From the IMG/VR virus record IMGVR_UViG_3300021185_001231: a stretch of 64,000 nt of DNA. The stretch is one strand, 5' to 3'. Under the pieces are notes generated by a model that saw nothing but the letters and a program-made list of their open reading frames with translations, did no database searches and was not told the DNA's origin. The position numbers and the translations under genes were made by a program. The stretch comes from a virus. Of the stretch, positions 1 to 64,000 are shown piece by piece; positions within the stretch are counted from its first letter, which is position 1, and the number at the start of each line of letters is the position of its first letter.

Positions 1-160
1 GAGAGTCATCAGGGTTAGAATGTCTTTGTCGATGATAATTTTTAGGTTCGAAATTATTTTTGCAGAAGTAGGTAGCTGTCCAATAGGCCATAGTGGAGTA
101 TGTATAGGGGGTCTCACTCATCCAAGATTGCTTGAAGTCTGATATCTCTTGCGGTGTCAC
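1..160 (-). CDS. Hypothetical protein, runs off the window edge
   Basis: Open frame read manually from GTG at 160 (MTPQEISDFKQSWMSETPY...), overlapping the TAG of the upstream ORF; no stop before position 1. Confidence 0.55.
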   Translation of the reverse strand, partial: MTPQEISDFKQSWMSETPYTYSTMAYWTATYFCKNNFEPKNYHRQRHSNPDDS

Positions 161-387
161 TAGTCAATTTCCTCTACGGTTACTCTGTACATCTTTCCAT
201 TAACATCTACAACATCTACCCATTTTAATGTAGATACCATATAACCTTCTTCTGGTTCAAGATCCATCTTAACCAACCCAACAGATTCGACAATACCTTC
301 ACCAATCCTATCTTTTTCTAAAGCTGGTTTGAGTATAGTATGAGCGATGTAATCACAGTAGGCCATATTCATAATCATCTCACCCAT
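160..387 (-). CDS. Hypothetical protein
   Basis: ORF track; tightly packed with neighbours downstream of an early-type promoter. Confidence 0.6.
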   Translation of the reverse strand: MGEMIMNMAYCDYIAHTILKPALEKDRIGEGIVESVGLVKMDLEPEEGYMVSTLKWVDVVDVNGKMYRVTVEEID

Positions 388-590
388 ATGTGTGTGTATT
401 TAGAAGGCATGTTCTCACAAGTGTAGTTATCTCCTTCAACATAATTCATAACATCAACGCATTTTCCGGTGGCATTACTTACATAAACTTCTGGCGTGTT
501 AAGTGCGTTCATAATAATCGATAAGAATGTCAGTACAAAAATAACCAATACAATACCACCCAAAATATCTTTCAAAGTTTGTTTACTCAT
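375..590 (-). CDS. Small membrane-anchored hypothetical protein
   Basis: One TM helix (ILGGIVLVIFVLTFLSIIM) then a Cys-pair domain; start reassigned to MSKQ at 590 behind GGAG. Confidence 0.65.
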   Translation of the reverse strand: MSKQTLKDILGGIVLVIFVLTFLSIIMNALNTPEVYVSNATGKCVDVMNYVEGDNYTCENMPSKYTHIWVR

Positions 591-720
591 CTTCTTCTCC
601 GATATAGTTTCCATAATAATCGTAGTTGGGGTCTTCCCTCATTTTTTTCATCGATTCAATTTCGTATTGTCCGGTGGCACACATAAAAAAGTGCAGAATC
701 TTATTCAATAAACTCATCAT
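583..720 (-). CDS. Small hypothetical protein
   Basis: 3' part of ORF 583..813; ATG at 720/717 follows GGAGG. Confidence 0.5.
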   Translation of the reverse strand: MMSLLNKILHFFMCATGQYEIESMKKMREDPNYDYYGNYIGEEDE

Positions 721-883
721 CTTCCTCCAAAACCTCAAGTAACATTTCCAAACGATTTCTTTCTTTGATAATTCTTTCCGACATATAGTCCGGTAAGTGG
801 TCAAAGTCTCCATCTTGCATAAGGAGAATAAATCCTTCTAACTCCTCAGACAGTTCTTTGTGCGCTATAGCTAGTGGGGTCAT
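701..883 (-). CDS. Small acidic hypothetical protein (early)
   Basis: AAGGAG RBS; directly downstream of consensus promoter 910-938. Confidence 0.65.
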   Translation of the reverse strand: MTPLAIAHKELSEELEGFILLMQDGDFDHLPDYMSERIIKERNRLEMLLEVLEEDDEFIE

Positions 884-909
884 AATATCTCCTTATTATC
901 AATACAAGT

Positions 910-938
910 ATTATAACAGATTAAACAAACATTGTCAA
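910..938 (-). promoter_or_regulatory. Sigma70-type early promoter
   Basis: TTGACA-17 nt-TATAAT with TG extension. Confidence 0.85.
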
Positions 939-943
939 CAGTC

Positions 944-1339
944 TTACCAACATTTTTCGTAGAGAATATCTTCAAGATCGTATGCTTCGACTTCCCAAGG
1001 TTCCTCTCCATTAGTATCCATCCCCTTCCAAGTATCGCCCTGATCGTTTATTTCTCCTCGCAACCATTGCTTTGCGTGAACCATCTCATGAGCTAAGGTT
1101 TTCATCATAGATTCCACACCCAAAGGGTTTCCTCGACTGGTTCTTGCAATATCAATTTCAACTTCTTCTCTATCGCCCAGACAATATCCTTGGGCATCGG
1201 AATCCAATTCATTTTTAAATGTAACAGTAATAGATTTTGTACGGAGTCGGTGAATACCTAACTCTTTAGATAACGCATGGATGTAAGATTCCACACGTTT
1301 TTTGTTTTTAATACGACCTGAAATATATAACAAATTCAT
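944..1339 (-). CDS. Zincin-like metallopeptidase (HExxH)
   Basis: LAHEMVHAKQ plus downstream PWEVEAY; start moved to MNLLY (1339) because the promoter overlaps the longer ORF start. Confidence 0.7.
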   Translation of the reverse strand: MNLLYISGRIKNKKRVESYIHALSKELGIHRLRTKSITVTFKNELDSDAQGYCLGDREEVEIDIARTSRGNPLGVESMMKTLAHEMVHAKQWLRGEINDQGDTWKGMDTNGEEPWEVEAYDLEDILYEKCW

Positions 1340-1366
1340 ATGAACATCTCTCAGTAGTAAGTAGAC

Positions 1367-1395
1367 ATTGTACCACATACTGAGAGGAATGTCAA
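1367..1395 (-). promoter_or_regulatory. Sigma70-type early promoter
   Basis: TTGACA-17 nt-TACAAT, TGTGG extension. Confidence 0.75.
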
Positions 1396-1404
1396 GTCTT
1401 TTTT

Positions 1405-1569
1405 TTATTTATCTTCAGACTTTAATAATGTCCAAAGACCGTAACCAAGGCCTACCCAAGCGATAAGTTTAGCAATACCACCAAATAAAATAACCGAACC
1501 ACAGATACCCACCAAAGTGATTCCGTCCCAAGATGTTCTTTCACCCATTAACTTTTTTAAGTATGACAT
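1405..1569 (-). CDS. 54-aa two-TM membrane protein (not in ORF track)
   Basis: Manual translation MSYLKKLMGERTSWDGITLVGICGSVILFGGIAKLIAWVGLGYGLWTLLKSEDK; start abuts the lipase stop. Confidence 0.7.
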   Translation of the reverse strand: MSYLKKLMGERTSWDGITLVGICGSVILFGGIAKLIAWVGLGYGLWTLLKSEDK

Positions 1570-2340
1570 TTATTTATCCTCTTCTATCCAATTATCCAGA
1601 TGTTCAATATAAGCACCAATATTATGATCACTAAAATTATCTATGCGGCCGACTTTGATGCCCATCCACATCCCTCTTAATTTATCTTTGACTCTTTGCC
1701 AAGTAGTTAAATCACGGACCTTACCATAAGCGTTAATGTAACAAGAATCTCCGTGATGGGTATAACCCATTAATACTAAAGGAACTGTAGTAACGATATC
1801 GTTGTTATTTCTCCATCGATAATGTTTTACTGGGAGACTTTGACAGTATTTTCTCCAACCAACTCTAGGGGAACCGTAAGTGTAAAGTTCCTCAACATTA
1901 GGCATATCCTCGTCCAGAGTACACCTTGCAGCTATGATAGTTGCCATTGCGGCACCTAGACTATGACCAGTCACCCATAAAGTTCTTTTTGCGAAAACTT
2001 TAGGTACTAGATCTTCTTTTATCATAGGCCAGAGTTCATCTACCTCTCCTTTAAATCCTCGATGAACCCTACTTATAGTTTCGGAAATAACAGGTATCGC
2101 TTTGAGGTCAGCACTAATATCATTAAACTCGGTAGGTTGCGTTCCTCTACAAGCAATAACTAAATCTTTTTTATTCTGAAAACGATATGCCTGAGCACCA
2201 TCCTTATCATAAAATTCTACTTGAGTAAAACCAAGTTTCTTAGATTCCTTTTTAGCTTCCTTCAAAGGTAGGTAAGCGATAGCACTAAGCTTTGCGAACA
2301 AGGAACTTCTCTCGCGGACATTGGTCAATAATATACTCAT
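1570..2340 (-). CDS. Class 3 lipase (alpha/beta hydrolase)
   Basis: IACRGT, VHRGF, TGHSLGAA nucleophile elbow, YTYGSPRVG, NDIV and C-terminal DH. Confidence 0.88.
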   Translation of the reverse strand: MSILLTNVRERSSLFAKLSAIAYLPLKEAKKESKKLGFTQVEFYDKDGAQAYRFQNKKDLVIACRGTQPTEFNDISADLKAIPVISETISRVHRGFKGEVDELWPMIKEDLVPKVFAKRTLWVTGHSLGAAMATIIAARCTLDEDMPNVEELYTYGSPRVGWRKYCQSLPVKHYRWRNNNDIVTTVPLVLMGYTHHGDSCYINAYGKVRDLTTWQRVKDKLRGMWMGIKVGRIDNFSDHNIGAYIEHLDNWIEEDK

Positions 2341-2618
2341 AGTTCTTTCTCCAATTCTATAATTCTATCTTCTAGTTGATCTATTTTTCTGGCAATGTTG
2401 GGGTTTACTTTCTTCCAAGCATTGGGATCTTGGGTTAACCAAGTCCATTCATACTTCTCAACTAAACTATCTATTAAAGTGTCCCACTTACCGAATGTCC
2501 ACATAGCGATTTTAGTATCCCTCATGTATGCGATAAACAATGCACCTAGAATACTTCCACCTATAGCGGTGTAGACCCACAGAGTGTCACCAAACATACG
2601 TTCAATATTTTCCCACAT
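2337..2618 (-). CDS. Membrane protein with C-terminal coiled coil
   Basis: N-terminal TM (LWVYTAIGGSILGALFIAY), heptads at C-terminus; ATGA overlap with lipase. Confidence 0.65.
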   Translation of the reverse strand: MWENIERMFGDTLWVYTAIGGSILGALFIAYMRDTKIAMWTFGKWDTLIDSLVEKYEWTWLTQDPNAWKKVNPNIARKIDQLEDRIIELEKEL

Positions 2619-2620
2619 AA

Positions 2621-2800
2621 CTACAATCCTTTATGAAATTTAAGCAACTTCTTAAGTCGGTTAAGTTTTTTGGTATACCTAGGACCTTTATTAGATAAGA
2701 GTCTTATCTCTTTTTCTAGTTTTATTCCGTAAGTATCAAGTTTATCACCATCAACAAAAACCTTCCGGTTTTCTTTAATGTCAATACTCCATTCTTTCAT
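2621..2800 (-). CDS. 59-aa basic hypothetical protein (not in ORF track)
   Basis: Manual translation MKEWSIDIKENRKVFVDGDKLDTY...; AAGGA RBS; fills the intergenic gap. Confidence 0.55.
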   Translation of the reverse strand: MKEWSIDIKENRKVFVDGDKLDTYGIKLEKEIRLLSNKGPRYTKKLNRLKKLLKFHKGL

Positions 2801-2816
2801 AATATATATTCCTTAA

Positions 2817-3512
2817 TTATCTAGTCTTATTTTTCTTCTCTTGTGATACCCATTTCTTAGCAAGTCTAGATGATGGAGGTTTCTTTGACCATTGTCCCAC
2901 ACCTTTATATGCTGCCATAGTTTCTTTCTTAAAATCTTTTCCATCACTGTTATCAACTATGTATGTGTTCGATTTTCCAAACATCTGTTGAAACTTTCCA
3001 ATATTATCTTGTACAGCCTGCCACATAGGAGACAACATTTTTTTACCGATAGATCTTTTACGTTGTGCATCACGATCTACAGCTGTATCAAGGTTAGTGT
3101 TGACAATAATAATGGCAGTTTCATAACCCATTTTTTCAAGTTCTTTTTTCTGCTTCAACATCTTATCAGCATCTTTACCTGTACCATCGATAACAATACC
3201 AAGACGACCCTTAAGGTACATCTCTTTCTTAGTTGATGTAAGTTCTGTTGCCTTACCTCTGAGTTCTTGACCTTTAACAGAGAATATATTATCTGGACTC
3301 ATTTCCATTCCAGCTTTCTTCATTGCATTCTCAAACGCATCATCAGAATTTATTACTCTAAAACCAAAAGAAGTCAGAGCAGTTTTTCCAGCAATAAAAG
3401 ATTTTCCTGAACCCGGCCCTCCAGCAAGGAACACCGCTTTAAATATAGCAGGATCATTTACACCTTCTTCGAGATGTTCCAGTTCCTCACAGAATTGTTT
3501 AAACTTTTTCAC
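2817..3512 (-). CDS. P-loop kinase, zeta-toxin/AAA_33-like
   Basis: AVFLAGGPGSGKS Walker A, INSDD, IVIDGT, RxxxR lid. Confidence 0.75.
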   Translation of the reverse strand: MKKFKQFCEELEHLEEGVNDPAIFKAVFLAGGPGSGKSFIAGKTALTSFGFRVINSDDAFENAMKKAGMEMSPDNIFSVKGQELRGKATELTSTKKEMYLKGRLGIVIDGTGKDADKMLKQKKELEKMGYETAIIIVNTNLDTAVDRDAQRKRSIGKKMLSPMWQAVQDNIGKFQQMFGKSNTYIVDNSDGKDFKKETMAAYKGVGQWSKKPPSSRLAKKWVSQEKKNKTR

Positions 3513-3515
3513 GAT

Positions 3516-3776
3516 TTATCCTTTTGACCACAAATGAAGTGCGATATCTATTAATTCGGCCTTTTTAGTAGGAAGTCTTCCAGATTTTCCTTTAGATTGT
3601 ATGTATTTTTTAATTTCGGGAACAGTCATTTTTGCGAAAACTGATCTTTGTTTTTCTTTATCTTGTCTAGAAGGTCCATTAAGAACCGTTCGAATATTTT
3701 TGTCTCTTCCTTTGAAAAATAAAACTAAACCTATAACTACTACAAAAAGTACTAAAGCTACTATCTCATTACTCAT
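3516..3776 (-). CDS. Membrane-anchored protein with HeH/SAP/Rho-N-like C-terminus
   Basis: N-terminal TM; MTVPEIKKYIQSKG...KKAELID pattern. Confidence 0.55.
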   Translation of the reverse strand: MSNEIVALVLFVVVIGLVLFFKGRDKNIRTVLNGPSRQDKEKQRSVFAKMTVPEIKKYIQSKGKSGRLPTKKAELIDIALHLWSKG

Positions 3777-3812
3777 TTTTCTTCCCCTATATTCCTGTGT
3801 GGCAGTTTGCTT

Positions 3813-3841
3813 ATTATAACACAGAAATCTGTGTTTGTCAA
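3813..3841 (-). promoter_or_regulatory. Sigma70-type promoter with dyad in spacer
   Basis: TTGACA-17 nt-TATAAT; spacer contains ACACAGA-TT-TCTGTGT. Confidence 0.8.
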
Positions 3842-3845
3842 ATAC

Positions 3846-3853
3846 TATTTATA
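3846..3853 (-). promoter_or_regulatory. T4-type late promoter
   Basis: TATAAATA overlapping the stop of 3849..4646. Confidence 0.55.
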
Positions 3854-4646
3854 ATATATTATCTACCAATATCAAATCAAATGTAGCACTACAAGAAGTT
3901 GCTTGAGCAGCCTCAACATCAATGCGGATATCTGTTTTTTCGAGAAATTGTAGGGGTACAGGATATTCCATACGGATATTCTGTCCGCCCGCTGAATTAA
4001 ATTGCCCTTTGATTCTGGGTACACCTCCGTTAAAATCTTCTCTGACAATCAAACTGTAAATCATTGCAGAGTTAGTAGATGCCTTATCAGAACCCAGAGT
4101 TAACTCTAATAGGTATGCAGTCTTACCAGCAGGGACAGTATAAACTGCCATAAGGGTTTGACCATTGCCCGCAAGAATTATCGCCATATTTACTGGGATA
4201 CCCGCCATATTAATAGTAACGTCAGATAAGTTAATAGTGTCTAACATATATGCGCGAAAGACGCGTCCAAAAGAAAGAGTAGCGGTATCACCGATTGCAA
4301 CTTCCTCTGTCTGTTCGTTGAAGTCTAAATCTAGACCTTCGATAACCACAATGTCTCCAATATTATTAAGAGAATTGACCTCTGGAGTTCCTGTTATTGG
4401 GCCTGGGTAGGTATCATTATTATCATTACCGTCCCAGATTACTCCGGAAGTAACATCACCATCGGTAGCACCGAATTTATGGACATGTTTATATCCAGTA
4501 ATTTGTCCCGCTGCAAGCGGAATGTTACTTGCTGCACCAGAAGTATTCAGTATATTACCGTCTTTATCAGCAATCATGACTACTTCATGAAGATTGTTAT
4601 TACTGGGATTAAAATGTTCTCCCCTTTTTACTGACCATTGAGCCAT
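3849..4646 (-). CDS. Hypothetical beta-rich protein, probably late/virion-associated
   Basis: GGAGAG RBS, TATAAATA upstream; Gly/Thr/Asn-rich composition. Confidence 0.6.
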   Translation of the reverse strand: MAQWSVKRGEHFNPSNNNLHEVVMIADKDGNILNTSGAASNIPLAAGQITGYKHVHKFGATDGDVTSGVIWDGNDNNDTYPGPITGTPEVNSLNNIGDIVVIEGLDLDFNEQTEEVAIGDTATLSFGRVFRAYMLDTINLSDVTINMAGIPVNMAIILAGNGQTLMAVYTVPAGKTAYLLELTLGSDKASTNSAMIYSLIVREDFNGGVPRIKGQFNSAGGQNIRMEYPVPLQFLEKTDIRIDVEAAQATSCSATFDLILVDNIL

Positions 4647-4690
4647 AAAAATCTCTCCATATATATTTTATTATTGTTGAAGTTTAATAC

Positions 4691-4698
4691 TATTTATA
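4691..4698 (-). promoter_or_regulatory. T4-type late promoter
   Basis: TATAAATA about 45 nt upstream of the 4646 start. Confidence 0.65.
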
Positions 4699-6514
4699 TA
4701 AGTTTGGGTTTATAAATGGTTATTAGTTCTTCCTTACCCTTAACCTTTATGTTTCCTATTTCTTGACACCTAAAACTGTCACTTAGTTGTTCCTGTGTAT
4801 AACTAGATATAATAGTCTTATGTTCTAAGTAATCTCCTCGTGCTGCCGTAGCTTCTAGTCTAGCTGCCAAGTTGACTGCATCTCCAATAACCGAATAGTC
4901 AAATCTGGATTCACTACCCATGTTACCAACAATACAATCGCCGGTGTTAATCCCAGTACCAACATTAATGTCAGGAAGACCACGGGCTTTATATATTTCT
5001 TTAAGTTCATTTGTTTTTTCTTCTATCTCAATAGCTGATTTAACTGCCATTTCAGCATGGTTTTCACAGGATAATGGCGCATTCCAAAATGCCATTATGC
5101 AGTCTCCCATATACTTGTCAATAGTTCCTCCATTAGATAATATAATTTTTGTCATAGCGTCTAAGAATTCATTTACCAACTCTACTAATCCTTCAGGGTC
5201 GTCTTTGTTCTTGTAGTGTTCACTGATAGGAGTAAATCCACATATGTCCATAAAAAGAAAGGACATCTCTTTCTTCTCTCCTCCAAGTTTTAGGAGTGAC
5301 GGATCCTTCTGAAGCATGTAGACCATGTCTGGAGATAGATAAGTTCCAAATTGTTTCTTTATCTGCTCTTTGAGTTGGAAAGTAACATAGAATCTATTAA
5401 AAGAAGAGTGCGCAAAAACTACAAAAGATGACATCACCGGATACAATACGTCCAGTAGTATAAGAGATTCCATCCAATAGTAATGACCCACAACAAACCA
5501 ACTAGACATTATTCCTAATGAACCGAGGGCGGAAAACCATGTCGGTGTTTTGTAGACTATGAGAAGGATAAGAAATGAAGACATAATGATGACTAGTATT
5601 TCTAACTGATCTGCATACCAAGGCCTTTGTATTTGAATACCGTTCACTACAGTAGATATTAAGTGTGCTTGGATATCATGAGGCAGCATAGCACCAGTAG
5701 GAGTCGCGACAGGATTGACTAATCCTCCGGCGCTCAAACCCAGTATGATTATTTTTTCATCTGGTAGAGGGTCTCCAAAGGATACTCTTTCGTAGGTGTT
5801 CCAGTAGGCTATTTGTACATTTGAGTTTGGTGTGGTGTACATAAGAGGAAGTGAACCCATTCTCACCCACTCCACTCCAGCTTCTTTTATTTTTATTGCG
5901 AGGTTGGGTTGGAACTCCCAGACACGAAGTATCTCCAAAGCAACGGAAGGATAGAGGTGATCATTAGATAATACTGCTAAAGGAGACTCCCTCACAATAC
6001 CATCTACAGAAGGGGCGACAGTAACAGTTCCGACTCCGGCGGAGTCCTTTCCCATTATAGGATTTCTTATTCCGTTGTAGGAATACAACCAGTCAGAAGG
6101 ATTTCCATTACCGAGTTTGCCGAACCCCCTAGGAGGTGCCTTATTACTCTCTAACTGATTTGTTGTTAATGAAGATAGAATGACATCCCTATTAGACATA
6201 GAAGATATAAATTTTTCATCCCCACCAAACCTATCCCTTTCAGTAAAACCCATATTGAAAACATAGGCACTATTCTCTGGAGAAGACATCAACCAGTCTG
6301 CATATATGTCTCGACTAAACGGAAACTGACCATACCTATCTAAAGCCTTCTCGTCGATATCGACAATGACTATGTTATCCGATCGTATAGGTTCTTGATA
6401 TGACTGAAGAGAATCAAAATAATTTAGTCGGAATTGTTCGACTAGTTTGGGGTCAATTACTCTTACTGTACACAATAGAAGTATTGTTATGAGAACAACT
6501 TTCCAATTATACAT
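4694..6514 (-). CDS. CHASE2-domain membrane class III adenylate cyclase
   Basis: IVIVDIDEKAL..YGQFPFSR (CHASE2), three TMs, then FLFMDICGFT, IDKYMGDCIMAFWNAP, GNMGSESRFDYSVIGDAVNLAARLE with ATP-specifying K/D. Confidence 0.93.
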   Translation of the reverse strand: MYNWKVVLITILLLCTVRVIDPKLVEQFRLNYFDSLQSYQEPIRSDNIVIVDIDEKALDRYGQFPFSRDIYADWLMSSPENSAYVFNMGFTERDRFGGDEKFISSMSNRDVILSSLTTNQLESNKAPPRGFGKLGNGNPSDWLYSYNGIRNPIMGKDSAGVGTVTVAPSVDGIVRESPLAVLSNDHLYPSVALEILRVWEFQPNLAIKIKEAGVEWVRMGSLPLMYTTPNSNVQIAYWNTYERVSFGDPLPDEKIIILGLSAGGLVNPVATPTGAMLPHDIQAHLISTVVNGIQIQRPWYADQLEILVIIMSSFLILLIVYKTPTWFSALGSLGIMSSWFVVGHYYWMESLILLDVLYPVMSSFVVFAHSSFNRFYVTFQLKEQIKKQFGTYLSPDMVYMLQKDPSLLKLGGEKKEMSFLFMDICGFTPISEHYKNKDDPEGLVELVNEFLDAMTKIILSNGGTIDKYMGDCIMAFWNAPLSCENHAEMAVKSAIEIEEKTNELKEIYKARGLPDINVGTGINTGDCIVGNMGSESRFDYSVIGDAVNLAARLEATAARGDYLEHKTIISSYTQEQLSDSFRCQEIGNIKVKGKEELITIYKPKLI

Positions 6515-6518
6515 TCTA

Positions 6519-6686
6519 CTACCAGTCCTTTATAATATTAACCATAATCAATATGCCACAAAGAATATTTATTCCCACTATAAAAGTTCTTATTATCGCT
6601 ATAGCATTCTCAGAATCTGGGTTATAACCATCTTCTTCATCAAATGCTCCTAGTGAATGTTTCCATATCTGCCAATACTTTTTCAT
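6519..6686 (-). CDS. Small membrane protein
   Basis: Start MKKYW at 6686 in ATGA overlap with upstream stop; C-terminal TM. Confidence 0.6.
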   Translation of the reverse strand: MKKYWQIWKHSLGAFDEEDGYNPDSENAIAIIRTFIVGINILCGILIMVNIIKDW

Positions 6687-7432
6687 TGTTGTGTTACCGT
6701 AATTGTGCAACCACCCAAAGTCACACAGTTCTGTGTTAGGGTGTAGTTCATAACACCACTACCTTGTTGTGTAAGATTTAACATGGTTGGGTCTGAACCA
6801 TCTAAGGTAACATTAGCTGTGTGAGTTCCGTACAATTGGTTAACTGTAACATCATTAGAATCATTATCTATATTAAGTGTTAGATTTTTTTCTCCACTTC
6901 CAGCTTGTGTGTAAAAGACATCATTACTATCAGAATCGACATCTATAGATAAGTTGTGATCGGGGTTAGCTGTACCAGATTTCTGGCCACCCTTGATAGT
7001 ATTACTACCACCTAGAATATCGACATAAAGTGTATGGCCAGCATCCTCATGAGTATCTCTATCACAGGATGTGTCTGACATTCCCCCAGCAAATTTACAT
7101 CCCTGACCGACGTTTACGGTGTTATTATTTCCGTTAACATCAATGTACATCTTATTTACATCAGAGCTGATCGTGTTATTCCATTGTTGCGTGGTAATAG
7201 AATTTCCGTCTCCAGATATTCCCGACCCAGACTTCAACAACTCATTTCTATTTCCTTCCTGAAGGACATCCATAGTTAGTTGGTATCCACTCATCACAGT
7301 ATCGACTTTGTTGTTGTCACCAAATTGTCTTATTTTTAAGTTAAGATTATCGCCGGACTGATTGATATATATCTCATTATCAGCGCACAATTCGATACTA
7401 AACATTATAATTATAAAGAATATTTTTTTCAT
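6683..7432 (-). CDS. Secreted curlin-like repeat protein (CsgA/CsgB-like)
   Basis: Signal peptide; repeated x-I-x-Q-x-G-x-x-N units (DNEIYINQSGDNLNLKIRQFGDNN); sits in csgFG cluster. Confidence 0.75.
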   Translation of the reverse strand: MKKIFFIIIMFSIELCADNEIYINQSGDNLNLKIRQFGDNNKVDTVMSGYQLTMDVLQEGNRNELLKSGSGISGDGNSITTQQWNNTISSDVNKMYIDVNGNNNTVNVGQGCKFAGGMSDTSCDRDTHEDAGHTLYVDILGGSNTIKGGQKSGTANPDHNLSIDVDSDSNDVFYTQAGSGEKNLTLNIDNDSNDVTVNQLYGTHTANVTLDGSDPTMLNLTQQGSGVMNYTLTQNCVTLGGCTITVTQQ

Positions 7433-7433
7433 A

Positions 7434-8576
7434 TTAATTAACCTGAGTGATGTTTATAATAACACTCTGTCCGTCACCCAAAACTATTTCAGATTCTTTC
7501 TGATTAGATATAGTTCTTATGGTTGCGTTCTGAGACATTAACAATGTAAGGCTTATTATACCGTCAATGTTTCTATAAAATTTTACAGTTCCTAGACCAG
7601 TGTCGAGTATAGTGTTATACTGAGTGTCGACATTAAACCCTAATGTAGTTCCGGTAAGATCTATTCCCGTATTTAGTTTATCTTTATCTAGTCCTGTCAT
7701 TTTATCTAGATCATCAATAATATCCAAGACATCCTGAAGAAAATCTACATCCAGATAATCAATATCTAGTTCAGTAAATTCCAGATCATCATACTCCAAG
7801 TAATCATTTTCAAGTTCATTAAACTCTAGGAAATCTACATCCAATATATTATCCGAAGAATTTTCAGAAGACAACCCCTCTTCTCTTTTTACATCTTCAA
7901 TTTCTTTCGGTTCTACTATGATGAATATATTGCTAATCATAGAAGTATTGATTCCCGACAAGACGACTGGTTTTGTCGGAGCAGTATCATAGGAGGACAC
8001 CACAGAAGCTTGATAAGGTTCTTCTAATAAAGTTGTTCCACCATTATTGCTTATCATTATCTTTCCGGAAGACTTGCCAGTCTTTTCGTCAGGCAATAAT
8101 ATTATAAGAGATCTTCCGATCTCATCGATAGTGGTGGTGAAGTCTGTCCCAAGAACTGCGATCTGTGCGGTGGGAGTAGTGAGGTTTATATTAGATTTTT
8201 TTATTCTTTTACCGCGTCCAGAAGTAAATCTTGCGGTACCTTGGGCCATGCGGATAGCCATCCTAGACTTGGATGGATCAGGATCGTAGTATGCCTCATC
8301 AATATATATTTTTGTATGTTCTATCAGTGAAAGTTCTTCCTCATCCTTAAACTGAATGAGCATTCTTCCATTACCAGTTACCGCAGTATCCAGCAATTTT
8401 ATTTCTGGGACATTTTTTTCAGAAACAGAGAGTTCCTCACCACCCTTTCGAACTAGTGAGGCAACTCCATTTCTTTCTACTATATCACCAATGGGATCGG
8501 TAGATCCCAGAGATATATTAGTTAGCGTCAGACTGAATAATATTAATATCTGAATGAGTGGTAGCAAACGTCGCAT
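7434..8576 (-). CDS. Exported FecR-domain protein with acidic linker
   Basis: Signal-like N-terminus (MRRLLPLIQILILFSL; start uncertain), DTAVTGNGRMLIQF, GTARF, TPTAQIAVLGTDF FecR motif. Confidence 0.8.
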   Translation of the reverse strand: MRRLLPLIQILILFSLTLTNISLGSTDPIGDIVERNGVASLVRKGGEELSVSEKNVPEIKLLDTAVTGNGRMLIQFKDEEELSLIEHTKIYIDEAYYDPDPSKSRMAIRMAQGTARFTSGRGKRIKKSNINLTTPTAQIAVLGTDFTTTIDEIGRSLIILLPDEKTGKSSGKIMISNNGGTTLLEEPYQASVVSSYDTAPTKPVVLSGINTSMISNIFIIVEPKEIEDVKREEGLSSENSSDNILDVDFLEFNELENDYLEYDDLEFTELDIDYLDVDFLQDVLDIIDDLDKMTGLDKDKLNTGIDLTGTTLGFNVDTQYNTILDTGLGTVKFYRNIDGIISLTLLMSQNATIRTISNQKESEIVLGDGQSVIINITQVN

Positions 8577-9372
8577 CGAGTATTGCATTGTTAGTAACTC
8601 CAGTTGTGGAACCAGTATTCTGACCCACGAAAACAAAGTTATAATCACCAGTCACACCAACTGTTTGTCTGTTATCCGAACCGTCTTCCATACTTGTCTG
8701 AATCCAGTTATTAGATCCAGTAACATCCCAGTTCCAAGTGGCATTGTCCGAATTGAAGAAAACATTCAATGTGTTATCCGAACCAGTAACATCTAGATCC
8801 ATATCTAAAGTATCAGCTGTACCTTCAGTAGGATCCCAAGTTCCCCAGTATGCAGTTTGACCACTATTAGTCCTAGACCAAGTGCTTCCACTAACTGTCC
8901 AAAATTGTTCTGCGTTGGACTGATTCCAGAGGGGAGTGGATATGTTATAAACATCATCCGCATTACCAGCTCTTAGAATAACTGTGTTAGTATTACCCGT
9001 TATAGCAGAATCTATAGTTAGTGTATCTGCATCATTAGCAACACCTATCTTCTGATTCCATATGTTGTAGTTACCTACAGTGAAATTGTTGATAGTCGAA
9101 CCAGTAGTTACGATAGTACCAAACATTTTGTTGTAGTCACCATCTTGTTTTAAATCTAAGTACGAGTTAGAAATTGTCATGGTCATATCAATAGATGTAC
9201 CAGTAAAATCATCTCCACCGTATTTATTACCAGCACCGATTTGTTGTATAGTCAACTCAACGTTATCACCACTCTGTGCAATAAAAATCTCATTGTCGTT
9301 AGCATCACTAGCATAGGTATTAGTCGCAGCAAGACCGAGGACCAAGTATAGTGATTTTTTATTCATCTTCAT
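8518..9372 (-). CDS. Secreted curlin-like repeat protein (CsgA/CsgB-like)
   Basis: Signal peptide; DNEIFIAQSGDNVELTIQQIGAGN and repeated VTGxxN/QxGxxN units. Confidence 0.75.
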   Translation of the reverse strand: MKMNKKSLYLVLGLAATNTYASDANDNEIFIAQSGDNVELTIQQIGAGNKYGGDDFTGTSIDMTMTISNSYLDLKQDGDYNKMFGTIVTTGSTINNFTVGNYNIWNQKIGVANDADTLTIDSAITGNTNTVILRAGNADDVYNISTPLWNQSNAEQFWTVSGSTWSRTNSGQTAYWGTWDPTEGTADTLDMDLDVTGSDNTLNVFFNSDNATWNWDVTGSNNWIQTSMEDGSDNRQTVGVTGDYNFVFVGQNTGSTTGVTNNAILDATFATTHSDINIIQSDAN

Positions 9373-10201
9373 TTGTTTCTCCTATTACCCAATAGCCCCT
9401 GTCGTGCCCTTGGTAAATTAATTCTAATACAGCTTCTTCTACGGCAGCACGTGTTGCATATGTGACACTTTCGTTGAAACCATTTCCATCTTCGAATTCT
9501 ATAAGTTTGGTATCCATATCAACAAACCTAAAGACATCATAACCACCACCAGCAGACAATATAGATTTCCTTGTCTGTACATTAAGTAATATTTCACCAG
9601 TGAGAGTCGATGTTGCCCTAAGACTTATGACAATCGAATCCCTCCTATATTGAGAACTTTTACCTATTCCTAGGTACCTAGCTCCCCTACCACCACTTTC
9701 AATGTTAGTATCATAACCTATGATACCTCCATCAATGATAATACCTGCGAATAGAAGAGGATCGAGTTTATTATCTTTACTTTTCTTCTCCCACTCCTCT
9801 CTCGCAGATCTTATAATCTGTCTCTCTCTAACAAGGTTGTCTAACCCTACTCTATCAACTACCCGAAACCAAGAACCCCCGCCCGCAGTTTTTAATGCGT
9901 CTATTACAAACGCCTCTGCTCCTTGGGTTACCGCAGTAGAAAAATCCGCAATATTATCTCGACTTTTTCTTTGACCTGTCAAGTCTTTAAAACTGTAAAC
10001 CGCAACTATAGGTCTAACCTTAGCTGCCGGAAGATTCGCAAGTTTCTCCGAGGCCGGTAAAGTCACAACCTCAGCACTTTCTCTACACTCATAAACATAT
10101 TGATTCAAAAGACCTTCTCGATCTTCACAATCTATTATGGATGGTCTGGGTATTCCAGCGCAACCCGATAGAATAATAAGAGATAATAAAATTAGTCTCA
10201 T
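9359..10201 (-). CDS. csgG: Curli secretion channel lipoprotein CsgG
   Basis: Lipobox LSGC; VAVYSFKDLTGQRK, FSTAVTQG, WFRVVDRVGLDNLVRERQIIR, GGIIGYDTN. Confidence 0.93.
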   Translation of the reverse strand: MRLILLSLIILSGCAGIPRPSIIDCEDREGLLNQYVYECRESAEVVTLPASEKLANLPAAKVRPIVAVYSFKDLTGQRKSRDNIADFSTAVTQGAEAFVIDALKTAGGGSWFRVVDRVGLDNLVRERQIIRSAREEWEKKSKDNKLDPLLFAGIIIDGGIIGYDTNIESGGRGARYLGIGKSSQYRRDSIVISLRATSTLTGEILLNVQTRKSILSAGGGYDVFRFVDMDTKLIEFEDGNGFNESVTYATRAAVEEAVLELIYQGHDRGYWVIGETNEDE

Positions 10202-10671
10202 TAAAATCCACCAGCACCGATAGGAACATCCAAAGTAGTAACAGTTCCATCTTCACTGACTACCGTGATTCTTATCACGTCAGTACCATCAGCTCCACCA
10301 CCGTATATAGTTTCATAGGTGATAGAGTTTCCTTCAATCTCAAAAAAACCAGACTCCGAGGAATCTGTATTACCAAACATATTGTCTACCAATTGTTTGG
10401 CAATCTGTGCGTATATTCTACTTTCTAAATTACGCAAGAACTTTGCTTGCGTAGTATTGTTTGCATCTCTTTCAGCTTGTGCGATTGCCGATTCTATATC
10501 ATCCTTTATTTCTTCCCTACGAGATCTTTCTTGATTCTCGATAGTAAGATAATGTGAAGAAGTTCCTATACCACTAAAAGAAGGAGATTTAAACTTATGA
10601 GTAATTTGATCTGAGTAAGAGTAAGTTGCATATAGTAATAAACTAATCAGTGTTCCGGTTATTTTTTTCAT
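10201..10671 (-). CDS. csgF: Curli assembly component CsgF
   Basis: Signal peptide then HKFKSPSFSG (cf. F.NP.FGG), FLRNLESRI, C-terminal TTLDVP; directly upstream of csgG. Confidence 0.85.
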   Translation of the reverse strand: MKKITGTLISLLLYATYSYSDQITHKFKSPSFSGIGTSSHYLTIENQERSRREEIKDDIESAIAQAERDANNTTQAKFLRNLESRIYAQIAKQLVDNMFGNTDSSESGFFEIEGNSITYETIYGGGADGTDVIRITVVSEDGTVTTLDVPIGAGGF

Positions 10672-10909
10672 TCTCTTTCTCCTGAATTATCATGTCCAAT
10701 TTAGTTTTCATACGAATCAAATCATTATCCAACATTCTAACCCTGTCAATAAGTGCTATCAATGTCATATGAGATTCTGAAACTACAGGGTCAACTTCTG
10801 TCGTAACCCACTTCCAGATATAAAATATAAAGTAACCCAATCCAAATGCTGCAATAATGGGAAACCCATATTTACTTATAGCATCAGCAATAGTCAATTC
10901 TTCCATCAA
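10643..10909 (-). CDS. Small membrane protein, GFPI motif (YvrJ-like)
   Basis: ISKYGFPIIAAFGLGYFI TM plus coiled coil; paralog of next ORF. Confidence 0.7.
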   Translation of the reverse strand: MMEELTIADAISKYGFPIIAAFGLGYFIFYIWKWVTTEVDPVVSESHMTLIALIDRVRMLDNDLIRMKTKLDMIIQEKENEKNNRNTD

Positions 10910-11184
10910 TCCTTTCTCGCATCCTTTTGTCCGTCAGCTCGCGCAATTCTATCTACATCCGGAGTAACTCCAAATGCTTGACACATAAGAACATCGACAC
11001 GAACAAGTTCATTGTTCATAGTTTTGACACGATTGTCTAAGGATTTTGCAAACCCACGTTGGGTTTTTATGTCACTAAGAACACCATCAAGAATAAATCG
11101 TAAAGTTAGGAATACAAAGAAACCCCCAGCGAGAGCGGAGGCAATAGGAAAACCTACATCAGTTACCATTGTAAGAAAGTTCAT
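10906..11184 (-). CDS. Small membrane protein, GFPI motif (YvrJ-like)
   Basis: VTDVGFPIASALAGGFFV TM plus coiled coil; first gene after late promoter. Confidence 0.7.
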   Translation of the reverse strand: MNFLTMVTDVGFPIASALAGGFFVFLTLRFILDGVLSDIKTQRGFAKSLDNRVKTMNNELVRVDVLMCQAFGVTPDVDRIARADGQKDARKD

Positions 11185-11221
11185 TCTAGTAGTATCGTAT
11201 ATGTCAAATAAATTATACTAC

Positions 11222-11229
11222 TATTTATA
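11222..11229 (-). promoter_or_regulatory. T4-type late promoter of curli/cyclase operon
   Basis: TATAAATA about 38 nt upstream of the first operon gene. Confidence 0.75.
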
Positions 11230-11251
11230 ACAGAATAGATCTCTAAATTAA

Positions 11252-11318
11252 ATAAAAGAGCAGTTTTCCACATACTCAGGTGGTTTAGATCCCAAGGTAG
11301 CATCAAGGGATATAAACC
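11252..11318 (-). other. Structured RNA element (hairpin, H-type pseudoknot, U tract)
   Basis: GGTTTAtATCCC/GGGATcTAAACC stem; CCAC/GTGG and GAGTA/TGCTC crossing stems; TTTTATT. Confidence 0.55.
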
Positions 11319-11326
11319 TATTTATA
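11319..11326 (-). promoter_or_regulatory. T4-type late promoter
   Basis: TATAAATA in intergenic DNA. Confidence 0.6.
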
Positions 11327-11342
11327 CTGAGAAGTGTAAAAT

Positions 11343-11585
11343 TTATACTATTTCCTTTTTCAATCTTTCAATGTAGATGGTAGCGTCCATCAGTTCTTCC
11401 TGTAGGTGCGTTAACCAACCCATCAAATCTATATCTGTTCTGGTGGTATCCGTTCCATATTTATCAAATCCCGCTTTAGCTCTGGACCTATAAGAATCCA
11501 TAACAGATTCCACATTAGGGTCTACCATATCATCTAATATCTTGTGTGCGTTCAACATAGTTAAACTCATAACACTTTCCTCCAA
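11343..11585 (-). CDS. Small phage protein, possibly all-alpha NTP pyrophosphatase-like
   Basis: KYG...WLTHLQEELMDATIY pattern. Confidence 0.55.
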   Translation of the reverse strand: MEESVMSLTMLNAHKILDDMVDPNVESVMDSYRSRAKAGFDKYGTDTTRTDIDLMGWLTHLQEELMDATIYIERLKKEIV

Positions 11586-11773
11586 TCATCATCGACATCA
11601 TCATTAATAATCACACTAGTATCCTGATCTAACCCCACGGTATTGAGATTAACATAATCTTCTATCATCTCTCTGACAACATCACTCATAGATACTTCTT
11701 TCTTGTCACAAACTTTTCTGAACCTTTCCTTTAATTCAGGGGCTATTCTAAATTGTGTCATTGGTGTTTTCAT
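11567..11773 (-). CDS. Ribbon-helix-helix DNA-binding protein
   Basis: TQFRIAPELKERF...SMSDVVREMIEDYV CopG/Arc pattern. Confidence 0.7.
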   Translation of the reverse strand: MKTPMTQFRIAPELKERFRKVCDKKEVSMSDVVREMIEDYVNLNTVGLDQDTSVIINDDVDDDWRKVL

Positions 11774-12480
11774 TGTACTCTTAACCTATCCTGTGACTGA
11801 TGTCCATTATGAGTTTTTGGAATATAATTTCTGTCTACGTATTCCCAAGCAATACTATATCTATACGAAGACTCGCTGGTATTACGATAACAACCATGAA
11901 CTAAATTGACATCAAAAAATACCGCAAAGGGTTGTTCCATTTCTATATCGATTATCGAGGGGTGAGATTCGTTTACACTCATCCATCTAAAAAAACCATG
12001 AGACTCTTTCTCATGATCATGTATTTTCTTATGAGACTCAGGAATTATTCTTAGACATCCATTTTCCTTAGTCGCACCATTAACAAAAAAATCACAACTC
12101 ACCAGTTTAGAAGAGTCTGCTTTAATATAATAGTTATCTTGGTGCCAATCTACAGAGAAACCTTCCTTCGGAACCATAGGAAAAAATTTAGATATGTAAG
12201 TATCAATATCATTATTTCCTAGAATTTTTGTAGCAATGGATTTTAATGTGGGGTTGGACGCTACACTCCTAAAGGTATTATTAGCCTTGAAAACACCGTC
12301 TAACTTACATGGATTATTTGGTGAGTTCATTACCCATCCATCTCTATTACTCTCTAGAGATTTCGCTAACGCTGTTTGCGTGTGACATTCTTGATTTATA
12401 TTAAAGTGTTCTTCTTCAGACATGAAGTCTGTAACTATAACATAACCCAATTCGTTAAACTTTTCTATGTCATAATTCAT
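11770..12480 (-). CDS. PhyH-family 2OG-Fe(II) dioxygenase
   Basis: FNELGYVI, WHQD, ENGCLRIIPESH, LVHG..N.S...R. Confidence 0.85.
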   Translation of the reverse strand: MNYDIEKFNELGYVIVTDFMSEEEHFNINQECHTQTALAKSLESNRDGWVMNSPNNPCKLDGVFKANNTFRSVASNPTLKSIATKILGNNDIDTYISKFFPMVPKEGFSVDWHQDNYYIKADSSKLVSCDFFVNGATKENGCLRIIPESHKKIHDHEKESHGFFRWMSVNESHPSIIDIEMEQPFAVFFDVNLVHGCYRNTSESSYRYSIAWEYVDRNYIPKTHNGHQSQDRLRVQ

Positions 12481-13154
12481 TCGGTTTCAATATCTTCTAT
12501 CAACAAATCTCTAAGGTATCTAGCCTGTTCGTCCTTTACTGTATTTTGTTTGCCACCATCATTAACAAACTTATATGCTAGAGTAAGACGTTCACCACCA
12601 GCATAAGCAGAGTGCCAACAATGATCTTCGACTTCATGTTCCGCACCAAAATAGTAATGTCGTGCTTGCCAGCCCGGCACGTCCTGTTCCGTCACAATTT
12701 TTCCGTCCTTGTCTCGGTACCGGAAAAAACCATTTCCATCCTTTGACCAAGTGAATAAAACTTGATACGCATTTGCATCATAGTTAGTATGCCATCCCAC
12801 AAAACCGCCTGGCGGATAGTATGATAATAATGCTGAGGTGTGAGCTCCTAAGTCTGCGGCAAAGTCATACTTCACTTTCTGCATATAATCTGTCCACTGG
12901 TCAGGGTACTCTCTAACCAACTTCGCAATAGGAATAGCGAAATATCTATCAGGAGGACCGACCAGTGTGGGGAATCTACTTAGACAATCTTGAAGATACT
13001 CTTCTGAACAATAGTACTCTCCCCTTTCCATATCAGACTTTTCGTGGTAAGTGAAACATTTGGGATCTTTGTATGTAGAATTACTGAACATATCTTCAAC
13101 AAATCCATCTAAAGTAGAAAGAAGTTCCTTGTTTCGGATAGTTATTTCAGCCAT
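12477..13154 (-). CDS. Putative 2OG-Fe(II) oxygenase-like (DSBH) protein
   Basis: YYPPGGFVGWHTN, CWHSA, RLTL; paralog of 37553..38191. Confidence 0.6.
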   Translation of the reverse strand: MAEITIRNKELLSTLDGFVEDMFSNSTYKDPKCFTYHEKSDMERGEYYCSEEYLQDCLSRFPTLVGPPDRYFAIPIAKLVREYPDQWTDYMQKVKYDFAADLGAHTSALLSYYPPGGFVGWHTNYDANAYQVLFTWSKDGNGFFRYRDKDGKIVTEQDVPGWQARHYYFGAEHEVEDHCWHSAYAGGERLTLAYKFVNDGGKQNTVKDEQARYLRDLLIEDIETE

Positions 13155-13426
13155 TAGATTATGATCCCACTTGTTGCTGTTATGTATGCCTTCTCTATAT
13201 CTTCATTTACCGGAGTGACAAAGACTATTCCGGCTGTATAGAAAGAAACTTCTTCCGGATTTTCCTTACCAGTGACACACACTCCCATAGCGAATCCCAT
13301 ACCTTGGTCACCATTAACAACCATTCTAGGATTTTCCAATACAAGTTTCGTAGAAGACTCCTCTTTAATTCTTCCTACATACTCGCCAGCCATATTTACT
13401 ACTGATACTACTTCACCTTTTTTCAT
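13154..13426 (-). CDS. Small Sm/SH3-like beta-barrel hypothetical protein
   Basis: GEVVSVVNMAGEYVGRI...LVLENP; start placed at MKKGE. Confidence 0.5.
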   Translation of the reverse strand: MKKGEVVSVVNMAGEYVGRIKEESSTKLVLENPRMVVNGDQGMGFAMGVCVTGKENPEEVSFYTAGIVFVTPVNEDIEKAYITATSGIII

Positions 13427-13583
13427 TTGAATCTTTCCTTTCATCTATAAATAATTTTAATGTTTGTCCCTCATCTTGAAGGGATAGTATAAAATCCTTA
13501 ACTTTTAAATTAGTATAGGACCTTCCGGATCCATCAATAACTTCAATCCTATTGACAGATTTAAATCTAGAGTCGCATTCCAT
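13413..13583 (-). CDS. Hypothetical protein, paralog of 26793..27062
   Basis: RIEVIDGSGRSYTN...LSLQDEGQTL; start reassigned to MECDS. Confidence 0.65.
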   Translation of the reverse strand: MECDSRFKSVNRIEVIDGSGRSYTNLKVKDFILSLQDEGQTLKLFIDERKDSNEKR

Positions 13584-13584
13584 T

Positions 13585-13929
13585 TTATTGTAAATCCACC
13601 AATATATGAGAATGTCTAACAAGAAAAAACCATATACCCACGAAGACACTTGCCCAAAATAAAGCAATAAAGTAGGACCCAAGAGATTCTGATATCCTAT
13701 AAAGAGTATTAAATAATACCCACATGATAAGTAACATGCAAGCTAGGAACCCATATATGGGAGAATGTGTTGTGGCAAACAGAATAGAAAATAAAGACAA
13801 CCAACATAAACTGGAATAAAAAATTAAATTCTTCCTGTTATATTTACGATTTTGATTAAGAAAATCTACCCATAACCAAATCACTCCAGTACTAGAAAAT
13901 ATTTTCCATAACAACCTTTTTATCTTCAT
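13585..13929 (-). CDS. Multi-TM membrane protein
   Basis: Three to four hydrophobic segments; ATGA overlap with upstream gene. Confidence 0.55.
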   Translation of the reverse strand: MKIKRLLWKIFSSTGVIWLWVDFLNQNRKYNRKNLIFYSSLCWLSLFSILFATTHSPIYGFLACMLLIMWVLFNTLYRISESLGSYFIALFWASVFVGIWFFLVRHSHILVDLQ

Positions 13930-14237
13930 CTTTTTTTATACCTATCGTCACACTCTAAATGACCATCACTTAGATGTGTCATAAGAATAAGAAGTTGAGT
14001 AGCGGCATGTGCTAAATGATTTCTACCAGACTCAGGATCTAAGTCCTCACCCGACCAAAAAGATGTTAGATGTCTTTGGATAGACGCGTAGGTTCGGGAC
14101 CACTCGGTGTTACCACCATCATGTCTCCAATCATCTCTAGCATACTTTTCCGCACCGAATGTCATTACATGGGCAATTTCCACTAAGGCCTCCGGTGGTA
14201 TCAAACTCAAATCGGGTTTACCGTTATCATACTTCAT
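13926..14237 (-). CDS. dATP/dGTP diphosphohydrolase-domain protein (DUF5664-like)
   Basis: KYDNGKPDLSLIP, FGAEKY, RHL..F..GED.DPESG..HLAHA. Confidence 0.8.
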   Translation of the reverse strand: MKYDNGKPDLSLIPPEALVEIAHVMTFGAEKYARDDWRHDGGNTEWSRTYASIQRHLTSFWSGEDLDPESGRNHLAHAATQLLILMTHLSDGHLECDDRYKKR

Positions 14238-14265
14238 AATTTATCCTATAATATATATATTTTTA

Positions 14266-14628
14266 TTATCCTTCTTTGTCTAAATCCCACCTTACTATAT
14301 TCTTTCCCCTTAAATAACTAAATAAGGTTTTCTTATTTTTCCACTTGGTTAACCACGGAGCATTATTTCTTTCAGCATCGAGGAAAACCGCATTAGTAAT
14401 AACTGTAGGAATAAGTATCGCAAGGTGAACTCCAATACTAACAGGAATACTATAACCAAGCCATCCAAAATAGTAGATAGCAATCAACCCGAAAAAACCA
14501 CTCCACATGGTGAATAGAGCTAACATAAGATAAGACTGAAGTACAGGATCGGGAATATATCTCAAAGGGTTGAATCGGAGGTCCATAACAGACCTCCAAG
14601 AATTTACTACAAAATCTAAAAATTTCAT
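14266..14628 (-). CDS. Two-TM membrane protein
   Basis: W..VMD.RFNPL motif and two hydrophobic helices. Confidence 0.65.
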   Translation of the reverse strand: MKFLDFVVNSWRSVMDLRFNPLRYIPDPVLQSYLMLALFTMWSGFFGLIAIYYFGWLGYSIPVSIGVHLAILIPTVITNAVFLDAERNNAPWLTKWKNKKTLFSYLRGKNIVRWDLDKEG

Positions 14629-15596
14629 TATGCTGCCTCCGCGAAATCAATTGCTTGAGATAGTGCGACTTGTTTACGGTTTTGATTAGAACCAAACCAC
14701 GCAGAAGTCATTCGAGTATCCGCACTACGACCCATCTCGTGATCAGTCAAGTAAGTTACACTGTTAAGTGCTTGCCACCAAGAACCTCTGCCAAACTCTG
14801 CGCCAGGTTGAGTCTGAAGAACATCAAAGGCCTTCTGACCGTTAGTAGTCAAGTCTTTGTATTCGTTGACAGTAACTTGATTTTTTCCCTGATAAGTTCT
14901 AGGAAAAACTTCGTTGTAGTATTTGATCAAAGATTCTGGAGTAAATCTTTTACTCGCAAGGAACTTCGCAACTTCTTTGTATTCCTCAAATCTACGATGT
15001 GCGATACCCATAGTCACTTTGACATGGTCAGCATCAAACGCACGACGATGGTTAATCTTCGCGCCATTTATAGCACGACCCTTTAGAGCCATCGCAAGAC
15101 TATTCATACATGTTACACGAACCGGAGTGAATCGGATATCAATTGATTTTCCGTACTCGTGAGGGTTAGAGAATAGAAGGTAAGAGTCAACTTGGTCACC
15201 ACCAAGGATGTCGAAAGACTCTTTGATGCGAGCCATTGCATAAACCATCTTACCACCTTTCAGAGAACCAGCGGTAGACATTTCCATACCACCCTCTAAA
15301 CAGTACTCATTGAAAAATTCAAAAGCAGTTTCGTTTTGACAAGGTTCCCAATTACCGCCCACTTGGGTTAGGACCTTATTGTCGGAAGATCGAACGAGAG
15401 CTTCTTTACCAGTAGGTATAAGGTCTACACCGTCCTTTGCGGCAAAAGTAGGACATTTTTCTACGGTCCAATTAGTTCCGGACTTCTCCATCATTTGTTG
15501 TGGAGACAAGTCATTAGAGACTTGAGTTCCAATACCCCAAGGACACTTACCCACAGTCGCAGAGGTTTCTATTTGTAGTACATCGTTCATGCTCAT
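14628..15596 (-). CDS. DUF932/DUF945-like phage protein
   Basis: PWGIG, QNETAFEFF, TAGSLKGGK, YLLFSNPH, TPVRVTCMN, W.ALNSVT...DH. Confidence 0.8.
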   Translation of the reverse strand: MSMNDVLQIETSATVGKCPWGIGTQVSNDLSPQQMMEKSGTNWTVEKCPTFAAKDGVDLIPTGKEALVRSSDNKVLTQVGGNWEPCQNETAFEFFNEYCLEGGMEMSTAGSLKGGKMVYAMARIKESFDILGGDQVDSYLLFSNPHEYGKSIDIRFTPVRVTCMNSLAMALKGRAINGAKINHRRAFDADHVKVTMGIAHRRFEEYKEVAKFLASKRFTPESLIKYYNEVFPRTYQGKNQVTVNEYKDLTTNGQKAFDVLQTQPGAEFGRGSWWQALNSVTYLTDHEMGRSADTRMTSAWFGSNQNRKQVALSQAIDFAEAA

Positions 15597-15634
15597 AATA
15601 TAATCCTATATGCTTTCTCAGTTTTAATACAAGT

Positions 15635-15663
15635 ATTATAACACAGAGGAATAGTTTTGTCAA
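15635..15663 (-). promoter_or_regulatory. Sigma70-type early promoter
   Basis: TTGACA-17 nt-TATAAT; shares TGTTATAATACTTGTATT with promoter 910-938. Confidence 0.85.
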
Positions 15664-15682
15664 CACTTATTTTAAAAATAAT

Positions 15683-16813
15683 TTAACGAATTATATCAAT
15701 ATCTTCAGCATTAACATTCCAAGTCTCAACTTGGTGACGTAGTCTGTTATCCGACCTAAGATTCTCGTATCGTTTGGAAGCTTTCTTTCTCCACCATTCG
15801 ATGACATTCTCAAGTTCGAATCTATCAAAGTTCTCTTTCTTTATTAATGTATCAGTTTCACCATTAAGATATTGCGGAACATTATCATAACCGTAAGTAG
15901 AATAGAAAGAACGTTTCCTTTCTGTTAATCCTTTAGCATCTAGGAAGGTCTGACAGAACTTCGCATAGGCATCTTCATCACATGACTTGAGAGAGGATTT
16001 GATAATAGATACCATTTTACTTTGGGTTTTCAACTTTCGAGAACTGGCGTCAGCTGGAACCAAATAGTCACCGTCATTGCGTTCCTTGAACCAATCGTTT
16101 AGTCTTCGGAAGTTATCATCATTTATGAGCGGAGCGAAGTTAGAGTCTGTCAGACCGTTAAATCGTAACAATGGTTTCATTCCGTCATACATAGAAGATG
16201 ACTTAGACGAACCATAGAGTGATGTTGTCTCAAACATACAGATATTCGAGTTGTACTTCTTATTGAGAGTTTCTCTTACTGTATGTGAACAACAGATAGC
16301 GGCAAGAAGTTTTCCGCCAAGATAATTAAAACCAAATGGTTGTGTAGGCACAATATTAAAACCCATGATAACAGAATCATTGAATCTCTTCATTGTAGCT
16401 GGGTCTAGAGTATTGAGAGGTTTACCTAACCACTCATTTCTAGGACGAGAATTTATTGTAGGAGAACCGAAACGAATCATGCCCATAACCATTCCGGAAT
16501 TTTTCTCTTTGACCAACCACAGCATTTGTTTGCCTGGGATGCTCTTCTCAACCGGAGCTGAAGTCGTTATTTCCATGTAGGACATAAACTGATCCTGTTT
16601 ACATGGCATTACCACAAATTCCATATCTTTAGGGTGCATATCGAATTTATCAAATAAATCGTTTTCTGGGCCCATGCCGGGCAAAGAATAAGGAAATGTT
16701 TCCATTCTTTCCATTTTTATTTGACGCATATAATCATCAATACGATTAAAGGTATCAAAGAAATTCTCGAATATATTTGCTGCATGGTAAGCATCAGTCT
16801 TGTTTAGAATCAT
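15683..16813 (-). CDS. DUF4338-like (DruA-related) protein
   Basis: IVPTQPFGFNYLGGKLLA and FETTSLYG motifs. Confidence 0.65.
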   Translation of the reverse strand: MILNKTDAYHAANIFENFFDTFNRIDDYMRQIKMERMETFPYSLPGMGPENDLFDKFDMHPKDMEFVVMPCKQDQFMSYMEITTSAPVEKSIPGKQMLWLVKEKNSGMVMGMIRFGSPTINSRPRNEWLGKPLNTLDPATMKRFNDSVIMGFNIVPTQPFGFNYLGGKLLAAICCSHTVRETLNKKYNSNICMFETTSLYGSSKSSSMYDGMKPLLRFNGLTDSNFAPLINDDNFRRLNDWFKERNDGDYLVPADASSRKLKTQSKMVSIIKSSLKSCDEDAYAKFCQTFLDAKGLTERKRSFYSTYGYDNVPQYLNGETDTLIKKENFDRFELENVIEWWRKKASKRYENLRSDNRLRHQVETWNVNAEDIDIIR

Positions 16814-16841
16814 AATAATAAAACCTAATAATATAACGTGT

Positions 16842-16870
16842 ATTATACACTAATCAAAAGAAAAAGTCAA
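16842..16870 (-). promoter_or_regulatory. Sigma70-type promoter
   Basis: TTGACT-17 nt-TATAAT. Confidence 0.75.
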
Positions 16871-16877
16871 GGAGTTT

Positions 16878-17039
16878 TTAATGGTCTTCATCGCTGTCAT
16901 ATTCAACATCGATTATTCCTTGAGACTCAAAAAAACTCAGTGTAGATTTTATACCTTGTTGATTTCCATAGTACCTACCTGTATAATATGATATAGCCAT
17001 TAAGACCAAACAAGTTAGTGTAAATTCGTAACTAGTCAT
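16878..17039 (-). CDS. 53-aa single-TM protein (not in ORF track)
   Basis: Manual translation MTSYEFTLTCLVLMAISYYTGRYYG...; AGGA RBS after gp41 stop. Confidence 0.55.
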   Translation of the reverse strand: MTSYEFTLTCLVLMAISYYTGRYYGNQQGIKSTLSFFESQGIIDVEYDSDEDH

Positions 17040-17049
17040 AAAACTTTCC

Positions 17050-18459
17050 TTACATTTTAAAGTTTGAGAAATTTCCCTTCTCTGATTTTATTCTTTGTCC
17101 AGAAGCACTATTGTCGAAAACTGGACCTGTATCTTCTTCAGGTTTGTTTAATACACAAAGACTCTCATCAACATCGTGAAGTCGCATCTTAGATCTTTCT
17201 ACACCTATAGTAAATCTTTGATTGACACTTGGATCATTATATCTGTTTTTTAATTGTTTGACCAATATTTGATTGTTGTTTGCAAGTTCATCATTTGATA
17301 TGAGAGCAAACATTAAGTCAGCTGTCGCAGGCAGTCCAAATGATTCAGAAGTATCTTCAAGACCGACATCATCATTACTATAACCTGATCTTGTAGTCTG
17401 AGTCGCAGACATTATTGGTAAGTTAAATTCTACCGCAAGACCTCTCATCTCTTCTGCAATAGACTTTATGTAAGTATAGGAGTTAATCGAACCTCCCATA
17501 GACTTCATTCGAGCAGAGGCACAAATATTCAGATAGTCAATATAAATAAGTTCCGGTACAAAATTCTTCTTAAGTTTCAACTCATTTAATAATGCACGAA
17601 AATGTGAAGTGTTTGCTTGACCAGTCGGGTATTCTTTAATAATAAGTTTACCTTGAGTCTTATCCGCAATTGACTTCACTCTATCCTTAAACTTATCCTC
17701 TTGCATATACTCAAGAGAACCTATATCAACATTCAGAAGGTTCGCATCAATACGTTCTGCGATACGTTCTTCCGCCATTTCCATAGTGATATATAGGACA
17801 TTACGACCCTGTGATAAAGCGGAAGCTGCACAATGACACATGAATAAAGATTTACCAACACCAGTTCCAGCGAGAGCAATATTCAAAGTCTTATTGGGAA
17901 GTCCACCCTTAGTAATACGATTAAAGTAATCTAGATCAAAAGGAATGCGTTCCTCTTGTCTATGGTAAAACTCAAATCTTTCGTCTATGTTCTCTAAGTA
18001 ATCGTGACCAACTGCTGTATCGAATGTAACAGCAAGTGCTTTACTAAGTACATCGGGTATAGCATTCTTTGAAAGAGTTTGATGTTTTCCATCAATTATC
18101 TGAATTGACTCCATGACACTATTAAACACGGCACGATCTTGACACCACTTCTCAGTGGAATCAATCAACCATTCTAAGTTTTCTTTTTGCGGAGTAAATA
18201 TATTCGGCAATATTTCTATTGCGTGTCGATACTGTTCGTCGTTTAGTCTGTCGCCAGAATCGATTTCAATTTTGAAAGCTTCCATACTAGGAAGTTTATT
18301 GTATTTAGCAATGAATAACGTGAACTCTTTAAAGAGACCTTTGTAGACCCCCTCAAAGTATTCGGGTTGTAAAAATGCAGCAACCTTTCTTGCGTAATCA
18401 TCATTCGTTAACAGATTCCTCAGAATCGTCTGTTCCAGTGTTATCTCCAACTTCATCAT
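17050..18459 (-). CDS. gp41: Replicative DnaB-like helicase gp41
   Basis: LAGTGVGKS, ITMEMAEE, IIKEYPTG, DYLN, SATQTTR, SESFGLPATAD, KQLKNRY. Confidence 0.96.
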   Translation of the reverse strand: MMKLEITLEQTILRNLLTNDDYARKVAAFLQPEYFEGVYKGLFKEFTLFIAKYNKLPSMEAFKIEIDSGDRLNDEQYRHAIEILPNIFTPQKENLEWLIDSTEKWCQDRAVFNSVMESIQIIDGKHQTLSKNAIPDVLSKALAVTFDTAVGHDYLENIDERFEFYHRQEERIPFDLDYFNRITKGGLPNKTLNIALAGTGVGKSLFMCHCAASALSQGRNVLYITMEMAEERIAERIDANLLNVDIGSLEYMQEDKFKDRVKSIADKTQGKLIIKEYPTGQANTSHFRALLNELKLKKNFVPELIYIDYLNICASARMKSMGGSINSYTYIKSIAEEMRGLAVEFNLPIMSATQTTRSGYSNDDVGLEDTSESFGLPATADLMFALISNDELANNNQILVKQLKNRYNDPSVNQRFTIGVERSKMRLHDVDESLCVLNKPEEDTGPVFDNSASGQRIKSEKGNFSNFKM

Positions 18460-18760
18460 CTCCTGTAACTAAGCTACCTTCATTATATGCTACCTCAAGA
18501 ATATTCTCAAGTATTTTTGTGGTCTTGTTTTGTAAATCAACATCTTCAGATGTAAGACCATCAATGGGAGAGGAGACTACCGAAAAACTAAACTTCAGTC
18601 TATCCATCTCTCCGTCAAATTGTATGTTACCATACACAATTACAGTTTCAACAAAATCTCCAGTAAGAATTCTTACGTGCCAGGCTTGTTGGTTACTTGC
18701 TTCACCAACAGGTACTAACTCATAATCTACATTCTCAGTTTGATTAGATTGTTCATTCAT
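18401..18760 (-). CDS. gp40-like protein
   Basis: Size and position between uvsX and gp41 as in T4; sequence itself not diagnostic. Confidence 0.5.
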   Translation of the reverse strand: MNEQSNQTENVDYELVPVGEASNQQAWHVRILTGDFVETVIVYGNIQFDGEMDRLKFSFSVVSSPIDGLTSEDVDLQNKTTKILENILEVAYNEGSLVTGDDEVGDNTGTDDSEESVNE

Positions 18761-18771
18761 AATAATACCCT

Positions 18772-18800
18772 ATTATACACTATTCTGGGGGGTTTGTAAA
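18772..18800 (-). promoter_or_regulatory. Sigma70-type promoter overlapped by GC hairpin
   Basis: TTTACA-17 nt-TATAAT; GGGGGTTT/AAACCCCC dyad spans the -35. Confidence 0.75.
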
Positions 18801-18818
18801 CCCCCTTTTAAAAATAAA

Positions 18819-19856
18819 TTATGCTGCTTCATTCTCTACTTCGATATCAAGTTCAACAACACTCTGTAGACCTATTTGATATTGTTTCTTTAGGAAGTCT
18901 TTGAAGTCAGTTTCTTTAAATATAGGAGACCAGAAGTCTTCTGTGAGAGTAACATCTTTACGAACCTTCTTATCAGTTCCAGCTCGTTGATACCAACCGT
19001 TAGATGGTTTTTCCACATAACCTCCAGCCAATGCCACATCAAGTAGACCCGACCATTTTTCTACACCACCATTCCAAGACACACTGATAGGAATCTTAGA
19101 ATTTTCTTTGGCGTATCGAGACTTCTCAACTTTAATTACAAAATCATAACCAGTAACTTCTGTACCAGTCTTGTTCTGTCTACGACCAATGATCCATACA
19201 TTGTCTGCACTATACATGATACCAGTACCGCCAGAGACAACATCTTTAGGATAGAGACCGATCTCTTTGTATGTATGGTTAATAGCGATCATAGGAATCT
19301 TCTTCATATTTAAGTATGGTGTTGCCATACGGAATAAAGACTTGAACGCTTTTGCACGTGACATATCAGCAACAGACTTACCATCTCTAGCATCATCTAA
19401 TTCTTTCTTAGATGCAAGGTTACCGACAGAGTCAATTACTATAATAACATCATCTTTCTCAGTTAAGTTTTCTAACTGATTGATTAAGTCAAACTTTAAT
19501 TCCTCAACATCTTTGATAGGTACGTGTAATACACGAGTAGTGTCTATACCAAACTGATCAAAATAAGACTGAGGAGATCCAAACTCAGAATCATAAAAAA
19601 GCATCACTGCATCTTTTTTATGTTTAAGGTAAGCACCAGCCATCAATAATGCAAAGGAAGTCTTGAAGTGTTTAGATGGACCAGCAAGAACCGTAAGGCC
19701 TGGCGTTACTCCCCCATCAGTAGAACCAGAGAGTGCTACATTTACCATAGGCACTTCAGTAGGAACCATATCCACTTCAGTAAAAAACTTACTATCCGCA
19801 AGGGTAGAACTATCTTTTACTCTAGACTGTTTTTTCAATTTATCCATTAAATTCAT
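18819..19856 (-). CDS. uvsX: RecA-like recombinase UvsX
   Basis: LAGPSKHFKT, FYDSEFG, IDSVGNLAS, SGGTG, KSRY. Confidence 0.96.
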   Translation of the reverse strand: MNLMDKLKKQSRVKDSSTLADSKFFTEVDMVPTEVPMVNVALSGSTDGGVTPGLTVLAGPSKHFKTSFALLMAGAYLKHKKDAVMLFYDSEFGSPQSYFDQFGIDTTRVLHVPIKDVEELKFDLINQLENLTEKDDVIIVIDSVGNLASKKELDDARDGKSVADMSRAKAFKSLFRMATPYLNMKKIPMIAINHTYKEIGLYPKDVVSGGTGIMYSADNVWIIGRRQNKTGTEVTGYDFVIKVEKSRYAKENSKIPISVSWNGGVEKWSGLLDVALAGGYVEKPSNGWYQRAGTDKKVRKDVTLTEDFWSPIFKETDFKDFLKKQYQIGLQSVVELDIEVENEAA

Positions 19857-20764
19857 TCTTTATCTTCTCCAAAATTCACAAATGTAATATTATTAACTCT
19901 TTCACGATCATCTAACTCATAGTCCTTTCGGTAACGAGTGTTGATATCTAGAATTCTTTCTAGAATATCCATTGATACTATGTTCCCATCTTCATCAGTC
20001 TGTTCAGAAAACTTTAAGAGAGCATTAGTATCTTTCGGCAAACATGCGCCACCGAAACCACGTTTCTTATCGAAGCCCGGCACACGTGTATGACCGATTC
20101 CGACTCTGGGATCTAATCCCACAGTACGTGATATAATATTGTAACTGCAACCATACATATTAATCAAATCATAAATCTGATTAAAGAATGTAACCTTAGT
20201 CGCTAGGTACGAATTGATTGTATACTTTACAAAGGAAGCTTCAAATGCTGTCATATAGTGGTAGTCATTAGATGCACATCCACTAAATATATCATAAATT
20301 TCACTTAGTTCACGAGTTGCAGATTCTGATCCACCCATGACATGATAGTCAGCATTGACAAAGTCCGCCTTGGCATTAGACTCTGTAAGAAACTCTGGGT
20401 TATAAACAAAACGATCCGTATCCTTAAGATCCATAGAACTATAAATCTTATCAATTATATCGGGAGTTACTGTCGATTTAACAACAACTAATGCTTTAGT
20501 ATGGATAAGAGATTTTTGTACTGCATCAATAACAATAGTAGCATCAACCTTACCATCTTCGCCTTGTGGTGTTGGTGCGCATACGAATACGAGATGAGGA
20601 GAAAACTCTTTCAAGTCATCAATGGAAGTATTATATTTTGGGTCTACAGCATAAGACTTCACCAAAGGATGGGTGAATGCATATTCTACAGCCTGTCCAA
20701 CAAACCCATGACCTACTATAGCAAGTCGGAATTGGTTATTAGGACTCAATGGTTCATTATTCAT
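19853..20764 (-). CDS. UDP-glucose/GDP-mannose dehydrogenase family (short form)
   Basis: GHGFVG, VCAPTP, KSTVTP, NPEFL, KY..N.YLA.K, GFGGACLPKD. Confidence 0.88.
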   Translation of the reverse strand: MNNEPLSPNNQFRLAIVGHGFVGQAVEYAFTHPLVKSYAVDPKYNTSIDDLKEFSPHLVFVCAPTPQGEDGKVDATIVIDAVQKSLIHTKALVVVKSTVTPDIIDKIYSSMDLKDTDRFVYNPEFLTESNAKADFVNADYHVMGGSESATRELSEIYDIFSGCASNDYHYMTAFEASFVKYTINSYLATKVTFFNQIYDLINMYGCSYNIISRTVGLDPRVGIGHTRVPGFDKKRGFGGACLPKDTNALLKFSEQTDEDGNIVSMDILERILDINTRYRKDYELDDRERVNNITFVNFGEDKE

Positions 20765-21711
20765 TATTTAACCTTATGGTAATCTTTGTACCACGCATAA
20801 AAGTTTTTAATACCGTCTTCGATATTAGTTTTAGGGACGTAACCCAATCCCTCCAGTTTAGTCGTATTAGACCAAGTCTCTAAAGAATCTGCTGGATGTC
20901 TAGGAACCAAATCAATTATGGCATCTATACCACAGTTCTTTTCAATCTCCCTTACAAAATGCATAAGGTCAACTTGTTTGCCACGACCAATATTAAAGAT
21001 TTCACTATTCCCAATTTCATTATTGTGAATAACGATTTCAATACCATCTAAGATATCTTCAACGTATGTGAAGTCTCTTTTCATATTACCATAATTATAC
21101 ACTTTTATTTCGTTTTTGTCAAGTATATTTTTAGTAAAATCAAACAAAGCCATATCGGGTCTTCCCCAAGGGCCATATACAGTAAAGAATCTAAGTCCTG
21201 TATTATTCAGTCCAGATATCTCAAACTGAATTTCGTTGATGTATTTGGTATAAGTGTAGGCGTTTAACTGTTTTCCGAGTATCTGATTTTCTTTCCATCC
21301 ATCTTCAGGTATCTCGGTTCCACCAAACACACCAGAAGTTGATGCATAAATGACTCTAACATCAGGAACAACTTCCTTACACATTTCAATAAGGTTTTGT
21401 GTACCGTCAATGTTGTTTGCATGGTATTCAGATTCCTTTCCGAAAGAATCTCTAACTCCAGCATGTGCCGCAAGGTGAACTATAGTATCAGGTCTAAAGT
21501 CACCCAATACAATTCTTAATCCATCCCTATCTCTCAGATCACATTCAGAAACATCTAATCCAAAATGATTTACTCTATCTCTTTTCAGTTCTGGTTCATA
21601 AAGATGATTGTTGTAGTTATCTAAACCACGAACATCATGTCCACTATTCCTTAACCTATTTGTTAATTGTGAACCGATAAATCCTGCGGCTCCAGTTACT
21701 AATATTTTCAT
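20764..21711 (-). CDS. NAD-dependent epimerase, UDP-glucuronate 4-epimerase-like
   Basis: TGAAGFIG, HLAAHAGVR, YxxxK (YTYTK), RFFTVYGPWGRPDMA, RDFTYVED. Confidence 0.88.
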   Translation of the reverse strand: MKILVTGAAGFIGSQLTNRLRNSGHDVRGLDNYNNHLYEPELKRDRVNHFGLDVSECDLRDRDGLRIVLGDFRPDTIVHLAAHAGVRDSFGKESEYHANNIDGTQNLIEMCKEVVPDVRVIYASTSGVFGGTEIPEDGWKENQILGKQLNAYTYTKYINEIQFEISGLNNTGLRFFTVYGPWGRPDMALFDFTKNILDKNEIKVYNYGNMKRDFTYVEDILDGIEIVIHNNEIGNSEIFNIGRGKQVDLMHFVREIEKNCGIDAIIDLVPRHPADSLETWSNTTKLEGLGYVPKTNIEDGIKNFYAWYKDYHKVK

Positions 21712-22655
21712 TAACCTTTCCTATAAACGTATTCTAGCGCTCTATCGGCTTCTACGATAATTGGACGATTCTCATACCAATTGCCATTACAAGCGTCAAA
21801 CTCTTTACACAATTCAGCAATCTGAATTGCAGTTATTGGGTATCCTTTCTTTATAGCGTTTCCAGCTATCGCTATCATTATCTGGTACATTTTTGCGTAC
21901 CATCCAGTTCCAGTTATAGTTTGATATTCCATCGCCATTCTTTTTGGAAAGAATGGACAATCTCTAAAACCCGTCCATCGATACTCAGTATTATTTAGAC
22001 TATTCTTACGATGTTCTATGACCGCACTTTGCATTTGTGGTGGTAATCTATCAAGAAAAGAATTTCCGGTCTTCTGAACATAAGGATGTTTAGAGATAAG
22101 TTCGGAAGTGTTTAATGCCTTACCAGATGTATTATGAAAAATAAAACCATAGGCGTCAGGATAATCAGCTGGTACATAATACATACGCGCCAAGTCTTTA
22201 GTTTGCGGATCTCCCATTTCCCCCAGTTCGGTATTGAGGGCGTGCCAGAACGCTTTGATATTATCTCTCTGTATCTGTTCATCAATCCTAAATACAATAC
22301 GAAATTTAAGATAATCCATGCGACTAGAAGCAGTGCTATAAACCACATAATCGACATCTCCCAGTTGTTCAGAAAGTTGTTCATTTAGAGTGTCCACACT
22401 GTTAGAAAACCTATGAGTATCAACATCAACAGCACACCAACCACCCCAATATAAAGTATTGTCATTAGAACGCGTACTATCGGTTTTAAAAACAGCAGGA
22501 CTAATAAGAGGACTAGAATTATTTCCACCTTTCTTTCCTTTTTGTTTGATCAATCCATAAAGTTCTTGGACGAACTTATCCCAAGTATCGTAAGAAACTT
22601 TTCTATGAGTCTTGTTATCAAACTGATTTTTGAATATAGTTAATTCGTAATTCAT
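21711..22655 (-). CDS. Putative AEP/prim-pol-type primase
   Basis: AVDVD, YSTASS...KFRIVF, D...KDLARMYYVP, helical C-terminal domain; next to gp43. Confidence 0.6.
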   Translation of the reverse strand: MNYELTIFKNQFDNKTHRKVSYDTWDKFVQELYGLIKQKGKKGGNNSSPLISPAVFKTDSTRSNDNTLYWGGWCAVDVDTHRFSNSVDTLNEQLSEQLGDVDYVVYSTASSRMDYLKFRIVFRIDEQIQRDNIKAFWHALNTELGEMGDPQTKDLARMYYVPADYPDAYGFIFHNTSGKALNTSELISKHPYVQKTGNSFLDRLPPQMQSAVIEHRKNSLNNTEYRWTGFRDCPFFPKRMAMEYQTITGTGWYAKMYQIMIAIAGNAIKKGYPITAIQIAELCKEFDACNGNWYENRPIIVEADRALEYVYRKG

Positions 22656-22661
22656 AGTGGT

Positions 22662-22690
22662 ATTATAACATACTTAGGAGTATTTGTCAA
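22662..22690 (-). promoter_or_regulatory. Sigma70-type promoter, likely leaderless transcript
   Basis: TTGACA-17 nt-TATAAT with only 6 nt before the ATG at 22655. Confidence 0.75.
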
Positions 22691-25185
22691 CAGAAGAAAT
22701 CCTCAAGTGATGCGCGAGGTTCAGCTGACCAGTCAACTGCCTCTAGTATAGGTAACAATGGATCGAGGAAAGTCTTATCAAACATCTTATCATAGTCGAT
22801 GTACTTATGTAGATTGACCTCGGGCGGTAAGAACTGAGGATAAGATACTACGTTCTCACTGATAGGATTAGGCATCTTAAGATAACAAAACTTGATCTTC
22901 TCACCATTCTTAATATATTCATATCTTTTATCGAGGGAAAGTTTTTTAATCTGATCATTGTACAACAAACTACCACGAACATGTATGGGAGTACCTTTTG
23001 AGTATATACTCTTGGCATCTCTCCACTTCTTAAGATCAGAAACAGACCGAGGGAAGGATACCGACTCTGGGGGAAGAGTACGAAAATCTGTGCGGAAGTT
23101 TCTTATAAAACTTTGAGTATCACTCTCACTACCATTTATAATAACGTGGAAGATTTCCTTGAACTTATCCCTGACCGTCATAGGAGTACTAGACTTGATT
23201 GCCTCGATACCCATCATCTTTAGTTTAGGTTCTGCGTACTGGACACCCTCATTATTATGTACGTTGAGGATGTATCGTTTCTTGGCTACCCAGATACCCT
23301 TGTCCGCGATTACCTCACGACCCATCTCCATTCGGTTTTCATACGCGCCAGTCATGTCAGCCATCTCCTGATACGACTTAGTCAGAACAGGTTCAAAATG
23401 ATCCTTACAAATGTTATCTAAAAACTTAACAGGATTCTTGGGAGAGAACTTTTCGACCAAGGATTCCATTCGGATATATACTGAGTCGGTATCGATCGCA
23501 ACAACATAGTCTTCCTCCGTCTTAAGAAGTTTTTGCATCTCGTCGTTGACGGTTCTTTCTGCCCACTTAATGGCTAACTGTCCAGCCATAGTAATAGACT
23601 CCGCAACACGTTGATCGAAATATCTGAACCATCGGTTACCCAAAGCACCATAAAGTGAGTTCATAAGAATCTTGATTGCCATTTGTTGGTTATCAAGTTG
23701 GGATATCTTATTCTTAAGCGAAGGGTCTTTGGTATTCTCAAACTCTTGTTGGGTCTTCAACATCTCCTTCTTAATAACTTTACGATCATTATAATAACGA
23801 GTAATAATCTCTGGGACAATACCCTTTCGATCATGAGAGAATCTGACTCCGGTGGGAGCGATAGAGTGACAGAGTTTTGTATAATCAAAGTCATCCTTAA
23901 ACAAATTACCTTCTAGTATTTTCTCTACCGATACATCGGGGACAATACCATCAAGGACAGTTTCGGGGGACATATTATATTGAACGATCAGATTGGGATA
24001 GAGTGAGTTCAAGTCAAATGAAGTTACCCAGTTATGTTGACCAACTTGAGGTTCCTTAACATATCCGCCGGGATATGGGGTCTTAGACTTCTCTATCTTG
24101 GGAGGACATGCAATCTTGGATTGGTTCAACATACGATAGATAATGACATCCCATATAGTGGTCGTACCTAGGGTGTCGGAATAGTTAACTCCAGCTCGGT
24201 AGGCCATTGTCATAACCAAATCAATAAGGCCGAGAACTTCATCAATGCGAAGTACGAGTTCGGTATCTTTAATGTTGTAGTCAATATATTTTTGTGGGTC
24301 TTCGATATATAGATTATGCAGACTTCCGTGTTCCTCATAGGACAACTTACGTTCTCCAAGAACAACATTTGCGATGTGATCCAGTCTATAGGATTCTTGT
24401 TGACCTAATGTATTGTAAGTAAATTTACGGAATAGATCAAAGTAATCTAGTTGCGCCACACCCATAATATCAAATGTGTCAGCTTCGTCCATACCAAATT
24501 TATTGACTCGACCCTTCTTAAGTCTGACCACACCCCAAGGAGAAAATTTCCTAGACTCTTCCTCACCGAACAAACGCATGGTCCTATTAATAAGATAGGT
24601 CATATCAAAAGAAGTACTGTTCCATCCAGTGATGATATCGGGGGTCCACTCTTTCCAGTGTTCAATAAACTTGGTCATCAACTCAGCTTCAGTCTCACAC
24701 TTAACATAAAGAACATCGTCTCTAGTATTCTCATAATCAATACAAGACCAGACCCGACGAATTCCATCTCTCTGAATTATCGTGATAGCAGTGACAGGAT
24801 GTTGCGCTAATGTTGGTTCGGGGAAACCTTCCTCAGAGTGAACCTCAATATCTATGTAGGTTACCTCAACATCTTTGGAATCGAAGTTTATGTTGTTGGG
24901 AAACTTTTCAGAAATATATTGGTAAATAAAGTTGTTCATACCATAGACTCGGAAATTTTCTACGTTGTCATAACGTTTTATAAAGTCTGAGGCTTCCTTC
25001 ATAGAATCTAACTGGATGGGTTCTAGATTAATTTGATCTAGTCCTTTCCAAGGAGTCTTTTGTTTTGGGGTAGGAATGAAAAGTGTGGGTTGAAAAGGAA
25101 CGCGTTTTTTTACACGAACGCCGTCTTTATACCCACGGTAGAGGATGTTATTACCGTAACGAGTTACTGATGTATAAAATTCCAT
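22687..25185 (-). CDS. gp43: Family B DNA polymerase gp43
   Basis: DIE and GWNS..FD exonuclease motifs; [33 protein letters not shown]. Confidence 0.97.
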
Positions 25186-25210
25186 AAAGTCTCCATAATA
25201 TATAACAGGT

Positions 25211-25239
25211 ATTATACACTATTCAGCATGGAATGTAAA
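25211..25239 (-). promoter_or_regulatory. Sigma70-type promoter of gp43
   Basis: TTTACA-17 nt-TATAAT. Confidence 0.8.
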
Positions 25240-25245
25240 GTCTTT

Positions 25246-26055
25246 TTAATCGATAACGTGAAAATAATTATGTCTTGTCCAAGGTTTTTTTATATGTCGG
25301 TCTATGTATGTGTGATGATCTTGAGTGACCATCAGACTTTTGGATACTACCTGAGTGGTTGGGTTGGGTATACTGTTCTCTTCGTCTAAATCTGGTTTGT
25401 TAAAGTAAATTCCACAATCTCTACCAAATCCCAAAGTGGTACATTGAGTCCAAGGGTGTACGACGGTAACTTCCTTACCGTGGTATCTAACGCCAGATTT
25501 CTCTAAGTACTGAGTAGAGTATGTTCTATACAATCTCTGAAGAGTGCAGTAAGGACCACAGTTTATAGGGAAATCTTTATTTATTAAAAGATCGTACTGC
25601 CAGGCAGCGCAATGAGTATCTAGAGAGTAACAACCCATAAACAAACCAATGTTTACATAAAAAGGTTGATGTGATCGAGTAAAATCTACCATCAATTCGA
25701 AAGTATTCAAGTGTTGAGGTAACAGGTAGGTATCATGTTCCATCACAAAAAATCTTTCGTCAGATTCAGATTGCATTCTCATAAGTTCCCAATGAGAACA
25801 CATGCCAGCTTTTTCTGTTTCAGAATGATCCTGAGTTTTTTTGCCAGATCTTGTGTCTGCGAACATCAAACTGGGAGACCAATCATATCGATTCAAGTGT
25901 TCCTCAAAATCTGGGGATTGTGGTGTTATCGCATCAAAGGTTCTTATTTCGGAAATGATACCAGCATCGATAACTGGTTGGAAGGATCTTCTAGAAATTT
26001 CCGCGTATTGTTCAGACTTATAGTCTCCTTTCATTACAATTTGATACGCTATCAT
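25246..26055 (-). CDS. Glycosyltransferase family 25-like protein
   Basis: FDAITP, EKAG..SH..L, VMEHD pattern; start placed at MIAYQI behind AGGA. Confidence 0.55.
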   Translation of the reverse strand: MIAYQIVMKGDYKSEQYAEISRRSFQPVIDAGIISEIRTFDAITPQSPDFEEHLNRYDWSPSLMFADTRSGKKTQDHSETEKAGMCSHWELMRMQSESDERFFVMEHDTYLLPQHLNTFELMVDFTRSHQPFYVNIGLFMGCYSLDTHCAAWQYDLLINKDFPINCGPYCTLQRLYRTYSTQYLEKSGVRYHGKEVTVVHPWTQCTTLGFGRDCGIYFNKPDLDEENSIPNPTTQVVSKSLMVTQDHHTYIDRHIKKPWTRHNYFHVID

Positions 26056-26073
26056 ATATTTTCCTAAAAGGTC

Positions 26074-26096
26074 GGGTGAGCGGTTTAGACTCACCC
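26074..26096 (-). terminator. Hairpin, probable terminator of hsp20 unit
   Basis: GGGTGAG/CTCACCC stem followed by GACCTTTT. Confidence 0.45.
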
Positions 26097-26120
26097 TATT
26101 TAAAAAGTTTCTTGACGGTG

Positions 26121-26243
26121 TTACCTTAGTGGAAATATTGCCATAAAGTAACTTGCCATTAAGACTGAGATTACCAGATACTCAAAATGTTCTACTTCCA
26201 TTTTTTTCACTGTTTTTTTAGTCTTTCTGATTATAGTCCGCAT
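26121..26243 (-). CDS. 40-aa basic protein with C-terminal TM (not in ORF track)
   Basis: GAGGAG RBS; MRTIIRKTKKTVKKMEVEHFEYLVISVLMASYFMAIFPLR. Confidence 0.55.
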   Translation of the reverse strand: MRTIIRKTKKTVKKMEVEHFEYLVISVLMASYFMAIFPLR

Positions 26244-26256
26244 TAGATTCTCCTCG

Positions 26257-26667
26257 CTAATTAATTGAAATTTTGCGAGGTCGCCTTTCTTCAGGTAACT
26301 CTATCTCCATTTGGATCGATAGAATACCGTCCTTAAGAAGGGCACCAGCCACTTCTACATATTCGGACAATCTGAATACCCTTTTAAACTTTCTTGTTGA
26401 GATGCCACGATGGATATAATCCTTGTCAGCAGAACCGCTACTATCACCCACAACAGTGAGAGTACGTTCTATAGATTCAATTTCGATTTGTTCTTGGGTA
26501 AATCCCGCAACAGCGATTTCAATAAGGTAATCTGTGTCTGATACCTTTATTATATTATGAGGAGGATAGTTATCGTTTGCGTTTTTTGCAACGAAGTCCA
26601 ACTCATTAATAAGATGATCGAAACCCACAAACGCGTTACGTGGGAATAATTGCTTTACAGTAGTCAT
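26257..26667 (-). CDS. hsp20: Small heat shock protein Hsp20 (IbpA-like)
   Basis: FVGFD, NYPPHNI, IEIAVAGF, YIHRGISTRKF, GILSI, PRKISI. Confidence 0.93.
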   Translation of the reverse strand: MTTVKQLFPRNAFVGFDHLINELDFVAKNANDNYPPHNIIKVSDTDYLIEIAVAGFTQEQIEIESIERTLTVVGDSSGSADKDYIHRGISTRKFKRVFRLSEYVEVAGALLKDGILSIQMEIELPEERRPRKISIN

Positions 26668-26673
26668 ATTTTT

Positions 26674-26725
26674 TCTCCATTAGTTTCATGCAAGATTAAT
26701 GGGTACCCGACCATTCGGCATACCC
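26674..26725 (-). promoter_or_regulatory. ROSE-like RNA thermometer candidate in hsp20 5' UTR
   Basis: Two hairpins; the second pairs UCUUGCAU with AUGGAGA (SD) leaving a bulged G. Confidence 0.55.
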
Positions 26726-26792
26726 GATTATATATATAAGTATTATAACACAAAGTTTATAAAAAATAAAGTTTTTTTTTTTAAGGAATACT

Positions 26793-27062
26793 ATGTCGAA
26801 CGACAATGAGGAAGAATGGCACGACTACGAAGAATGGAAGCGCCAACATGAAGAGGATAATCCAGATATCAACTATCCATTTGGCATAAACAATTTTAGA
26901 CAGGAAATACCAGCCACAACAACACGCATAGAAGTAGTGGACAAGAATGGTAAGTCTTACACTAATTACGACTGTGATAGAATAACTTTATCTTTTAAGG
27001 ACGAAGGTTTGACTATGCAAGTCGTAATAGAGGATGTTTTGAACAACGCCCCCTACTCTTAG
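26793..27062 (+). CDS. Hypothetical protein, only credible plus-strand CDS
   Basis: TAAGGA RBS, occupies an otherwise empty gap, homologous to 13413..13583. Confidence 0.75.
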   Translation: MSNDNEEEWHDYEEWKRQHEEDNPDINYPFGINNFRQEIPATTTRIEVVDKNGKSYTNYDCDRITLSFKDEGLTMQVVIEDVLNNAPYS

Positions 27063-27598
27063 AAATATGTTGAGGGGTCCGGATCACCTTCCACACCGAA
27101 AGAAAAAGTTACTCTAGAATCTTTAGGTATTATTTGATGGTGAGTTCCTCTAGGAATCCAAACATAGTCTCCAGCACTAAAAGGGAAAGCTTCATTATCA
27201 TTGATACCTTCTATCCTTAAACCTATAGTAGATATAGCCTGACATAAAAAAACATCCATAGAGTCTTTATGCCAAGGATAACTGTCACTCTCCCTACCAA
27301 AACCACTGAATGCGATATTGGTTATCTTACCTTCATGGAGAGAAAAGAAGTCTTCCATTTCGGAGACTATTTCTTTTGCGAATTCTGGTGCGGAAGGACG
27401 ACTGTGGAAAGAGTTTAAACCAAGTCTCATCTTCTTAGTATTTCTATCATACAACTCTTCGGGGTGAGAATCCATTAAGTGCATATACTTGTTCCAATCA
27501 AAAACTGAAGGAACATCAATTGGAAGTTTTCCGAAAAAGGGCGTTTTTGTTTTTATATTTTTTTCTCTTTCTTCAGAGAAAATTCCATATCCTACCAT
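27059..27598 (-). CDS. Cupin/JmjC-like Fe(II) oxygenase
   Basis: WHKDSMDVF (HxD), GDYVWIPRGTHH, R..FSF. Confidence 0.7.
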   Translation of the reverse strand: MVGYGIFSEEREKNIKTKTPFFGKLPIDVPSVFDWNKYMHLMDSHPEELYDRNTKKMRLGLNSFHSRPSAPEFAKEIVSEMEDFFSLHEGKITNIAFSGFGRESDSYPWHKDSMDVFLCQAISTIGLRIEGINDNEAFPFSAGDYVWIPRGTHHQIIPKDSRVTFSFGVEGDPDPSTYF

Positions 27599-27612
27599 AA
27601 TACAATCCTATA

Positions 27613-28023
27613 TCAACTATTTCCTATATTGTACTTAGGTTGCAAATTCCAGTTAGTTTTATCTTTATGAGATATTATCTTAATCTGTCTCATTGGGGCA
27701 AATTCTTTTACCATATTCTTATTTTCAATATCTATAAGACCCCAATCCTGTAAGAGAATAGCTATAGTGTTTCTTCTCATAATATCATTCTCTTCCAGAT
27801 TAGATTTCTTACCGTCCAATAAAAACAATTCCTTAAAGTGAACTATAAAGTATCTACCTTGTTTGTGCAGTATGTGACATGATTGATATAATGTGTTGTC
27901 TCTTCTCGACGACACTCCAATTCTAGTTAGAGTTTCCCTCACCTTGAGAAAATCATCGGGTTCTGTCAACACTATTTCTAACATCTTCAGAGGATTCCAT
28001 TCTACTAAATTATTTTCTTCCAC
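27613..28023 (-). CDS. regA: Translational repressor RegA
   Basis: DDFLKVRETLTRIG, LYQSCHILHKQGRYFIVHFKELF, W.L.PKY.IG. Confidence 0.96.
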   Translation of the reverse strand: MEENNLVEWNPLKMLEIVLTEPDDFLKVRETLTRIGVSSRRDNTLYQSCHILHKQGRYFIVHFKELFLLDGKKSNLEENDIMRRNTIAILLQDWGLIDIENKNMVKEFAPMRQIKIISHKDKTNWNLQPKYNIGNS

Positions 28024-28408
28024 CTTTAAAAACCTTATTTTGTATCACCGCAATCTGTTCTTTCGATAATATAGTTAATGCTTGTTTTGCTTTACTATCA
28101 CTATAACCAAAATACTCTTTCACAGTTTCTATGTTATTAATATTATCCGCTTTAGACCATTTACTAAAACGTTTACGTTTACGTACAATATTTATAAAAA
28201 AATGATATTGTAGTTTACTATCGAGATGATGGAATCTGTTCATCTCATTAGCCATAAAAACTGTGTCGGGAAAATAAGAAAGACTGCGATTAACCATAAA
28301 CGAATTATAAACCTTTTCGTTATCAGTATCTATAGACATAATATCTATCTTAGAATCATTTATACTATTCAGAAAATCGAATGGGGAAAGTGATTTCACC
28401 TTTTTCAT
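28010..28408 (-). CDS. gp62: Clamp loader small subunit gp62
   Basis: YNSFMVNRSLS, ANEMN, RKRKRFSKW; synteny with regA. Confidence 0.92.
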   Translation of the reverse strand: MKKVKSLSPFDFLNSINDSKIDIMSIDTDNEKVYNSFMVNRSLSYFPDTVFMANEMNRFHHLDSKLQYHFFINIVRKRKRFSKWSKADNINNIETVKEYFGYSDSKAKQALTILSKEQIAVIQNKVFKGGRK

Positions 28409-28425
28409 AACAAACCTTATATATT

Positions 28426-28788
28426 TTAATTAGAATCTTTAACAAAAACCCCATCGACCATTCGACCCTTTCTATCTTTAATATCATCGTATGCGACGTT
28501 TAAACAATGTTTTAAAGACAAATTATTTCTTACAGCAATGTTAATGAGGACAACCATAATATCCCCAATGTCATCTGAGATATCATTACCCTTACAAATA
28601 TTATCGGAAAGTTCTCCACACTCCTGCATCAACTTACAGAACTGATCTTTGTCGTTGGAACCCTCGATCAGATTTCTGTCTAGATGCCATCTTTCAATAG
28701 ACTGAATAAGTCTTTCCAAACTTTTTAAAGATTTGTCTCTCTTGAGGAGCTCTCTTTTAGTATAAGTCATAACTTCCATATTACCCAT
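28426..28788 (-). CDS. MazG-like nucleotide pyrophosphohydrolase
   Basis: KLMQECGEL, DDIGD.MVVL, AYDDIKDRKG..VDGVFVK. Confidence 0.8.
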   Translation of the reverse strand: MGNMEVMTYTKRELLKRDKSLKSLERLIQSIERWHLDRNLIEGSNDKDQFCKLMQECGELSDNICKGNDISDDIGDIMVVLINIAVRNNLSLKHCLNVAYDDIKDRKGRMVDGVFVKDSN

Positions 28789-28789
28789 T

Positions 28790-29725
28790 TTATTTTATCT
28801 CCACATTGGCCATGACTTCGGTAAGACAGGCAACTAAGTTAAGTTCGTGATCTGCCACGAACGCATTTTTGTATTGATAGTCCGCAAGTATAAGAACTAA
28901 TTGAGGAATACTCTCGGACACTACATAGTCTTGCATATTGTCGTAGACATCTCTAAATATCGAAGCGGGTTCTAAGTCCATATTATTGACAACCCACTTG
29001 CGCATTTTTTTGAAGTCCTTGTTTTTGATATGAGAAAATAGTTGTGCATAATTACTATTATTATCATTATCTATAACAGTAGTTAGTAAGGTACCACTAA
29101 TAGAACCTCTTTGAGCTTCATTAAGGACTCGTCTCCAATCTGGGGCGTGGCGCATAATGAGACCAGCAACAACATCTTTATTATACTCGACATCCTCTTC
29201 ATTAAGAATAGTTTGAAGACGAGTCATAAACTGACCGCACAATTGAACCATTGTATTCTTACCAAAAGTAAACTCATAATTAGAACAACGAGAATGCAAT
29301 GGTTCGATTATACGATTCTTAAAATTACAAGTGAGAATGAATCGACAGTTCTTAGAGAACTCTTCTATGAAACCTCTAAGGGCGGGTTGAGTAGACTGTG
29401 GATTAAGGTAGTCCGCCTCGTCAAGGATTACAACTTTGTAACCCCCTGAGAGAGATACGGACGAGGCGAACTGTTTAATCTTACCACGTAGGGTATCAAT
29501 ATTACCCTCTTCAGAACCGTTGATGACGATATAGTCAAGTCCAAGTTCTTCGCACATGGCACGAGCGATAGTGGTTTTACCAGTACCAGCCGTACCACTA
29601 AACATCATATTGGGCATATCTCCACCATCCACAATAGACTGGAAAGTGTTTTTAAGATCTTTTGTGAGAATGGTTTCCGATACTTTTGAAGGGCGATACT
29701 TCTCCACCCATAGAAATTCTTTCAT
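28790..29725 (-). CDS. gp44: Clamp loader large subunit gp44
   Basis: LWVEKYRP, GTAGTGKTT, ILDEAD, LHSRC. Confidence 0.96.
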   Translation of the reverse strand: MKEFLWVEKYRPSKVSETILTKDLKNTFQSIVDGGDMPNMMFSGTAGTGKTTIARAMCEELGLDYIVINGSEEGNIDTLRGKIKQFASSVSLSGGYKVVILDEADYLNPQSTQPALRGFIEEFSKNCRFILTCNFKNRIIEPLHSRCSNYEFTFGKNTMVQLCGQFMTRLQTILNEEDVEYNKDVVAGLIMRHAPDWRRVLNEAQRGSISGTLLTTVIDNDNNSNYAQLFSHIKNKDFKKMRKWVVNNMDLEPASIFRDVYDNMQDYVVSESIPQLVLILADYQYKNAFVADHELNLVACLTEVMANVEIK

Positions 29726-29757
29726 AGTTACTCCATAATATATAAGTCAATACACAT

Positions 29758-29786
29758 ATTATAACATAATACGTAAGGTTTGTCAA
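29758..29786 (-). promoter_or_regulatory. Sigma70-type promoter of gp44
   Basis: TTGACA-17 nt-TATAAT. Confidence 0.8.
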
Positions 29787-29799
29787 TCAGTTTCAAGTC

Positions 29800-29955
29800 T
29801 ATCTTAATAGTTGTGTACATGTTCGGCCCGCCCTATATCTAGACAACCAGATCTAAACATTAGTCTCTTAATCAGTCGACGGGCAACCGATTCGTATTCC
29901 AATCAACTAGGTTGTGTATGAAAGAACTGGACTGGAAAACAGTTCTTTCGGGTTT
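29800..29955 (-). ncRNA. Candidate structured ncRNA downstream of tRNA array
   Basis: No sizeable minus-strand ORF; perfect 10-bp hairpin plus nested stems whose G-U pairs work on the minus strand. Confidence 0.4.
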
Positions 29956-29960
29956 CGGTG

Positions 29961-30037
29961 TGGCACGCCCGGCACGATTCGAACGTGCGACCCACAGCTT
30001 AGAAGGCTGTTGCTCTATCCAACTGAGCTACGGGCGC
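29961..30037 (-). tRNA. tRNA-Arg(UCU)
   Basis: Full cloverleaf, ACAGC-CT-TCT-AA-GCTGT, GTTCGAATC, encoded CCA. Confidence 0.95.
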
Positions 30038-30041
30038 ATAT

Positions 30042-30117
30042 TGGAGCGGATAGTCGGGTTCGAACCGACGACCTCGACCTTGGCAAGGTTGCGCTCTACC
30101 AACTGAGCTATATCCGC
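30042..30117 (-). tRNA. tRNA-Gly(GCC)
   Basis: Cloverleaf, anticodon loop TT-GCC-AA, GGTTCGAAC, U73, encoded CCA. Confidence 0.95.
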
Positions 30118-30122
30118 AATAT

Positions 30123-30192
30123 TGGAGCGGAGTGTAGGAACTTCCCCTACCTTCAATGAGTGGTACTCATCGACCCAATAACTGACCTCCGC
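30123..30192 (-). ncRNA. Non-canonical tRNA-like RNA with Gly acceptor and ACC anticodon
   Basis: GCGGAG/CTCCGC-T-CCA acceptor; GATGA-GTACCAC-TCATT arm; GTAGG-GGAAGTT-CCTAC arm; shortened D region. Confidence 0.7.
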
Positions 30193-30197
30193 AAATT

Positions 30198-30273
30198 TGG
30201 CATCCCATACCGGATTCGAACCGATGTTGCTAGGATGAAAACCTAGTGTCCTAACCAACTAGACGAATGGGAC
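30198..30273 (-). tRNA. tRNA-Glu(UUC)
   Basis: Cloverleaf, CTAGG-TT-TTC-AT-CCTAG, GGTTCGAATCC, encoded CCA. Confidence 0.95.
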
Positions 30274-30278
30274 TCTAG

Positions 30279-30470
30279 TTACTTTTCCGTTTTTTCTTCC
30301 GAAACTTCTTCAACCAAACTAATAACTTGAATAGACTGTTCCCTTAGTTGTCCGATAGTAAGAAGTTCTTCACCCTTAAACCCACCTCTACCAGATATAG
30401 TATCAATAACAGCAACAGTAGATCTCGCAATTTTATTGGCTAGGTCATTTAATTTTTTCTGATCGGTCAT
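30279..30470 (-). CDS. Hypothetical helical protein
   Basis: ORF between gp45 and the tRNAs; RG.FKGEEL motif. Confidence 0.7.
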   Translation of the reverse strand: MTDQKKLNDLANKIARSTVAVIDTISGRGGFKGEELLTIGQLREQSIQVISLVEEVSEEKTEK

Positions 30471-30474
30471 CTAT

Positions 30475-31152
30475 TTATTCCCCATATACCGATGATTTTT
30501 CTAAAGCGACAAAGTATTCAATATTAGAATGTGTGCTTCGGAAGTTACTTATAAGTTTGCTAGAGATAGAAACTTCGAAAGATTCATTTACAACTTTGAT
30601 GTTGTTAACGTTTAAAATAAAACTGAAGTCCATGTCTTCAACATAACTACCATCCACACTTATAGAGAAAGAGTTTGAAGTCGGATCTTTAGAATCTCCT
30701 ACAGTTAAAGCGATAGATCCGTTTGATGGTGTTATAGAAATCTCTTGATGACCTAAAGCTGAAGAAGCACGTTTAATCTTGGCGAGAGTTTCCACACTCA
30801 AAGTGAACTTAACCTCACCTTCAGGCATTACAATGTCCTTTGTGGGGGTTGTTAACATGTCCGGATCAGAGTAAAAGTAACGAATAGAAGAGAGTCCTGA
30901 ACCATCTGTGATGGTTGCATAATCTTCACTAAAACTTATATTGGGGCGTTCAACCAACCCAAGAACATTTAAGAACTCATTCAAATCATAAATACCAAAT
31001 GATTTGGGAAAGGTCTCGTCGACAGTAGCTGAAGATACGACATTTCTCGCTACAGCCATAGTTTTAATAGTATTACCCTCACTGATAACGATGTTAGGGT
31101 TAATGTTAGAGTAGTTCTTGAGAACTGATAGAGTACGATCTGATAATTCCAT
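30475..31152 (-). CDS. gp45: Sliding clamp gp45
   Basis: LKNYSNIN, FGIYDLNEFL, YFVALE; synteny. Confidence 0.94.
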   Translation of the reverse strand: MELSDRTLSVLKNYSNINPNIVISEGNTIKTMAVARNVVSSATVDETFPKSFGIYDLNEFLNVLGLVERPNISFSEDYATITDGSGLSSIRYFYSDPDMLTTPTKDIVMPEGEVKFTLSVETLAKIKRASSALGHQEISITPSNGSIALTVGDSKDPTSNSFSISVDGSYVEDMDFSFILNVNNIKVVNESFEVSISSKLISNFRSTHSNIEYFVALEKSSVYGE

Positions 31153-31181
31153 AATATAATTCCTTAGTTAATATGACATAC

Positions 31182-31210
31182 ATTATACACTATTTCTACA
31201 CTTTTGTAAA
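31182..31210 (-). promoter_or_regulatory. Sigma70-type promoter of gp45
   Basis: TTTACA-17 nt-TATAAT. Confidence 0.8.
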
Positions 31211-31215
31211 GCACT

Positions 31216-32940
31216 TTATGCAACTTTTTTTAATGTGGAGAAATTTTGTTTCTTACTAAACACAAGTTTATTCTCAAAGTGAGCATCCTCAAGTTCAGCC
31301 TTATGAGAGATAACAAAAACATTTGTGTCGTCTCCCAAGGAGTAGATGATCTTCATTAAGTTATCTACACCGTCTTCGTCTAGAGAAGAATCAAAAGTCT
31401 CATCTAGAATCAAAAGATTTGTTGCAACAGAGTTCTTCATCTTAGCCACTTGTCTCCAAGTAAACAATAACGATAAATCTATTCTCTGTTTCTCACCTTC
31501 AGAAAAAGAATCGTAGGTGAATGAATCACGATGTCTAGATCGGATAGTCTCTTGAAAACTTTCGTCTAAATCAAAATGAACAAAGAAGTCTAAAGTCTGT
31601 AAGTACTGATTCGTTAACTGATTTATAACAGGTATATACTGTTTAATAATTTTAGTCTTAATTCCAGTATCTTTCAAAAGTTCAGAAGATACCTGATTGT
31701 AAGAGTGTTGTTCATTTAACTTATACTTCTCATCTTGGAAGGAATGTAACTGATCTCGCAATTCATCCAAGTCTTTATTCGCTTGACCCATATCACCTTC
31801 ACTATCAACAAGACTATCTATGTCAGCCTGTATTCTATCTATCTGAGTCTGGAATTGACTGATAGATTTATTGTTACTGTACATTTCTGTTTGATCTTTC
31901 TGAATAAGAACTAATTCCTCATTAACTCTTTCTATATCGGAATTGACTTCAGACAGTTCTTCAGTAACCTTATGCATTGCTTCATTTAGTTGTTTGGCAC
32001 GAAACTGAGCTTTATCCTTCTTCTCTTTCCGTAAATCATCACCAATAACTTGTTCGCATGTTGGACAAGATTCGTTATCCTCAAAAAACTTAGCTTCCTT
32101 TACTATACCTCTAACCTGAGTTTTAAATTGTGTATTATAGGAAGTTAGTTTAGTTTTCTTTTCATTCAGACCTTTTATCTCATTCGTGTGCGCTGGAAGT
32201 AACTCTTCAATCTTAGATGACAAATCAGTATTCTGTTTAGAAAATTGTTTTATCTTCTTATGAAGATCTTTAATATCTTTCTCTTTCTGTTTTCTACTCG
32301 CAACAGTAATAGCTGTAAGATCTCTAATGTATTTTTTCTGAGAATTTATCTTAGTGTTAACAACATCCAATCTGTGGTTATTATCACTTATAGAGTTTTT
32401 CAATAATGCAATCTTCTCCTTTAGGAGTTGGTTCATTTTAGAAAATACATTAATATCAAGAAGATCTTCGATAACGTCACGTCTTTGCGTTTGACTCAAT
32501 TGCATAAAGGGAACAAAAGAACCAGACCCTAGAACAACGATCTGATGAAAAGATTTATGATTAAGTTTAAGAATATTTTTTTCTAGTATCTGTTGATACT
32601 CTTTCGCATGGGAACTCTGATCGATCATCACTCCATTGACATAGATCTCAAAAATGTTTGGTTTTATACCACGAACTATTTTATAGTTCTTAGAACCAAT
32701 ACTAAACTCAACCTCAACCATAGTAGACTTGGCATTTATACTATTGACGAGTTGAGGTTTAGATATCTTCCTATGAGCCTTACCAAACAAACCGAAGGAT
32801 AGAGCATCCAACATAGTAGATTTCCCAGCGCCATTCTGACCAACAACTAATGTAGTGGACGAATCTTGCAAATCTATTTCAGTGAAACTATTTCCGGTAG
32901 ATAAAAAATTTTTATATCTAAGTTTCTTGAATATTATCAT
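31216..32940 (-). CDS. gp46: Rad50/SbcC-like recombination ATPase gp46
   Basis: GQNGAGKST, CPTC zinc hook, FSEGEK, LILDE, ISH. Confidence 0.96.
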   Translation of the reverse strand: MIIFKKLRYKNFLSTGNSFTEIDLQDSSTTLVVGQNGAGKSTMLDALSFGLFGKAHRKISKPQLVNSINAKSTMVEVEFSIGSKNYKIVRGIKPNIFEIYVNGVMIDQSSHAKEYQQILEKNILKLNHKSFHQIVVLGSGSFVPFMQLSQTQRRDVIEDLLDINVFSKMNQLLKEKIALLKNSISDNNHRLDVVNTKINSQKKYIRDLTAITVASRKQKEKDIKDLHKKIKQFSKQNTDLSSKIEELLPAHTNEIKGLNEKKTKLTSYNTQFKTQVRGIVKEAKFFEDNESCPTCEQVIGDDLRKEKKDKAQFRAKQLNEAMHKVTEELSEVNSDIERVNEELVLIQKDQTEMYSNNKSISQFQTQIDRIQADIDSLVDSEGDMGQANKDLDELRDQLHSFQDEKYKLNEQHSYNQVSSELLKDTGIKTKIIKQYIPVINQLTNQYLQTLDFFVHFDLDESFQETIRSRHRDSFTYDSFSEGEKQRIDLSLLFTWRQVAKMKNSVATNLLILDETFDSSLDEDGVDNLMKIIYSLGDDTNVFVISHKAELEDAHFENKLVFSKKQNFSTLKKVA

Positions 32941-32979
32941 AAAATGTATTACTCATAACAAATTATATTAAGGAAGGGT

Positions 32980-33008
32980 ATTATACCACAATCAGAACAA
33001 AATGTAAA
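32980..33008 (-). promoter_or_regulatory. Sigma70-type promoter of gp46
   Basis: TTTACA-17 nt-TATAAT, TGTGG extension. Confidence 0.8.
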
Positions 33009-33013
33009 GAACT

Positions 33014-33307
33014 TTATAACTTTTCTTTTTCGTGAAGAAAGGCTCTGATCGCATCTCCCATAGTCTGACCGTATGCGGTAACTTTAGCGTCGTATATTTT
33101 GAACATATCACGACCAACAAAATCAGATGGAGTTATAACGCTGACCCTATGTCTTTCCATGTAGTTTATATCAAAGACAGATATGTTTATATGACTACCA
33201 TCTCTAGTTGAAGTCTTATTAAAAATATTCTCGAAGTTTTCAGAATACTTCTCACTAGGTGTTTTTGACCGTATAACATCTCCAGTGATATCATTCTTCG
33301 TGACCAT
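33014..33307 (-). CDS. Hypothetical protein
   Basis: ORF between gp47 and gp46; N-terminal KNDITGD motif. Confidence 0.65.
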   Translation of the reverse strand: MVTKNDITGDVIRSKTPSEKYSENFENIFNKTSTRDGSHINISVFDINYMERHRVSVITPSDFVGRDMFKIYDAKVTAYGQTMGDAIRAFLHEKEKL

Positions 33308-33308
33308 A

Positions 33309-34364
33309 TTACGCTATCTCCAAATTCTGAGCTTCAATCATAAGTTCGGATAGTTCCGTCTTAATCCTATTCTTGTCTAGATCAGTATCAACCATATCGA
33401 TATACTTGTGTACCAAGTCAGTAGTGTCATCGATCTTTATATCACCATTGACAGCATCACCAACAAACTCTTTGAAGTTTTCTACAATTTTTAGTTCATG
33501 TATAGGTCGCATCTGAATACGATCAACAAACCTCTCGAAAGTTAAGGGATCTCCTTTATTAACGACAATCAGTTTAACAAACTTATTATCAATTCCGGAC
33601 AAGTCTTGGAACACATCTATAATTTCACTATTATAATAAATCTTTTCGTATATAGTAAGAGGATTGCGAATAGGTGTAAGTTCTCTAGTGTCAGTATCAA
33701 AAATATGAAAATACTTGTTATCGTTACAATCATTCCAGTAGAATTCCATCTGGGACCCTAGGTAGTAAATATTACCTCTAGTAGATCTAGCGTGGAAATG
33801 TCCAGTCATGACCATCTCAAATCTATCGAAATGAGTAGGGGACATTCCATCCCTACACTCTAGACCCCTGTCCATTTCAAACCCAGTCAATTCTAAATGA
33901 GCTCCAACAATATCTGCCTTACAAGTTCTGATAAACTCTAGAGTATCCTCTTCATTCTCAGGGTTTATCCAAGGGATAAGGGCAATCTTACATCCGTCAT
34001 AATCCATAACGCGAGGTTCTTCAATTAAATGAACCTCATTCATGTAATGACCCTGTAGTTCCTTTAATGCATTTAGGTCATTAGTGTTCTTATAGTAACA
34101 GTCGTGGTTGCCAGGAATTATATCCATAGTGATACCATAATCTCTTAGTTTTTCCAAGAACACCTTTCTATTCCTGTGGAGAGACTTGAAGTTTATGGTT
34201 TTCCTATTGTCATAGTAATCGCCCAAATGAAGTATCTGAGTTATGTTATTTTCTAGTAGATATGGAAAAAATATATCAGTGTAAAACCTTTCCTGATATT
34301 CCATAAAGATGTCGGAAGAATTTCTTGTACCACAATGAGTATCATTGAGAATAGCAATCTTCAT
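33309..34364 (-). CDS. gp47: Mre11/SbcD-like nuclease gp47
   Basis: DTH, HLGDYYDNRK, GNHD, GHFH. Confidence 0.95.
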   Translation of the reverse strand: MKIAILNDTHCGTRNSSDIFMEYQERFYTDIFFPYLLENNITQILHLGDYYDNRKTINFKSLHRNRKVFLEKLRDYGITMDIIPGNHDCYYKNTNDLNALKELQGHYMNEVHLIEEPRVMDYDGCKIALIPWINPENEEDTLEFIRTCKADIVGAHLELTGFEMDRGLECRDGMSPTHFDRFEMVMTGHFHARSTRGNIYYLGSQMEFYWNDCNDNKYFHIFDTDTRELTPIRNPLTIYEKIYYNSEIIDVFQDLSGIDNKFVKLIVVNKGDPLTFERFVDRIQMRPIHELKIVENFKEFVGDAVNGDIKIDDTTDLVHKYIDMVDTDLDKNRIKTELSELMIEAQNLEIA

Positions 34365-34391
34365 AATATAGTCCTATAAATTTATACGGTA

Positions 34392-34421
34392 ATTATACCA
34401 TACTTCATAAGTAAATGTCAA
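34392..34421 (-). promoter_or_regulatory. Sigma70-type promoter of gp47
   Basis: TTGACA-18 nt-TATAAT. Confidence 0.7.
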
Positions 34422-34429
34422 GTGTTTTA

Positions 34430-35020
34430 TTACAAATAATCTGAGAGATCGGAATCGACTTTAACGGCTCTTCTTTTTCTTTTCTTTTCTTCCTTAGCGT
34501 AATCTTTGAAGTGACCATCAGCATCCTTTACAATATCAATTCTCTGTCGGAGGACATCAACAAATGGTTGGTTATGAATATGACCATCTATGTTTTCTCC
34601 ATTCACCAAAAAGTCTTCTATTGCAGCTTCAGAAATATACTTCATCTTTATATCTTGTTGACGTTTCTCATTCTGTATGCGACGTAAGAATGCATACCAA
34701 GAAATCTGTGTGAAATATGCGAACGCATTAAGATTCCCCGAACGAGTTGCAGCTTCTGGATCAAACCTATTAATTGCTTTAAGACAGTTTTCTACAGCAT
34801 CCATAACCATCTCTTCTCTATATGTGTATCGAACAAAGTTTGCTTTGTGTGATAGTCCCTCACATATTTTAAGAAAGCATTCAGCGATATAATCAGGAAC
34901 TACTGGTTTGGATAGACCATCCTTTTCACTTTCTTTCACATGCAAAACATAATCTACTACAGCTTGACTGAATTGTTTATTGTTAACATAATGTGGTCTT
35001 TTAGATGCTTCACTTGCCAT
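34430..35020 (-). CDS. gp55: Late sigma factor gp55
   Basis: HYVNNK, YIAECFLKI, NF..YTYREEM..D, NAFAYFTQI..YAFLRRI..EK. Confidence 0.95.
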   Translation of the reverse strand: MASEASKRPHYVNNKQFSQAVVDYVLHVKESEKDGLSKPVVPDYIAECFLKICEGLSHKANFVRYTYREEMVMDAVENCLKAINRFDPEAATRSGNLNAFAYFTQISWYAFLRRIQNEKRQQDIKMKYISEAAIEDFLVNGENIDGHIHNQPFVDVLRQRIDIVKDADGHFKDYAKEEKKRKRRAVKVDSDLSDYL

Positions 35021-35055
35021 AATATTAGTTCCATTTATATTTGTTAATAGTGTGT

Positions 35056-35084
35056 ATTATACACTATTTTATGTTTTTTGTCAA
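35056..35084 (-). promoter_or_regulatory. Sigma70-type promoter of gp55
   Basis: TTGACA-17 nt-TATAAT; -10 lies inside an AATAGTGT/ACACTATT dyad. Confidence 0.85.
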
Positions 35085-35109
35085 TAACTAAATTTATTTT
35101 AAAAAGTGC

Positions 35110-35138
35110 TTGACAATACTTGTCTTATCGTGTATAAT
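35110..35138 (+). promoter_or_regulatory. Consensus sigma70 promoter on plus strand with no sense gene
   Basis: TTGACA-17 nt-TATAAT, AT-rich upstream, back-to-back with gp55 promoter. Confidence 0.75.
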
Positions 35139-35174
35139 ATATCTACTGCTCCGGAGGGATGAATAGAACAAAAA

Positions 35175-35570
35175 CTAATGTATAATAGTTTTCTTATTCA
35201 CCTCACCAACGATTTCTTTTAACCAGTCTTCTACATTTTCATCTAAAACAAGTTCCTCTTCAGGATCGTTTAATAATTTATCCATCTGTTCTAGAGCTAC
35301 ATCATATTGAAGTATCATTTCTTTAGTGGGAACACCGAAAGCCATCATATGAGGAGTCATTAACATAATGACTTGAAGCAATCCATCCTGATAGGTCATG
35401 TAAGAACTAAAAGTAAAATACTTATGATTTTCTTTAGTTAATTTTTCCGTAAGCTTTAAAGCATTTCTAACAATAAAGTGTCCTTTATGTTCTTCTAGAA
35501 CCTCACAAATTATTTCGTCGCCATTAGACATTTTTAATTGACGAACATCTTTTTTAACTTTCATCATCAT
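35175..35570 (-). CDS. Sm-like hypothetical protein
   Basis: QLKMSNGDEIICEV pattern; between uvsW and gp55. Confidence 0.65.
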   Translation of the reverse strand: MMMKVKKDVRQLKMSNGDEIICEVLEEHKGHFIVRNALKLTEKLTKENHKYFTFSSYMTYQDGLLQVIMLMTPHMMAFGVPTKEMILQYDVALEQMDKLLNDPEEELVLDENVEDWLKEIVGEVNKKTIIH

Positions 35571-37065
35571 CCTTAAGTTGAGAAGTTTTCATATCAATAG
35601 GGTATATTTTATATTTAAACCCTTCCTTAGTATATATCTTAATCCTTTCAGCTGAATGTTTTAGGGTGAAGTTCTTATAACCCTTTTTATGAAAATCATC
35701 AGCAATATCAAATAACTTTGTAGTCTCTCCATTATCGGACTGTCTTAATCCACGACCAATACTTTGCAACACTTTTACTTGGGATTTACTTGGTGTCGCA
35801 AACACAATGTTGTGCAAGTTTTTAATATTTATACCAGTACTAAATGTACCAAGTGAAGCTACAATGATCGAGTCTTTCTGTTTCTCGACAATACTTCTTA
35901 TAGATTCTCTGTCAGCTGCGCCAACTTCACCGGAGACATAAAATACCTTTCTATCCTCATCAACCGAATCCTTTATCTTATCAAATAAAACCTTTCCGTG
36001 TTTCTCAACAAACTGAAACATAACTAGAGTATTTCCTTTTTGATCTACGGCTAATTTAGTTATGAAATTATTTCTTGCATCATTCGTAACAATCCAATCT
36101 ATCTCTTCTTGATAAGTCTTACCGTCCATGAAATGACATATATCATTATGGTAACGTAACAACAAAACAGATATATCCAGATCAGCTAATTGTTTGTCTT
36201 TCTGTAATTGCGCAGTACTAGTAACTTTAAATACAGGACCAAATAACCCTTCCAATACAAGTTTATTTGTTTCAGTCCCATCTAAAGTTCCGGTGGTTCC
36301 AAATCTATATTTTGCATTGATACATTTATCCATCATAGTAGATAAAGATTTTGCTTTAAACAAATGTACCTCATCACCAAATACAGCACCAAATTGTTCA
36401 AACCACTCAACACCAAATTTATAAATTGATTGCCATGTAGATATGATAATAGGTTTATCTGTAACTTTGTCTTTACCAGAGTAAATCATATGTACGTTTT
36501 TATCTACATCATAACCATAGTCAGAAAAATCTTTATACATCTGTTCCACTAAGGAAGTAGTAGGTACGATGATTAATGTTTTATTTATTTTGTTATTTTC
36601 CTTGACAAAACGCATCAAGTTGTATATAATAAAGCTCTTACCGCTTCCGGTAGGAGAGAGTAACAAACATCTTTTATTTTCTATGCCATGCGTAATGGCT
36701 TTGTATTGGTAGTCTCTAGACTCAAATGGCAAGTCCCAACTAGTCATAGTTTTTATTAAAGAAGGGTGATCAATTTCCTCTTTCGATGAGGGTATTCCAT
36801 ATTCTGGATGATCTAGGATTTCCATTGGATAAAATCTATCTGCGCAAAATCTTCGAAGATGTGTATATAACCCGACATGCATCTCTTTAGTTATCTGGTT
36901 ATATAACTTTATTCGACCATCCCATTGTTTACGTTTATAAGCGGGCATGTATTGATAACCCGGCACAAAGAAAGCAAAGTACTCCCTCAGTTCTTGGTCA
37001 ATAGAAGGATGCGCAGACACAAGAAGTTGCGCATGATTCTTCATTTGTATTTGAATTTTTTCCAT
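35554..37065 (-). CDS. uvsW: SF2 helicase UvsW
   Basis: WDGRIKL, RDYQ, SPTGSGKS, DEVH, TGT, LQSIGRGLR. Confidence 0.95.
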   Translation of the reverse strand: MEKIQIQMKNHAQLLVSAHPSIDQELREYFAFFVPGYQYMPAYKRKQWDGRIKLYNQITKEMHVGLYTHLRRFCADRFYPMEILDHPEYGIPSSKEEIDHPSLIKTMTSWDLPFESRDYQYKAITHGIENKRCLLLSPTGSGKSFIIYNLMRFVKENNKINKTLIIVPTTSLVEQMYKDFSDYGYDVDKNVHMIYSGKDKVTDKPIIISTWQSIYKFGVEWFEQFGAVFGDEVHLFKAKSLSTMMDKCINAKYRFGTTGTLDGTETNKLVLEGLFGPVFKVTSTAQLQKDKQLADLDISVLLLRYHNDICHFMDGKTYQEEIDWIVTNDARNNFITKLAVDQKGNTLVMFQFVEKHGKVLFDKIKDSVDEDRKVFYVSGEVGAADRESIRSIVEKQKDSIIVASLGTFSTGINIKNLHNIVFATPSKSQVKVLQSIGRGLRQSDNGETTKLFDIADDFHKKGYKNFTLKHSAERIKIYTKEGFKYKIYPIDMKTSQLKDDDES

Positions 37066-37083
37066 AATATATCTATACGAATG

Positions 37084-37548
37084 TTAACCGCCCGCCTCGA
37101 ACTGTTTCCACCTTATAATATTACCAATTGTCTGGTGTCTCCACTTCAGAGAGTCAACTATCTCTGTTAGAGTCTGTATCATAATTTTATAGTATTGAAC
37201 CTTTTCGTCAGCTTCCTGTATTTCTGGATCAGAATTATAATAATAATCCATGTCACCTTTGAGAATTTTTAGTCCATTAAAAGGATCTGGTTGCCATCCT
37301 TTAGAAAGAATAGAATCTTGATCCATCTTACCGTTATAATACAACCACTTGTCTTTCAACAAGTTTTGTTGTGAGTTTTCTATCCTCTTAAGTTTCAACT
37401 TAGTTAAAGATAATACTTGCAGATATTTTGCATGAAGACTGGGCGTCTGTCGTGAGACCTCATCTAATTGATGTTGAGGTATCTTACAATCATCTTCCCA
37501 TTCTTTCATTATAGATTCTAAATCTAATAACATAATATAATCCTTCAA
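37084..37548 (-). CDS. uvsY: Recombination mediator UvsY
   Basis: LHAKYL, YYNGK, I.W..FEAG C-terminus; synteny with uvsW. Confidence 0.88.
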   Translation of the reverse strand: MKDYIMLLDLESIMKEWEDDCKIPQHQLDEVSRQTPSLHAKYLQVLSLTKLKLKRIENSQQNLLKDKWLYYNGKMDQDSILSKGWQPDPFNGLKILKGDMDYYYNSDPEIQEADEKVQYYKIMIQTLTEIVDSLKWRHQTIGNIIRWKQFEAGG

Positions 37549-37552
37549 TAAT

Positions 37553-38191
37553 TCATTTAGTACTTATATGTTCAATACAGTCCTGCCAGTAGGACTTATC
37601 ATGACCTAAAACATAGGAAAGAGTAATCCTAGGACAATAGGTTCTAGCTGCATGGTAAACAACATTTCCACTATCATACGATCCAAAGTATCCAGCCTTA
37701 AGTGTCCAACCGGAAGAATCTTCCATTGTAATCAACTCATGTGTCTTGGGATCTATATATTTAAACCAACCCTCACCAGTCTCGGACCATGTTAGGATAA
37801 GATTATATGCTGAAGCGTTTGCGTTGTTATGCCAACCAATAAATCCATTAGATGGATAAAACTGACTCAAGGCGGAATTTTGTGTACCTAACTCAGATTG
37901 AATTAAGTAGTTGAGATTGGAATAGTCCAAATTATATCTAGAATCTTTTCCATTATAATGATCAGGTTTTATCGCAACCGAATAGGACTTTTCAGCTGCA
38001 CCACTATGATTTTCTTTCATAGATATTATTTGGCGCATAAAACCTTCGCCAGTATACCAGTCAGCCTCACCTTCAAACTCCGGAGAAAAAATGGTGTTGG
38101 TCTTTATGATGTCGTATTTTTCAATGTATGTGTAACGAAACTGTTCGAGAATGTCGATCAATTCTTCATTACGTATTTCATAATTTTTCAT
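37553..38191 (-). CDS. Putative 2OG-Fe(II) oxygenase-like (DSBH) protein
   Basis: FYPSNGFIGWHNN, VYHAA, RITL; paralog of 12477..13154. Confidence 0.6.
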   Translation of the reverse strand: MKNYEIRNEELIDILEQFRYTYIEKYDIIKTNTIFSPEFEGEADWYTGEGFMRQIISMKENHSGAAEKSYSVAIKPDHYNGKDSRYNLDYSNLNYLIQSELGTQNSALSQFYPSNGFIGWHNNANASAYNLILTWSETGEGWFKYIDPKTHELITMEDSSGWTLKAGYFGSYDSGNVVYHAARTYCPRITLSYVLGHDKSYWQDCIEHISTK

Positions 38192-38715
38192 TATATAATC
38201 TCAAATTGAGCGAATCTAAACGTTGCATTAAACGTTAGATATGTTACATCTCCTGTAGTAGCATTTAAATCAATGGCACTTAACGCCGTTGGAATACAGT
38301 CTTGATATTTAATCTTCACAGATTGATTATTTTGACTAGACAAAACTATAACAGTTATGTCTGAATATATTGATGATACCGGAGTCTCTAGTATTCCTCT
38401 GGTATTTGTTTCTATTGTTCTCTCCAACCAAGATTGCATCTCTTTATAACCAGTCATATCTTCATCTAAGATAAGAGTAAGTTCTAATTCTGAATACGTA
38501 ATCTTGTCTCCAGCTAGAGGGACTGAAGTTATTTGTCTGACAGGAAGGTCTACTACATTCACTGTAGCGCCGGGATGCATCACTGACTGCGCAAAATATT
38601 GTAGATTTGCATAGTACCCTTTATTGATGACAATGCGAAACCCAGTAGGCTGTAGAAATCCTTTATTCTCTGTTAGAGTACTTTCTAGTATTCCTGTAGT
38701 AGTTGTGACTGGCAT
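38191..38715 (-). CDS. gp3: Tail tube terminator/completion protein gp3
   Basis: FLQPTGF, LDEDM..Y.E...W, P..LS.I; downstream of gp23 with late promoter. Confidence 0.8.
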   Translation of the reverse strand: MPVTTTTGILESTLTENKGFLQPTGFRIVINKGYYANLQYFAQSVMHPGATVNVVDLPVRQITSVPLAGDKITYSELELTLILDEDMTGYKEMQSWLERTIETNTRGILETPVSSIYSDITVIVLSSQNNQSVKIKYQDCIPTALSAIDLNATTGDVTYLTFNATFRFAQFEII

Positions 38716-38740
38716 GATAACCTCTTTTAATCTATACCTT

Positions 38741-38748
38741 TATTTATA
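38741..38748 (-). promoter_or_regulatory. T4-type late promoter
   Basis: TATAAATA upstream of gp3. Confidence 0.8.
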
Positions 38749-38761
38749 CAAAAATTAAGAT

Positions 38762-38788
38762 AAAAAAAAGGGAGACCGAAGTCTCCCC
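38762..38788 (-). terminator. Rho-independent terminator after gp23
   Basis: GGGGAGAC-TTCG-GTCTCCCT then U run; cUUCGg tetraloop. Confidence 0.92.
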
Positions 38789-38826
38789 TAAAATGATCCC
38801 TTTTGGGGATTCTAGTTTTTATAATC

Positions 38827-40122
38827 TTATGCGAGGATGTTGTCCACACGGAAGATTCTGTAGTACTGGTTGGTTTTAGCAGCAGCTAGGTTATCTGAAG
38901 GAGTAGGTCCAACAAATGGGTTAGAAGTCATACCATAACGAGTCTTGAATCCGATTCGTGGCTGGAAGTCATTCTCACCGACAGCTTTAACCATCTGTAG
39001 AGGTACATATGGGCAGTAGAAAATACCTGAGTCATATGGGTTAGTACCCTTATAACCGACAGTGATATAATCAGTAGTTGCGTATGGATCGATGTAAACC
39101 TTAGTACGACCATTAAGAACACCAGCAAAAGTATTACCAGTGTCGTCTACCTGTAGAGTAGTGCTCATAGCAGGAGTGTAGTCCAACATACCTGAAGCAG
39201 AAAGTGCAGTAGCAACGTCTGAAGAACAGATAACGATGTTACCCTTACCACGACGAGTTTCTTTAGCAATTACGTTCGCTTCACGATCTAATTGTACAAC
39301 TAGACCTTTGAACTTCTCAGCAGACCAACGGCCGTCAGCATCTGAAGAAAGATCAAAAATACCTTTCTTGGTAACGTTTGCTTGTTGTGCGCCAGTGATT
39401 GCCTGTGAGTTGATTGTACGGATAACTTCACGGTTGATTTCTGCAAGAATTTCAGTTGACAAGATGTTTGCCAATTCTGTTTCTGCATCCAAACCGTGGA
39501 TAGCTTTCAAGTCTTGAGCAAGTTCAAGAGAGTATTCTGCTTTCAAAGCACGTGACTTTGCAGTAACAGTTGACTTCTCGATAGTGAAACCCATCTCAGC
39601 GAAAGAGTTACCAGTGTTACCTAGAGCTTCAGCATCAGCTGTCTCCATTCCAGCAGCAGCAAGATCAGTTACTCGAGCGCCTTCAGAATCGATACCAGCA
39701 AAACCAGAACCGTCAGCAGGCTTGTTTGAACCGTCGCCAGAGAAACCAGTTTTAGCTTCGTCGAAAAATGCTTCGTCATTAGAAGTTGAACCGCCATTAT
39801 ATCTTGACTTCATAGCAAAGATAAGACCAGTAGGACCAGACATAGGTTGAACACCACAAACGTCATAAGCCATCAAGTTAGGCATTGCACGACGTACCAA
39901 TGAGATCAATACTGGATCCCATCGTGACTGTGATGTAGTGTTATTTGCCGCAGTTTCAGTGATGAAACCAGACTCTTGTAGGTGTTGCTCGTTCATTGCT
40001 TTTTCTTGGTTCTCAAGAACGGCAGCAGTTACAGCTTTACGCTGATGATCTCGAATAGTTCCGGCACTCTCTTCATTCAGTACTGGAGACCACTTTTCGA
40101 TTAGTGTATCAAAAGATTGCAT
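38827..40122 (-). CDS. gp23: Major capsid protein gp23
   Basis: DPVLISLVRRAMP, GVQPMSGPTGLIFAM, KSRALKAEYSLELAQDLKAIHGLDAE, YCPYVPL, GFKTRYG. Confidence 0.98.
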   Translation of the reverse strand: MQSFDTLIEKWSPVLNEESAGTIRDHQRKAVTAAVLENQEKAMNEQHLQESGFITETAANNTTSQSRWDPVLISLVRRAMPNLMAYDVCGVQPMSGPTGLIFAMKSRYNGGSTSNDEAFFDEAKTGFSGDGSNKPADGSGFAGIDSEGARVTDLAAAGMETADAEALGNTGNSFAEMGFTIEKSTVTAKSRALKAEYSLELAQDLKAIHGLDAETELANILSTEILAEINREVIRTINSQAITGAQQANVTKKGIFDLSSDADGRWSAEKFKGLVVQLDREANVIAKETRRGKGNIVICSSDVATALSASGMLDYTPAMSTTLQVDDTGNTFAGVLNGRTKVYIDPYATTDYITVGYKGTNPYDSGIFYCPYVPLQMVKAVGENDFQPRIGFKTRYGMTSNPFVGPTPSDNLAAAKTNQYYRIFRVDNILA

Positions 40123-40134
40123 TTTAGTAATTCC

Positions 40135-41172
40135 TTATTTTTTAGAGGTTTTTCTAAGAGTAGTTAAGTAGTGCTCCATTACTGAAGAAACTTCAACTTC
40201 TTCATCAGCTTCTTCAACAAGTGATTCAGCTTCATTGGTCTGCTCTACGATTTCTTTAGCGAAGTAAGATTCTTTGATAGTAGCAATTTTCTGAGTGAAT
40301 TCTTCTTCACTTTCAAAATCAATGCTTTCTACAAGTCCTTTTAACTTCTCAGTTTGGGTGTCAGCTAGGTCACGACATGCTTCGGAGATAATAGACTCAC
40401 GTTTGTAAGTTTCTAACTCTTCAGCTAGAGCAATTGCATCACCAGTAGTAGAATTTAACTTCTCTTCTAGTTCTGTAACTTGTTCTGATAGATCGTCAAC
40501 TAGGTCAACTTTAGTTTCTGGTACTTCGACATAAGATTCTACAAATACGTCTCTCATCTTGGTCATAAAGTTCTCAGCAATTTCAGTACGGAGACCGTTC
40601 TGGATTGCAACCTTATTGTCTTCTACCCAAGACTCAACAACGTAGTTCAAGTATGAATCGACAGAAGAAACCAAATCTTCTTTGATTGTAGCAACTTCTT
40701 CCGCGAGTTCTTCCTGATACTGTTCTTCAAGTCGGTTAACTTCTTCAGATAACTTAGACTTGACAGCAGCTTCAAAAATTACCGCAGTTTTTTCTTTGAA
40801 CTCTTCTGAAAGAGTCGCTTCGCTTTGACATAGAGCATCGATTTCAGATGTAGTATCTGAACCTTCGATTACTAGGTCTTCAGCATCAACGCCTTCGCAT
40901 ACTTTTGAGTATGCAGCTTGTAGATCACCTTTCTTCATTTTGCTCATGCTTTTATACATAGCATTGATCATACCAGCTTTTGTTTTAGGCAAAGAAGTTT
41001 TAGTTGTCGCTTTTGTCGCCTTATCGACAGATGCAATAGATTCGTCTTCGCTTGGCGCTTTAACGTCTGTTGCTCCACCTTTAGGCTCTTGCGCTTCTTC
41101 GAGAGTTTCCTCCACGATTTCGTTAATATCTTCGTCGTGAAGTTCAACTTCGACTTTACTTTCTTCAGTCAT
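40135..41172 (-). CDS. gp22: Prohead core scaffold gp22
   Basis: Acidic coiled coil; LSEEFKEK..IFEAAV, VDSYLNYVVE.W. Confidence 0.92.
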   Translation of the reverse strand: MTEESKVEVELHDEDINEIVEETLEEAQEPKGGATDVKAPSEDESIASVDKATKATTKTSLPKTKAGMINAMYKSMSKMKKGDLQAAYSKVCEGVDAEDLVIEGSDTTSEIDALCQSEATLSEEFKEKTAVIFEAAVKSKLSEEVNRLEEQYQEELAEEVATIKEDLVSSVDSYLNYVVESWVEDNKVAIQNGLRTEIAENFMTKMRDVFVESYVEVPETKVDLVDDLSEQVTELEEKLNSTTGDAIALAEELETYKRESIISEACRDLADTQTEKLKGLVESIDFESEEEFTQKIATIKESYFAKEIVEQTNEAESLVEEADEEVEVSSVMEHYLTTLRKTSKK

Positions 41173-41181
41173 AATTGACTC

Positions 41182-41844
41182 CTATATTTTAGATTTGATT
41201 AACGAGAGGAAATTCTTAAACTCACGAATTTGCACTTCTGGACGATGCGCAACCGTTGCTTGTTTGATTTCAGTCTCCATCTCTTCAATTACTTGAGGTT
41301 CTAGAATCCCATTATTCCAAATCCAATCTACACCTTCCATTATACCATTAACGAAAGCATCAGGTGCACTTGGATCTTGTACGATATCTACCGTACTAAG
41401 AATAAAGTCTTCTTTGACGTAGTTTACGCCATTTCTTGTCTCAAGACTTCCCATACCACGAGTTGAGACACCTAACTGTACACCACCCTCAAGAAGACCT
41501 TTGACAATCTTTCCCATTGGGGTATCTAGTATTTGTGCCTTTCCGATCACATCATTGCCTTCTAATTTAAGGTCAGTGATGAGATGCGAAACTTTATCCA
41601 AGTTAACAGTTGGGCCTTCAGGATGATTTAACTCACCTACCGCCCTCTTCTTGTTAACCTGTTCGGTCACGTATTTTGATACTGCCGATTCCATTATAGG
41701 TTTCGGGTATACACGACCATTACGATTCTTTTTGTCTGCTTGCGCAAAAACGCCTTCTATAACGTATGATTTCTCACCGTTCTCTTTGGCTTCCACAATG
41801 CATTGTACATCATTATTTTCATTAAACTCAGTAATAAGTTTCAT
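41182..41844 (-). CDS. gp21: Prohead protease gp21
   Basis: NRNGRVYP, GELNHP, VSH, GVSTRGMGS, DIVQDPSAP. Confidence 0.96.
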   Translation of the reverse strand: MKLITEFNENNDVQCIVEAKENGEKSYVIEGVFAQADKKNRNGRVYPKPIMESAVSKYVTEQVNKKRAVGELNHPEGPTVNLDKVSHLITDLKLEGNDVIGKAQILDTPMGKIVKGLLEGGVQLGVSTRGMGSLETRNGVNYVKEDFILSTVDIVQDPSAPDAFVNGIMEGVDWIWNNGILEPQVIEEMETEIKQATVAHRPEVQIREFKNFLSLIKSKI

Positions 41845-42071
41845 TATAGTTTACCGCCTAGTTCTTTTACCGTACTCTTGAGTGCTTTCATTGCTTCACC
41901 CTGAGACTTAAATACATCTAGTTTGTCACCATCAATGTAAACAGTGAAACCTTTAGGTTCCTTAATAATAGAGACAGAAGCTTTAGCAATACGTCCACCA
42001 GCCTTACCAGAAAAAACAACATCACCTTTCGGTTGTTTTCCTTTTTCTCTAATTTCTTTAAAAGATTTCAA
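41844..42071 (-). CDS. Small prohead core protein (gp68-position)
   Basis: MKSFKEIRE N-terminus; between gp20 and gp21; late promoter upstream. Confidence 0.6.
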   Translation of the reverse strand: MKSFKEIREKGKQPKGDVVFSGKAGGRIAKASVSIIKEPKGFTVYIDGDKLDVFKSQGEAMKALKSTVKELGGKL

Positions 42072-42089
42072 TTTAATACCTTTACTTAG

Positions 42090-42097
42090 TATTTATA
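42090..42097 (-). promoter_or_regulatory. T4-type late promoter
   Basis: TATAAATA upstream of head genes. Confidence 0.8.
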
Positions 42098-42125
42098 CAA
42101 ATTACATTCTTAAAATAAAAATATT

Positions 42126-42389
42126 TTATACTGCGTCTTCTTCCGCAACACTCTCTTCTTCAGAATCCTCTTCTTCCAACTCGGACTCCAACTCAGATTC
42201 TAAATCAGTTTCATTCTCTAAGGGTTCATTAAAAATATCAGATGCTACAACAACTTTTTCTGCATCCAGTGCAGTATTAACCTTGTCACCCAAAACACTA
42301 GAAAATATAGATTCAGCTCTATTGAATTCTTTTTCACCTACGGCATTAATAAAATCATTTATTGTCATTTCTTGATTATCTTCGTTCAT
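42126..42389 (-). CDS. Acidic prohead core protein (gp67-like)
   Basis: Glu-rich, right after portal; start MNEDN behind GGAG. Confidence 0.65.
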   Translation of the reverse strand: MNEDNQEMTINDFINAVGEKEFNRAESIFSSVLGDKVNTALDAEKVVVASDIFNEPLENETDLESELESELEEEDSEEESVAEEDAV

Positions 42390-42390
42390 A

Positions 42391-43914
42391 TTATACTCCA
42401 AGTTCATCATCTACTTCGTCGTCGCTTTGTGCATTTTCAGCTTCGACCTGTTTTGCCATATCTTCGATATCTTCATCACCAAATCTCATGACATTCTTCA
42501 TTACCCACTCACGCGAGAAATATTCGCCTACATACTGAGAGACTTGATCCATAGTCTGGAGTCTTTCTCTAAGTATTTCCGATTCTTTTAGTTCCGCAAA
42601 GTGATTGTCTCGCAAGAAGTCAACGTTGATATCTGACTTCCAACTTTCCCAATCTAGCTCAGTGCACACACCTTTCAGAAGCAATTGTTTCTTAAGAATT
42701 GATATGAATAGATTAGAAAATTTCTTTCTTAATCTATCGACAAACTTCTGAAACTTAACTTCGTCTCTGTTTATCTCTGTAGCTCTACCAAGACTAAACT
42801 GAGCTTCCTGTTCCAAACGATTCATAGGAACATTTAATGAACGATACACCTTCTTTTGGAAGTAAACAATATCATCAATCTGACCTAAGTTTTCTCCGCC
42901 TGGTAGTGTACTAATCTCAGTACCTCGACCACCTTCACGTCTGGGTAACCAGAAGTCTTCAAGCATAGACATATGCTTTCGGTCATCCTTCATTTCACCA
43001 GTACTTGCATCATAGACTAACTTGTTTCTATAACGAGTCATAATGTCTTTCATGTGTTGTTCCGCTTTACCCTTGGGTAAGTTACCAACATCTATATAAA
43101 AGATTCTACGTTCTGGTGCACGTGCAAGTCTATAGATAACCAAAGAGTCTTCCATCATCCTTAACTGGTTAACTGGTTTGATAACCTTATGTAGGTGAGA
43201 AATAACTCTCTTCTTTTCTGGGTCCAATAGACCCGAAGTAACATACGAAACAGAATCTGGAGACAACTTTACGCCTTGATTAGAGCCTGCTTTCTCTTGA
43301 TAAATGTAAAATTCTTTTACCTTATCTACAAGTTTAGCTCCCGTAACTGGATCCTTTTTGTATTCTACCTCTTTCACTTTTCTTATTTTTGTGGCATCTA
43401 CAGGACGTATCTCCTGAATACCAGCTTTCAAATTACTTTCGTTGACCAATAGATGATGATATATTCTGCCATCGACATACCAACTACGGAACAGATCATG
43501 ACCATGTTCTTCAAAATTTAACATAGAACATATAGCGTCAAACTCTTCATGTAAAGTTTTCTTAATCTTATCGGTAGTTTCTACTTTATCCAAATCTAAT
43601 GATACCGAAGCTTCTAATTCTGAAGCCACTACAGATTCATTAACAATATCCTCGATTGCAGCATCCACCTCTGGGTGTTCCGCAATACCTCGATATTTTT
43701 TGATTAACTGATGGTTGTCCTTAGCGGACTTACCATTCATATCAACATACTGACCAAAGTGTGAACCGGAAGCGGTTATATAACCAGCTCCATCCTCATC
43801 AATCTTGGGAACTATGGAAGGAAGTTTTTTGTTTTCCTCACCAGAAGATTGTGACTTGGATCTTTTTAATTCGAATCCAAATGCTTTTAGAATACTATTG
43901 TCTTGATCTGCCAT
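42391..43914 (-). CDS. gp20: Portal protein gp20
   Basis: WYVDGR, YRLARAPERRIFYIDVGNLPK, EDFWLPRREGGRGTEISTLPGG. Confidence 0.98.
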   Translation of the reverse strand: MADQDNSILKAFGFELKRSKSQSSGEENKKLPSIVPKIDEDGAGYITASGSHFGQYVDMNGKSAKDNHQLIKKYRGIAEHPEVDAAIEDIVNESVVASELEASVSLDLDKVETTDKIKKTLHEEFDAICSMLNFEEHGHDLFRSWYVDGRIYHHLLVNESNLKAGIQEIRPVDATKIRKVKEVEYKKDPVTGAKLVDKVKEFYIYQEKAGSNQGVKLSPDSVSYVTSGLLDPEKKRVISHLHKVIKPVNQLRMMEDSLVIYRLARAPERRIFYIDVGNLPKGKAEQHMKDIMTRYRNKLVYDASTGEMKDDRKHMSMLEDFWLPRREGGRGTEISTLPGGENLGQIDDIVYFQKKVYRSLNVPMNRLEQEAQFSLGRATEINRDEVKFQKFVDRLRKKFSNLFISILKKQLLLKGVCTELDWESWKSDINVDFLRDNHFAELKESEILRERLQTMDQVSQYVGEYFSREWVMKNVMRFGDEDIEDMAKQVEAENAQSDDEVDDELGV

Positions 43915-43967
43915 ACCTTTACCCTATAATATAATATGGAGGGAAGAAACCTTCCCCCCGTATCATA

Positions 43968-43975
43968 TACTTATA
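43968..43975 (-). promoter_or_regulatory. Late promoter variant with downstream hairpin
   Basis: TATAAGTA; GGGGGGAAG/CTTCCCTCC stem at about 43938-43959. Confidence 0.5.
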
Positions 43976-43981
43976 CCAATA

Positions 43982-44506
43982 TTAACTAGTAGTATCTGCT
44001 TCCCAGTACTGTACTTGGAACTCCACAGTGAACTCTTCTAGAGTATCTACTGTATCATAACTTAACTCGATAGCACTTAAGTTTGTCGGAAAACATCCAC
44101 GGAACTTATAAGTCTTAAGGACTGATCCATCTTTATCTAATTGTTCTACAAGTAGGTCAGCTTGGTATGCTACAGGGTTAGTTATACCTGTATTTGCACT
44201 ATGACCGTTCATCCCATTCATCCACCTTTCCAAAGCATTACGCACTTCGAAACCAGTGTCGTTAATTACAGTAGGAGACCATACTTCAAAAGTACGATCA
44301 CCAGCAATCTTTAACTGACGACCACGGAAAGGAACCTCAATAACATTCATGATTGATGCTGGCAATTGCGCAGCTTTACACATAAATGAAGTGAGTTCCA
44401 CATCACCACCGGCATATACTGGGAAGTTGACTGTTGCACGGAATAAATTAGGACGTGCACCACCACCTTTTAATTTTGCTTTAAAATCATCTACTCTTAA
44501 TGACAT
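43982..44506 (-). CDS. gp19: Tail tube protein gp19
   Basis: GGARPNLF, FRGRQLKIAGDRTF, VEQLD, EEFTVEF. Confidence 0.95.
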   Translation of the reverse strand: MSLRVDDFKAKLKGGGARPNLFRATVNFPVYAGGDVELTSFMCKAAQLPASIMNVIEVPFRGRQLKIAGDRTFEVWSPTVINDTGFEVRNALERWMNGMNGHSANTGITNPVAYQADLLVEQLDKDGSVLKTYKFRGCFPTNLSAIELSYDTVDTLEEFTVEFQVQYWEADTTS

Positions 44507-44517
44507 GACTATTCCCC

Positions 44518-46032
44518 TTATACTGTGCCAACGACTTCTTCAAAATCAACACCAGTTCTAACAGCTACGAAGTTTAGAGTTACGTAGTTGATTGAACGTG
44601 CTGGTTTGATGAAGCAAGATGCTATAAATTCGTTACGGTCAATAACCTCTGGAGTATTGTTTGTTTCATCACAAACAACTCGGAAATCACTGATACCACG
44701 ACGACCCTGAATTTCTCTTAGGAATGGTTCTACAATATTGACAAACTCTGCACGAGTGAATTCATCGTTGAATTCAAACATAACGTTTTGTCCAGCTTCG
44801 CTTATCGCTCTTTCAATTACTAAGAATAATCGACGAACATTAATACGATCGAATGCTGAAGGACGTTTTAGATGAGTTTTATCACCGAGCAACATAATAC
44901 CTTGACCCGACATACTTACAATTGGATTAACACCTAACTTGTACTGTTCATCACGTTGAGTCTTAGTTGGATTATGTGCTAGTTCAGTTACCCCTAGGTA
45001 CTGACCTCGACGTGATCCAGCTGGCGAGAACCATGGCGCTGAAACCGCATCGGATGCTGCCATAATACCAGCTGTTGATGATGCAGCGGGAATGAAGACA
45101 TATTTATCATTGTACTTATCGTAAACTTTCAACCAATTTGAATCTACTACCAAGTAAGAAGTGTTGTAATTGTTCGCAGTGATATATCCAGAGACATCAC
45201 CAGAAGTTGCGGAATTGTAATCCACAGAAACCACAGCAACACAATCCTTTCGTTGTTCCGCAATAGAAACTAACTTAGAATAGAGAGATGGGATGTCATT
45301 TAGACCTCCAGCTGGACCAATCAAAAAGTCGATCTGAATTTCTTCTTTGTTTTCAAATTTATCGTAACCGTCCATATAGTGGCTTGTGTTTGGATTGCCA
45401 TCAGTACCACCACCAAGATCGAAATCTATAAATGTTGGGACTGACGTAAAGTTTATCCAAGAAGAACGATTTGCAATAACATCGACGATATAATTAGTAG
45501 TTCCATTAGTTGTTAGTGCACCATCAACAGTTGAAAGATATTCGAAAGTTTCGGTAATAACACCGTCTACTAACACAACAACATGTACCTCATCACCTTC
45601 TGGCGCTGAAGTAAACGCGGATGCGTAAGTCCAATTATCGAATTCATTAGTGAGTTGGTCAGAGTCAGCAGCATCTATTGGACCACATACTGAAACGTCG
45701 ATTTTGTTTCCAAGAGAGCCTGGATATTTACCCTGACAAACACCATCGGATGATTTAGCGCCTGGATTAACGTTTACAACATATAAACTTGAGGAGTATT
45801 TTAGGAAGTATGAAGCGGAAAGGAAATCTCCTACATTCACGGTTCCGGTGTTAGGGTTTCCGAAAACAGAGGCCAATTCAGATTCATTACCGATTAGAAT
45901 TGGTTTGTTGACAGGACCCCAATTGAAGTCACCTACTAATGCACCAGTCGTAGAAGTGACAGCAGGAACCGTTCCTGTCAAGTCAATTTCTTTGATCTGT
46001 ACTGCTGGTGACTCAGAAAATTTAAGAGTCAT
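44518..46032 (-). CDS. gp18: Tail sheath protein gp18
   Basis: SPAVQIKEIDLT, F.WGP, PWFSPAG..RG, SAFDRINVRRLF, KPARSINY. Confidence 0.96.
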   Translation of the reverse strand: MTLKFSESPAVQIKEIDLTGTVPAVTSTTGALVGDFNWGPVNKPILIGNESELASVFGNPNTGTVNVGDFLSASYFLKYSSSLYVVNVNPGAKSSDGVCQGKYPGSLGNKIDVSVCGPIDAADSDQLTNEFDNWTYASAFTSAPEGDEVHVVVLVDGVITETFEYLSTVDGALTTNGTTNYIVDVIANRSSWINFTSVPTFIDFDLGGGTDGNPNTSHYMDGYDKFENKEEIQIDFLIGPAGGLNDIPSLYSKLVSIAEQRKDCVAVVSVDYNSATSGDVSGYITANNYNTSYLVVDSNWLKVYDKYNDKYVFIPAASSTAGIMAASDAVSAPWFSPAGSRRGQYLGVTELAHNPTKTQRDEQYKLGVNPIVSMSGQGIMLLGDKTHLKRPSAFDRINVRRLFLVIERAISEAGQNVMFEFNDEFTRAEFVNIVEPFLREIQGRRGISDFRVVCDETNNTPEVIDRNEFIASCFIKPARSINYVTLNFVAVRTGVDFEEVVGTV

Positions 46033-46098
46033 GATAGTGTCCTTTTTAGTTAAGGTATAATAAGTTAGTCATAATACGGAATTCTTTCTCAATAGTTC

Positions 46099-46106
46099 TA
46101 TTTATA
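46099..46106 (-). promoter_or_regulatory. T4-type late promoter
   Basis: TATAAATA upstream of gp18. Confidence 0.8.
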
Positions 46107-46123
46107 ATTATTCTATCTTTGAC

Positions 46124-47782
46124 TTACCAGTCTTCGTCAATAATGTGTGTATGACCTATATCATGCCATCCTGTATCGTATATATTGTCAGATTCTATCC
46201 GATTAATAAAATCTGAACCGTCGTCTATTATACCGAATGGTGGCACATCTTGTTCTATCGCAACCATTTTTTCCTCAAACATCATTCTTTTCAAATCTAT
46301 ATCGGTCATATCGGAAAAGAACTGGGTTGATACAAAGTAACCAAACATCACGAGGTTCATCATTAGATCGTCGTGATTTCCATTGGAAGCCTCATATGAG
46401 GTCCCTTTAGCTGTAAAGGTTGATACTTCTGATATAGTTTGTTCATCGTGAATATCTAATTTATTATTTTCCAACAAATCCTTTACCGCAGAACATCCAA
46501 GTCTTTTCACCTTCCTTGTCATCTCTATACCCAAAGCATTGGCTTTAATAGCCGACTCTGTATGCAAGTTCTCATATTCTAGTTCATAGTATAAACCATT
46601 ACAAACTACTTGACCTTGATCGTTAGCTTCGACAACCGTATATGCGTTATTGTAGAGAATCGAATACTTATAAATAATGTTTGGAAAGAGTATCGGAGAA
46701 ATACTATTATTGCGATACACCGCAACCTGTTGAAAGGGTTGGACCGTTATATCGATTACGTTGAACGTACTGAAATCCTGACCTCTTCCGCGTGCTACAT
46801 CTACGAGAGTGATGTATTGATGATCCTTGATAGGGTCCTTATATATTAATAGATCTCCCTGTTCTAGGGATCTTTTGTAGGGTTTCGCCCTCAACTTAAG
46901 TAAGGTATCCCCTTTGACTAGGGTATTGCCAGTACCAAAAAAGGTATTTCCGAATTCCTGATCGAATTGCATTTGTGATGTGTTGGAAATAGTTTCTTCT
47001 TTCCATTTGTCGTCTCTGCCGGGCACATCCCACCAATTAACTTCGAATGATTTGTACTCGTTGACTTTTTGTTTTGCACCTGTCCAAATCCTCTCGAATA
47101 CATTACCGATACCATTCGCGGTAGAAGTAATAATAACCTTGGTATTTCTACCGGAGGATACTACTGGGTAGGTTGAAGTGTAGAACTCTGCATCATTATC
47201 CACAAACGCGAACTCGTCTAGAAACAATAGATTTACGGACATACCTCGAATAGAGGAACCAGAAGTTGCAGCTGCAATGATTCGTGAGTTGTTACTAAGT
47301 TCTATAGAACCCTTGTTGAGTGCCTTACATCCCGGCTGTAGAAAGAAGGGAAGATTCTCCAACATAAGTGTCACACGCGCAAGCATTTCTCTTGCGGTAG
47401 CACCTTTGTTCGCAAGAACTGCGATAGTTTTTTCGGGATGAAATAACGCATACCAGAGAAGGTATGCTACAGAACTTATAGATTTGCCCGACTGACGACA
47501 CGCTAATACAATAGAGAATCGATTATCGTTAAAGTGATCGAACATATCTTCTTGATAATCATAGAGATCAAAAGGTACTAGACCTTTATCAAGTGATATA
47601 ATTTTAACATAGGTTCGAGCGAAGTACGATGGATCTTCCATGCACTTTTTATATTCTAGAAGCTTCTTCTGTGTCCACTCCTCTTGTACACCGTCACGTT
47701 TTACGTTAGGGTTTCCGAGATAGTGTGCAGCGGTACTAGATTTCGTTTGATCCAGAACTGTCGATTGCATCTTCTGCTTCAA
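46124..47782 (-). CDS. gp17: Terminase large subunit gp17
   Basis: YLGNPN, RQSGKS, LFLDEFAFV, STANG, DVARGRGQDFS, HDDL; exact start uncertain. Confidence 0.96.
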   Translation of the reverse strand: MKQKMQSTVLDQTKSSTAAHYLGNPNVKRDGVQEEWTQKKLLEYKKCMEDPSYFARTYVKIISLDKGLVPFDLYDYQEDMFDHFNDNRFSIVLACRQSGKSISSVAYLLWYALFHPEKTIAVLANKGATAREMLARVTLMLENLPFFLQPGCKALNKGSIELSNNSRIIAAATSGSSIRGMSVNLLFLDEFAFVDNDAEFYTSTYPVVSSGRNTKVIITSTANGIGNVFERIWTGAKQKVNEYKSFEVNWWDVPGRDDKWKEETISNTSQMQFDQEFGNTFFGTGNTLVKGDTLLKLRAKPYKRSLEQGDLLIYKDPIKDHQYITLVDVARGRGQDFSTFNVIDITVQPFQQVAVYRNNSISPILFPNIIYKYSILYNNAYTVVEANDQGQVVCNGLYYELEYENLHTESAIKANALGIEMTRKVKRLGCSAVKDLLENNKLDIHDEQTISEVSTFTAKGTSYEASNGNHDDLMMNLVMFGYFVSTQFFSDMTDIDLKRMMFEEKMVAIEQDVPPFGIIDDGSDFINRIESDNIYDTGWHDIGHTHIIDEDW

Positions 47783-48125
47783 TCACCTTTTCTTCATTAT
47801 CAAGGTTTCCCAACATTCTCTGTAAGTCTGTTGTCGAACCTATAAAAACATTATTATTTGTAGTTCCGTTTGGAAGCGCATTGGTGCTTTCTTCCGGTTT
47901 TTTGATGTCCTTATGTTTCTTATTTAGATCCATAAGTTTATCATTAACATCGGAAATATTCTTAATCATTCCCGACAAAACCTCAAAGGCTCTAGGGTGT
48001 TCACTTTCCCTAGCGACCTGTATCATCAACTCAAGAGATTCTCGGCCCTTTTCGATTAAATCGTAATAAGTATCTCTAGAATGTTCATAATCATTTTCAA
48101 TGTTATTTTCTTTATCAGATTTCAT
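47736..48125 (-). CDS. gp16: Terminase small subunit gp16
   Basis: DYEHSR, SEHPRAFEV, NNVFIGSTTDLQ. Confidence 0.9.
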   Translation of the reverse strand: MKSDKENNIENDYEHSRDTYYDLIEKGRESLELMIQVARESEHPRAFEVLSGMIKNISDVNDKLMDLNKKHKDIKKPEESTNALPNGTTNNNVFIGSTTDLQRMLGNLDNEEKVIEAEDAIDSSGSNEI

Positions 48126-48900
48126 TTCCATCATTATCCAAGTATTTCACATTAAATCCATAGTCACTGTCAGGGCTTACACCAATAGGGTCTGGTGTAA
48201 TATTTATAGTTTCTAGAGGTGGGTTATTCTGTAGATCGGTCAATATACTCAAGGGACTATTAACCTCTCGTATTATTGATTGGTCCCTATCTGGTCCATA
48301 GAAGTTTATCTTCATCTGAAAATCTAATGTATAAATAATCGTCCTTCTCTGTTCCAAACCACTTTCATAGTCATCGGAAAATGTCACTCCCTGTAAAACT
48401 ACAGGTACATCTTCCTTAACGTTGGGGTAGTCTGCGAAAGGTTTTACCGTTAGATTGTATTGTGGCGCGAAATAGGGTATGATTTGTTCAACTATCTGCA
48501 AAGCATCATCTTGTGACTTCGCATAGATATTTAATTGAAATTGTATATTATACGGAACTCCAGTATAAACCTTTCTGTCTTTTGTATTATCTGTAGATAG
48601 AGATTCTCTGTAGGCGTTAACTTTAGGTAATTGTCTTATAGGATCGTATGCAAGATCAACAATCTCGAAAGACATTCGAGGCAACTTCATTGCAACTCTA
48701 CGTTCAGCTTCTTCACCGTTATCCATTGACGACAGTCTTTCTAGAAAGTTTCTCTTCGGGGCATAAGAGAGAGGAACCTTAACCTGAGATATAACCTCAT
48801 TAGAACTATTGGTTCGTATTACATGTATATTGTTAAACAATGATCCAAATATTGATACCGTAGTTCTTACACGCTTATTATAAAAATGAGTTCCGAACAT
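48115..48900 (-). CDS. gp15: Tail sheath stabiliser gp15
   Basis: FGSLFNNI, KVPLSYAP, LPRMSFE, QIVEQIIPYF. Confidence 0.93.
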   Translation of the reverse strand: MFGTHFYNKRVRTTVSIFGSLFNNIHVIRTNSSNEVISQVKVPLSYAPKRNFLERLSSMDNGEEAERRVAMKLPRMSFEIVDLAYDPIRQLPKVNAYRESLSTDNTKDRKVYTGVPYNIQFQLNIYAKSQDDALQIVEQIIPYFAPQYNLTVKPFADYPNVKEDVPVVLQGVTFSDDYESGLEQRRTIIYTLDFQMKINFYGPDRDQSIIREVNSPLSILTDLQNNPPLETINITPDPIGVSPDSDYGFNVKYLDNDGNEI

Positions 48901-50018
48901 TATAATGGATCTCCGAATGGGTTTGACTCACTAAAGTCTAAAAAGTCTGAAGCAAAATCATCAAAGACTTCATTCTGAGACTCGGTATGGATGTCTTGAA
49001 TTTCTGTTATAGAAGATGGTATCCAGTTAGCCGTGTCACTAGTGATAAGATTGTTGGTTGTCCATAAATGGAACTTACCGTCTGTAGCTCCACTATGCGA
49101 TATGGAAAGAGTTTTAGTGTCACTATTCCAAGTAGTAACTTCCCCCTTCATTGTATATTCACCATTATCCTGTGTTAAAGTTTGGCCGTCAGTGAATATT
49201 CCGCCCGAAGATGGTGGGGAGACTGTGACAGTGGGTGCTGTCGTATAGAGAGAACCTTGATTTGTAATAATACCGCCAGTTACTAATCCATTATCTATTT
49301 CTAAAGTGACTTCTGCTGTAACCCCAGCAGAGTCTAAAGGTGAAGAGAATGTAACTGTTGGTACTGAAGTGTATGCTTTACCTGAATTTATAATGTTCAG
49401 ATCAGTGACCATTCCATTACTATCAATAACTGAGGTGAGAGATGCGGTAGATACCGAGGTCTCTTCCATAACTAATTCATATTTGAATGCGGATTCCTGT
49501 TCAACAATATCGACTCCCTCGATTCCGGTATCGAAGTCCTCGTCGTTATATTCAAACAACTCACATTGCAATCGGAAAGTAGGTAATTGACTTAACTGAT
49601 AGAATGGTGATTCTGTTTCTACCTTCATAATTTGGAAGATAGATTCTGACATAGGAAGGAATATTAAGTCGCCTTCTCTAGGTCTAAATTTCTGTGATTC
49701 GAGATAGTCTCCAATTAAAGATTGCCATCTCTTACGTGCAACAACAAAAGTTGCTTGATCTCTTAACTCAATACCAAATTTGGTGAATAAATCACCCTCT
49801 CCATCAAAACCGTCTTGGTTTTCAATGTACATTTCGACTTTGTATGAATCAGAAAAACGTGAAGGAACATCATCAATAAAGACTGGATCTCTATTGATAA
49901 TTTCCCTTGGGAGATAGTACACGTCTTGTCCATAAAACTGGATAGACTCAATGATCAAATCCTCATAGAGGTTCTGTTCACTACGTACCTTTTGACTTAT
50001 ATAACGATTAGTGGCCAT
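48900..50018 (-). CDS. gp14: Neck protein gp14 with inserted beta domain
   Basis: E.I..YG.DVYYLPR, KFG, RPREGDLIF, CELF.Y, DFSESNPFG. Confidence 0.92.
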   Translation of the reverse strand: MATNRYISQKVRSEQNLYEDLIIESIQFYGQDVYYLPREIINRDPVFIDDVPSRFSDSYKVEMYIENQDGFDGEGDLFTKFGIELRDQATFVVARKRWQSLIGDYLESQKFRPREGDLIFLPMSESIFQIMKVETESPFYQLSQLPTFRLQCELFEYNDEDFDTGIEGVDIVEQESAFKYELVMEETSVSTASLTSVIDSNGMVTDLNIINSGKAYTSVPTVTFSSPLDSAGVTAEVTLEIDNGLVTGGIITNQGSLYTTAPTVTVSPPSSGGIFTDGQTLTQDNGEYTMKGEVTTWNSDTKTLSISHSGATDGKFHLWTTNNLITSDTANWIPSSITEIQDIHTESQNEVFDDFASDFLDFSESNPFGDPL

Positions 50019-50019
50019 A

Positions 50020-50772
50020 TTAACCTACAAAGAAGATTGGGCCTTCATCTTCCTCTTCTCGGAACTTCTCCATAATCTTTTCTATATCTTGGAGAGCGTC
50101 TTCATATATCTGACGAGCATTAACAGTAACACCGCCAGGCAGTGTCATACCATCAAACTTTATAAGGTTAGTACCCCATTGTCTTTTGACAAGAGCTGTA
50201 GAATATGATTTAATAAATTTATGATTCCACAATGAATTGTATTCATAATCGGAGTTGGGAGTTCTCATCCCATAAACTTCGAAAACAACATATTGTCCAA
50301 CTGGAATCTTGGATTTACTTAAGAAAAAGTTTACTCTATTGTTCTGTCTATCGAATGTTATCTCTGGCAACCCAGAAAGTTTCATATCTAACAATGATAG
50401 ATGTTGTTGCATTTGTTCGTAATATGCCATATCACCGGCATAATTATTTAAATCTGTGATATCATTTAACATCATTTGGTACTTAATATCAAAGAAGTTT
50501 GTTTGTCCTTGTACAGTATTAACGGGCAACATCCTGACAACAGACATGACATCCACACCAAAATCGATGTATCCGTTATCAATATCATCCTGTGTTAGTT
50601 GATGTGACAAATATTGTCTTTTTGATCCGTCTGGATGATGTTCACGAAACCACTGTAGGGCTTCGTCAATTCTATCGTCCAATTGGTCGTCATCAATATT
50701 TACTTCTACTACTGGATGTCCTAAAGACCTCAAGCAGTAATCCATCAATTCGTCTTTACTGTTCGGTATCAT
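50020..50772 (-). CDS. gp13: Neck protein gp13
   Basis: YCLRSLGHPV, KRQWGTNLIKF...LPGGVT.N. Confidence 0.92.
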   Translation of the reverse strand: MIPNSKDELMDYCLRSLGHPVVEVNIDDDQLDDRIDEALQWFREHHPDGSKRQYLSHQLTQDDIDNGYIDFGVDVMSVVRMLPVNTVQGQTNFFDIKYQMMLNDITDLNNYAGDMAYYEQMQQHLSLLDMKLSGLPEITFDRQNNRVNFFLSKSKIPVGQYVVFEVYGMRTPNSDYEYNSLWNHKFIKSYSTALVKRQWGTNLIKFDGMTLPGGVTVNARQIYEDALQDIEKIMEKFREEEDEGPIFFVG

Positions 50773-50823
50773 ATAACCTATTCCTATTTTATAACTAGGG
50801 TGCCACGTTGTGACACCCTGTTA

Positions 50824-50831
50824 TATTTATA
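50824..50831 (-). promoter_or_regulatory. T4-type late promoter with leader hairpin
   Basis: TATAAATA; AGGGTGTCAC/GTGGCACCCT stem at about 50797-50819. Confidence 0.75.
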
Positions 50832-50838
50832 CAATTTA

Positions 50839-53800
50839 TTAGTTAACGATGTTACCGTTAATGTCATAAATGTCGATACGGAAGTGTGAACTCTGTTGAC
50901 CGTCTAACTTTTCAGAGTTGTCTACTGTAAGACTAACTGCATCGCCAGGTTGTAAAGCGCTATCCGCCTTAGCACCTTGAGCAGCAGTTGCGACATCGGC
51001 AGTATTTGCCTTAGTTGCAAGACTATTAGTTATAGTAGATGCAAAGTTCGCGTCGTCACCAAGAGCAGCAGCTAGTTCGTTCAACGTATCCAATGCCGCA
51101 GGGGCAGCGTCTACAGTTGCCGCAACAACACCATCAACATACCCTTTGTTAGCAGCTTGTCCAACGTCTGTCGGAGTATCAACTCTAACATCCGAACCAC
51201 TTAGCATGACAATACCGTCTTGGAAGTCGAATGTTCCGCCAGGACCAGTAATGGATATTGAACCACCAGATGCAACCTGAAGTTGATCTGTTGCCAAACG
51301 ACCACTTAGTAGCTCAGTCCACTCATAGTCTGTACCGTTCCACTTGACGAATTCGCCAGCATTAGCGGTAGGAATGTTTAAGTGTGCATCGACCTCTGCC
51401 TTAGTAGCAGTACCGAAACCACTACCAATGATTGTTGACGAACCGAAGTTTACTATAGAACCTTCGAAATCGACAGTTCCTGTTTGAACTTTTAGGTCAT
51501 TCGATTCAATTGTGTCAATGAATCCACGGTTAGCGTAAACATCATTAACATCCTTGATGTTGTTCTGACCCATCTCAATGCCTACTGACAATGCGATATT
51601 GGAGTCAGAGTCTACACTGATACCAGCAGTACGTCCGTCCGTTGCAGCAACAACATTATCAACATAAACCTTAGATGCGATTGTAGATGCATCAACACTA
51701 GGAGTGTTTATGGCAACAGTTGGTCCATCTGATTTCCATACACCTTTATGTTCAGCAACTAATATTTCATGGTTGTCTGAAACGTCAATATAAGTGTATG
51801 ATTTATTACCAGAAGACACTCCCTGTTCTAAATCCCAACTATTAGTTGCAACGGTTTTATCTGAGGACGCCATATCAAAGATATAGGCCTTTTTGTTGTT
51901 GTAGTCACCCACATTAGAGCCAGGAATAATTACCGCGTCTCCATTTGTCGCAGTCACTGTCTGAGTAGGGCTTGCACCCCATCTCATGACGCTACTCGGT
52001 CTAGGTATAGTCGCAACTAAATTGTCAGTTCCAACTTCATAAACCAAAGCTGGATTGTCCCCATAAGAATCGGGATAATCATGACCAGCATTAGAATTAC
52101 TATCAACAATTACAATATACTTACTACCCACGGAAACTGTTTTACTACTAACATCACCTTGAGTGCCTGGGTTCGGGCCTTTTAACCAGTGTCCAAATGT
52201 TGAATAAGGAATTACGTGTGTCGCACCAGTGTCGAAATTGTAACCTCGGATATTAGGATCTGATTGCATTCTTCCTGCTACATAAACCCAACCAGATGCA
52301 GAATGAACATCACAACTGATGTACTGTGGATTAACAACTGGCAACCAAGGTAGACTAATCTCTTCTTGAGTTACCCAATTAGTCGCACCAAATTCACCAC
52401 GCGAACCATAATTAGATTGATTGGTAACAATTAGTTTATCGTTACCGACAGATCTTATAAATGCATACACACCATTCTGATTACCCCCTGCGGTAATCGT
52501 ATTATAATCAACAGTGAATAACTTGGAATGACTTCTATGACCACCTATCGCAGTATCGAGATCGTCTATAGAGTATACTTTATATCCAGCTCCATTTGAA
52601 GAGTAACTATATGCTATGAATACGTGAGTATCCGTGATCTCAGCACTTACAAGTTTCTCTCCTATTGATAAGGCACCGTACAAATCGTTATTAGATTGTC
52701 GTACTATGCTGCCCATATCATATTCACGAATCTCTACACCACTCGCATTATATACTCTAACAGTGTAAGAGATGTCTGTATTTGATGGGATACCTGAACC
52801 AACCCAATTGTTAAAGACCGCAACCACATTTCCATTAGGACTAGTTCTAACATCGACAGCATCTCTAATGTCATCTATGTCGTCTCTCTTGTAAAAACTT
52901 TGCGTTTGTTTCCCAGAATCTGGTTGATAATCAGTAGCTGACCAGTCAACAGTATATGTTGTTGTTGATCCATCAGCAAGTGACCAGAAGTCTTCTGGTT
53001 GTACCGCAGTGTCTGCCTTAGCACCCTGTGCAGTAGTTGCCTTACCATCAAGAGCAGTAGTAGTTGCAGCATCATCTGCCTTAGAGGCAAGACTAGTGGT
53101 AACTGTTGATGCAAAGTTTGCATCGTCACCTAATGCAGCAGCCAACTCGTTAAGAGTGTCCAATGCGGCAGGAGCAGCATCTACGGTTGCAGCAACAACT
53201 TGATCAGCATATGCTTTAGCGTCTACTTCTGCTTGATCTGCTTTACTAGTTGCATCAGCACTTGCAGTAGAGATAGCAGATGTTATTGCAGTTTCCCTAG
53301 CAGATGTTTCGGCAGCAATTGCAATTTCCCTAGCAGATGTCTCCACAGAAACTAATGATTCTAGATCCGACTGTAATGAGAAACCACCGGCAAGACTAGA
53401 TACATCCCATCTATTAATACCTTTTGGAGAAGATGATCCACTACCATCATATTCGGTAATATACAATGTCTCGTCATCCGCAGTGATACCACCGAAGTAC
53501 CCATAAAACGACTGTGCTGTCGATATAGTCACTGGAGTGGCATTAAGGTCACTCAGATCATAAACTTTCAAAACTCCTTCGTCTGTTCCCAAGGCACCAT
53601 ATTGATCTGATTTTATCGATCCGATATATAAATGACTAGAAGTCGCATGAAGTGCATTCGAAGGATTTCCACCCAAGTCAATTGCAGTCCTAACATTAGA
53701 ACCAAATTCGTAAACGTTAGCAATTGTATTAGGTGACCAACTAATAAATTTACCACCTCCGATTACTCCATAGTATGAATTCCCACTATTAGTAATAGTA

Positions 53801-56800
53801 GATTGGAGAGTCAATGTCGCCACATCATACTCATACCAAGTCGAGGTCGCTTGTTCGAATACGTACATCCGACCTTCACCAGCTACCACGCGTTTCCCCC
53901 AAGATACACCAGTCGGACTTACAAAGACAGTGGGTGATGCAGATAAAGAATTTTCATCCCAAAGTAGAAGTTGTGACCCTGAAACGTTAGTCTTACTTGT
54001 TGCAATAAACTTTCCGTCAGTATTTGCTCTTACTTTCAACTTATCGTCCGTAGATCCCAGATATTGATGTTTCATGGATATGTTATTTCTATCAGTGACA
54101 TCGAAGAACTGTATACCGCCTGTATTTGAACTACTGACCGAAGTCGACCATGAACACGCTAGAGTCTTAGTATTCTCTGACCATACCATATTTTCGCCGA
54201 AGCTAGGTCCATATTGAGTGTTGATAAGAGAACTTTCATTTTGCATCTCAATGACTGATGGAACAGATTCTGTGTTATTTTTATCATACACAAAAACTTG
54301 TCCATGTTGATCAGACCCATAGTTATCTGCAGCAACGATCACATAGTCGTTAGTGATAATCATATTAGATCCGAAACGATCACTATGTGATGAACCTGAA
54401 CTAATAGGAGATATCTTAGTCAATGGAACCGCTTCCGGAGTTACGTCAGAAACATTGCCATTCAAGAAATCTTCGATAGCAGTAACAGTAGTAACGTCTG
54501 CCTTAGTTGCAAGAGCAGTAGTAGTTGCAGCACCATCTGCCTTAGTAGCAAGAGCAGCAGTAGTTGCAGCATCATCTGCCTTAGAGGCAAGACTGGTGGT
54601 AACTGTTGATGCGAAGTTCGCATCATCACCAAGAGCAGCTGCTAGTTCATTCAACGTATCCAATGCGGCAGGAGCAGCATCTACAACATTAGCGACTTCA
54701 GCAGTAATTGCAGTATTCATCTCAGCGGTTGTTGAGTAGTCACTCAAGTCGGTAGAAGGAATTGCAGCAATAGCGGCAGTTCTAGCAGCAGTCTCAGCAG
54801 CGATAGCAGAAGCGTTAGCGGATATACTATCAGTAAGACTAGTATCAGTTCCAGACAATGCAGATATTTCCGAACGTAACTCATTGATAGCGGGAGTTAT
54901 CTCAGTAGCCACAGTCTCTAATGCCGCAGCAGGAGAGGTCATAGTATAACCAATCGAAGCTGACATTCCGAACCTAGATTCGTTGATAGTAGAGAAAGGT
55001 TGATTGAGAACTTTTTGGGGTGTAGACAAGTCATTAACATCATAGATGTGTAACTGACCATTGACATTGCCATCATTAAACTCATGATACCCTAATAAAA
55101 TTATATTCCCTTTAGCACTGACCGACTTTGCATGAACATTAAACCCATCACTAGAAGAACCATATCGCGCAACATAAGTTGGTTGAGATGAAATACTTGA
55201 TAGGGGCCAAACATACATTCCATTATTATCTGAACCACTTAGACCAGCACCAATAGAAATAATGTGACTATCAGTCATTTCTATATATTGAATCCAGTTA
55301 TCATTTGTTTCAATATTAGGTTTCTGTATAGTGCCAATCAGTTGGTTATTGGAAGAATTGAATATGTGTATGACTTCTGGTGTACCACTTGCACCAGAAT
55401 AAGCAACTGCGGCCCAATGGGTCGAATTTGCCGCAACAGACGAACCAAAACTATTTCCATGAGTGTTTGATTGTGTAGCTATTTCAGTGGGTGATGCATT
55501 TAAGTCATCAATATTATAGATGTATACTCTACCCTGATTTTGTGTAGAACCATCATAACTAACAAAACCTACATAAAGTTTTCTACCAACAGAAACTATA
55601 GAACTATTGTTTTCCCCAAACCACTGATTTCCTCCTAAAGCATTAAAATTTCTACTAGGAGATAATTTTGTAGGACTAGAAAAATTCAGATTTTGATTAT
55701 CGTTCGAATAATTAACAGTATATGCGTATATAGCACCTTCAACCTTATCACCACTTGCTGCATTACTGTCTTCGTTCTTTGCAGCTACGAACAATCTATC
55801 TCCGGATTCTGACCAAACTACAGTTTTACCAAAGTTTTCATTCAGAGAAGAGTTTGGTGAAGAGGGAAGTAGATTTTGCAATAATGAGCCATCTGGGTTA
55901 AATATACTAACACGACCACCACCAGTATAATTATGATCTCCTATCGCAACAAAACCATACTGGTTAATTGTTGTACTATAAGGTTTATCATTACTTCCCT
56001 GCGCCATCCATTCTCTAGGGTCAGCACTTTCTATTGTCAATACTGGAGATGAAGTGTCTGCTGCATTGTATAGATAAGTTTGTCCAGCTCTTTGAGTTCC
56101 ATCAGAATGTTCCGCATAAGGAGCACTGATTAATATGCTAGTTCCAACGACATCTTGACCTTTAATAAGAGATTCTAAGGTATCAAGATCTGTCTGATCT
56201 GACTTAGTAGCAAGAGCAGCAGTAGTTGCAGCATCATCTGCCTTAGTTGCGATAGACGAAGTTACTGTTGAAGCAAAGTTCGCATCGTCACCTAATGCAG
56301 CAGCCAACTCGTTAAGAGTGTCTAATGCGGCAGGAGCAGCGTCTACTGTAGAAGCAACAACTTGATCAGCATATGTCTGTGCTTCTGTTTTAGCAGTAGC
56401 AATTGCAGAAGTCATCTCGGTAGAAGTTGAGTAAGGAGTCAAATCTGTAGAAGGAATTGCAGAAATAGCAGTATTCATTTCCGAAGTAGTTGAGTAACCA
56501 GAAAGATCAACACCAGCAACACCCGAATCAACATATGCTTTAGTAGCAAACAATGAATCGTCTACAACAAAACTTGTAGTTGTAGTACCAGTTTGTGCGA
56601 CACTAGAGAAGAATCTCTTTTGACTATAGGTTATTAGGGTATCACCTACGATTATAACTTCTACATTTCCATTCTCAAAACAAGCAAATGTACCCGATTG
56701 TTGTCCATCGGATATGTTATATGCCTTTATTGTTTTACTCTGGACACTATTATCAGCACCTATAAATATTCTACCTCCTCTTACCGCAAGATAACTACTC

Positions 56801-59800
56801 ATATGTGGTTTTGCAGCATCATACTGAGTGGTGTTAATAGTTGCTATGTGAGAGTAATCTTCAGTACTAAACACTTCAACTATTGCACCTTGACTATCAT
56901 TATAATTATCACCAGCTGGAGCTGCATGATATCTAGTTACCGCCAAGTGATTCAGAGTTCTATCGATAGCCATTTGACCACCAAACTTTCTTTGAGAGAC
57001 ACCAGGCGCAGTAATAGTCTGTACTACAGTATTAGTTGATAGATCAACAACATAGACAGCTCCATCGGGTACCATGCTATTAGAAGCAGCACCATAGAAA
57101 AAATCACTGATAAATGCTTTATTTCCTTGTACCAATATTTTTCGAAGTTTATGACCTTCGTTTGAATTAGCATTAGTTGCGGATCCAGGCAACGCAATAG
57201 TCGCATCCAGATTACCAGTAGCGATATCATAAATGTACATCTGATTTATGTAAGCGGTTAAGAACTTAGTTCCATAAATCGCATGAGCAACATTATAGTT
57301 ACCAGAAGTAACGGGGAAACTATTGACTAAAGAACCATCACTTAAGTTATGAATATAAGCTGTGTCCGTTGAAGCTTTAATCCAAGCGGCATAAGTTTCA
57401 TCCATAACCATAGTTGGATCGTCATCACCGACATTAACATCCCAAACTTTATTTAAGTCTTTATCAAGAACCTGTATAGTTTTTGTCTGAATGCCTGAGA
57501 CTTTACCTTGAGCATAAATGGAAAAATGCGTAGAATCATTAGTTCTCATTCTAGTTGCATCTGCACCATACTGACTACCGATCATATTATCGGTTATAGT
57601 AAGTCCTAGTGTACCAGCACTGAATGTTCCATTAGCACTCCAGTCAGAACTAGTTACTGTATTAGTACCGAATCCAGTTGTTAAATCAACAGGTTGGATA
57701 GCAGTATCAGCAAGAGCACCTTGAGCAGAAGTTGCAACGGCACTAGCGTCTGCCTTAGTAGCAAGAGCAGCAGTAGTTGCGGCATCATCTGCCTTAGTTG
57801 CAAGACTAGTGGTAACAGTAGATGCGAAGTTTGCGTCATCACCTAGAGCAGCAGCTAACTCGTTAAGGGTATCCAATGCCGCAGGAGCAGCATCTACAAC
57901 ATTAGCAACTTCAGCAGTAATTGCTGAGTTCATTTCCGAAGTAGTTGAGTAACCAGAAAGATCTACAGTAACGTTATCGATCGCAGTATTCATTTCCGCT
58001 GTAGTTGAGTAACCAGAAAGATCAACGTCAGCACTAGAAACAGCAGAATCAACGTATGCTTTAGTTGCCGCATCTGTACCACTCGTTGGCGTTCCAAGAT
58101 TAGAAATCTTGTTTGTGGCCATGTCAACATTTGCTTGCATCTCAATATCAGTTGAACCTGAAGAGGTACTAATACCAGAGACCTGATTTTGAAGTATAGC
58201 AATTGCTTGGTTGTTAATAGTTTCCGCAGAAGTCGCACGAGTTGTTTCGGCAGTTAAGTCAACTTGACTTGCCTTATCAGCAAGACTAGTAGTAACAGTT
58301 GAAGCAAAGTTTGCATCATCACCAAGAGCAGCTGCTAGTTCATTCAACGTATCCAATGCGGCAGGAGCAGCATCTACAACATTAGCGACTTCAGCAGTAA
58401 TTGCAGAGTTCATTTCTGTAGTAGTTGAGTAACCAGATAGATCAACACTAACATTAGAGATTGCAGTATTCATTTCTGTGGTAGTTGAGTATCCAGAAAG
58501 ATCAACGTCAGCGTTAGCAATAGCAGTATTCATTTCCGCAGTAGTTGAGTATCCAGAAAGATCAACACCAGAAACACCAGAGTCAGTATACGCTTGTGCT
58601 TGCGATAAAGTTGCGGCTAATTCAGCAGTAGTTGCATATGGAGATAAATCCGTACCTTCTAATAATAGTTTACCACTAGTAAGTGCAAGACCAGCAATGT
58701 AATCACTTTCAGTTGTAGTAACACTACCATCGTCTTGTACATAGTACGTTGACCCGACTGAAAGACCAGTCAAGACGGTAGTAGAACTATTCTTAATAGC
58801 GACTTGTACATTTTCACCATCTGCTTGAGTACTTGTTGCGATACCGATCCACTGAGCAGTATTACTTACAGGCGTCATTCTAGAGACGTGTGCTTTGACC
58901 TCGTTGCCATAGACACGACTTCCAGAATTATTTCTTAAAAATACACTATGACCATTTAATTCTGGGCCGTCAAAAACAACAAAAGAGGTAGAGCTACCAT
59001 TGGAAGTGTCAGAATAAGTGTGAGCCCCTCCGCGCCATTCTTCGGTTACTGTCCAAGAGCCCGAAGAATCAATACTGCCGAGAACATAACCCCATCCATT
59101 ATCACTGTTGTATTGTCGTCCGTACATAAATGTAACGGTGTCACTTAATGAAGATGTTGCTACGGCTATAGAATTATAACTCTGGTTTCCGGTATCATTA
59201 ATCAATTTTGAAATGAAAGACTTTTCAACTAAATCTCCACTAGAGTCAAATTCGAGCACCATTGCTCTTATGTAAGTATTTGAACTCCAAGATTTCATCG
59301 GCACAACAATATTGCCCGAGTATGCCGAATATGAAATCCAACCACCAGTTATTCCACCATTATCACCTATGCTCGTGTCGATGTGATAATTACCAGAAGT
59401 TCTACTAGTGTAGTCATATTGTTTAGCGTCTCCAAAACTCAATTGTTCATTAGATACGTCTACTTTTATAGCAGTAATTTGTTTGCCGTTATGCAGCATA
59501 AACATCCAGTCTTGACCGTCTATTGTTAAGACTGTAGTTCTTTCTGGCAGACTATAATAGCTTTGATTTGTTCCAAGGCCAAGGAAATAATTTTCAAAAT
59601 CAGACTGATTGCTTGCAGCTGAATATAAGGTGTATTCAGTACCGATTATTAATTCACCATTATAAACTGAAATTTTTGTTCCCATTACGTTACTATTGTT
59701 TTCATCACCCGGGCCAACTCCATTCTGTCTATAGAATAGATGTAGTTCACCATCAACTACAGCATGCTGTAGTTGGTTTGTATAAGACCTGTTAAAAGTA

Positions 59801-60762
59801 GTGAAGCCTACTTTAGATATAGAAGAACCATTATTATAAAAAAGTACAATTCTTTCTCGTTCAGCATTAACAAGAACATAGTATGCTGTGCCTGGTATTA
59901 CAGCCATAATAGCTTTTTTACTAACAGCTTCTCCCAGCATATAGGCCCAATTATTAGATCCAGTCGCAGCATCAGAATTAAAAGAGTAATGTACAGTAGT
60001 TTCTAGTGACATTGGATCAGGGGTTACAGCAGAAATTTTTATCTTTTCTTGTCCATAGTTACTACTCTTTTCACTGGCCATTACAATTAATTGATTATTC
60101 ACAGTATCCCAATCCATGAACATGGCTCTTTTATCAATATTCGTACCTAAACTAGTATAGGTTTCATTCATGTCGGGTATATTAGATGATATCTGTGTAA
60201 CCTTTCCAGTAGATGTTAAAGCAACCGCGCTTCCACTAGTAACAGTACCAAACGCTTCATAGGTTTGAGTACCAATTGTATTTTCTAAAGCGGTTAAGTC
60301 TGCTTGTGTAGCAGCATTGTCAGCTTTAGTACCCTGTGCGGCAGTCGCAAAAGATGTGATCGCAGCTGTCGCGGCAGTTCCTAGACCAAGATTTGATCTA
60401 GCAGCAGCGGCATCGGCAACGTCACTTAAGTTGTTTGCAGCGTTTAATTTTGTGTTTAGTGCGTTCGTCATTGACGTTGCGAAATCCGCATCATCTCCGA
60501 GTGCCGCAGCTAATTCGTTTAATGTGTCTAAGGTCGCTGGTGCGGAGTCTGCAAGAGCAGAGACAGCAGTAGTGACAGCACTATCAATTGAACCTTGGTC
60601 AACACCCTGTGCGACAGTAGCGTCAATCATGGCTTGAACGGCAGTTTGATACGATGCTTCGTTTAGTACGCCATCAGCACCAACAATGTTGATACCATTA
60701 ACGAAAACTTCACCAGCAACGTCTAAACCGTTCTGTATTCTAAATTTCTTTTCTGAACTCAT
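50839..60762 (-). CDS. Giant modular tail fibre/adhesin (3307 aa)
   Basis: Seven APxxLDTLNELAAALGDD connectors separating five beta-rich domains; AAAGGA RBS; upstream of neck genes. Confidence 0.85.
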   Translation of the reverse strand: MSSEKKFRIQNGLDVAGEVFVNGINIVGADGVLNEASYQTAVQAMIDATVAQGVDQGSIDSAVTTAVSALADSAPATLDTLNELAAALGDDADFATSMTNALNTKLNAANNLSDVADAAAARSNLGLGTAATAAITSFATAAQGTKADNAATQADLTALENTIGTQTYEAFGTVTSGSAVALTSTGKVTQISSNIPDMNETYTSLGTNIDKRAMFMDWDTVNNQLIVMASEKSSNYGQEKIKISAVTPDPMSLETTVHYSFNSDAATGSNNWAYMLGEAVSKKAIMAVIPGTAYYVLVNAERERIVLFYNNGSSISKVGFTTFNRSYTNQLQHAVVDGELHLFYRQNGVGPGDENNSNVMGTKISVYNGELIIGTEYTLYSAASNQSDFENYFLGLGTNQSYYSLPERTTVLTIDGQDWMFMLHNGKQITAIKVDVSNEQLSFGDAKQYDYTSRTSGNYHIDTSIGDNGGITGGWISYSAYSGNIVVPMKSWSSNTYIRAMVLEFDSSGDLVEKSFISKLINDTGNQSYNSIAVATSSLSDTVTFMYGRQYNSDNGWGYVLGSIDSSGSWTVTEEWRGGAHTYSDTSNGSSTSFVVFDGPELNGHSVFLRNNSGSRVYGNEVKAHVSRMTPVSNTAQWIGIATSTQADGENVQVAIKNSSTTVLTGLSVGSTYYVQDDGSVTTTESDYIAGLALTSGKLLLEGTDLSPYATTAELAATLSQAQAYTDSGVSGVDLSGYSTTAEMNTAIANADVDLSGYSTTTEMNTAISNVSVDLSGYSTTTEMNSAITAEVANVVDAAPAALDTLNELAAALGDDANFASTVTTSLADKASQVDLTAETTRATSAETINNQAIAILQNQVSGISTSSGSTDIEMQANVDMATNKISNLGTPTSGTDAATKAYVDSAVSSADVDLSGYSTTAEMNTAIDNVTVDLSGYSTTSEMNSAITAEVANVVDAAPAALDTLNELAAALGDDANFASTVTTSLATKADDAATTAALATKADASAVATSAQGALADTAIQPVDLTTGFGTNTVTSSDWSANGTFSAGTLGLTITDNMIGSQYGADATRMRTNDSTHFSIYAQGKVSGIQTKTIQVLDKDLNKVWDVNVGDDDPTMVMDETYAAWIKASTDTAYIHNLSDGSLVNSFPVTSGNYNVAHAIYGTKFLTAYINQMYIYDIATGNLDATIALPGSATNANSNEGHKLRKILVQGNKAFISDFFYGAASNSMVPDGAVYVVDLSTNTVVQTITAPGVSQRKFGGQMAIDRTLNHLAVTRYHAAPAGDNYNDSQGAIVEVFSTEDYSHIATINTTQYDAAKPHMSSYLAVRGGRIFIGADNSVQSKTIKAYNISDGQQSGTFACFENGNVEVIIVGDTLITYSQKRFFSSVAQTGTTTTSFVVDDSLFATKAYVDSGVAGVDLSGYSTTSEMNTAISAIPSTDLTPYSTSTEMTSAIATAKTEAQTYADQVVASTVDAAPAALDTLNELAAALGDDANFASTVTSSIATKADDAATTAALATKSDQTDLDTLESLIKGQDVVGTSILISAPYAEHSDGTQRAGQTYLYNAADTSSPVLTIESADPREWMAQGSNDKPYSTTINQYGFVAIGDHNYTGGGRVSIFNPDGSLLQNLLPSSPNSSLNENFGKTVVWSESGDRLFVAAKNEDSNAASGDKVEGAIYAYTVNYSNDNQNLNFSSPTKLSPSRNFNALGGNQWFGENNSSIVSVGRKLYVGFVSYDGSTQNQGRVYIYNIDDLNASPTEIATQSNTHGNSFGSSVAANSTHWAAVAYSGASGTPEVIHIFNSSNNQLIGTIQKPNIETNDNWIQYIEMTDSHIISIGAGLSGSDNNGMYVWPLSSISSQPTYVARYGSSSDGFNVHAKSVSAKGNIILLGYHEFNDGNVNGQLHIYDVNDLSTPQKVLNQPFSTINESRFGMSASIGYTMTSPAAALETVATEITPAINELRSEISALSGTDTSLTDSISANASAIAAETAARTAAIAAIPSTDLSDYSTTAEMNTAITAEVANVVDAAPAALDTLNELAAALGDDANFASTVTTSLASKADDAATTAALATKADGAATTTALATKADVTTVTAIEDFLNGNVSDVTPEAVPLTKISPISSGSSHSDRFGSNMIITNDYVIVAADNYGSDQHGQVFVYDKNNTESVPSVIEMQNESSLINTQYGPSFGENMVWSENTKTLACSWSTSVSSSNTGGIQFFDVTDRNNISMKHQYLGSTDDKLKVRANTDGKFIATSKTNVSGSQLLLWDENSLSASPTVFVSPTGVSWGKRVVAGEGRMYVFEQATSTWYEYDVATLTLQSTITNSGNSYYGVIGGGKFISWSPNTIANVYEFGSNVRTAIDLGGNPSNALHATSSHLYIGSIKSDQYGALGTDEGVLKVYDLSDLNATPVTISTAQSFYGYFGGITADDETLYITEYDGSGSSSPKGINRWDVSSLAGGFSLQSDLESLVSVETSAREIAIAAETSARETAITSAISTASADATSKADQAEVDAKAYADQVVAATVDAAPAALDTLNELAAALGDDANFASTVTTSLASKADDAATTTALDGKATTAQGAKADTAVQPEDFWSLADGSTTTYTVDWSATDYQPDSGKQTQSFYKRDDIDDIRDAVDVRTSPNGNVVAVFNNWVGSGIPSNTDISYTVRVYNASGVEIREYDMGSIVRQSNNDLYGALSIGEKLVSAEITDTHVFIAYSYSSNGAGYKVYSIDDLDTAIGGHRSHSKLFTVDYNTITAGGNQNGVYAFIRSVGNDKLIVTNQSNYGSRGEFGATNWVTQEEISLPWLPVVNPQYISCDVHSASGWVYVAGRMQSDPNIRGYNFDTGATHVIPYSTFGHWLKGPNPGTQGDVSSKTVSVGSKYIVIVDSNSNAGHDYPDSYGDNPALVYEVGTDNLVATIPRPSSVMRWGASPTQTVTATNGDAVIIPGSNVGDYNNKKAYIFDMASSDKTVATNSWDLEQGVSSGNKSYTYIDVSDNHEILVAEHKGVWKSDGPTVAINTPSVDASTIASKVYVDNVVAATDGRTAGISVDSDSNIALSVGIEMGQNNIKDVNDVYANRGFIDTIESNDLKVQTGTVDFEGSIVNFGSSTIIGSGFGTATKAEVDAHLNIPTANAGEFVKWNGTDYEWTELLSGRLATDQLQVASGGSISITGPGGTFDFQDGIVMLSGSDVRVDTPTDVGQAANKGYVDGVVAATVDAAPAALDTLNELAAALGDDANFASTITNSLATKANTADVATAAQGAKADSALQPGDAVSLTVDNSEKLDGQQSSHFRIDIYDINGNIVN
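54620..54713. repeat. 94-nt exact direct repeat, copy 1
   Basis: Identical to 58313..58406 by manual comparison. Confidence 0.85.
58313..58406. repeat. 94-nt exact direct repeat, copy 2
   Basis: Identical to 54620..54713. Confidence 0.85.
58399..58567. repeat. Tandem 60-nt coding repeat (VDLSGYSTTxEMNxAI), three copies
   Basis: Column-aligned repeats on consecutive 60-nt lines; two more copies at about 57915-58027. Confidence 0.85.
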
Positions 60763-60791
60763 TTTTAATTTCCTTTAATTTTTATGCAAGG

Positions 60792-60816
60792 TCAGGGGAG
60801 CATTGCACCCCCCTGA
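60792..60816 (-). other. Intergenic GNRA-capped hairpin between fibre genes
   Basis: TCAGGGG...GCAA...CCCCTGA; no adjacent U tract. Confidence 0.55.
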
Positions 60817-60849
60817 ATTTAATTTTTATGCATAACAATGAATTGATTA

Positions 60850-63800
60850 TTATGCATCGATGTACGTAGCAACGACTGTTACCTTAGTACTCTCAGCATT
60901 AGCAGTGTAAGTCAATTCAATGTCGCCAGTACCCGAATTAACACGTACATCTGTATCACCCAAAGTAGTGGAACCTGTGAAGATTACACCATACTCAGTG
61001 ATGAAGGCAGAAGTACCGTTATGGACTACTAGACATTCACGTGTTTCGAACTCTTGTCCGTCTGGAGACTCAATAGATACCAAGTACTTAGCGGATCTGT
61101 GATTCGCTTTAGGGAATGAAGAAACCACAGCTTCGACAGTACCGACAGTTCGTTGTGCACCCTGTTCACCGACTTTAATGTCTGCGGTGAATGATGAAGT
61201 AGAAACTGAACCATCAAGAACACCTTGTACAGCACCGACAGAGTGAGAGATGATAACTGCCTGAGCACCATTAGGAATCGGAGCAGTAAATACAATCTCT
61301 TGTGCAACCGAATCAAAGTTATAGTGTGTGCCTGGATCCTGAATAACACCACCAACGAATACTAGAGCGTCTGCAATATTTACATAGAATGTAATTGCGA
61401 AGTTAGTCTGTACTCCATCACCATTCATAACTTGACGATTAGGTTGTACGAATTGAAGATCATTCGGGTGGATAAAGTCCCAACCGGATTCATCAGACTT
61501 AACTTGCATTAAGTACTCAGCTTTACCGACATAAGTAGTTTCTGATATATCATCCAACTCAAGTAGAGTACCAGCAGTATCAATAGCGATAACACCAGTA
61601 GTATTATCGTAAGAAACTCTTCCGTTACCTTTAGTATCAACCGCACTAATAGATTCTCTTGAACGAGCTTCAGTAAAGTATCTGTTAGATGCATTCGGAT
61701 CTTCTACAAGATCACTCGTGTCAAACTGCGAGATGTGTTGTGCAGCAAGACCAGCGTCCATTTGACCCTTGTTAACAGCGTCAGAAGCGACAGTACCATC
61801 AGCTACAGCAGCAACCTTGTTTGAACCCATGTTCAATACACCAGACATAGTGTCGCCAGACTTGGCAACCTTTTGATCGATGTTTGACTGAAGAGTCGTG
61901 TCCGCAGAAGATCGTGCGGATGCTTCAGCAGATACAGCAGCTGCTCTATCAGTGATCTCTTGTGCAAGACCAGAAGCGTTAGTTGCGATGTCAGTTTGGT
62001 TAGAAGAGATAAGTGAAGTTAGATCACTATCTGCGTCACCAAATGCGGTAACAATCTCTGTCAATGAATCCAAAGCAGCGGGATCAGTGTTAGAAACGAT
62101 GAAGTCTACTCGTGCGTTTACAGCTGCTTCAGCAGTCTGTGCACGTGTCGCTTCGTCAGAGATAGAAGTAGCGTTAGTTGCAATATTTGCAGCATTTGCT
62201 TGTTCAGCTGAAGTAGCACGACCAACTTCCGCAGTAATCTGTGATTGCAGACTTGCGTCACCTGAAGTTCTAGAAGAGATTTCTGAGTTCAAGTTATTAG
62301 TTAGTGTATTATCCGCAGCGATACGTGCAGTTTCTTCTGCCTTAAGTGCAACGTCTAACTTGGTAGACTCGTCCTTAAGTGATACCGCAGTATCTAAGAA
62401 GTTAGAACCTGAACGTGATAGGTAAGCACCATCAGTAGCAACACCGACAGAAGTTTGAGTTAGAGTCATTTCTGATTCTAAAGTAGTTGCTCTAGTGTCT
62501 AATGCGTTATCAGCATTCGCTCTTGTTGTAGCTTCAGCGGTGATTTGACCTTCAAGTAGATCGTCAGCAGCTTCTCTTGTTGAAGCTTCAGTAGCAACGA
62601 TTCCGTCAGAATAAGTCTTAGCGGCCGCTTCAGCATTATCTGCTTTAGTCGTCGCATCTGAAGATGCAGAGTTTAATACAACGGCATCGGCAGTTGCGAA
62701 ATCACTACGGATTGAAGTATCAGCAGCAGCAAAATCGCCACGAATCGAAGTTTCTTCAGCTTGTGCACGGGCAGTCTCCGTAGAAATGGCAGTTGCGTTA
62801 GTTACAATAGAAGATTCGGCAGTAGTCATTCGACCAGCTACCGCATTTGTATCTGTATGCAATTCGTTTACCGCACCAGCGAGATCATTCGCAACTGTGT
62901 CAAGTGAAGTACCTTCACCAACAAATGCTTCTAGATCATCGATTTCACTTTCAGCAGCATCCATCTCTGTCTCTAGAGTAGTAGCGCGTGCTTCGACAGC
63001 ATCCATTTCAGATTCTAGTGTAGTAGCGCGTGCTTCTACAGCATCCATTTCTGTGTTCAGAGTTGAGATAGAAGATTCGTTTGTGGTCAATCGTGAAGAG
63101 TTATTATCGATAACAACTTGCATATCACTGTCAGCATTCTCATATGCGCCAATGATTTCAACTAATGTATCTAATGTTTCCGGAGCAGCATTTACTAAGA
63201 AGTCTACTCGACCTTCGACGATGTCTAAATCTGTTTGAATTGCAGCATCAGCGGCAATACGTGCAGAAGTCTCATCAGCGACGGCAGTAGTAAGAACACC
63301 TTCAGCTGCGATAGCACGAGCAACTTCAGAGTTGATGCTTGCAGCATTAGTTGCAATGCTACCAGTGTTTGTATCAACGTCAGTTCTTAGACCAGCTTCT
63401 ACACCAGTTGCACGTGTAACTTCCTGTGCAAGTGAAGCATCAGTGGCAGAGTCAGCTGCGATTCTTGCAGTTTGTTCTGCGAGAAGATCAGCGTCATGTT
63501 GAGTATCAGCAGCCGCACGAGTGACAGCTTCTGCATCAATGTTACCTTGGAGAGTAGCATCAGCAGAAACACGAGCAGTAGTCTCGGTAGCGATGTCTGA
63601 AGTATTTGCATCGATATCTGTCTCAGCAGTATCCATACGACCTTCTAGGTTAGTAGCGCGTAGAGATAGTGCGTCATCACCAGAAACTCGTAATGCAGTT
63701 TCAGCAGCAACAATAGTGTCTGCATGAGTTTCCGCAGTAGTTTTTGCAGTTGCAATACGTGCGGTAACAGTATTTCCGCCAGTTCCGTCTACAGAAGCAT

Positions 63801-64000
63801 CACCAATAAATAGTGCATCTTTAGTTTCTGCGTGAGACTTAGCGGAAACTTCTGCCTCATCTGCTTTAGTAGTTGCGTCGACGGCAGCAGCCGCTTGAAC
63901 CGCAGTATCACCAGCAGCACGATCAACAAGTTCTTGCGCAAGACCAGAAGTCAAAGTTGCATCAGCAGTTGCACGAGTTGACGCTTCGGTGTCAATGTTT
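60850..64000 (-). CDS. Long coiled-coil fibre protein, 5' end outside window
   Basis: Frame stays open to 64000; ExxxR..AD repeats, PETLDTL/PAALDSL connectors, C-terminal KYLVSI..E.LVVHNG..TEYG domain. Confidence 0.85.
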   Translation of the reverse strand, partial: NIDTEASTRATADATLTSGLAQELVDRAAGDTAVQAAAAVDATTKADEAEVSAKSHAETKDALFIGDASVDGTGGNTVTARIATAKTTAETHADTIVAAETALRVSGDDALSLRATNLEGRMDTAETDIDANTSDIATETTARVSADATLQGNIDAEAVTRAAADTQHDADLLAEQTARIAADSATDASLAQEVTRATGVEAGLRTDVDTNTGSIATNAASINSEVARAIAAEGVLTTAVADETSARIAADAAIQTDLDIVEGRVDFLVNAAPETLDTLVEIIGAYENADSDMQVVIDNNSSRLTTNESSISTLNTEMDAVEARATTLESEMDAVEARATTLETEMDAAESEIDDLEAFVGEGTSLDTVANDLAGAVNELHTDTNAVAGRMTTAESSIVTNATAISTETARAQAEETSIRGDFAAADTSIRSDFATADAVVLNSASSDATTKADNAEAAAKTYSDGIVATEASTREAADDLLEGQITAEATTRANADNALDTRATTLESEMTLTQTSVGVATDGAYLSRSGSNFLDTAVSLKDESTKLDVALKAEETARIAADNTLTNNLNSEISSRTSGDASLQSQITAEVGRATSAEQANAANIATNATSISDEATRAQTAEAAVNARVDFIVSNTDPAALDSLTEIVTAFGDADSDLTSLISSNQTDIATNASGLAQEITDRAAAVSAEASARSSADTTLQSNIDQKVAKSGDTMSGVLNMGSNKVAAVADGTVASDAVNKGQMDAGLAAQHISQFDTSDLVEDPNASNRYFTEARSRESISAVDTKGNGRVSYDNTTGVIAIDTAGTLLELDDISETTYVGKAEYLMQVKSDESGWDFIHPNDLQFVQPNRQVMNGDGVQTNFAITFYVNIADALVFVGGVIQDPGTHYNFDSVAQEIVFTAPIPNGAQAVIISHSVGAVQGVLDGSVSTSSFTADIKVGEQGAQRTVGTVEAVVSSFPKANHRSAKYLVSIESPDGQEFETRECLVVHNGTSAFITEYGVIFTGSTTLGDTDVRVNSGTGDIELTYTANAESTKVTVVATYIDA
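62957..63053. repeat. Tandem 42-nt coding repeat (EMDAVEARATTLEx)
   Basis: Two full near-identical units plus a partial one. Confidence 0.75.

Follow-up and report, generated by a model that had tools for sequence, protein, structure and literature searches.

A phage-borne type VIII secretion (curli) cassette with a FecR-domain protein and a CHASE2 adenylate cyclase

Gene content and layout of the cassette

The window analyzed here (the whole stretch of 64,000 nucleotides, IMG/VR record IMGVR_UViG_3300021185_001231) comes from an uncultured, marine, T4-like phage. The capsid gene region gave matches to the major capsid gene of Melnitz and to gp23 of P-HM1, and no nucleotide-level match for the window was found. 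Nine open reading frames, all intact, are tightly packed on the minus strand at 4694-11229 in the order TM1, TM2, csgF, csgG, curlin-like A, FecR protein, curlin-like B, small TM protein and CHASE2 cyclase (Table 1), with overlaps of 1-71 nt or gaps of at most 4 nt, in agreement with the original prediction. In the profile search that had been proposed along with it, the CsgF, CsgG, FecR, CHASE2 and Guanylate_cyc assignments all exceeded the curated Pfam cut-offs, while the curlin repeat fell short. CsgE, CsgC and CsgD are not recognisable among the nine products by Pfam and NCBIfam profiles. Export or membrane signals (signal peptides, hydropathy) are found on all nine products, which are predicted from their sequences to be targeted to the envelope.

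Table 1 Coordinates of the cassette genes and of the late promoter motifs around them
Feature	Position	Strand	Properties
TATAAATA, another copy	11319-11326		
TATAAATA, T4-type late promoter motif	11222-11229	minus	38 nt upstream of TM1 start codon
TM1	10906-11184	minus	92 aa, bitopic membrane protein; phrog_18771, 2.5e-25
TM2	10643-10906	minus	~87 aa from ATG at 10906; phrog_18771, 4.5e-30
csgF	10201-10671	minus	156 aa, signal peptide; Pfam CsgF, 3.4e-11; phrog_35372
csgG	9359-10201	minus	280-aa lipoprotein, lipobox LSGC; Pfam CsgG, 3e-47; NCBIfam CsgG, 4e-49
Curlin-like A	8518-9372	minus	284 aa, signal peptide, predicted beta-solenoid
FecR-domain protein	7434-8588	minus	384 aa; Pfam FecR, 2.8e-10
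Curlin-like B	6683-7432	minus	249 aa, signal peptide; NCBIfam CsgA, E 1.1e-4, below cut-off
Small TM protein	6519-6686	minus	~55 aa from ATG at 6686; phrog_1679, 5.8e-15
CHASE2 class III adenylate cyclase	4694-6514	minus	606 aa; Pfam CHASE2, 5e-29; Guanylate_cyc, 3e-21
TATAAATA, next copy	4691-4698	minus	overlaps cyclase stop codon; heads following gene

The late promoter motif TATAAATA occurs 16 times in the window (expectation, 7.2). It occurs at both borders of the cassette and nowhere inside it, which agrees with the single late promoter that had been placed ahead of the nine genes. Judged from this distribution, the cassette is probably expressed late, as a single unit, and the copy at its far border is taken as the point where the next late unit begins and the cassette ends.

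Pore and curlin-like proteins

CsgG (Pfam score 161 against a cut-off of 20.8) is by its profile matches a member of the outer-membrane T8SS channel family, and CsgF (43.9 bits against 25.8), which has the conserved motif KFKSPSFSG near its N terminus, likewise belongs to its own family. The two curlin assignments are weak by sequence and lie below every curated threshold (on the curlin-like proteins Pfam Curlin_rpt gives E 2-6, and on curlin-like A NCBIfam CsgB gives E 0.046, both far under cut-off), but they receive some support from PDB profile matches and from a structural model. The profile of curlin-like A matches curlins only (8c50, E 6.8e-4; CsgA 8enq, E 0.032), and its AF2 model is a beta-solenoid (pTM 0.74) with beta-helix structure matches up to Z 16. 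Its G-x-x-N repeats have a period of ~22 residues, and a Trp-rich insert of ~45 aa (residues 140-185) is exclusive to its own clade. Curlin-like B is optional among relatives, and its likeness to curlin-like A (37% identity over 59 aa) is limited to the N-terminal ~59 residues.

FecR-domain protein and adenylate cyclase

The FecR gene, for which a start at GTG 8648 had been given, most likely begins at the ATG at 8588, after which a Sec signal peptide is encoded. The signal peptide is followed by a FecR fold (~30-215; Pfam score 41 against a cut-off of 24), a linker (~220-310) and a beta domain (311-384), and this three-part architecture is kept across alignments A1 and A3. In Foldseek the FecR fold matches the anti-sigma periplasmic domains 4m0h and 6ovk (~1.5e-4, probability 1.0). 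The linker of ~90 aa is acidic, Leu-periodic and modelled with low confidence by AF2; the small C-terminal domain, in which the protein ends with IINITQVN, is modelled confidently. No similarity of this domain to the curlin-like family was detected by profile comparison. It weakly resembles the 'retention' domain of the LapA/MpIBP adhesins (Foldseek, 5ix9 at E 5e-3), which are tethered via an outer-membrane pore (bioRxiv 10.1101/198937).

The cyclase scores 102 for CHASE2 (cut-off 26.3) and 76 for Guanylate_cyc (cut-off 21.9) in Pfam. Its predicted topology comprises a TM at 4-22, a periplasmic CHASE2 domain, three TMs at ~300-371 and a cytoplasmic cyclase domain at 412-602. The claim that its residues are intact is borne out by a complete class III catalytic set (D423, D471, K467, D539, N548 and R552), with the catalytic motifs in register with those of P. 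aeruginosa CyaB (PDB 3R5G, 3e-34); D423, K467, D471 and R552 are invariant in alignment A4. These features make it an intact adenylate cyclase of the membrane receptor type.

Small membrane proteins

TM1 and TM2, the two 'GFPI' membrane proteins, are paralogues as predicted (26% identity, E 4e-9; common phrog match). The mechanical ORF of TM2 begins at TTG 10909, three letters ahead of the ATG. By hydropathy the N-terminal part of TM1 is a TM helix rich in Gly/Ala, and the C-terminal part is helical as well; a Pfam search with TM1 gave no match. No kinase domain is detectable in either protein with Pfam profiles, and they have been called 'histidine kinase' (Wittmers et al. 2022, PMC9599517). 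TM1 is found in every phage locus that extends far enough, is missing from two contig-truncated loci, and does not occur in the bacterial csgF-csgG operons. The small TM protein has a C-terminal membrane anchor (hydropathy); its gene precedes the cyclase in some close relatives only, with weaker matches elsewhere in a few loci.

These proteins bear on the possibility that the cassette serves as a device for lysis or permeabilization: the CsgG/CsgF pore, perhaps with TM1 and TM2 as holin/antiholin-like partners, would open the outer membrane or set the time of lysis, with the cyclase supplying a signal for the timing and the 'curlins' not forming fibres (Buchholz et al. 2022). The late promoter ahead of the cassette, the accompaniment of two phage-specific bitopic proteins with Gly/Ala-rich TMs that are absent from bacterial operons, the published structural argument and the lack of clumping in Melnitz-infected cells (PMC9004378) speak in its favour. 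However, no holin or antiholin family was matched by TM1 or TM2, the conservation of a FecR protein and two secreted beta-solenoid proteins with the pore would need explaining, and the core operon is also present in bacteria, where a lysis device is impossible. This explanation is considered unlikely.

Conservation among phages

The order TM1-TM2-CsgF-CsgG-CurA-FecR-CurB-AC is kept in 80/80 IMG/VR loci, from which the cyclase is absent at contig ends only. All myophage-type loci have the FecR gene next to, or almost next to, the cyclase gene; in distant T4-like or jumbo contigs FecR directly precedes the cyclase even where curlin B is missing. The co-conservation of both genes with csgFG, which had been set as the test that could refute the prediction, holds in every related phage locus that is long enough.

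Annotated versions of this cassette exist in the genomes of Pelagibacter phage HTVC008M and Methylophilales phage Melnitz, and its novelty had been overrated. A viral curli cassette with FecR and cyclase included was described in 2022 (Wittmers et al. 2022, PMC9599517). Both lysis timing and aggregation had likewise been suggested before (Buchholz et al. 2022, PMC9004378). The present cassette is a further copy of the viral type VIII secretion (curli) region already published from marine phages of the T4-like and podo types. What is added here are the bacterial FecR-curlin operons, the FecR-CHASE2 survey, the chimera reading and the FecR protein model.

Bacterial relatives and origin

Two bacterial-type csgF-csgG-curlin-FecR-curlin operons (on a 345-kb contig of GCA_041447055.1 and on metagenomic contig L151) have a core order like that of the phage cassette, with a short FecR protein between the two curlin-like genes. 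This protein has the identical three-part architecture and 26-34% identity to the phage FecR protein. Unlike the phage cassette, these GC-rich operons (L151, 57%) have neither a CHASE2 cyclase nor TM1/TM2. They adjoin histidine kinase, response regulator and EAL (c-di-GMP) genes.

The association of FecR genes with CHASE2 cyclases in bacteria, which had been asserted, was confirmed in 20 alphaproteobacterial loci picked solely by FecR-domain similarity. A CHASE2 gene and/or class III cyclase lies within ~4 kb in 9-10 of them, far above chance, and such clusters have been published (PMC9239204, PMC5192318). The most similar FecR domains belong to long proteins, and the neighbouring cyclase domains are mostly 44-51% identical to that of the phage (35-51% overall). 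Neither csgG nor csgF was found in these 20 loci.

Since the FecR-curlin operons have no cyclase and the FecR-CHASE2 loci no csgG, the phage cassette seems to be a chimera in which two bacterial modules are combined. One would be the csgF-csgG-curlin-FecR-curlin operon and the other a CHASE2 cyclase of the type normally beside long FecR-domain proteins, with two phage-specific membrane proteins added to the fused modules.

The same operons would also agree with a different division of labour, in which the FecR protein is a T8SS accessory (a periplasmic adaptor, chaperone or cap that replaces the missing CsgE/CsgC, or else part of a fibre tip or an adhesin) and the cyclase an independent sensor of a periplasmic cue, merely placed in a shared late operon. 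A podophage-like contig (L126) has FecR and no cyclase, the contig stopping there; a PA14/GLEYA adhesin-domain protein follows FecR in another locus (L153); the best NCBIfam match of the FecR domain is the Leptospira surface adhesin Lsa33 (E 1e-6); and the lack of a recognisable CsgE, CsgC or CsgD among the nine products points the same way. Against this stand the constant proximity of FecR and cyclase in myophage-type loci, including a 4-nt overlap of the two genes in L129, and the alphaproteobacterial neighbourhoods, and we consider it somewhat doubtful.

It has also been proposed, in the discussion of PMC9599517 (Wittmers et al. 2022), that the cyclase and FecR do not sense an envelope apparatus and instead regulate the module's own expression or host genes, cAMP replacing the CsgD-type curli control of Gammaproteobacteria. 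The signalling genes beside the bacterial operons are in keeping with this, since some signalling module would thus accompany the operon in both settings. However, the genes are probably co-transcribed late from the phage promoter, so that the cyclase and FecR could not govern when they are themselves induced. The FecR protein carries only a cleavable signal peptide, with neither a cytoplasmic anti-sigma domain nor a membrane anchor, and no cNMP-binding domain was found in the five phage records searched (HTVC008M, Melnitz and three related contigs). Such a regulatory role is very unlikely. A cNMP-binding domain is present in one of three Pelagibacter MAGs, all incomplete, and the cAMP reader is presumably a host protein.

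Proposed function

The explanation that we tentatively favour is that the state of a pore-fibre-FecR assembly sets cAMP synthesis, in a phage fusion of two modules. CsgG and CsgF would supply an outer-membrane channel to a host having none, and the two curlin-like proteins would pass through this channel to the surface, forming fibres or a coat there. The FecR protein would stay attached to the apparatus with its folded FecR domain in the periplasm, its acidic linker and C-terminal beta domain engaging or traversing the pore. The FecR domain would present to the cyclase's CHASE2 domain in the periplasm; cAMP synthesis in the infected cell would thereby be set by pore or fibre state or by some surface-bound factor. 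The logic would be copied from NsrA/CyaK, which pairs an outer-membrane FecR-domain protein with a CHASE2 cyclase, the T8SS pore replacing the NsrA barrel. NsrA itself was reportedly found to carry a FecR domain by Garnerone et al. 2018.

With this experimental precedent from S. meliloti, trans-envelope sensing by the cassette is plausible, though unproven. The original prediction of a single sensing machine is upheld in part, by the co-conservation of FecR, cyclase and csgFG and by the bacterial FecR-CHASE2 link. Its weak point is the short FecR protein in cyclase-less bacterial curli operons and in the podophage-like contig, which indicates a FecR role independent of the cyclase; the short FecR protein may therefore serve secretion rather than signalling. 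Also against it stand the below-threshold curlin assignments, the lack of profile similarity between the C-terminal FecR-protein domain and the curlin-like family, the absence of a cNMP-binding domain from the five phage records searched, and the lack of clumping in Melnitz-infected cells (PMC9004378). The curlins as sensors and the FecR contact with the CHASE2 domain had been overstated, and are candidate roles.

Comparison with known systems

The regions in HTVC008M (gp011-019, NC_020484) and Melnitz (gp97-104, MZ577097) have a like gene set and order, with protein identities of 31-52% and 28-55%, respectively. The present phage is distinct from both, being uncultured and without nucleotide-level match, and its cassette differs by the small TM gene before the cyclase and by the Trp-rich insert of curlin A. 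The CsgG and CsgF families are common to the cassette and to E. coli curli (csgBAC/csgDEFG), and the putative phage substrates are repeat-built, N/Q/G-rich beta-solenoids. In contrast to E. coli, these substrates miss the Curlin_rpt, CsgA and CsgB thresholds, and the cassette has no CsgE, CsgC or CsgD and adds a FecR-domain protein and a cyclase. The FecR/PupR anti-sigma factors have the periplasmic FecR fold in common with the phage protein, but the cassette has neither an ECF sigma factor nor a TonB-dependent transducer.

In S. meliloti, signal perception through NsrA requires CyaK, and in NsrA/CyaK and CyaD1/D2 an outer-membrane protein and CHASE2 cyclases perceive a protein signal from outside (PMC7529298, PMC13001267). 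Neither csgG nor csgF is present in bacterial NsrA-type loci, and the phage FecR protein (384 aa), unlike NsrA, has no outer-membrane barrel, a separate CsgG pore being encoded instead. Common to these systems and the phage cassette is an inner-membrane CHASE2 class III cyclase with an envelope protein encoded alongside.

The cassette and its known copies

Between positions 4694 and 11229 of the window, nine open reading frames (ORFs) follow one another on the minus strand, overlapping by 1–71 nt or separated by gaps of ≤ 4 nt. The matches to the Pfam families CsgF, CsgG, FecR, CHASE2, and Guanylate_cyc all exceed the curated cut-offs, and existing PHROG families take in seven of the nine products; curlin-like A and B matched no PHROG family. 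The motif TATAAATA lies 38 nt upstream of the first ATG of the cassette, with further copies upstream of this one and where the next gene starts, and it is absent from the interior of the cassette. The whole window holds 16 copies against 7.2 expected. Considering the motif at the borders, its absence inside, and the tight packing of the ORFs, it is reasonable to regard the cassette as a single late transcription unit. The nine co-oriented genes of the original prediction were thus recovered, with their ORFs, their family matches, and the late-promoter motif.

Features of the cassette and its surroundings in the window
Feature	Position	Strand	Family match
TM1	10906-11184	minus	
TM2	10643-10906	minus	
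csgF	10201-10671	minus	Pfam CsgF
csgG	9359-10201	minus	Pfam CsgG
curlin-like A	8518-9372	minus	
Trp-rich insert of curlin-like A	8800-8950		
FecR-domain protein	7434-8588	minus	Pfam FecR
curlin-like B	6683-7432	minus	
small TM protein	6519-6686	minus	
CHASE2 cyclase	4694-6514	minus	Pfam CHASE2 + Guanylate_cyc
TATAAATA, upstream of first ATG	11222-11229	minus	
TATAAATA, further upstream	11319-11326	minus	
TATAAATA, start of next gene	4691-4698		
non-coding stretch	11230-11342		
ribbon-helix-helix protein	11567-11773	minus	PHROG transcription-regulator families

The two motif copies upstream of the cassette enclose a non-coding stretch of ~110 nt. Close to the upstream end of the cassette lies the gene of an Arc/CopG-like ribbon-helix-helix protein (68 aa; E 3e-5), and after it comes that of an 80-aa protein without an assigned function.

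The capsid region of the window matches the major capsid gene of the Methylophilales phage Melnitz (MZ577097) and gp23 of Prochlorococcus phage P-HM1, which identifies the window as phage DNA. Judged by its gene content and order, the cassette is the viral type VIII secretion system (T8SS)/curli cassette already published, of which the window adds another copy. The same gene order is found with tblastn of all nine products in the Pelagibacter phage HTVC008M (NC_020484), in Melnitz, and in 80 IMG/VR loci from a CsgG-seeded scan (CsgG identity 56–96%). The cyclase is 45% identical in HTVC008M and 34% in Melnitz, and the GenBank annotations of the two phages are co-linear (CsgF, CsgG, curlin-associated protein, FecR-domain protein, adenylate cyclase). 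No nucleotide match to the cassette was found by megablast against the phage collection. In metagenomes, copies of the cassette number in the thousands, with more than 4000 homologues of FecR. Wittmers et al. described the region, FecR and cyclase included, in podo- and myo-type pelagiphages, with trees that indicate alphaproteobacterial ancestry, and also covered its worldwide distribution and its transcripts; it was present at all 65 of the 65 ocean virome stations examined, at ~0.1% of viral proteins (PMC9599517). For Melnitz, Buchholz et al. put forward lysis timing as a possible role and did not observe clumping of infected cells (PMC9004378). Lysis timing as the explanation of the cassette is considered improbable here.

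Among the 80 IMG/VR loci, the cyclase is lacking only at contig ends, and the small TM gene is found at its cassette position in some close relatives only. More distant T4-like or jumbo-phage contigs retain the order CsgF, CsgG, one beta-rich protein, FecR, and CHASE2 cyclase, with homologues of TM1 and TM2 nearby. The FecR and cyclase genes are neighbours in those phage loci whose length allows both to be seen, and in one of them (L129) they overlap by 4 nt. The original prediction was staked on the FecR and cyclase genes being conserved together with csgFG. They are so in the 80 loci and in the distant contigs, and the objection from absent co-conservation therefore fails.

Some of the related loci have unusual surroundings. 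On a 106-kb contig (L153:9086-10246, L153:1984-3214), a PA14/GLEYA adhesin-domain protein comes after FecR, and the cyclase lies 6 kb further on, past a 1068-aa protein, a metallophosphoesterase, and a glycosyltransferase. A heme oxygenase and a bilin reductase are encoded nearby, which suggests a cyanophage-like genome. On a 344-kb contig, probably of a jumbo phage, the cassette adjoins genes for ClpX, ribosomal protein S21, GroES/GroEL, HSP20, and ClpS and many small ORFs of no known family, and the TM1/TM2 homologues lie downstream on the opposite strand. The full phage cassette also occurs on contigs, some of 100–140 kb, of many marine metagenome-assembled genomes (MAGs; loci L084-L100) labelled Pelagibacter, Flavobacteriaceae, Synechococcus, Planctomycetaceae, Neomarinimicrobiota, Sphingobacteriales, and Luteolibacter, and the closest FecR homologue is an nr entry labelled Euryarchaeota. 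Most likely, the binning placed phage contigs in these MAGs. A scan of genome contigs with alignment A2 gave mostly such MAG-binned phage contigs, each with TM1/TM2, which were not accepted as true bacterial loci. Some metagenomic contigs of 2–5 kb were too short to be classified, and a few others showed part of the gene context only.

Pore, exported proteins, and small membrane proteins

CsgG (161 bits against a Pfam cut-off of 20.8) has a lipobox, LSGC, at residues 11–14, and is assigned as the outer-membrane lipoprotein channel component of the type VIII secretion system. CsgF (43.9 bits against 25.8), with a Sec signal peptide, is likewise assigned as its partner. Neither csgE, csgC/H, nor csgD was matched among the nine products (Pfam, NCBIfam); published phage and alphaproteobacterial curli modules are likewise without them (PMC9599517).

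Curlin-like A and B each have a Sec signal peptide, as seen from hydropathy and the N-termini, and resemble each other over the first ~59 mature residues only. As single sequences, they fall below every curated curlin cut-off of Pfam and NCBIfam (Curlin_rpt E 2–6, CsgA E 1e-4, CsgB E 0.046). An alignment of 19 curlin A homologues, however, exhibits G-x-x-N motifs about every 22 residues, and the curlin A family profile has two matches only in the PDB, both of them curlins (8c50, E 6.8e-4; CsgA 8enq, E 0.032). The predicted structure of curlin A is a regular beta-solenoid (pTM 0.74), for which VIA-align returned generic beta-helix matches (up to Z 16) and Foldseek a best E of 0.046. The motif spacing, the PDB profile matches, and the solenoid model support the assignment of A and B as putative curlins. 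The Trp-rich insert of curlin-like A (~45 residues, at residues ~140–185) is confined to close relatives of the phage, is modelled with low confidence, and resembles a solenoid decoration; L019 has another, longer insert.

TM1 and TM2 are paralogues, each with one Gly/Ala-rich N-terminal TM helix, whose sole family is a PHROG of unknown function; the small TM protein has a C-terminal TM helix (hydropathy in all three). In the ESM Atlas, TM1 matched unnamed viral clusters only. These two small membrane proteins are labelled 'histidine kinase' in PMC9599517, an assignment rejected here because they are 88–92 aa long and the kinase domain is absent. Their genes travel with the cassette in phages and are absent from bacterial operons. 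The helices encoded within 10643-11184 are rich in Gly, Ala, and Ser, and recall the signal-anchor-release helices of phage lysis proteins.

The FecR-domain protein

The FecR-domain protein (384 aa; Pfam FecR 41 bits against a cut-off of 24) opens with a Sec-type signal peptide, and the FecR fold comes immediately after it. An AF2 model based on a 30-sequence alignment has three parts: a confident FecR fold (residues ~30–215), an acidic, Leu-periodic linker of ~90 residues with low confidence, and a confident C-terminal beta domain of 70 residues. With Foldseek, the FecR fold matches the periplasmic domains of anti-sigma factors (4m0h and 6ovk_R of 6ovk, E ~1.5e-4), including PupR bound to its outer-membrane transducer, and the modelled fold is of the cell-surface-signalling type. 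The C-terminal domain is weakly similar to PDB 5IX9 (64 residues, TM 0.73, E 5e-3), the anchoring or 'retention' domain from adhesins of the MpIBP/LapA type; such adhesins stay on the surface by means of a folded plug and a flexible stretch that runs through an outer-membrane pore (bioRxiv 10.1101/198937). This likeness, seen in a model, should be taken as a lead and not as a result. A 'curlin-like C-terminal strand' was also considered and rejected as a short motif resemblance, because profile-profile comparison detected no similarity between FecR and curlin A. Alignment A1 of the FecR homologues is too diverse for a pattern scan.

The periplasmic FecR domain is common to this protein and the FecR-type anti-sigma factors, whereas the phage protein is without their N-terminal cytoplasmic anti-sigma domain and membrane anchor. 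The name FecR-domain protein is therefore preferred to FecR regulator. Among the cassette products, neither a sigma factor nor a TonB-dependent receptor family was matched (Pfam). A role as an iron regulator was rejected, since both the anti-sigma half and the FecI/FecA partners are lacking.

The CHASE2 cyclase

Hydropathy places one TM helix, a periplasmic CHASE2 domain, three TM helices, and a cytoplasmic catalytic domain in the cyclase. Class III cyclases use two metal-binding Asp, an adenine-selecting Lys/Asp pair, and a transition-state Asn and Arg. The best alignment of the catalytic domain is to P. aeruginosa CyaB (PDB 3R5G, E 3e-34), and D423, D471, K467, D539, N548, and R552 align with the same motifs there. 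We take D423 and D471 to be the metal-binding residues, K467 and D539 the adenine-selecting ones, and N548 and R552 those of the transition state. Among 17 homologues, D423, K467, D471, and R552 are invariant and N548 is nearly so. The protein is thus predicted to be an intact class III adenylate cyclase, and the full residue set aligned with CyaB bears out the catalytic and ATP-selecting residues claimed in the original prediction.

The cNMP_binding family (PF00027) was not matched in HTVC008M, in Melnitz, or in any of three related UViGs; of three incomplete Pelagibacter MAGs, one has two matches. Plain gene regulation as the purpose of the cassette is regarded as very improbable. A complex prediction of mature FecR (residues 29–384, alignment A3) with the CHASE2 periplasmic domain (23–302, alignment A4) scored 0.00 in both runs and is uninformative either way.

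Two bacterial modules

When the full library was searched with the FecR protein, every hit had ~350–400 residues, close and distant relatives alike. One of these short homologues (P0221) is encoded on a 345-kb bacterial contig (GCA_041447055.1) with housekeeping genes around it, in an operon of the order CsgF, CsgG, Curlin_rpt protein, FecR, 215-aa protein; cyclase, TM1, and TM2 are absent from the locus, and beside it are genes for a histidine kinase, for response regulators, and for an EAL protein. A second, GC-rich contig (L151:5586-10245) has the same arrangement and the same regulatory neighbours. The short FecR protein therefore belongs natively to some bacterial operons of the curli type, and the published view that bacterial curli operons do not include FecR needs qualifying (PMC9599517). 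Next to both operons are genes for a histidine kinase, a pair of response regulators, and a response-regulator-EAL protein, a shared neighbourhood that suggests control by c-di-GMP in place of the cAMP of the phage.

Across a sample of 401 alphaproteobacterial genomes, full-length matches to the FecR protein were found only on two phage-like contigs of one MAG, while another 118 genomes matched solely through FecR domains within long proteins. From the alphaproteobacterial matches, 20 long-FecR loci were taken by FecR similarity alone. A CHASE2 gene and/or a class III cyclase lies within ~4 kb in 9–10 of the 20, against a chance proximity of ~1% by our own rough, order-of-magnitude estimate. 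There is thus a statistical association of FecR domains with CHASE2 in bacteria, in agreement with published FecR/CHASE2 gene clusters (PMC9239204, PMC5192318). The cyclase domains of these loci are mostly 44–51% identical to that of the phage (35–51% overall), and none of the 20 has csgG or csgF.

Since the bacterial curli-FecR operons are free of cyclase and the long-FecR/CHASE2 loci are free of csgG, we conclude from these sequence comparisons that the cassette appears to unite two bacterial modules, namely a short-FecR curli operon and a CHASE2 cyclase of the kind that has long FecR partners. The two were not found together in the bacterial loci surveyed. The cyclase-free versions of the operon, bacterial and podo-type, speak for the main rival reading, in which the FecR protein is a secretion accessory or an adhesin component and the cyclase senses something else. 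Overall, this reading is considered unlikely.

Function and comparison with known systems

The original prediction took the genes for one trans-envelope sensing system, an interpretation that is supported in part. The gene identities, the envelope targeting, the intact cyclase, and the tight gene linkage on which it was built all stand, while the coupling of FecR to CHASE2 is what we infer. Under a tentative joint mechanism, the one favoured here and quite possible, CsgG and CsgF would build a pore late in infection and the two beta-solenoid proteins would be exported. The linker and C-terminal domain would keep the FecR protein at the pore, and its FecR domain, lying in the periplasm, would modulate the CHASE2 cyclase, so that cAMP reports the state of the pore or fibre, or surface contact.

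SAR11 and OM43 cells, themselves without curli genes, receive from the cassette an outer-membrane pore, surface proteins, and a source of second messenger. The argument for a chimeric origin and the three-part model of FecR add modestly to what is known and open the signalling hypothesis to testing; together with the NsrA/CyaK precedent they provide experimental handles for the cultured systems HTVC008M/SAR11 and Melnitz/OM43 or for E. coli.

In the NsrA/CyaK system, an outer-membrane protein is required for the response of a CHASE2 cyclase to an external protein (PMC7529298, PMC13001267). It is conceivable, if somewhat doubtful, that in the phage a curli-type pore with a threaded or docked FecR protein replaces the NsrA-type barrel and drives the CHASE2 cyclase as a cAMP-writing sensor late in infection. 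If so, the infected cell would be equipped with a sensor that reports fibre assembly or surface contact across the envelope, a second, modular route to FecR-to-CHASE2 signalling would exist, and a function would be assigned to the FecR-domain proteins inside bacterial curli operons. As in NsrA/CyaK-type pairs, the gene for a FecR-domain envelope protein stands next to that for an inner-membrane CHASE2 class III cyclase. In contrast, the NsrA/CyaK-type partner is a large outer-membrane beta-barrel, whereas that of the phage is a protein of 384 aa comprising a FecR fold, a disordered linker, and a 70-aa beta domain.

Follow-up and report, generated by a model that had tools for sequence, protein, structure and literature searches.

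The window, by which we mean the whole 64,000-nt stretch of viral DNA analyzed here, contains the replication module of a T4-like myovirus and has a G+C content of about 37%. Genes of the module include the gp43 polymerase, regA, gp62, a MazG-like gene, gp44, a set of tRNAs, a 63-codon ORF and gp45, together with gp46/47, a gp41-like helicase and UvsX. Judged by its sliding clamp, the phage has no close cultured relative: the nearest cultured match stands at 62% (Phage C48C1), followed by cyanophages and phages of Pelagibacter and Methylophilales at about 40%. A BLASTN search of the tRNA region against cultured phages returned ordinary tRNA matches only. Within the tRNA set, the gap between tRNA-Glu and tRNA-Gly is filled by a 70-nt unit, hereafter X, which is set off by 5-nt spacers on both sides. 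The genes and signals around it are as follows:

31182-31210, minus strand: sigma-70-like promoter TTTACA-17-TATAAT ahead of gp45 (consensus match only)
30198-30273, minus strand: tRNA-Glu(UUC), 5 nt upstream of X (ARAGORN, Rfam)
30123-30192, minus strand: X, a 70-nt tRNA-Gly-derived RNA (covariance model R1, 98.9 bits; kept in relatives)
30042-30117, minus strand: canonical tRNA-Gly(GCC), 5 nt downstream of X, with the 3' end CCGCUCCA common to X (ARAGORN, Rfam)
29961-30037, minus strand: tRNA-Arg(UCU), the last gene of the cluster (ARAGORN, Rfam)

No terminator-like site was found between the gp45 promoter and the tRNA cluster. An earlier note on this DNA had already delimited the 70-nt unit between tRNA-Glu and tRNA-Gly with the right coordinates, and its strand is corrected here to minus. 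A plus-strand tRNA reading of 30123-30192 was dropped because the genes and tRNAs here all lie on the minus strand. X is thus read from 30192 to 30123 (GCGGAGG...ACTCCGC-U-CCA), and position p of the unit lies at 30193-p in the window. The adjacent tRNA-Gly(GCC) is likely the paralogous source of X. One further match to model R1 in the window, at 14571-14599, is weak (19.6 bits) and resembles chance.

A separate structured intergenic element of about 125 nt lies between tRNA-Arg and the gp44 promoter (29826-29949, minus strand). It consists of a 10-bp hairpin followed by a 7-bp helix around an 11-bp hairpin, is kept in four relatives (L013, L014, L015 and L017) with both sides changed in 6 pairs, and has no Rfam match. 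In L017, where the tRNAs are absent, the counterpart of this element directly follows X.

The layout of X reads GCGGAGG, a 12-nt connector, an 8-bp hairpin with the loop UACCA, the dinucleotide GA, the arm GUAGG-GGAAGUU-CCUAC, and finally ACUCCGC-U-CCA. Its parts lie on the window as follows:

30186-30192, minus strand: acceptor 5' strand GCGGAGG, pairing with 30127-30133 (ACUCCGC)
30175-30185, minus strand: residual mini D arm, a 3-bp helix (unit positions 8-10 with 16-18) with a 5-nt loop (RNAalifold)
30153-30173, minus strand: 8-bp hairpin (unit positions 20-27 with 33-40), with the 5-nt loop UACCA at 30161-30165
30134-30150, minus strand: T-like arm, a 5-bp stem GUAGG/CCUAC with the 7-nt loop GGAAGUU, without a T-Psi-C motif
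30123-30126, minus strand: U discriminator and encoded CCA (sequence)

The acceptor forms 6 bp (G1-C, C2-G, G3-C, G4-C, A5-U and G6-C) and then a G7.A66 mismatch. The sequence agrees with the earlier reading of a GCGGAG/CTCCGC acceptor, a U discriminator and CCA, with a 3' end common to the adjacent tRNA-Gly, and it confirms the T-like arm GUAGG/CCUAC, whose loop (GGAAGTT in the DNA) takes the place of a canonical TTCRANN and had been described as replacing TTCGAAT. The D region lacks both the 4-bp D stem and the conserved GG. Compared with a canonical elongator tRNA (RF00005), X lacks recognition by the model, the 7-nt U33 loop, and the elbow made up of the 4-bp D stem, G18G19 and T-Psi-C-R-A.

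X was missed by ARAGORN in its default and -ps modes, as the earlier note had expected, and it had no match to RF00005 or to any other Rfam family at the gathering threshold or at E<=10. The sole ARAGORN mode to call X was the metazoan-mitochondrial one with a lowered threshold, which reported Gly(acc) with exactly the 70-nt ends of X. The single-sequence fold has a z of only -2.5.

Pattern scans of IMG/VR recovered the X element in other T4-like contigs, and the sliding clamps of the X-bearing phages are 57-93% identical to that of the window. There are eight distinct versions of 69-70 nt (the window, L001, L011, L014, L004/L017, L003, L094 and L098) and a 68-nt class (L053, L103, L104 and L105, plus a tandem second copy in L104). 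The conserved shape comprises an acceptor stem of 6-7 bp followed by U73 and CCA, a mini D helix of 3 bp, a hairpin of 8 bp whose loop reads NNCCN, and a T-like arm of 5 bp whose loop is not of the TΨC type.

A search for compensatory changes in related phages had been proposed in the earlier note, and such changes are present. Our main covariation test used a MAFFT alignment of 10 sequences and covered three helices, those of the acceptor, hairpin and T-like arm. In this alignment 95% of cells were paired, compared with 84% in shuffles, and 10 pairs had changed on both sides; the covariation score was 0.350 against 0.05-0.13 in shuffles, with 0 of 500 shuffles as good. A 13-sequence test of the acceptor and T arm gave 92.9% pairing, 5 double-changed pairs and a covariation score of 0.221, which again was equaled by 0 of 500 shuffles. 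In controls with slid partners, pairing fell to 41-61%.

Helix by helix, the 8-bp hairpin had 97.5% of its cells paired and 7 of its 8 pairs changed on both sides, and the T-like arm was 100% paired across 13 sequences with double changes in 3 of 5 pairs. Acceptor pairs 1-6 do not vary. Pair 7:60 is mostly G.A, becoming U.G in L003 and A-U in L004. RNAalifold, run blind, recovered the same helices and added the covarying 3-bp mini D helix (pair 8:18 is UA in 5 sequences, CG in 2, GC in 2 and UG in 1; pair 9:17 is CG in 8 and UA in 2). The D region is therefore shrunken, as had been claimed, but not structureless. Similarly, the description of intact arm stems holds for the T-like arm, but the anticodon arm is in fact an 8-bp hairpin with a 5-nt rather than a 7-nt loop. 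This loop size follows from position 32:38, which is a covarying Watson-Crick pair (G-C in 8 sequences, A-U in 2) and so leaves a conserved loop of 5 nt on an 8-bp stem. A 6-bp/triloop version of the hairpin was rejected because relatives do not keep the U28-A32 pair; the zipping of the loop into a triloop, suggested earlier, is a peculiarity of the window copy.

The 3' end deviates in two contigs, with UCUA in L014 and no CCA in L213. In L014 the tRNA-Gly(GCC) has been deleted and X kept (L014:4970-5120), apparently after X and the tRNA recombined at their identical 3' ends. The helices preserved through double changes rule out pseudogene decay, and the earlier argument that preserved stems with rewritten loops speak against decay is borne out by the compensatory changes and the invariant identity positions in homologs. 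At the level of sequence, we regard conservation and covariation across divergent phages as decisive in indicating that X is more than chance.

An exact T-arm scan also gave matches in L002, L005, L006 and L009, which were dismissed as chance, and one metagenome scan, whose pattern was anchored in the 5' half of X, gave only chance matches in high-GC coding DNA. In bacterial and archaeal genomes searched with one acceptor pattern, 0 of the 120 matches listed passed the T-stem and CC-hairpin filter, which is weak evidence of absence and applies to that acceptor sequence only.

The identity set of bacterial alpha2beta2 GlyRS consists of G1-C72, C2-G71, G3-C70, U73, C35 and C36. All six elements are present in X and invariant in 13 aligned sequences of 68-70 nt, so the GlyRS determinants recognized in the earlier note extend to the homologs. 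Invariant positions of the alignment are G1-C, C2-G, G3-C, G4-C, G6-C, the U discriminator and the two mid-loop C's (30162-30163 in the window, unit C30 and C31), and the CCA is almost always present. The loops are divergent: the base preceding the loop CC is A, G, U or C among relatives, the '33' base is U, A, G or C, so that U33 is not conserved, and the T loops read UGAAACU, UGAGACU or UGCAAAU, with T-Psi-C absent. Taken together, invariant identity elements and divergent loops mean that the GlyRS set was kept while decoding features were lost. The label 'ACC anticodon' given earlier is accordingly misleading, since the loop has 5 nt and its only conserved part is CC, preceded by any of the four bases. 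Selection on GlyRS recognition and on a tRNA-like acceptor/T stack, without decoding, would be expected to produce a pattern of this kind. Part of what we consider the best explanation, which as a whole we hold to be somewhat probable, is that X descends from a phage tRNA-Gly and has shrunk yet remained functional.

The window also encodes a candidate enzyme partner, 13.3 kb downstream of X:

16842-16870, minus strand: sigma-70-like promoter TTGACT-17-TATAAT immediately preceding the DruA-like gene (consensus match only)
15683-16813, minus strand: DruA-family (PF14236) GNAT-fold gene, the proposed partner (phmmer with DruA-like proteins; Pfam)

The protein scores 42.2 bits against Pfam DruA (gathering cut-off 27, E = 7e-11), and its Pfam search returned PF14236 only, the Mom family PF25680 not being matched. 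It has 6496 homologs, with PF14236 in all of those listed and thousands in marine assemblies. The AF2 model has a mean pLDDT of 78.7 and a GNAT fold. VIA-align ranked Mu Mom first (8bv8_B, Z 9.0, rmsd 4.2, 175 residues) and FemA second (Z 8.6), two GNATs that depend on aminoacyl-tRNA, with generic GNATs next at a Z of about 8.3; because these lie less than 1 Z below Mom, the structural ranking is suggestive only. Foldseek returned only generic GNATs for the model (E about 4e-3), an hhalign comparison of DruA-like with a few Mom-like sequences was not significant (E 0.47), and PDB sequence searches with the DruA-like protein and its profile gave no match.

Directly downstream of the DruA-like gene lies a DUF932 gene (14628-15596, minus strand) with a perfect TTGACA-17-TATAAT promoter.

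A DruA-like gene is present in every X-bearing contig that could be assessed, two small fragments being not assessable. The X-bearing contigs G001 and G002 (>90% complete) carry a 75%-identical DruA-like gene, and in G003 the start of the gene lies at the contig end. Among relatives without X, the DruA-positive G006, G008 and G010 have exactly one tRNA-Gly-type gene each (in G006 and G008 it follows the DruA-like gene at a distance of about 1.1 kb), and the DruA-negative G007 (complete) and G009 (partial) are without one; these counts come from few related contigs, which are not phylogenetically independent. Model R1 found no copy in G006-G010, nor next to DruA in HTVC008M, S-SSM7 and S-CAM9. 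The DruA-positive relatives among G006-G010 and these three phages have, instead of the X form, Gly genes that are closer to a tRNA.

Around 80 further DruA-like genes, 18 of 24 tRNA-like genes were of Gly type and shared the strand of the DruA-like gene, and 13 of these lay no more than 1.5 kb away. Counting ARAGORN tRNAs around the 80 DruA-like genes, 14 of 20 were Gly; in a comparison set around 80 gp45 genes, 9 of 52 were Gly-type. A nearby Gly-type RNA is absent at 62 of the 80 DruA-like loci, most loci being short fragments. The counts around these loci, too, are not phylogenetically independent.

The RNAs form a graded series. It begins at canonical tRNA-Gly(UCC), passes through cloverleaves whose T and D loops are broken and ends in the window's form without a D stem; the intermediates have UGCAAUN-type T loops, D loops lacking GG, and UCC or ACC. 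One intermediate is found in the cultured Pelagibacter phage HTVC008M, whose tRNA-Gly(ACC) has the T loop AGCGUUA (NC_020484.1, 91140-91213, equal to L150:1641-1714). It is the only tRNA-like gene of that phage, falls in a gap without an annotated feature in the RefSeq record, and lies 8 kb from the DruA-like gp122. The cultured DruA-positive cyanophages S-SSM7 and S-CAM9 have an ordinary tRNA-Gly(UCC), and since they pair the enzyme with it, a mimic is not required by the enzyme.

In the complete relative G006, the DruA-like match (G006:C1:53616-54746, L125) contains one in-frame TAA. A protein cluster of 376 aa exists as well, so the stop could stem from where the match was bounded.

A looser scan, in which only the acceptor strands were specified, uncovered a wider family. 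One class, of 75 nt, has a D-like hairpin of 5 bp (L099, L106/L108/L117, L111 and L115), and the other group consists of 68-nt copies in L104, L105 and L113 that lie outside T4-like tRNA clusters; neither group has an ARAGORN or Rfam call. All 9 of the 9 viral-contig copies outside T4-like tRNA clusters adjoin a Mom or a DruA-family gene, with Mom in L099, L106, L108, L117 and L115 and DruA-family genes in L104, L105, L113 and L111. The Mom-like proteins next to the 75-nt RNAs match the Mu Mom sequence (PDB 8bv8, E = 1e-33) and fall in the Pfam Mom family PF25680, and the arginine of ELNR and the serine of PRNxES are invariant in them. At L104:4500-4720, a DruA-family gene is followed by two tandem tRNA-Gly mimics of 69 and 68 nt, which have differing acceptor sequences, C-rich loops and one strong promoter of the TTGACT-17-TAATAAT type.

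In the high-GC phages among these (L099:67-819, L106:5003-5764, L108:3306-4067 and L117:351-1103), the Mom frame has no stop past the end of homology and runs through the 75-nt element, so that excision of the RNA would cut the 3' end of the mRNA.

Phage Mu Mom has the catalytic residues R111 and S124 and an HTH-like insertion. Mu Mom transfers glycine from Gly-tRNAGly to the N6 of adenine in double-stranded DNA, converting dA to 6-NcmdA (Silva et al., Nat Commun 2026, PMC13219725). It accepts all three E. coli tRNA-Gly isoacceptors and rejects Gly-tRNAAla (PMC13219725), from which it follows that Mom probably reads the acceptor end. That paper mentions neither a phage-encoded carrier RNA nor DruA (PMC13219725). 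Our case resembles Mom (PF25680, 8bv8) in that a phage GNAT would use the glycine of a tRNA-Gly and in that a 75-nt relative of X stands beside true Mom homologs. However, Mu uses the ordinary tRNA-Gly isoacceptors of its host, and the window enzyme belongs to PF14236, not to PF25680.

A second parallel comes from Staphylococcus aureus, where non-proteinogenic tRNA-Gly species reportedly serve as donors for the GNAT-fold transferases FemX, FemA and FemB. As in S. aureus, glycine identity is kept in X, the elbow and the fitness for EF-Tu and the ribosome are reduced, and a GNAT-fold transferase is encoded in the same genome, although the partnership is our own proposal here. The S. aureus tRNA-Gly differs in having a full cloverleaf and a 7-nt UCC anticodon loop, in being encoded by the cell, and in feeding cell-wall synthesis. 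X, in contrast, is phage-encoded, lacks a 4-bp D stem, carries a loop of 5 nt, and has a presumed partner of the DruA family that is encoded in a DNA-replication module. The use of charged tRNA by Fem enzymes is also cited in the Mom study (PMC13219725).

Two further comparisons are narrower. The metazoan mitochondrial tRNAs that lack a D arm are similar to X in the reduced D region, the non-canonical T loop and the mitochondrial ARAGORN call of Gly(acc). Such tRNAs decode with 7-nt anticodon loops, and there is no evolutionary relation, X having come from a bacterial-type phage tRNA-Gly. As for the enzyme, DruA is a component of bacterial defence. The window protein is like it in scoring above the Pfam DruA cut-off but differs in being encoded singly by a phage, in company with an RNA of tRNA-Gly type. 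DruA of Druantia (PF14236, formerly DUF4338) is called a GNAT domain in PMC10853773. X adds to two known kinds of system, the non-proteinogenic tRNA-Gly that serves a GNAT transferase and the tRNA-dependent modification carried out by Mom.

With the observed anatomy, conservation, covariation, gene linkage and enzyme fold in hand, we lean, with modest confidence, toward X being a dedicated non-ribosomal glycyl carrier for the DruA-family enzyme of the window; how it is processed, charged, kept out of translation and used by the enzyme, and on which target, is inferred as follows. X would be co-transcribed with gp45, the 63-codon ORF and the three tRNAs. The tRNA-processing enzymes could then excise it like a tRNA, of which it retains the 12-bp acceptor/T-arm stack, the tRNA-like 4-5-nt spacers and the encoded CCA. 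The host's bacterial-type GlyRS would glycylate it through the equivalents of G1-C72, C2-G71, G3-C70, U73 and C35/C36, and the ribosome would ignore it, given the 5-nt loop, the covarying closing pair and the lack of both a conserved U33 and a G18G19/T-Psi-C elbow. Glycyl-X may thereby act as a private donor of activated glycine for the DruA-family GNAT (15683-16813). Such a carrier would spare the translational pool of tRNA-Gly and would not be contested by EF-Tu and the ribosome, in the manner of the S. aureus Fem system. By analogy, the most likely target of the enzyme is phage DNA, which we favor because the gene lies in the replication module and because Mom modifies DNA. Because X lies 13.3 kb from the enzyme gene, the case for a link between them draws on co-occurrence in a small number of related contigs and on adjacency in other lineages. 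The normal tRNA-Gly next to X in the same phage counts against a carrier. Of the two roles put forward in the earlier note, that of a glycine donor is backed by the linkage to Mom and DruA, by the DruA gene of the window and by Mom's use of Gly-tRNAGly, but for the decoy we found no specific support.

It is possible, if on balance unlikely, that X has some other non-translational role: processing or punctuation of the tRNA transcript, regulation through binding of the DruA-like protein or GlyRS with no glycine donated, or service as the substrate of a different phage enzyme. X is conserved and structured and sits with tRNA-like spacing between tRNAs, all of which would suit these roles, and the linkage to enzyme genes fits a regulatory partner too. 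A processing signal, however, would have no need of an invariant loop CC together with U73 and the G1-G3 pairs that make up GlyRS identity, and no other candidate partner enzyme was seen among the window ORFs scanned.

We consider it improbable that X, charged or uncharged, is instead a decoy or sponge for a host factor that attacks tRNA-Gly or Gly-tRNAGly, or a titrator of GlyRS, and so protects or reprograms translation. GNAT toxins of the TacT type acetylate Gly-tRNAGly, and such toxins read the acceptor end, the discriminator and the CCA. These are the parts that X conserves while its decoding features are lost, and its position in the tRNA cluster, away from the enzyme gene in the window, would also agree with a decoy. 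On the other hand, no defence gene or toxin is tied to X, and the normal anticodon loop that anticodon nucleases need is exactly what X has lost. Furthermore, a general decoy would have no need of the repeated linkage of related RNAs to Mom and DruA genes.

An odd but working tRNA-Gly that decodes GGN codons is highly improbable. Glycine identity, the encoded CCA and the place in the tRNA cluster would all be expected of it, and ARAGORN calls the intermediate relatives tRNA-Gly(UCC/ACC). X has, however, a 5-nt loop with a covarying Watson-Crick closure, no conserved U33, all four bases at position 34, neither a T-Psi-C/GG elbow nor a 4-bp D stem, and a canonical tRNA-Gly(GCC) only 5 nt away. 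Least credible of all is a decaying pseudogene from a duplication of the neighboring tRNA-Gly, for even though the 3' end is common to tRNA-Gly(GCC), tRNA finders miss X and the z is only -2.5, the homologs number at least 10 distinct copies rather than recent copies of one sequence, in phages whose clamps are 57-93% identical, every helix is kept through double changes, slid and shuffled controls fail, and the X of L014 outlived the real tRNA-Gly.

Returning to the glycyl carrier, full-text literature searches found no paper describing such a phage RNA. The more general proposition, that a virus encodes an aminoacyl-carrier RNA which has been taken out of translation, is charged by the host GlyRS and is reserved for a DruA-type GNAT that glycylates DNA or another target, is one we put forward tentatively, as plausible but somewhat short of probable. 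If true, abundant ocean phages, relatives of the myoviruses of SAR11 and cyanobacteria, would bring with them an activated-glycine carrier insulated from the ribosome. The tRNA-dependent DNA hypermodification of Mom would then extend to a much larger enzyme family, Mom-like chemistry would be widespread in abundant marine T4-like phages, and the DruA family of the Druantia defence would receive its first biochemical activity. X would also add a class of small RNA that standard tRNA finders and Rfam miss.

Elsewhere in the window, three minus-strand genes (19853-22655) separate UvsX from the DNA polymerase: one resembles a UDP-glucose/GDP-mannose dehydrogenase, one encodes an NAD-dependent epimerase/dehydratase, and the third, of 314 aa, is without a Pfam match. 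These could serve sugar synthesis for DNA or surface modification. Finally, the window carries cargo that is unusual in a T4-like phage, with a Zeta-toxin-like kinase, a CHASE2-adenylate/guanylate cyclase, a FecR-domain protein and CsgG/CsgF-like curli secretion proteins encoded on the minus strand at 2817-3512, 4694-6514, 7434-8648 and 9359-10671.
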